Part shown: positions 1 to 20,076 of the stretch, piece after piece | Position numbering within the stretch: the first letter of the stretch is position 1 | Layout: every line of letters starts with the position of its first letter | Source of the DNA: Prasinococcaceae sp. CCMP 1430 | Lineage: Eukaryota > Plantae > Prasinodermophyta | NCBI GenBank assembly: GCA_013416795.1 | Contig: RQSC01001371.1 | Location: 47,746 to 67,821, forward strand | Direction: 5' to 3' | Length of the DNA: 20,076 nucleotides | The notes under the pieces: generated by a model | Told to the model about the DNA's origin: nothing | What the model saw: the letters and a program-made list of their open reading frames with translations, nothing else | The model's database searches: none | Program-made: the position numbers and the translations under genes

Positions 1-501
1 GGCGGCGCGCTCGCGGGCGCCACGCGCGAGAGGTGGGGCGCCGCGGCGTACGCGCTGCTGGCCGCGCTCGGGTCGCTCGCCATGCGGCAGCACTGCGCGG
101 TCGCGATCGCGCAGGCGCGCCTCGACGCGGCGGTCTCGCAGGCGAGCTACGACAAGCTCATAGACGCCAACAAGGTACAGTGTACAGTCGTCGCGTCCGC
201 TCGCCGCCGCCGCTCGCGGCGGGCGTCCCGCCCCCCCTCTCCCGCGCGCGCTGACTCGCGCGCGCCGCAGGGGACGCTGCTCCACCTGCTGCACGCCGCG
301 CGCGAGCAGGACGTCAAGGAGACGCTGCTGTGCTACGCGGTGGTGTGCCGCGCGCGCGCGGCGGGCGAGGGCGCGCTCGGCGCGGCGGAGGTGCGCGCGC
401 GCGCCGAGGCCGCGCTCGAGGGCGACTTCGGGCTGCGCCACTCGGCGTTCGACGTCGAGGACGCCCTGGTCAAGTGCGAGGCAATCCTCGGGCGCGCGTG
501 A
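1..501 (+). CDS. 3' part of a DUF3754/TMEM143-like protein; exons <1-174 and 271-501, intron 175-270
   Basis: Intron AAG|GTACAG...CTGAC...GCAG (96 nt). Spliced product ...YDKLIDANK-GTLLHLLHAAREQDVKETLLCY...DFGLRHSAFDVEDALVKCE resembles the DUF3754 C-terminus (EQExKE..L.Y, FDVEDAL). Family assignment is from memory, not a search. Confidence 0.55.
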   Translation, partial: GGALAGATRERWGAAAYALLAALGSLAMRQHCAVAIAQARLDAAVSQASYDKLIDANKVQCTVVASARRRRSRRASRPPSPARADSRAPQGTLLHLLHAAREQDVKETLLCYAVVCRARAAGEGALGAAEVRARAEAALEGDFGLRHSAFDVEDALVKCEAILGRA

Positions 502-745
502 CCGACCGCGGCGTCCTGCTGTCTCGTTGTCGCCTATTTTAATCGTAGAAATACACACTGCTGCCGCCGCGCCACGCTCGCGTCGGGCGGGAGCGTCTGA
601 GACCGTCCTGGCGGTGGTCTTGGGGGGGGTGGGGGGAGATGTTTTTCTCGGCGCCGCGTCGCGCCCCCTCCTCGTCCGTCCGCGCCCGCCCGCCCGCGAG
701 CGCGACTCGCCGCTCGCGCGGCGCGCCGAGAAAAAAACGCGCCTC

Positions 746-2284
746 CTACTTGGCGAGCCCCCAGATGCCCTTCATCGCGAAGAGGTCGTCGTCCAGCTCG
801 CGCATGACCTTCTTCTGGCCCTCGAGCAGCGGCTTGACGGAGTCGCGCTGGTCGCCCATGGTGGTGATGTACATGAGGATGAGGTCGATCGAGCTGAGCA
901 TGGCGATCTGGCCCACGATGCGCCCGGGGTGGGGGATCTTCAGCTTGCGCACCTGCTCCCAGAAGAAGAGCGCGCCGGGGATGTACTGGTAGAAGAAGTA
1001 GGGGTCCGAGCCCAGGTAGCGGCGGTAGGTCGAGGTCATGAGGGACGCCGAGGCGGCGAAGCCCGTGATCGCCGCCGCGCGCGGGATGCGGCGCGCCTGG
1101 TACCAGCCCAGCGCGCGCTCCACGCCGTCGGGGCCCACCTTGGCGAGCTCGTCCGCCAGCGCCGCGGCGTCCTCGATCGCCTGGCAGCCGCCCTGGCCCA
1201 TGTTGGGCTGCATGGCGTGCGCCGCGTCGCCGAGCAGCGCCACCCGCCCCTTGCACCACTGCAGCGTGGGCGGCCTGTCGTAGATGTCGCGGCGCTCCAC
1301 CTCCTCGCTCACCACCGCCTCCAGCCGCTCCCTGACCGCCGGGCACCAGTCCGCGAACGCCTCGAGCAGCGCCGCCTTGCGGTCGGCGCCCTCGTCGTCC
1401 ATGCCGGCGTCCTGCTTCACGAAGGCGTACCACTGCTGCTGCCCGCCGCCCACGTCCGACGACACGAAGTACTGGCCCGCCCCCAGGAACACCATGTAGC
1501 CCACCGTGTCGACGTCCGCGGGGGTCATCCGCGAGATGGCGGCGTAGCACGTGTAGCCCGAGTAGGTGGGCGCGTCGGGCGCGTCGCCCACCATCTTGTC
1601 GAGGTTCTTCTCGAGCGGGGGCGCGTCCATCATCTGCGAGCGGCAGCGGCTGCGGATGCCGTCGGCGGCGACCAGCACGTCGCACTCGTCGGTGGCGCCG
1701 TCGGAGAGGTGCACGCGCACGCGGCCGCCCGGCAGCTCCTCGTACCGCATGACCTCCACGCCCTGGCGCAGCGCGCCGGGGGCGACGCGCGCCGTCATCT
1801 TCTCGATGACGTCGTAGCGGTTCATCACCACGGTCAGCGGCAGGCCGCTCTCCAGCGCGGGCTTGCGGCAGTCGAAGCGCACGAACCAGTCGCCGTCCTT
1901 GCCGTCGAGGAGGCCGTTGAGGCGGTCGCCGGTCACCGTGCCGTCGCCGACGATCGCCGCGGCGGCCGACGGGTCGCAGATGTCCAGCGCGGCCATCGCG
2001 TTGCCCGCCATCTGGATGGGGCCGCCCCAGGGCTTGTACTCGCGCACGCGCTCGTAGCACGTCACGTCGAGGTTCTTCGTCTGGCACGCGAGCGTGGTCG
2101 CCAGCCCGGCGATGCCGCCGCCGGCGACGATGACCTTGGGCGTGGAGGTTGTGGCGGCCGAGGCCTGCATGCGCGCGGCCGAGGCGCGGCGGGGGGCGAG
2201 GCGGCGGGCCGTCGACGAGCTCCGGGAGGAGGCGGCCGTCGGGGAAGAGGACAAGGCGGCGGGGCGCGCGCGCTCCATCATCAT
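746..2284 (-). CDS. ZEP: Zeaxanthin epoxidase-like FAD monooxygenase, intronless, with N-terminal plastid transit-like peptide and no FHA domain
   Basis: First ATG of MMMERARP at 2284. Ser/Ala/Arg-rich leader, then VIVAGGGIAGL (GxGxxG), GGPIQ, GDRLNGLLDG, LVAADGIRS, YSGYTCY, LLGDAAHAMQPNMGQGGCQAIED, all typical of ZEP/ABA1. 512 aa. Confidence 0.85.
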   Translation of the reverse strand: MMMERARPAALSSSPTAASSRSSSTARRLAPRRASAARMQASAATTSTPKVIVAGGGIAGLATTLACQTKNLDVTCYERVREYKPWGGPIQMAGNAMAALDICDPSAAAAIVGDGTVTGDRLNGLLDGKDGDWFVRFDCRKPALESGLPLTVVMNRYDVIEKMTARVAPGALRQGVEVMRYEELPGGRVRVHLSDGATDECDVLVAADGIRSRCRSQMMDAPPLEKNLDKMVGDAPDAPTYSGYTCYAAISRMTPADVDTVGYMVFLGAGQYFVSSDVGGGQQQWYAFVKQDAGMDDEGADRKAALLEAFADWCPAVRERLEAVVSEEVERRDIYDRPPTLQWCKGRVALLGDAAHAMQPNMGQGGCQAIEDAAALADELAKVGPDGVERALGWYQARRIPRAAAITGFAASASLMTSTYRRYLGSDPYFFYQYIPGALFFWEQVRKLKIPHPGRIVGQIAMLSSIDLILMYITTMGDQRDSVKPLLEGQKKVMRELDDDLFAMKGIWGLAK

Positions 2285-2773
2285 GGCGTTGTTTGTCGTC
2301 TTTCTTCCGACGACCGAGGAGGGGGACGGGCGGAGCGCGCCGTGCGCCCTCTCGCCGCGCGCGCTGTGGCGGGCGAGAGGGCGGCGCGGNGACCCGCCCG
2401 CCACGAGCTAATGACGCTGTCCTGTAATAATAAGCGCGCCCCGGCGACGCCTGTGCGAGCACCCGCGCGGGCTCGCGCGCCCCTCAGGCCTGCGCACCGA
2501 CGACGGGGCTCCGTCGCATGCGCGCATGCAGTCGCGATGATCTCATACATGTTCGTATTACGCGCCCTCCGCAAGCGCAAGGGCGTAGCAGTAGTAGTGT
2601 GGTAACGCGAGTGCGGGGGTTGCTCTGCACGCGCTGCGCTGCTGCGTGACGGCGGGCTGGAGAGGCGCGCGTGGTTGCGGTTTCGTTTTGATTTTTTGGG
2701 GAGAGCCGGTGTGTGCTTGGTAGGGTTCGTGGAAAGGGCGTCGGATCCGGGCGCGAGGACGTGCGCATGTGAT

Positions 2774-2836
2774 TTGATATGCGTGTTTTGGAAGGCTCCT
2801 CGCGGTGAGCTTTTCGGGCGTTTCGCATATGATTGA
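2774..2836 (+). repeat. 63-bp hairpin element, copy 1 (partner 5236-5298)
   Basis: 57/63 identical to 5236-5298 with an identical 30-nt core GAAGGCTCCTCGCGGTGAGCTTTTCGGGCG. GAAGGCTC pairs with GAGCTTTT(C) using G-U pairs on the + strand. Both copies have TGAT at the 5' end and TGATTGA at the 3' end. Confidence 0.8.
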
Positions 2837-3299
2837 TCGCCTTTCGGCCCACACCGCGTCGGGGCCAAGTGAGTCGATTCCTACGGCCGTCCATTCGAAC
2901 ACGTCGAAGAGCGCGCTGTCGCCCGGCGCACCGCCGGCGCCCGCCATGACGGGGGATGATGCAAAAATCTGCACGGACACTGGCAGGGACTGATCTCGGA
3001 TCGGATGGGACAAACCCATAAAATGATTGATATGGCGGGCACGACGCTTATCTTTGCTGTCCGGGGCCGTCTTGTGGCCGTTGTCGCTTTACGAGTTGCA
3101 CGACTGCACGACTCTGTACCGGCACGGCGCGGTCGCCAACCAACGCTTCATGCGCACGCTCGAACGAGGCCGCTGGCTTGGCCAAGGAGTTGTCCGCAAC
3201 TTGGTAGTGAAAGCGGCGGGGCAAGCCGGACAAGAAGCAGTAGTTCATGGAGGGAGTCTGCGCGCACGTGAAGAGGTCGGGCGTTCCGCGAGTCACCAC

Positions 3300-3639
3300 T
3301 TGCGTCGTCACCTCCGCGGCGCCGACATCTTACGCATGCTTGATTGCCACCATGATTTTTGGAGGTTAACTGATCACGAGCGCCGGCGCTAGACCGGCGC
3401 CGCCGCGCACTCTCCGCCCAGTAGCCTCATCACAGTAATGTAATCTCCAGATTTGGCCTGGACGCGACATTCTCTCTCCATAGCTCAGTTGGCCAGACTT
3501 GTCGGCAGACCCGTTTCGACATAGAGCGGATCCGGCAATCTTACAAAAGATTGCTCAGCTCACAGGATTGTAGTTTGATCTGAATTTCCTTAGGCCCTCG
3601 GTTCGAATTCAATTTCGAAAATCCGGGTGGGGAGAGTTG
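3300..3639 (+). repeat. 340-bp direct duplication, copy 1, containing tRNA-Tyr (partner 5697-6036)
   Basis: Constant offset of 2397. Identical except two substitutions (3324/5721, 3374/5771) and the 55-bp block 3375-3429. Confidence 0.95.
3474..3635 (+). tRNA. tRNA-Tyr(GUA) with four introns: 3494-3522 (20/21), 3530-3563 (27/28), 3574-3585 (37/38), 3608-3621 (59/60)
   Basis: Removing the 29+34+12+14 nt gives a 73-nt cloverleaf: CTCTCCA TA GCTC AGTTGGCA GAGC G GAGGA TTGTAGT TCCTT AGGCC CTCGG TTCGAAT CCGGG TGGGGAG A. All four stems pair (WC or G-U), anticodon GTA, C1-G72 and A73 as expected for eukaryotic Tyr identity. Confidence 0.9.
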
Positions 3640-4108
3640 TTTAAGTAAAAAACGACGTCTTAACTCTACGTAAGACTGGTTCTGCGCTCTTAAATACGGA
3701 GTTGAAAAGCACCACCGAGCATGTCACCACCCATTCATTTTCTTCCGCTGTATGCGCCCACCACCCTTTCCCCCTTTTTCTCCCCTTTTTCTCCTTTTTT
3801 GGCCAACCCACGCACATCCAGCGCACACCAGGTGGTGAAAGGAAAGGCGCTGGTGCGCCATCGCAGTGCAGCGCGTGCGCGCGCGCGCCCCCTCATGGCT
3901 CGTGCTGCGCGCCGCCCCCCCCCCGGGTGGGCGGCGGCGCTGAACTCGGCAGCCGAGGCGAGAGCGCGCCGCGGCGGCGCGCACCCTTACAAGTCACCCT
4001 CGCACTCCAATCCCCCCTCACCCATCGCAACACACCCCCCACGTCCCGCGCAGCCAGCCAGCCAGCAAGCGACGTACGCGGAGCGAGTTCACAGATTTGT
4101 TACGCGCG

Positions 4109-4139
<31 letters not shown>

Positions 4140-4214
4140 GGGGGGGGGGGGGGGGGGTTGCATCCGCCGCTCCTCCTCCGCTCCTCCATCCCACCCGTCC
4201 TCGGCAGGCCATCG

Positions 4215-4767
4215 TCACCGGACCTTCTTCTTCGCCTCGCCGTTCACCCGCCCGTTCGGCGCTCCCCTCCGCCCCTTCCCCTCCTTCCTCCTCCCCTTCT
4301 CCTTCCCCCCTTTGTCCTCGATGGTGAAGAACCGCACCCCCAGCGCGTCCGCAATCCTGCTGGCGGTGTTCCACGTGCGCCGCGCGTACATGGCCACCGA
4401 CAGCGCGCACATGGCCTCGTGCACGCGCGTGACCGCCACCGCCCCGTACCCCGCCGCGCCCAGCGCGGCGGGGGCGGCCGCGAACGCCGCCAGCATGAGC
4501 AGCGCCCAGTGCAGCGACGGGTACGGGATGTACCCCACGCGCGTGACCATCAGCCGGTTGAGCACGTCGCCGAAGGTCACGTGCGCCAGCACGTACAGCG
4601 CGATGAGCGAGTTGCGCGCGAGTCCCACCTCGCGCGCGGGCTCGACCGCGCCCCCGAACGCGCCCCCCATCGCGCGCCGCAGCGCCGCGCCCACCCCGCC
4701 CAGGCCGCCGCCGGACGGGGCGCGTGTGCCGCGCGCGGGCGCGCGCGTGCGGCGCCGGCGACGACGC
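4215..4767 (-). CDS. C-terminal exon of a choline/ethanolamine phosphotransferase (AAPT/CEPT family); orphan in this orientation
   Basis: Acceptor CAGCCAG|G at 4769/4768. Hydrophobic helices; VTFGDVLNRLMVTRV and RIADALGVRFFTI resemble the AAPT C-terminal motifs (FGFLVGRMILAHL; ITEALGIYCFRI). TGA at 4217-4215. Confidence 0.7.
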
Positions 4768-5235
4768 CTGGCTGTGATCGATCGACGGATCGATCGGAAA
4801 GTCGATCGATCCGTGATGATGATGGTGATGGGTCGGTGGATCGAGATCGATACGGAGTGGTGTGCAGCTCAACCGACCGGCCGCCCAATTTGCGCGGCGC
4901 GCGGCGGGCCGCTGTTGGTGGGTGGTCTGTCAGGCCTCGGTCAGATCCGGGATCTGCCGACCGAAGTGCCGAACCGAATGAACAAAAGTCACGCCGGCCT
5001 GCCTGGCATGGATGGACGTCCGTCCGTGCTTGCGCGCGCGCGCAGATTTTTCGCCGCGCAGCGGGAGGACGGGCGGCCGGCGCGGCGCCACACGCGCGGC
5101 GGGCGCGCGCGCCGGCCGAGGAGGTTTGGGCCGAGACCTCGGCCCGCACCGACGCGATCATTTGTCGCTGCTGCGACATTTCCATTTCCTCAAACTGCGT
5201 ATCAAATCGCAGGCGCCATGTCGTGTGGATGTTTT

Positions 5236-5298
5236 TTGATACGCGTGTTTTCGAAGGCTCCTCGCGGTGAGCTTTTCGGGCGGTTCGGAATTGATTGA
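5236..5298 (+). repeat. 63-bp hairpin element, copy 2
   Basis: Matches 2774-2836 at 57/63 positions. Confidence 0.8.
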
Positions 5299-5696
5299 AT
5301 GCTGCGGGGTCGGCGCGCGGCATCCGCGCGCGCCTTGATTTCGCGGATCCGGTAACTGGTGGGGACGTCCAGCACCTTTTCCACTCCCGCTTGGAGCGGC
5401 GGGCGGGGCGCCTCCTCCTGGGTCATTTTGCCGCTCTCCTACGCTTGCTGTCCCTTGCCTTCCATCTCCTCGATGCCTTTCGTTGCTTTGCAGACCTCGT
5501 CCATCATGTCACCGTCGTATTTCAGGTCCGCATTCAGCCGGCGTTCGTCGTACCGCCTCGCCAAGCGCGGAGAGCTTGCTCCGTGCGTTGTTGACCATCT
5601 TGTTGAGGGCGCCGATGCCACGGCTTAAGGCTTTGCGATTGGTGTGGAGCGCCTTGTCCGTCGCACGCCATGTCTTCAACTTGTTGTACACCTCCG

Positions 5697-6036
5697 TTGC
5701 GTCGTCACCTCCGCGGCGCCAACATCTTACGCATGCTTGATTGCCACCATGATTTTTGGAGGTTAACTGACGTGCTCGCGGCCGCGATCTGGCCGCGGCG
5801 GCGCGTGAGAGGCGGGTCATCGGAGTTCACAGTAATGTAATCTCCAGATTTGGCCTGGACGCGACATTCTCTCTCCATAGCTCAGTTGGCCAGACTTGTC
5901 GGCAGACCCGTTTCGACATAGAGCGGATCCGGCAATCTTACAAAAGATTGCTCAGCTCACAGGATTGTAGTTTGATCTGAATTTCCTTAGGCCCTCGGTT
6001 CGAATTCAATTTCGAAAATCCGGGTGGGGAGAGTTG
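5697..6036 (+). repeat. 340-bp direct duplication, copy 2, containing tRNA-Tyr
   Basis: Aligned by eye to 3300-3639 without gaps. Confidence 0.95.
5871..6032 (+). tRNA. tRNA-Tyr(GUA) with four introns, identical second copy (introns 5891-5919, 5927-5960, 5971-5982, 6005-6018)
   Basis: All 162 nt are identical to 3474-3635. Confidence 0.9.
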
Positions 6037-6043
6037 AAATTCA

Positions 6044-6049
6044 TTTTTT
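6044..6049 (+). terminator. Pol III oligo(dT) terminator of tRNA-Tyr copy 2
   Basis: T6 run starting 12 nt after A73. Confidence 0.65.
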
Positions 6050-6394
6050 GCTGCAGAATTGAGATGCATTCTGACCAAGACGCGAGAATTTACGTAATAG
6101 GTGCACCAGACTTGATCGGTATTTTACGGGATTTGAATTAAGTGCGTTCCAGAGAATGAGTCGAACCCACGCCCGGCTCTCCCGTGGGCAGGTCGCGCCC
6201 TTCTGTGCGCACCCCGCCGGAGTTAGGGTGCAGGATCTCGATGGCAGGGAGCACGGGTTTGCGGCAGGCGACGAACCCTCTTGCGGCGGGAACAGAAAAA
6301 TATACCCTTACTCGCGCCCGCCTGGCCGCACCCTCACTCGGCCGACCCCGCCGCCTCCCCCCCGGCCCAGCCCACACACACACAGCAGCCCGCT

Positions 6395-8027
6395 CTACGC
6401 CTCCTGCACGAAGGCCTTCTCGCCCTTCGCCTCGACGTACTCGGACTCCTTGGCGGCCTTCTTGGCGAACTTGGCCTCGAAGGCCTGCCGGTTGGCGACG
6501 ATGCGCGCGATGAGCGAGGTGAGCGTGAAGGGGCGCATCGCCCTCTCGGTCGCCGACAGCCCCTCGCCCTTGACCACCGCGCGCACGTTGATGTGCGCCG
6601 CCGAGTCCCCCCCCAGCCTGTGGCCGCTCATGTTTCTGTAGATCATCTTGTTGACCTGCTGGATGCCGTTGGCGACGTTGCCCGCGAAGGCGCCCAGGTT
6701 CTCCATGCTCTTGGACTTCGCGCGGCCCCGCGGGGGCCACCTCCGTCCCCTCCCCCCATCCTTGGCCTTGGCCTCCGCCTCCGCCCGCGCCGCGAGCGCG
6801 GTCGCCTCCGCCTCCGCCTCCCACGTGCTGCTCCGGTCCTGCAGCATGCCCATCTCGCGCGGCACGGCGTACGCCACGCGGTCCGACTCCTCGTCCAGCT
6901 CGTCCAGGTCGTCGCGCAGCACGAGGCTGATGTTGAAGGTGTTTATCAGGTCGGTGGTCATCACGCGCGGCGCGCCGATGACCACCTCGTCCACGTGGCA
7001 GCACGCGAGCACCGACAGCGCGCGCTCGTGCACGTTGAGGATGGGGAAGTGCGGCCCGCGCTCCGCCATCACCACCTCGTCGGGCCAGACGCCCACCAGC
7101 AGGAAGTCGCCGCGCGCCTTCGCCTCGCGGAGCAGCGTGATGTGGCCCGGGTGGAAGACGTCGAACGAGCCGTCCACGTAGACCACGCGCGAGTTGGGCC
7201 TGATCTTCTTGGACGAGGAGAACTGCACGATGCGGCGCGAGGTGGGCATGAAGCTCGACGCGCGCCCCTCCACCTTCTCGTCCTGCGTGAACTCGCGCTG
7301 CAGCGGCGACAGCTCGCCCATCTCGGCGTCGAGCGAGGCCTTCCGGAGGGACGGCTTGCGCTTGGTGCACATGAGCATGCGGCCCACGATGTCGGTGGTG
7401 GACACGCCCTCCGTGCGCTTGATCTCCTTGTACTTGCCGCGGCGCTTGGCGTTGGCGTAGGCGTCCTTGCCGTCGGCGGTGTAGCAGGGGTCGTCGCCGT
7501 GCACGATGTAGTCGATGCGGTGCTCGGTGAACAGGTGGTTCATCAGGTCGTCGGTGACGTCGTACGGCACGCCCATGATCACCTCGTCCACCCACTTGAC
7601 CGCCTCCACCGCCATGCGCCTCTCCCCCTCGTTGAACACCGGCGGGCCCTTGTGCACCTTGATCTCCTCGTCGGGCACCAGGCCGATGATGAGCTCGTCG
7701 CCGAGCGTCGCCGCCTGGCGCAGCGCGTTGGCGTGGCCGTAGTGCATCATGTCGAAGCAGCCGTCCATGTACACGCGGATCTTGTTTGTTTGTGTGGGTG
7801 GGCAGGTGTGTGGGTGGGCGAGAGGGCGATGAAGGGTGCGAGCGTGCAAGAGGAATCCGATCGAGCGGGCGCAGTCAGTTGGTTGGGCGAGGGCAACTCG
7901 TTGGGCGGGCGCAGCGGCGGGGGCGCGGCGGCTCCAGTGCGGCTCCGCGCGCCGATCGGCGCAGCGCCACCGCGAGCGCGGGCGCGAGCGCGGGCGGAGG
8001 CAGCACCACCACCGCCGCGAGCACCGC
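6395..8027 (-). CDS. PECT1: Ethanolamine-phosphate cytidylyltransferase, 5'-incomplete; main exon 7780-6395, putative upstream exon 8027-7971
   Basis: IRVYMDGCFDMMHYGHANALRQA, RTEGVSTTDIVGRML, and a second domain VYVDGSFDVFHPGH: two HxGH cytidylyltransferase domains. Acceptor after a CA-rich tract (AACAAG|ATC). The upstream exon AVLAAVVVLPPPALAPALA is phase-compatible but tentative. The first exon is lost at N8126. Confidence 0.9.
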
Positions 8028-8095
8028 CTGGCGACGAACGCGCCGTGTGTGCGCGTGTGAACGGCCGGCCTGTCAGCGCCGCGAGAGTGCCATCG

Positions 8096-8125
8096 CGTGT
8101 GTATGTGTGTGTGTGTGTGTGTGTG
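8096..8125. repeat. (GT)n microsatellite ending at assembly N
   Basis: Near-perfect GT run directly before N8126. Confidence 0.8.
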
Positions 8126-8127
8126 NG

Positions 8128-8544
8128 GGCACGGTGCCGTTTGGCATGGGCATCTCGGCGCTGGCCGCGCGCGTCATGTCTGGAGGGAGCGGCGCAGGCA
8201 CGCTGTACGTGTGGGGGGAAGGCATGGGAGTGGGATCGCTGACCCAGGTTGGCGTCGGTGCCGCCGAAGCTACGGGCGACGGGGACACTGGACTCTCGTG
8301 CGCGGCCTCGGCGGACACAAACGCGGAAGATGCGCTTTCGCCTGCGCTCGTGTTGGGCGCATTCGACCTTGACGTGTACGCTATTTCGTGCGGCAACAAG
8401 CACATGGCCGCTCTGTCGAACAACGGAGCAGTGTACACGTGGGGCGCAGCTGGTCAGGGTGCGCTGGGCCACGGCGAGCGCGCGATTCGGGCCCAACCAA
8501 ATCCCGGCCGGCCGAAGCGCATTCGTTTGCGCGCATGGGCGTAA
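8128..8544 (+). CDS. Fragment of an RCC1-repeat protein
   Basis: GTLYVWGEG and VYAISCGNKHMAALSNNGAVYTWGAAGQGALGHG match the RCC1 consensus (ixCGxxHxxaLxxxGxVYxWGxxxxGxLG). 5' end cut at N8126; 3' end uncertain (GTAAG may be a donor). Confidence 0.7.
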   Translation, partial: GTVPFGMGISALAARVMSGGSGAGTLYVWGEGMGVGSLTQVGVGAAEATGDGDTGLSCAASADTNAEDALSPALVLGAFDLDVYAISCGNKHMAALSNNGAVYTWGAAGQGALGHGERAIRAQPNPGRPKRIRLRAWA

Positions 8545-8967
8545 GTGAGACCGGCGCGCGCGCGCGCGCGATCGGCAGTTCTGGATTCGATCCTGGGTTC
8601 GCGCGAACCCAGACGGCGCGCGCGGCGCGCCCCCTGCGTGGTACACGCCCCAGCGGCGGCGGATCGAATGCGACGCGAATGCGCGATCGAATTCGCGATG
8701 GAATTCGCTATCGAATTCAATTCGCGTTCCGTTCCCGGACTTTTTTGTGCTCGCGCGACAAGGCGGCGCCTGTTTGCAACAATTCCGAAAATTGCGCCTG
8801 GGCGAGCGCGTTTTTAAAAACCAAACCACCAGCGCAGGCGGCGCGCGGCGGCTGCGTCGTCCGTCGGTCTGTCGGGCGGCGCGGCACACGGCGCGCGGCG
8901 GCGCACGGCGCGCGGACGCCCGCGCAGAGGGCGGGCGGGAGGGTTTCGAGAAAGCCGGCCGGGCGCC

Positions 8968-9764
8968 ATGCGCTTCCTGGGCGGCAGCACGGCGGCGACC
9001 GAGGGCACGGAGGAGTTCGCCGCGGCGTGCCGCGCGTACAAGTACGTCGGGCCCAACCTGTCGCTGCTCGAGCGCAACGGCCTCGAGCGGCTGTGGGCGG
9101 CGCTGCCGGGCAACGTGTACCCGCCGTGGCTCGCGCCCAACGTGGTCTCGCTGATGGGCGGCGGCGCGATGATGGCGGCGACGACGCTCATGTGGCTGTA
9201 CTCGCCCGACCTCGACGGCGCGGCCCCCATCTGGGTGTACGTCGCGCAGGCGGCGCTCATCTTCGCGTACCAGACGCTCGACGGCTCCGACGGCAAGCAG
9301 GCGCGCGCGACGGGCTCGGGCTCGGGCCTCGGCGAGATGGTCGACCACGGCATCGACGCGCTGGTGACGGCGTCGGCGGCGTGCGTGGTGATGGACGCGG
9401 GCTCCTTCGGCCTCGCCAACATGCACACGTGGGCCATCCTCGGCGCGCTGCAGGTCGTCTTCTTCGTCTCCAACATGACGCTGCTGCACACGGGCAAGCA
9501 GCTCATCAACGACATCGACGTGATCGAGCTGCACTGGGCGGGCATCGCCACCCTGCTGGGCACCGCCTTCGTGCCCGGCGGCACCGCGGCGTGGCGGCGG
9601 CCCATGGCCCCCTTCCTGGCGGCGGAGCGCCTGCCCGCGTGGATGTCGGACACGCTGCCCTACATGGCGGAGGACGGCGGCGTGTCCACGCGGCTCTTCC
9701 TCGCGTGCGGCTGCTGCGTGGGCATCGTGGCCAACCTGGCCTTCTACATGTACACGGTGTACAG
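8968..9764 (+). CDS. N-terminal exon of a choline/ethanolamine phosphotransferase (CDP-alcohol phosphotransferase)
   Basis: YKY, PPWLAPNVVSL and the catalytic motif YQTLDGSDGKQARATGSGSGLGEMVDHGID (DxxDGxxARxxxxxxxxGxxxDxxxD). Phase-2 donor TAC AG|GTGGGT at 9765; the intron runs into N9903. Confidence 0.9.
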
Positions 9765-9904
9765 GTGGGTGCGGTGCGACTGACTGTGTGTGTGTGCCCG
9801 CCCTCCCTCCCTCTGCGCGCGCGCGCGCCGAAGTCGCCGCCCGCCTCGGCCGACGGCGCGCTGACTGACGCGCGCGCGCCCGCCGCGCGCGCGCGCGCGC
9901 GCNC

Positions 9905-11899
9905 GACGATGCGTTGGATGATGGCAAGAAGGACAAAAGGCGGGGCGGCGGCGGGCGAGGCGGGGCGGGCGGCAGGGGGGGTGGCGGTGGTGGCGGTGGA
10001 GCGCCTCGGCCCGGTCGCACGCCGGAGGGAAGCGGGCGCCTACACGAGTATTCCGAGGGCGTGAAGGTTGCCGGTCATTTCTCGCAGTGGTCGGAGTTCA
10101 GCCAGATGCCCATGGCGACTGTGACCGCCGTGCTGGGGCGCGTGGGATCGCTCGAGGCGGAGACGGCGGCAATCTTGCACGAGTTCAACGTGCCGTCAAA
10201 TGAGTTTCCTCCGGAGGTCTTTGAGGACCTGCCGCAGGGCGAGGCGCTCACAAACGTTAACCTGAGTGCGCCCGGCGGCGCACTCGACGCGCCGCGCCGT
10301 GACCTGCGCGAGTGGCGCATCACTTCGATCGACCCGCCCACCGCGCGCGACCTCGACGACGCGTTGTCCATCCGCGAGCTGCCCAATGGCCGCACCGAGG
10401 TAGGTGTGCACATCGCCGACGTCACGCACTATGTTGTTCCCGGCACCTCGCTCGATGCGGAGGCCGCTGAGCGCTCGACCTCCACGTACCTCATCGACGG
10501 CGTCATTCCGATGCTGCCGCGCCCGCTCTGCGAGCATCTGTGCTCGCTGCAGCCGGGCGTGGACCGCCTGGCGTTCTCGATAACGTGGGAGTTCGACAAG
10601 CAGGGCAACATTCACAACGAGTGGGCCGGCCGCTCCATCATACGCTCGTGCGGCCAGCTCGCGTACCAGAATGCCTACAACCTCATGCAGGGGCTGCCGC
10701 CGGACGAGGGCGACATCAAGCTGCCGGAGCTTCACAACGGGGTCACGTGGAACGACGTGGCCCACGACGTCAAAGCGCTGTGGCGGATCGGCTCGCAGCT
10801 GCGCAGGAAGCGCTTCGCCGACGGCGCGCTCGCCCTCCATCGGGTGAAGTTCGGCTTCAAGCTTGACGAGACGGGCCAGCCCACGGCGGCACACCACTAC
10901 AAAACCAACGAGGCGAACCAGCTGGTGGAGGAGTTCATGCTGCTCGCAAATAGGTCCGTGGCGCGCATTATCGCGGAGGAGTTCCCCGACCGCGCGCTTC
11001 TGCGCCGCCACCCACCGCCCGACAAGAAGAAGCTCGGTGATCTGGCGTCCTTCGCGGCCAAGCACGGCCTTAGCGTCGATACGCGTACCTCAAAGTCGCT
11101 GCACGAGAGCTTGCAGAAGGCGCGGCAGACGTACCGTGACCAGGGGCTTGCGGACGTGCTCGTGCACTTCGCCACCAAGCCCATGCAGCTCGCGATGTAC
11201 TTCAGCTGTGGCATGGCCATCGAGGCGGACTGGCCACACTACGCGCTCGCCATGGAGCGCTACACGCACTTCACCAGTCCCATCCGGCGCTACGCGGATG
11301 TGGTTGTGCACAGGATGCTAGCCGCAGCACTCGACATTCGCGCGGGTGCTGTGGAGGACCACGAGGCCGCCATCGCTAAGTGGCAGCTCTATGAGTGCGA
11401 GGACGCCGACCGGCAAGCCTCGCGCTGCAACGAGCGCAAGGAGGCTGCCAAAATGGCGCAAGAGGCCTCCGAGCGCCTCTATCTGTGCCTGCTCTTGAAT
11501 GCCGGCAAGGAAGGCGACCCGCGCGTTGCGAGGGTCGGCGAGGGTGGCGTCAACCGCTACACCGACGGGCTGATCGTCTCTGTTGGCTCGAAGTTCATCT
11601 CCGTCTTCCTGCCGCACTACTCCATCGAGAGCAGGTGTTACCTGGATGACATCCACCCCGACCTGCAAGCTGCGCACGACCCTGACAAGTTCACGGTTAC
11701 GCTCACCGGAGGGCCGGCAGGCGGCGGGCGAACACTGCGCATTCTCGACCACTGTACCGTGGAGCTTCACGCGGTCTTTCCCAATCGCGGTCCGTGCCAG
11801 ATTCGCACCACGCTTCTCGTTGGGGAGGGGGAAGAGCCGCCCGACACGCGCCACCACTTGCCCGCGGTGGCAGCCGCGCACGCATCGGAGGACGTGTGA
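9905..11899 (+). CDS. DIS3L2-like RNB-family 3'-5' exoribonuclease, 5'-incomplete
   Basis: RRDLR...SIDPPTARDLDD, VGVHIADV, LCSLQPGVDRLAFS, VEEFMLLAN, HYALA..YTHFTSPIRRYADVVVHR. No introns seen. Confidence 0.85.
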   Translation, partial: DDALDDGKKDKRRGGGGRGGAGGRGGGGGGGGAPRPGRTPEGSGRLHEYSEGVKVAGHFSQWSEFSQMPMATVTAVLGRVGSLEAETAAILHEFNVPSNEFPPEVFEDLPQGEALTNVNLSAPGGALDAPRRDLREWRITSIDPPTARDLDDALSIRELPNGRTEVGVHIADVTHYVVPGTSLDAEAAERSTSTYLIDGVIPMLPRPLCEHLCSLQPGVDRLAFSITWEFDKQGNIHNEWAGRSIIRSCGQLAYQNAYNLMQGLPPDEGDIKLPELHNGVTWNDVAHDVKALWRIGSQLRRKRFADGALALHRVKFGFKLDETGQPTAAHHYKTNEANQLVEEFMLLANRSVARIIAEEFPDRALLRRHPPPDKKKLGDLASFAAKHGLSVDTRTSKSLHESLQKARQTYRDQGLADVLVHFATKPMQLAMYFSCGMAIEADWPHYALAMERYTHFTSPIRRYADVVVHRMLAAALDIRAGAVEDHEAAIAKWQLYECEDADRQASRCNERKEAAKMAQEASERLYLCLLLNAGKEGDPRVARVGEGGVNRYTDGLIVSVGSKFISVFLPHYSIESRCYLDDIHPDLQAAHDPDKFTVTLTGGPAGGGRTLRILDHCTVELHAVFPNRGPCQIRTTLLVGEGEEPPDTRHHLPAVAAAHASEDV

Positions 11900-12053
11900 A
11901 TAGGCCACCTCTCAAGCGCGCAACGACCAGGACGGCCACCAGTGGTGTTTTAATGACTTCTCACTTTGCTAATACAGTACGTGTGGTCGCGTTTGGTCTC
12001 CTGGGGTGCGCGCACCCAGGTTGCTCTCATCTCACAGTGCGCAGCGCTACAGC

Positions 12054-13169
12054 TCACTCGAAGTACTCGTTGGTGAAGATCGCCTCCGCGCGCACTTGAT
12101 CTCTGGGGATGCGCTCGCCCACGTCGCCAGCTCGAAGCCCGTCCAGTGTCGCTGACTGGCCCTTGACCGGCTGCCGCGAGTTCGCGTACGTCGTGAGCAA
12201 GCCCTCTTTGTCCAGCCAGTCCAGGTACGCATTCCAGCGCTCGGGGGTCTGGCGCCCCCATTTGCCGTCGCCATCTAGGTACGCCGGCCCGAGCTTGCGC
12301 TGTGAGCGCACGCACATCTCGAGATCGAGATTGTCGTCGCCGCAGAGCTCCTTGGCGCCTTCCACGAGCTCGCGCGCTGCCTCCTCTGGATGCGCGGCCG
12401 CCCATTCGTAGCCCTCTGCAGTGGCCGCAAGGAAGGCGCGCACGTCGTCCGCGCGTGCAGTGAGCGTCTCGGGCGCCGCCACGAGGCAAGGCGCGTATGC
12501 GTACGGTATTCCGTAGTCTTCAAGCATGAAGTAGTTCAGCTTCTGATCGTCCCCACTCATCTCGGCCTGCACGCCCTCCCAGCACGTGAATACCCACGTG
12601 GCGTCGGCCTCGCCCTTGAGCACAGTGTTCCACAGGCCAAGCATGGGCTCCACACACTCCTCGTAGTCGCCTGTGCCGCCGTCGGCCTGGATGAGGCGCT
12701 GGATGATGCGTCCCTCGAAACGGGCGGCATAACTGGCGTAGCGTTTCCCGTCCAGCTCGCGCGGCCGGGTGATGTCCTTACGCGCGGCGACGGCCGAAGT
12801 GTTACGCTGGCACAGAGCGGCGACGGTAGTGAGCGTGCGCTCGCGCCGGCCGCTCGCGCCGCATGCAGGCAAGTTCCAGCCGACCACTCCCTCCGGCGAG
12901 TTCATGGCAAAGGTCACCTCTCCGGTGGATGCCAGGCCACACGGCGTGGCGTAGCCACCGCCGTCGCCGCCGCTCACGTAGCTGCCCTTGTAGCGCGCGT
13001 CTGCCGCGGAGAGCAGCTCCACGGTGAGCCCCCTCTTCGCGTACATCCCACGCCTCGCGGCGACGAAGAACCCGGTGTGGTTCGTGTTGGGCGTCCAGTC
13101 GAGCGCGACGACCACCGGCGCGCCGCCCCCTCCATCGCCGCCGCCGTTGCCGCCGCCCGCCGCGGCCAT
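12054..13169 (-). CDS. NMT1/THI5-family (ThiY-like) thiamine-precursor-binding protein
   Basis: VALDWTPNTNHTGFFVA...G, GKRYASYAARFE and DYGIPYAYAPCLVA are typical of the NMT1/ThiY periplasmic-binding fold. Intronless, 371 aa. Confidence 0.8.
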   Translation of the reverse strand: MAAAGGGNGGGDGGGGAPVVVALDWTPNTNHTGFFVAARRGMYAKRGLTVELLSAADARYKGSYVSGGDGGGYATPCGLASTGEVTFAMNSPEGVVGWNLPACGASGRRERTLTTVAALCQRNTSAVAARKDITRPRELDGKRYASYAARFEGRIIQRLIQADGGTGDYEECVEPMLGLWNTVLKGEADATWVFTCWEGVQAEMSGDDQKLNYFMLEDYGIPYAYAPCLVAAPETLTARADDVRAFLAATAEGYEWAAAHPEEAARELVEGAKELCGDDNLDLEMCVRSQRKLGPAYLDGDGKWGRQTPERWNAYLDWLDKEGLLTTYANSRQPVKGQSATLDGLRAGDVGERIPRDQVRAEAIFTNEYFE

Positions 13170-13564
13170 GATGGCACGCCCCGCACTCCGCGCCGCCGCC
13201 GCACGCGCGAGATGTGCCGCCCTCGGGGCCGCCGGCGTTGTGCGGGCGCGCCCTAGCTAGCCCTCAGACGAGTGTAACTGACGCAGTGGCCCGATCCGCT
13301 GTTAGAAAACCGCATGTGATTTGATTTGATGGGGAAAGTCTTGCAGAACTGTGGAGCACAGACGACCCAAAATCCGCAGGACGCCCTCAGCAGCATCTCG
13401 CCGCGTGGCCGCCGGCGCCAGGCGGCACCAGCAGCGACGGGTGCGTGGCCGCAGCGGCGCGGCAGGCAGCGCGTGGGAAGGCGTGGCAAGCAGTATGTAC
13501 GTATGTAACACTCTCGGAGGACGAGAAAAATGCCTAGACTAGCTAGAGCTCCGGCCGCACGCGC

Positions 13565-13922
13565 TTATGCCGCCGCCACGCGCTTCAGCGTGGCGAAATT
13601 GTCCGCGATGATCTTCGTGGACGGCGAGATGCGGTAGCCAGCACCGTTCTCCTTGGCCCACGCCTGCAGGATTGGACGCACCGTGTGGTAGTTGTACCTA
13701 GGCATCGTGGGGAACAGGTGGTGCTCGAGCTGCGTGTCCATGCCGCCCCACAGCCACGTTTCGATCGGACCGAACACAGTGTCCGCGTCACGCGTGCTGC
13801 GAAACTGCCCTTCGACAAAGTCCGGCTCATCGCCCTCCAGCATGATCTCCTCAGACTGGTGCGTCGCGGACACCAGCGCACCCACCAAGAAGCCCCCAAG
13901 GAAGATTGAGCCGATGGCCCCC
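13565..13922 (-). CDS. C-terminal fragment of a front-end-type membrane fatty acid desaturase
   Basis: WLWGGMDTQLEHHLFPTMPRY carries the Q-substituted third histidine box (QxxHH). TAA at 13567-13565. The 5' part is absent and abuts a DENN intron tail. Confidence 0.75.
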
Positions 13923-13948
13923 CCACAAAACACCCCCCCCACCACCAG

Positions 13949-16900
13949 GACGACGCCCCGTCCCCCGCCCCGTCGTCGTCCCCTCAAAGAAGAGGCCTCG
14001 GGGGCCTCAGCGCCGCGTCGGCCGAGGCGGCCCGCCGCCGCCGCCTCAAGACCTCCCTGCGCAACACCTTCACCAAGGGCGCCAAGAAGGCGGCCGCGCA
14101 CTACGACCCGTCGCAGCTCGCCGAGTCGAAGCGCCTGTGGCAGTCGCAGGCGCGCGCGAGGCGCGCGCACGAGCTGCGCTCGGGCGCGCTGCGCCCGCAC
14201 GCGCTGCTGGCGGGCTTCGCCGTGGTGGGCGTGCCGCCGCAGGCGGACGNAGCCCCAACGGGCGATTCGCGGAGGGCGCCGCAGCGATCGACGGAAAGGT
14301 GCTGGAGAGGGTCGAGGCCATCGGCAAGAACCTGCTCTACTTCTTCGGGGGCGATGGCCGCGGCGGGCGACGGCAAGCGGCAGGCCAAGGTGCGCTTTGT
14401 TTTCCCGCGCGCGCTCCCCGGGCGCTCCCTCCCCAGGCACTCGCTGACGCTCGCGCACCCACACACACACAAAAAAATTCCATCAAGAGCTACTACTACC
14501 GCGGCCAAACCGGCGGCCACGCGGTCGACCCCGAGGTGCTCCTGTGGTGGCCGCCCCCCTGTCCCGACCAATCATCCTCCCAAACAAGCAGCACCATCGC
14601 TACCCAGCTCTCCTCCCAGCTGCCCTCCTTCTGCTTCCCGCACGGCGTGCACGCGCGGCTCGTCGAGCGCACGCCCTCGCGCTCCGAGGTGGACCGCGTG
14701 CGCTTCGGCGCGGGCGGCGCGGGCGCGGCGGCGGCGTGGGCGCGCGATCGCTTCGTCTTCACGCTCAAGGTGGGCGACGGCGCCAACAACGAGCTGCTGT
14801 ACGGCTGCGTGGTGCTGGCCGAGGAGCTCGTGGGGCGCGCGCCGGCCGTGGCGCGGCAGGCGGCGCGCGCGGCCGCGGCCTCGGAGGACGGGCGGGCGAG
14901 CAGGTGCGCGCGCATGAGACTGGCCGCGCCCATGATGATGGTGGTGATGATGCGCGAAGGAATCTCCCCTCACCCCAGCGCTGACGCCCCCCCCCCCCGC
15001 ATCCTCTGCTTCCCACCCACCCACCCACGCAAAACAACGTCCAGCAGCAGCACCACCGCCGCCGCCTCGCTCCCTCGAGCAGGAGAACAACAACAACACC
15101 TACATCACCACCAACAAAAAACAAAGACCTACACAACAACAACAACACGCACCGAGCTTGTCGAAGGCCTCACCGCCGCCGCGCCGCGCGCGTACGTGGC
15201 GCTGTCCTACCTGCCGTGCTTCGAGTTCCACTTCGAGCTCATCGCGCGCGTGCTGGAGGCCGAGCACCTCGACCGCGTGACGCTCGCCGCCGAGGAGCTC
15301 GCGGCCGAGCTCGAGGCGGCCGCCTTGGGCGAGCAGCCCGCCTTGGGCGAGGAGCCCGCGGCGACCACGCGGCAGCACCCCGCGCCCTCCTTGTCGACCC
15401 CCGCCCCGTCGTCGGTCCAGGCGCCGGCGGCCGGCGGCGCCGGGCGCGCGTCCGACGAGGACGGGGCGCTCTCTCGCCAGGAGCGACGACGGCGACGCGG
15501 AGAGCGCCTCGTCGAGCCGCCGGCGTGGTGGCAGGAGGAGGGGAAGGGAAGGGCTCGTCGGCGGGTCGAGGCAGCAGCGGCAGCAGAAGAAGACGACGAC
15601 GACGACGAAGGGACCTCGGCAGGGGAGGGGGCTTGTTCGCCCCCGTCGAGCCCCCGCACGCCGCCGCCGCCGCCGGCATCGCAGCAGCAGCAGCAGCAGG
15701 AGCGGGAGGAAACGGATGCGGATGCGGAGACTGAGTCACCACCGCGCGCCCACCCCCACCCCCGTACCGACCAACACCACCCCAACTCAACCCCCTCGCC
15801 CTCCTCCCCACCAAAAAAGAAGCCCAACAAACGCTTCCCCTCCCCCTCCCCCCCAAACAACAACGTGCTCTCCCTGCTCTCCGACGCGTGCAGGCAGGCG
15901 GCGCCCGCGCCGGGCGAGCACGTCGCGCTGCGCTGCGGCGACGGCCCGCCGATCGGATCATGACGCATGCGACAGCGAAGGCAGCAGTACGAAAGAGGAG
16001 CGGGCTGCGCGCTGGCGGAGCGCACCATGGAGCGCGCGCGCGCCGCGTCGGCCGAGGCGGAGAACGGCGTCGCGGGCGAGCAGCACCAGCAGCAGCAGCA
16101 AGAGCAGCAGCAGCATCGCTCGTCCTCCCTCGAAGAAGAGGAAGAAGAAGACGAAGACGAAGATGGAGGAGCACAAAAACACCAACACCAACACCACCAA
16201 CCCTCCCCCCCCACACACAAAAAAAACATCTCAGCAGAGTCGTCCTCCCCCCCCCAAAAACTCCTCCATCGCGCCCTGCCCGGCGAGCACGCGCTCGAGG
16301 CGGCCGCGTGGGGCGCGAGCGCGCTGTGCGCGTGCCTGCCGCTCGACGGCGTGCTGAGCGTGCTGTGCGCGGCGCTGCTCGAGGCGCAGGTGCTCTTCGT
16401 GTGCCCCGCGCTGGGCACGCTCACCGCGTGCGTCATGGCGGTGCCCGCGCTCGTGCGCCCCCTCGAGTGGCAGTCGGTGCTGCTGCCCGTGCTGCCCGCC
16501 GCCATGGTGTCCTTCCTGGAGGCGCCCGTGCCCTTCGTGGTGGGCGTGCAGTACAAGACCGACGCGGTGCGCGAGGCGTCGCGCGAGTGCGTGCGCGTCA
16601 ACTGCTACAAGAGCAAGGTCTTCATGGGCGGCCTCTCGCACATCCGGCTGCCCTGCCAGGCGCAGCTGGCGGAGACGCTCGCGCCCTTCCACGCCGCGCT
16701 GGCGGAGGGCGCGGGCGCGGGCGCGGGCGGCCGGCTGGGCGTGACCGCGGCGCGCGCGGAGGCCGCGCTCGCCGTGGTGGCCAAGGTCAACCGGTACGTC
16801 GAGGCCGTGCTGTGCGGCGACCTCCACCAGCACGCCATCACCGACGTGTCGCAGGGCGAGAAGGTGTCGCTGCTGCTCAAGGACTCGTTCTGCGACAGCT

Positions 16901-17001
16901 TCGAGCGCGGCGCCGACCGCGCGTTCGCCAGGCTCTTCGCCGAGACGCAGATGTTCAGCGCGTACGCCGACCTCGCGCTGTCCAGCCTCGGCGGCGGCTG
17001 A
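13949..17001 (+). CDS. DENN-domain protein (uDENN-DENN-dDENN), multi-exon, 5'-incomplete and interrupted at N14250
   Basis: FAVVGVP, LPSFCFPHGVHARLVERTPS, FVFTLKV, LYGCVV, LLEAQVLFVC, LVRPLEWQSVLLPVLP, LEAPVPFVVG, FAETQMFSAY. Clear introns at 14390-14487 and 14904-15044; other boundaries are uncertain. Confidence 0.8.
14251..14352 (+). other. About 34-codon fragment resembling the Fpg/Nei DNA glycosylase N-terminal domain
   Basis: SPNGRFAEGAAAIDGKVLERVEAIGKNLLYFFGG resembles the Fpg/Nei 'GKxLxxxF' strand and is unrelated to the flanking DENN text. Recognised from memory only. Confidence 0.5.
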
Positions 17002-17227
17002 GCGACCGCGCCGGCAGGTGGGCGCGCCCCTCCCGCCGTGCGCCTGATAATGAGTGGATTGCGAACGCAGCGGCAGACGCGGCTGCGCGGCGCGGCGCCG
17101 CGCGCGGAGGCGTCGCCAGAGAGGAGGCGCCGCGCGCACCTTCTTCGCGGCCCCTCTTCCCTCCCACGCGCTCCGCCCACACACGCGTGTACACACGCAC
17201 ACACATACCTTTCTTACTGTTCTTCCT

Positions 17228-19697
17228 CTACTCTGCGCCACCGCACGCCCGCGCCGCCCGCAGCGCCTGCTCGGTGGCGCCGATTTTGCCGAGCGTCTCG
17301 GCCACATCCGGGTGGTCGTCGCCCAGCGCGGCGCGCTGGATGCGCAGCGCCTCCTCGAGCGGCTCGAGCGCCTCGGCGTGGCGACCCTGGATGAAGTACA
17401 CCATGCCCATGTCGCCGAGCGTCTCCGCCACATCCGGGTGGACGTCGCCAAGCTTGGCGCGCTGGATGCGCAGCGCCTCCTCGTACGCCTCGAGCGCCTC
17501 GGCGTAGCGGCCCTGGCTGTCGTACACACTGCCAATGTTGCCGAGCGTCGTCGCCACATCCAGGTGGTCGTCGCCAAGCTTGGCGCGCCTGATGCGCAGC
17601 GCCTCCTCGTACGCCTCGAGCGCCTTGGCGTAGCGTTCCTGCTTGAAGTACACCATGCCCTTGTGGTTGAGCGTCTTCGCCACATCCGGGTGATCGTCGC
17701 CCAGCTTGGCGCGCCTGATGCGCAGCGCCTCCTCGTGCGCCTCGAGCGCCTCGGCGTGGCGACCCTGGCATTGGTACACGCTGCCCATGTTGTCGAGCGT
17801 CGTCGCCACATCCGGGTGGTCGTCGCCCAGCTTGGCGCGCTGGATGCGCAGCGCCTCCTCGTGCGCCTCGAGCGCCTCGGCGTGGCGTCCCTGGCTGTTG
17901 TACACCACGCCCATGTTGTCGCGTGTCCGCGCCACATCCGGGTGGTCGTCGCCCAGCGCGGTGCGCTGGATGCGCAGCGCCTCTTCGAGCGCCTCGAGCG
18001 CCTCGGCGTAGCGACCCTGGTGGCTGCCGTACACGTTGCCCATGAGGCCGAGCGTCTCCGCCACATCCGGGTGGTCGTCGCCCAGCTTGGCGCGCCTGAT
18101 GCGCAGCGCCTCCTCGAGCGGCTCGAGCGCCTCGGCGTGGCGTCCCTGGCATTGGTACGCGGCGCCAACGTAGGTGAGCGTCATCGCCACATCCGGGTGG
18201 TCGTCGCCCAGCTTGGCGCGCCTGATGCGCAGCGCCTCCTCGTACGTCTCGAGCGCCTCGGCGTGGCGACCCTGGCATTGGTACGTGACGCCAACAGAGG
18301 TGAGCGTCGTCGCCTCATCCAGGTGGTCATCGCCCAGCTTGGCGCGCTGGATGCGCAGTGCTTCCTCGTACGTCTCGAGCGCCTCGGCGTGGCGACCCTG
18401 GCATTGGTACGCGCTGCCCATGTCGCCGAGCGTCGTCGCCACATCCAGGTGGTCGTCGCCAAGCTTGGCGCGCCTGATGCGCAGCGCCTCCTCGTACGCC
18501 TCGAGCGCCTTGGCGTACCGATCCTGCATGAAGTACACCATGCCCTTGTGGTTGAGCGTCCGCGCCACATCCGGGTGGTCGTTGCCCAGCTTGGCGCGCC
18601 TGATGCGCAGCGCCTCCTCGAGCGGCTCAAGCGCCTCGGCGTGGCGACCCTGGCATTGGTACGCGCTGCCAATGTTGCCGAGCGTCGTCGCCACATCCAG
18701 GTGGTCATCGCCCAGCTTGACGCGCCTGATGCGCAGCGCCTCCTCGTGCGCCTCGAGCGCCTCGGCGTGGCGTCCCTGGCTTTGGTACACGTTGCCCTTG
18801 TAGTTGAGCGTCGTCGCCACATCCGGGTGGTCGTCGCCCAGCTTGGCGCGCACTACGGGCAGCGCCTCTTCGAGCGCCTCGAGCGCCTCGGCGTAGCGGC
18901 CCTGGTTGGTATACACGTGGCCCATCATGGCGCGCGTCCGCGCCACATCCGGGTGGTCGTCGCCCAGCTTGGCGCGCCTGATGCGCAGCGCCTCCTCGTA
19001 CGCCTCGAGCGCCTCGGCGTAGCGGCCCTGGCTGCCGTACACGTTGCCCATGTCGTTGCGCGTCTTCGCCACATCCGGGTGGTCGTCGCCCAGCTTGGCG
19101 CGCCTGATGCGCAGCGCCTCCTCGTACGTCTCGAGCGCCTCAGCGTAGCGTCCCTGGTTGAAGTACACAATGCCCATGAGGCCGAGCGTCGCCGCGACAT
19201 CCGGGTGGTCGTCGCCAAGCTTGGCGCGCTCGATGCGCAGTGCTTCCTCGTACGTCTCGAGCGCCTTGGCGTAGCGTTCCTGCTTGAAGTACACCATGCC
19301 CTTGTGGTTGAGCGTCTCCGCCACATCCGGGTGGTCGTCGCCCAGCTTGGCGCGCCTGATGCGCAGCGCCTCCTCGTGCGCCTCCAGCGCCTCGGCGTGG
19401 CGACCCTGGCATTGGTACGAGCGTCGTCGCCACATCCAGGTGGTCATCGCCCAGCTTGACGCGCCTGATGCGCAGCGCCTCCTCGTGCGCCTCCAGCGCC
19501 TCGGCGTGGCGACCCTGGCATTGGTACGCGGCGCCAACGCAGGTGAGCATCATCGCCACATTCGGGTGGTCGTTGCCCAGCTTGGCGCGCATGAGGCGCA
19601 GCGCCTCCTTGTACGCCTCGAGCGCCTCAGCGTAACGCCTCTGGCTAAGATGCTCGTCGCCCGTGCGCACCGCCGCCAGCGCCGCCGCGCCGCTCAT
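17228..19697 (-). CDS. Kinesin-light-chain-type TPR protein, 19 tandem 42-aa (126-bp) units, frameshifted by a 17-bp deletion at 19418/19419
   Basis: Consensus xYxxQGRYAEALEAYEEALRIRRAKLGDDHPDVAxTLxxxG. ATG at 19697 (MSGAAALAAVR). The first two units are in a different frame from the remaining 17. Confidence 0.85.
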
Positions 19698-20076
19698 CTC
19701 GCGCCCCGCCCCTCCGAGTCCACGCGGGCGGCGCGCACAGAGTGCCACCGCCTTCCTCGCCACTCTCGCTCGCTCGCTGCAGCCCCCCCCCCCCCCCCAA
19801 GGGGGACCATCCGCCGCCGCGACGGAAAAAAGACCGCCCGCTCGCCCGGAAGCGCCGCCGCGCCGCGGTTCGTGCCGTCCGTGGTTCAGGGTTTATAATT
19901 CAAACCGAAATTGCGCGAAACAGGGCCGTTGGGACCCCCGGTTCTCGCGCCGGCGCGCCCCCGAGAACGCGAATCCGGAATCGGTTTCGGAAGGGCGCGA
20001 ACGAACAAACAGCAGCGCGCGCTCGCGCGCGTGCGCGCAGCGCCCGCACGCGCCCCGCAGCGCCCGCAGCGGTCGG

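Follow-up and report, generated by a model that had tools for sequence, protein, structure and literature searches.

A duplicated tRNA-Tyr(GUA) gene with four predicted introns, three of them at BHB-like sites away from position 37/38, in a green alga of the Prasinoderma type

The stretch of DNA analysed here (the window, 20,076 nt) carries at positions 3474-3635, and again in a duplicate, what is best read as a functional nuclear tRNA-Tyr(GUA) gene of the Pol III type, which is split by four introns and for which position-independent splicing at bulge-helix-bulge (BHB) motifs is predicted. This reading is considered probable, and its basis is the colinear order of the exons, the cloverleaf formed by them, a 4-bp helix at the BHB register and an anticodon-intron pair. 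The novelty lies in the lineage and in the intron number; the kind of gene, i.e., the tRNA gene disrupted by BHB-mediated introns, is already known.

According to the textbook view, a protein ruler ties eukaryotic tRNA splicing to position 37/38, and exceptions to this rule are documented in red algae and nucleomorphs. If the gene described here works, position-independent tRNA splicing extends to the green lineage and the largest known number of introns per tRNA goes up from three to four. Likewise, a working gene would provide a natural substrate whose GAGC exon strand must change partners between two splicing steps, and as a consequence of this partner switch both the order of splicing and the refolding of the RNA are directly testable.

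Host

The host had been described as an apparent green alga, which is borne out by the green-lineage relatives of both neighbouring ORFs. The best named relative of the phosphoethanolamine cytidylyltransferase ORF (6395-7849, reverse strand) is Prasinoderma singulare with 77% identity, the remaining matches coming from green algae and plants, and the next relatives of a zeaxanthin-epoxidase-like ORF are Chloropicon and other prasinophytes. The GC content of the window ranges from 0.58 to 0.73 per kb, and 69.8% GC was reported for the genome of P. coloniale (PMC7455551). Judged from these sequences, the host is almost certainly a Prasinoderma, i.e., a member of the third phylum of green plants, and it appears to be Prasinoderma coloniale itself or a very close relative.

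Architecture of the gene and its spliced product

The gene spans 162 nt on the forward strand and is reduced to 73 nt once four inserts of 29, 34, 12 and 14 nt are excised, whereby exons of 20, 7, 10, 22 and 14 nt remain, which are ordered colinearly from 1 to 5:

3474-3493 (+): exon 1, 20 nt; tRNA positions 1-20, comprising the acceptor 5' strand, U8 and A9, the D-stem 5' strand and the D loop through C20, with an intact A box TAGCTCAGTTGG
3494-3522 (+): intron 1, 29 nt; in the D loop at 20/21
3523-3529 (+): exon 2, 7 nt; A21, the D-stem 3' strand GAGC (22-25), G26 and G27
3530-3563 (+): intron 2, 34 nt; at 27/28
3564-3573 (+): exon 3, 10 nt; positions 28-37, including the anticodon G34 U35 A36
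3574-3585 (+): intron 3, 12 nt; at the canonical site 37/38
3586-3607 (+): exon 4, 22 nt; positions 38-59, comprising the anticodon-stem 3' strand, the variable loop, the T-stem 5' strand and the T loop through A59
3608-3621 (+): intron 4, 14 nt; in the T loop at 59/60
3622-3635 (+): exon 5, 14 nt; positions 60-73, comprising the end of the T loop, the T-stem 3' strand, the acceptor 3' strand and the discriminator A73

With slashes marking the joins, the predicted exon-exon junctions read ...GTTGGC/AGAGCGG/AGGATTGTAG/TTCCTTAGG... and ...GGTTCGAA/TCCGGG.... ARAGORN called the joined 73-mer as tRNA-Tyr(gta) with stems of 7 bp (acceptor), 4 bp (D), 5 bp (anticodon) and 5 bp (T), whereby the join submitted carried U20 and the product of the BHB register carries C20, both being otherwise the same. 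The minimum free energy (MFE) fold of the spliced 73 nt is a perfect cloverleaf of -25.1 kcal/mol, hence call and fold agree with the original prediction that the 162 nt yield a complete 73-nt Tyr(GUA) cloverleaf after four excisions. Within the spliced product, the universal bases U8, A14, G18 G19, U33, G53 U54 U55 C56, A58 and C61 are present, as are the C1-G72 pair and the A73 discriminator, which were read directly from the sequence. C1-G72 together with A73 constitutes the identity set of the archaeal/eukaryotic TyrRS. The gene hence combines the 7/4/5/5 cloverleaf, C1-G72/A73 and a short 37/38 intron with the pair 32:-3, as is characteristic of a eukaryotic nuclear tRNA-Tyr(GUA). Exons, introns and window have GC contents of 58%, 42% and 68%, respectively.

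When the raw DNA was searched, ARAGORN returned 0 tRNA genes for the whole window, and Rfam had no match at the gathering score within the window, nor at E<=10 on 3300-3800 or around the second gene copy; the gene was thus missed by these standard finders, as had been expected. Since such programs are blank here, it is likely that too few tRNA genes have been counted in this genome, and probably in its relatives too. A circularly permuted tRNA gene was ruled out, as the exons are colinear and the 3' half does not lie upstream of the 5' half. Group I/II self-splicing introns, which measure hundreds of nt and contain a ribozyme core, were ruled out too, given that the inserts measure just 12-34 nt and that Rfam gave no match even at E<=10.

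Splice motifs

The rule tested for each insert was that exon positions n-5 to n-2 pair with intron positions L-5 to L-2, so that two bases are left before each cut; this register of the BHB layout is also that of the eukaryotic anticodon-intron pair. The pairings GTTG/CGAC, GAGC/GCTC and TTCG/CGAA, which had been proposed from inspection of the sequence, were all recovered in this register: the central helix H is GUUG/CGAC for intron 1 at 20/21 (4/4 pairs, one of them G.U), GAGC/GCUC for intron 2 at 27/28 (4/4, all Watson-Crick) and UUCG/CGAA for intron 4 at 59/60 (4/4). For intron 3, the 12-nt canonical intron, 3/4 pairs were found in register, among them the expected pair U32:A(-3), which is the anticodon-intron pair; its central helix is weak (U:A, U.G, G.U), and shifting its junction by +1 or +2 nt leaves the product unchanged.

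The weight of these complementarities was estimated by shuffling each intron 200,000 times and scoring the shuffled sequences for a 4/4 helix at the fixed register. The resulting probabilities are 0.066 for intron 1, 0.0098 for intron 2 and 0.0087 for intron 4, corresponding to a joint shuffle probability of 5.6e-6 for introns 1, 2 and 4, which stays below about 1e-4 when alternative junction registers are allowed for. That five exon pieces give a Tyr cloverleaf and at the same time show BHB complementarity is therefore far beyond chance.

Beyond the central helix the motifs are unequal. Intron 1 forms an hBHBh'-like motif, in which H is made up of G15-G18 and CGAC and both bulges comprise 3 nt (the 3' bulge being A, U plus A21). 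The D stem serves as h, A14 separating it from H as an unpaired base, and h' is the 4-bp helix AGAC/GUUU; the motif also appears when the raw 162 nt are folded to the MFE, whereby the computed structure gives the central helix 5 bp. The motif of intron 4 is of the hBH type, with the 5-bp T stem serving as h in exact register and a 3' bulge of A, A plus U60; here, H (UUCG, positions 54-57, with CGAA) is extendable to 6 bp, which places the 5' cut at a helix/loop boundary, and h' is absent. Intron 2 possesses a relaxed motif, consisting of H (GAGC, positions 22-25, with GCUC) and a 3-nt 3' bulge of A, C plus A28; a 9-bp hairpin within the intron closes the 6x2 internal loop in which the 5' site is found, and a cis h helix is absent.

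As a consequence, the original prediction of BHB geometry at all three ectopic sites stands with respect to the helix register, which is 4/4 throughout, and has to be tempered with respect to the motifs as a whole, as intron 2 departs widely from a strict BHB. Near-textbook motifs are confined to introns 1 and 4, whereby that of intron 4 (hBH) is still relaxed, as is that of intron 2. The gene thus shows the features of a BHB-disrupted tRNA gene, namely introns away from 37/38 (at 20/21, 27/28 and 59/60) and BHB or relaxed BHL motifs, with intron 2 falling under the relaxed definition only.

Precursor folding and proposed order of splicing

In the MFE structure of the unspliced 162 nt (-50.8 kcal/mol), the acceptor stem is formed, and the motifs of introns 1 and 4 are present together with the D stem and the T stem, respectively. 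The probability of the central helix is 0.93-0.97 for intron 4 in all splicing states; for intron 2 it rises from 0.19 in the full precursor to 0.43 with intron 1 removed, and the structure in which the intron 2 helix is enforced lies 1.4 kcal/mol above the MFE. Though contained in the MFE structure, the intron 1 motif has an ensemble probability of about 0.1, the 5' region being heterogeneous. The central helix of intron 2 and the D stem are mutually exclusive, as both need the GAGC strand of the exon; that this strand is claimed by both had been noticed before and is seen in the register as well as in the folds. Since one strand is common to both helices, an order of splicing can reasonably be inferred.

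In the mechanism suggested, a TSEN-type endonuclease would cleave both strands two nucleotides past the 4-bp helix, and the exons would then be sealed by an RNA ligase. Intron 4 in the T loop (hBH on the T stem) and intron 1 in the D loop (hBHBh' on the D stem) would be removed first, as both motifs already form in the MFE structure of the unspliced RNA. Next would come intron 2, whose helix requires the GAGC strand of the D stem and roughly doubles in probability after the excision of intron 1. The canonical 37/38 intron would be excised last, by the ordinary eukaryotic measuring mechanism acting on the restored tRNA body. Given that three cuts fall away from 37/38, the endonuclease is assumed to be position-independent, i.e., it would accept BHB-like motifs at any position. 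The 20,076 nt of the window hold no gene for a TSEN subunit.

Second copy and transcription signals

The whole four-intron gene is present a second time within the window, a fact the original prediction did not mention. The copies and their flanking signals are:

5871-6032 (+): copy 2 of the whole four-intron gene, base-for-base identical to copy 1; coordinates equal those of copy 1 + 2397
3433-3454 (+): AT-rich upstream block CAGTAATGTAATCTCCAGATTT, at -41 to -20; identical repeat at 5830-5851
6044-6049 (+): T6 run, 12 nt past copy 2

The identity extends over a block of 210 nt (3430-3639 = 5827-6036, 100%), which takes in 44 nt upstream of the gene and the AT-rich stretch; ahead of it, a further block of 74 nt is 99% identical between the copies. 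The AT-rich block may possibly represent a TATA-like upstream element of Pol III, a role which is proposed by analogy to the literature on plant and algal tRNA genes (PMC3978253). The T6 run past copy 2 is probably a Pol III terminator; downstream of copy 1 only TTT (3640-3642) and no T-run terminator is found. As to the internal promoter, the B box had been described as interrupted at C61, and indeed it reads GGTTCGAATTC at the DNA level, matching at 10/11 positions with the first deviation at position 61, which results from intron 4 starting with TTC.

Related sequences

A contig from an independent ENA study (ERZ28548065 NODE_9786, 10.1 kb; referred to as L017) was found to be syntenic with the window and to hold two further copies of the gene, each with all four inserts at identical sites, hence the inserts are no assembly artefact. 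In both L017 copies, introns 1 and 2 are unchanged at their 3' ends (...CGACAT and ...GCTCAC), which contain the intron strands of the central helices, and T6 and T7 runs are present downstream of the copies. Between L017 and the window, coding DNA is about 100% identical and intergenic DNA differs by 5-12%, the same contrast being seen with Tara Oceans contigs. The L017 tRNA copies diverge by about 8-18%, i.e., at or above the level of the flanking intergenic DNA, with 6/73 and 8/73 differences in the exons and 6/56 and 10/56 in the intron bodies; these differences are spread evenly, so the exons are no better conserved than the introns. Part of the non-coding differences may be errors, as coverage of L017 is low (k-mer coverage 0.6). 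In one copy, the C1-G72 pair is lost and A7:A66 and A31:C39 mismatches occur, and its spliced form is still called as tRNA-Tyr by ARAGORN; the other copy has an altered anticodon and a deletion in the D stem. At least the L017 copies thus look unconstrained, and the locus may hold decaying copies. Usable covariation was not obtained from the L017 copies.

A tRNA-Tyr is absent from two further related sequences, namely L013 (a relative of 60% identity and 0.48 GC) and L015 (a transcript contig of Prasinoderma singulare). When JGI metagenome contigs were scanned for the pattern of a Tyr gene carrying inserts in the D loop and at 27/28, no orthologue was found; two pattern matches were rejected, being chance hits in bacterial tRNA arrays. 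The Tara Oceans contigs, which were retrieved via the THI5/NMT1, ECT and ZEP-like neighbours and match parts of the window with 97-99% identity, end short of the tRNA genes at window positions 6136 and 2383, where the assemblies probably break at the repeat. A reversal without complementing was considered as the cause of the mismatch between Tara contigs and window, and no match to such a sequence was found.

The window itself is not free of irregularities. Scaffold joins of a single N occur at 2390, 8126, 9903 and 14250, a block of 55 nt directly upstream of copy 1 is complemented and not reversed, and a C28G16 run is present; the order of the blocks around the tRNA genes is doubtful in view of the scaffold Ns and of the disagreement with the Tara and L017 contigs. 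The ORF at 3721-5298 is probably not a real gene, as its frame crosses the C28G16 run. A B-box-like sequence, GGGTTCGACTC at 6167-6158 on the reverse strand, gave no tRNA in an exhaustive search by single excision combined with the canonical-intron search of ARAGORN, and Rfam was blank there at E<=10.

Alternative explanations

The divergence of the L017 copies raises the question of whether the genes described here are pseudogenes, recently duplicated dead copies or decaying members of a family, in which the inserts are historical, complete splicing having ceased or never existed, and Tyr decoding is provided by another gene. This would be in line with the changes disrupting stems and anticodon in L017, with L017 exons being no more conserved than introns, with a tRNA divergence reaching or exceeding that of intergenic DNA where coding DNA is about 100% identical, with the missing terminator of copy 1 and with a region that is structurally unstable or mis-scaffolded. 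Yet both copies in the window are flawless with respect to cloverleaf, universal bases, C1-G72/A73 and A box, and BHB-register complementarity is found at all three ectopic inserts (about 6e-6 by shuffling), which neutral decay would not keep. The same four insert sites recur in all four known copies, identifying this layout as the standing design of the family, and the low coverage of L017 implies that its non-coding differences are perhaps partly errors. Decay of the window copies is hence regarded as rather unlikely. That the inserts are an artefact of assembly or scaffolding, or the tRNA match a product of chance, is hardly credible: the single-N joins, the complemented block and the C28G16 run would speak for it, however they all lie outside the 210-nt identical gene block, the independent L017 assembly has the gene with all four inserts, and a complete Tyr cloverleaf from five pieces with BHB complementarity is far more than chance provides.

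A different objection concerns the processing of a gene that is otherwise functional. The D-loop junction may lie one nucleotide upstream, giving U20 in place of C20, or intron 2 may be removed via a different fold or by a non-BHB factor. Indeed, a junction after G19 also yields a 73-nt cloverleaf accepted by ARAGORN, intron 2 lacks canonical bulges at its 5' side, and enforcing the intron 2 helix brings about an alternative 9-bp helix of exon 1 with the anticodon region. However, only the C20 junction places a 4-bp helix exactly two nucleotides before both cuts of intron 1, none being found in the alternative register, and cleavage of relaxed motifs similar to that of intron 2 is on record for C. 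merolae and for Crenarchaeota (PMC3728597, PMC4033280), which leaves such processing as improbable. A functional four-intron gene, spliced at BHB-like motifs in the register given above, is thus the reading adopted in the following.

Comparison with known systems

The original prediction held that reported multi-intron tRNAs carry at most three introns, and the literature searched agrees: three is the maximum for tRNAs of Thermoproteales (PMC4033280), nine genes with two and three genes with three introns were reported for C. merolae (PMC3728597), and no paper describing a four-intron tRNA was found. For green algae, a review on permuted tRNAs states that there are 'almost no' atypical tRNA introns (PMC3978253). 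Prasinoderma is absent from a 2026 review of tRNA genes of photosynthetic organisms (PMC13578239), and the genome paper of P. coloniale with its supplements (PMC7455551) contains nothing on nuclear tRNA genes.

The closest parallels are found with red algae. As in C. merolae (PMC3728597; PMC9602550), the gene is nuclear and colinear, the D arm as well as the anticodon and T loops carry short introns, motifs of the strict hBHBh' type occur next to relaxed hBH ones, and an AT-rich block lies upstream. Unlike in C. merolae, four introns are present as compared to the published maximum of three, the host is green and not red, and one intron lies at 27/28, where its helix competes with the D stem; moreover, splicing is a prediction in the case described here. 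For C. merolae, the canonical intron was found to be excised after the ectopic ones (PMC3728597), which agrees with the last place proposed above for the 37/38 intron. In Chondrus crispus, introns at 20/21 in the D loop and at 58/59 in the T loop were reported, whereby its tRNA-Tyr possesses the 20/21 and the canonical intron, as validated by RT-PCR (PlantRNA 2.0, doi 10.1101/2021.12.21.473619). The gene described here hence shares with it the isoacceptor, the 20/21 insertion point and the canonical 37/38 intron, and the 58/59 introns of Chondrus adjoin the 59/60 site found here; Chondrus genes carry at most two introns at fixed D-loop and T-loop sites, whereas the present gene adds 27/28 and 59/60.

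It is conceivable that Prasinoderma runs its whole nuclear tRNA set on position-independent BHB splicing of the archaeal and red-algal style, that its genes carry as many as four introns, more than is known from any other organism, and that the 20/21 and T-loop sites together with a broad-specificity endonuclease were inherited from the ancestor of the Archaeplastida and not gained separately; this is put forward as a tentative suggestion.

With the Thermoproteales, as far as the work of Sugahara et al. 2008 is summarised in PMC4033280, the gene shares non-canonical sites, including those in the D arm and the T loop, and BHB/BHL motifs that are independent of position. According to the same summary, the genes of Thermoproteales are archaeal, are cut by EndA of the (alpha-beta)2 or epsilon2 type and have a maximum of three introns; in contrast to these, the present gene bears Tyr identity elements of the eukaryotic type, and its canonical intron of 12 nt shows the anticodon-intron pair. 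The permuted tRNA genes of the prasinophytes Ostreococcus and Micromonas (Maruyama et al. 2010, as outlined in PMC3978253) likewise stem from picoalgae of the green lineage and involve a BHB-like motif in tRNA gene expression. As outlined in that review, the permuted genes of Ostreococcus, Micromonas and the Bigelowiella nucleomorph are circularly permuted with a junction at 37/38, whereas the gene described here is colinear and its ectopic junctions lie away from 37/38.

Scaffold structure of the window

The window is a scaffold mosaic, whose structure is marked by the following positions:

2390, 8126, 9903 and 14250: one single N at each position
4706-4714, 9894-9904 and 13922: further positions of mosaic structure

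For ten contigs from the Tara Oceans metagenomes, the match to the window is confined to 9904-13922, and beyond the matched part all ten run into an intact RNB/Dis3-like gene (1016 aa), the initial 390 residues of which are missing from the window. In L017, an independent ENA contig syntenic with the window, position 4714 was found to be fused directly to 9894, and here a CDP-alcohol phosphotransferase gene is intact across the join, whereas in the window the same gene is split, with its parts residing on opposite strands. L017 likewise carries two tRNA-Tyr copies, which are inverted and approximately 5.2 kb apart. The order and orientation of the window blocks at the listed positions have to be considered doubtful.

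Immediately upstream of both tRNA-Tyr copies, a 55-nt block is placed between two directly repeated blocks, whereby the version at copy 1 (3375-3429) is an exact base-by-base complement (55/55) of the paralogue at 5772-5826, read in the same direction rather than reversed. As L017 matches the copy-2 version, the copy-1 version was identified as the deviant one; the complemented block is probably an artefact of assembly or polishing.

Divergence from natural populations

Comparison of the window with the natural-population contigs L003-L012, L014 and L017 revealed 99.3-100% identity for coding DNA, third codon positions included, while neighbouring intergenic DNA is 3-12% different and possesses numerous small indels, a contrast which, on the sequences compared, is unusually steep.

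Intron 2 and a B-box-like motif

The 3' part of intron 2 (3530-3563), the insert at 27/28 of tRNA-Tyr copy 1, holds GCTCAGCTCA, i.e., two GCTCA in tandem, GCTCA being the motif of the D-stem 5' strand in exon 1 (3483-3488). Intron 2 may have originated when the D arm was duplicated locally; alternatively, its resemblance to that arm may be a product of selection.

Between the phosphoethanolamine cytidylyltransferase gene and tRNA-Tyr copy 2 two elements were identified, the second approximately 130 nt downstream of the first:

~6305-6294, minus strand: TATA-like GGGTATATTTTT
6158-6167, minus strand: perfect B-box-like GGGTTCGACTC

For the 6158-6167 region, single excision combined with ARAGORN yielded no tRNA and Rfam at E<=10 gave no match; the sequence flanking the B-box-like motif differs among strains. 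The site could represent a further gene for a small RNA, either permuted or broken into many pieces, or it could have no significance.

Long ORFs and repeats

The long ORF at 3721-5298, which is without Pfam match and has no recorded gene call, contains approximately 28 C followed by approximately 16 G (4102-4153), a run likely to be a sequence artefact or low-complexity spacer rather than coding. Another long ORF (17054-19459), with weak Pfam matches to C5orf34_C and DUF1937, is the location of a tandem array (17150-19720) in which a 126-nt unit recurs approximately 19 times, with 82-87% identity in the core, and which, if translated, is predicted to yield a 42-residue protein repeat.

Follow-up and report, generated by a model that had tools for sequence, protein, structure and literature searches.

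Complement-only 55-nt blocks at the two ends of a repeat in the Prasinococcaceae sp. CCMP 1430 assembly, very probably an error of assembly or scaffolding software

In a contig of Prasinococcaceae sp. CCMP 1430 (GenBank assembly GCA_013416795.1, contig RQSC01001371.1), one of two neighbouring copies of a repeat carries a 55-nt block that is the complement, and not the reverse complement, of the equivalent block in the other copy, which raises the question of whether this relation exists in the DNA of the alga or only in the sequence file. We have analysed the whole stretch of 20,076 nt that holds both copies (positions 47,746 to 67,821 of the contig, here called the window) and compared it with 36 contigs obtained by exact-protein look-up, comprising Tara Oceans scaffolds, single-run Logan assemblies, one MEGAHIT contig and two SPAdes contigs. 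Wherever these contigs align to the window, the identity is 95–99.7%.

The complement-only blocks and their repeat

The two copies of the repeat and the elements within them are the following, with positions counted from the first base of the window:

3300 to 3694, plus strand: putative tRNA-Tyr repeat, copy 1, within a segment that is misoriented
5697 to 6091, plus strand: putative tRNA-Tyr repeat, copy 2, read as the genuine version of both blocks
3474 to 3635 (copy 1) and 5871 to 6032 (copy 2): putative tRNA-Tyr gene
3375 to 3429: block 1 of copy 1, read as corrupted; first 55-mer of the exact common repeat
3640 to 3694: block 2 of copy 1, read as corrupted; last 55-mer of the exact common repeat

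A script comparison confirms the original prediction that the stretch 3375–3429, complemented in place with its order kept, equals 5772–5826: the agreement holds at 55/55 positions, extends at neither end, and has a chance probability of about 8e-34 at one fixed register. Using a seed search we have found a second complement-only block on the same +2397 diagonal, 3640–3694 against 6037–6091, which corresponds to the long mismatch run that directly follows position 3639 in the alignment of the copies. The raw complement match obtained here is 3640–3695 against 6037–6092, the block itself being 55 nt long, as the 56th matching position is coincidental and T3695 is the genuine base of copy 1. Both blocks sit in copy 1 (3300–3694) and both measure exactly 55 nt. 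The seed search evidenced no further non-trivial complement-only matches in the window, the remainder being homopolymer or (CG)n runs, and among the 23 possible base permutations the real matches come from the full complement alone, the 22 others yielding nothing real and a single stray match at 7782–7818. An inversion mimicking a complement was ruled out, as block 3375–3429 is not mirror-symmetric, and a mutation by inversion or template switching was rejected, as the reverse complement of the block gives no match.

The repeat measures about 395 nt (3300–3694), which is longer than the 340 bp first proposed. At the +2397 offset, 3300–3373 is identical in the two copies except for an SNP at 3324, position 3374 is T in copy 1 and C in copy 2, and 3430–3639 is identical over its 210 nt; after complementing both blocks back, the copies differ at 3324 and 3374 only and diverge from 3695 onwards. 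In respect to the putative tRNA, ARAGORN and Rfam detected no tRNA or RNA family in the window. A T6 run stands a few bases 3′ of the putative tRNA in all natural copies, a T run being expected after a tRNA as the polymerase III terminator, and in copy 1 block 2 turns this run into A6. Among the wild copies (L011, L012 and L013) the differences fall mostly within one internal stretch, at about 3610–3620, and the tRNA-like parts are kept. The original prediction had also drawn attention to a 7-bp stem with a 7-nt loop kept in both versions of block 1. This hairpin is indeed present at 3380–3400; it carries no information, since Watson-Crick stems always survive in-place complementation.

Independent contigs and the order of the window

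The copy-2 versions match more than ten independent contigs directly, among Tara Oceans scaffolds and Logan, MEGAHIT and SPAdes assemblies. The copy-2 region is matched directly by L011, L012, L013, L014, L015, L016, L017, L020, L022 and L023; block 1 of copy 2 is matched directly by L022 and by part of L011, and block 2 by eleven contigs. The copy-1 versions of both blocks have no direct match in the 36 independent contigs, and the Logan contigs from Tara runs hold the normal version only. In fact, when the whole window was complemented in place and compared with all contigs, matches were obtained at 3375–3429 and 3639–3695 only. The view that a technical signature is the most likely explanation is thus well founded, as independent assemblies show one version only.

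The orthologous copy-1 locus was identified by its unique downstream flank and found in three contigs (L011, L024 and L035). At this locus L011 has the uncomplemented sequence at both blocks, being for block 1 the sole orthologous contig, more divergent and of low coverage; L024 and L035 have the uncomplemented sequence at block 2, the only one they cover, both ending inside the putative tRNA. Once exactly 3640–3694 is complemented back, the window and the contigs L024 and L035 agree at every base across the junction, T4 run and unique flank included. Exact-pattern scans of JGI metagenomes for the unique copy-1 flank and the 5′ part of the tRNA gave no match, and exact-protein look-ups of the P. 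coloniale reference ethanolamine-phosphate cytidylyltransferase (ECT) protein and of two ORFs left of copy 1 returned no record. As to its source, L011 (ENA ERZ28548065, chicken_3 NODE_9786) is a 10-kb Prasinoderma-like contig of very low coverage from a chicken-labelled sample; either DNA of a marine alga is present there, or the label is an oddity.

The same contigs allow the order of the window to be judged. Its joins and its genes, with gene identities taken from Pfam, are:

2390, 8126, 9903 and 14250: single-N scaffold joins
2391 to 4714: inverted and misplaced segment, its true place being after 9896 in reverse orientation
746 to 2404, minus strand: FAD monooxygenase
6395 to 7849, minus strand: ECT
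8968 to 9783, plus strand: CDP-alcohol phosphatidyltransferase, 5′ part
9914 to 11899, plus strand: RNB exonuclease, C-terminal two thirds
12054 to 13169, minus strand: THI5/NMT1 protein
within 9904 to 13922: fatty-acid desaturase, C-terminal end
17228 to 19537, minus strand: TPR array

Collinearity with the independent contigs stops at or beside N2390, N9903 and N14250, and N8126 lies inside 7997–8468, a stretch matched by none of the contigs. Seven contigs (L024–L029 and L035), six of them from different samples, join 8469–9896 to the reverse complement of 4714–4158; five of the seven continue into 4119–3695, and L011 gives the same order. Because of this joining of 8469–9896 to the reverse complement of 4714–4158 in independent contigs, segment 2391–4714 is taken as inverted and misplaced in the window. 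This has consequences for the CDP-alcohol phosphatidyltransferase, whose two halves lie at 4215–4694 (minus strand) and 8968–9783 (plus strand) in the window and are adjacent, on the same strand and about 160 nt apart in the seven independent contigs. Restoring 2391–4714 makes the gene contiguous, and its split on opposite strands is a product of the misoriented segment and not biology. To judge from the same contigs, the two repeat copies are, in the real genome, inverted repeats about 5 kb apart, which flank the ECT and phosphotransferase genes.

At 4706–4714 there is a chimeric join without N, at an overlap of a few bases: on one side the 3′ exon of the phosphotransferase is cut in mid-sequence, and on the other side stands the sequence that comes after 2392 in L011.

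Origin of the blocks

After correction of the blocks, the 55-mers that occur twice span 3375–3694, which amounts to one exact run of 320 nt, and the first and the last of these 55-mers are 3375–3429 and 3640–3694, that is, exactly the two blocks; left of 3375, the exact stretches common to both copies are of 49 and 24 nt, and therefore shorter than 55. What is expected of an artefact is a constant block length equal to a plausible k, a position at the ends of a maximal exact repeat, and the lack of the variant in independent assemblies of the locus, and the results obtained evidence all three, with 55 nt found twice. The fact that the blocks fall exactly on the junction words for k=55 therefore points to assembly or scaffolding software. 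With short reads, the default k values of SPAdes and metaSPAdes go up to 55, and a pipeline based on the SPAdes graph would therefore be the first suspect. We consider it very probable that both blocks are errors written by such software and do not correspond to DNA present in the alga. There is in them no biological novelty: they are real in the file, and not in the organism. A software bug that complements without reversing, which was among the options of the original prediction, is favoured by these data, as both blocks coincide with junction words of the repeat for k=55.

The error may have arisen as follows. The two repeat copies run in opposite directions at a distance of about 5 kb and have one exact 320-nt run in common. 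A de Bruijn graph of k=55 would represent this common run as one edge between two branching 55-mer vertices, which are the overlaps with the unique neighbours. Owing to the opposite orientation of the real copies, the edge would have to be read in reverse for one of the two. We infer that in copy 1 the two terminal 55-mers were reversed without complementing, and that the interior was correctly reverse-complemented; 55-mers reversed and not complemented would read as complement-only on the other strand. The segment with copy 1 was later placed the wrong way round in a chimeric scaffold, and this misorientation gives the copies the look of direct repeats and the blocks that of in-place complements.

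A literature search for an assembler bug of the complement-without-reverse type found no description, and we know of no published account of one. There is a close likeness to the strand-handling errors of de Bruijn graphs (PMC9528984), with which the blocks have in common that their length equals k (55), that they would be the vertices bounding a collapsed repeat edge, and that the error is confined to the copy read in reverse. However, the artefacts treated in that work are unsafe unitigs and split palindromes, unlike the terminal k-mers, apparently reversed without complementing, that are seen here. The same paper provides background on canonical or conjugate k-mers and on the k-length overlaps between adjacent edges (PMC9528984).

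The finding matters as a quality-control flag for this assembly. Before an odd fusion, split gene, false stop or strange repeat from this genome is given a meaning, it should be compared with independent contigs. For other assemblies from the same pipeline, a simple screen is to look for complement-only matches whose length is k and which stand where exact repeats end.

Among the other explanations, the one that survives best is an edit of the file after assembly, deliberate or accidental and unrelated to the graph, for instance intervals complemented by a script, or a test planted on purpose. We regard it as very unlikely: it agrees with the fact that no biological or sequencing process is known to yield an in-place complement, but each interval begins and ends exactly where a junction word for k=55 does, which is not expected of a post-hoc edit, and the window has independent hallmarks of a poor assembly, namely single-N joins at breakpoints and microhomology chimeras. 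A bug related to line-wrapped FASTA was ruled out, the starts of the two blocks being 265 nt apart, which is no multiple of 55.

Somewhat less probable still, and with very little in its favour, is a decoding error in SOLiD colour space, which the original prediction had placed among its options. In two-base encoding, colour errors give three in-place transformations, the full complement among them, and a difference-3 miscall complements the bases that follow until a second miscall occurs; by our reading, this would correspond to one changed colour at each block boundary. SOLiD frame errors are indeed alike in that they yield in-place base transformations, including the full complement. However, colour errors would fall at arbitrary places and with variable lengths, whereas both blocks are of a fixed length of exactly 55 nt and stand at the ends of the repeat node, as its first and last 55-mer. 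Also, no match is obtained with the two further transformations expected from colour errors, one being A<->C with G<->T and the other A<->G with C<->T.

Over and above these, the software error has to be weighed against a real event in the DNA of the sequenced cells, either a very unusual mutation, as the original prediction had allowed, or a swinger-type exchange (A<->T, C<->G). We know of no polymerase that copies in parallel orientation, and for the copy-1 versions to be physically present a 55-nt stretch would have been copied in this way two times, each time at a border of an inverted repeat, which we hold to be next to impossible; if true, copy-1 versions in the sequenced DNA would imply an unknown mutational or in-vitro amplification mechanism. 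Swinger sequences are systematic nucleotide exchanges described by Seligmann and co-workers, claimed as polymerisation products for some RNAs and GenBank entries (PMC4942731, PMC7027195), and, like the blocks, they show A<->T and C<->G swapped in register over a contiguous stretch, beside normal sequence; unlike them, the exchanged version is here missing from every independent assembly and coincides with the k-mer junctions of an assembler. A real event of either kind is extremely improbable: the relation is exact and the hairpin at 3380–3400 is preserved, but the survival of this hairpin is automatic under complementation, the T run after the putative tRNA is destroyed, the copy-1 version is missing from all independent contigs, three of which are normal at the orthologous locus, and the two blocks are of equal length and stand at graph junctions.

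Foreign pieces and further features of the window

The GC content of the window is about 70%, and most genes approach 100% G+C at their third codon positions. Translated, ECT agrees with residues 15–476 of Prasinoderma coloniale PRCOL_00000701 at 100% identity. Exon 1 of this gene is missing from the window, and it is present in the reference annotation and in wild contigs; because of this difference from the reference annotation, we take it that the source of the window is a different and poorer assembly than the sequence behind that annotation. The published P. coloniale reference is a 22-chromosome PacBio assembly (PMC7455551). At 7997–8468, where the first exon of ECT (MYRRVQRAIGLKPKK) stands in L011 and L012, the window holds an RCC1-repeat fragment (Pfam, 8128–8541), and the joins around this fragment coincide with microhomologies that are a few bases long (at about 8468, GGCGAGCG).

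A further piece, 9904–13922, comprises the C-terminal part of RNB, THI5 and the C-terminal end of the desaturase, and is 99% identical to ten Tara scaffolds. In these scaffolds the remaining parts of the RNB and desaturase genes follow, a sequence that is found nowhere in the window, where the piece is bounded by N9903 and breaks off abruptly at 13922. GC3 is about 0.85 in the piece, as compared with about 1.0 in the rest of the window, and between its THI5 and PRCOL_00002959 the identity is only 92.7%. The piece would come either from another locus, as a chimeric insertion, or from a related strain. The parts of the window unmatched by Tara scaffolds are neither complement-only nor reverse-only copies, and consist of different sequence.

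The window is a mosaic, which shows this assembly to be unreliable, and it resembles the chimeras of multiple displacement amplification (MDA) or of low-coverage short reads: its inverted and misplaced segments are joined at microhomologies of 8–9 nt or at single Ns, and genes are cut in mid-sequence. Such chimeras give reverse-complement joins, which fit the mosaic and not the complement-only blocks. That MDA was used for this assembly would be a guess on our part.

At 17300–19600 on the minus strand there is a 126-nt tandem array of about 17 TPR_12/TPR_10 repeats, kinesin-light-chain-like, with an intact ORF of 769 aa; this TPR array contains exact repeats of up to 93 nt, yet no complement-only blocks were seen in it. 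At 4109–4157 a C29 run is directly followed by a G20 run, and at the same site L011 and L024 have a short C run (7–12) and no G run; the C29/G20 run is probably another artefact. A G16 run is found at 19783–19798.
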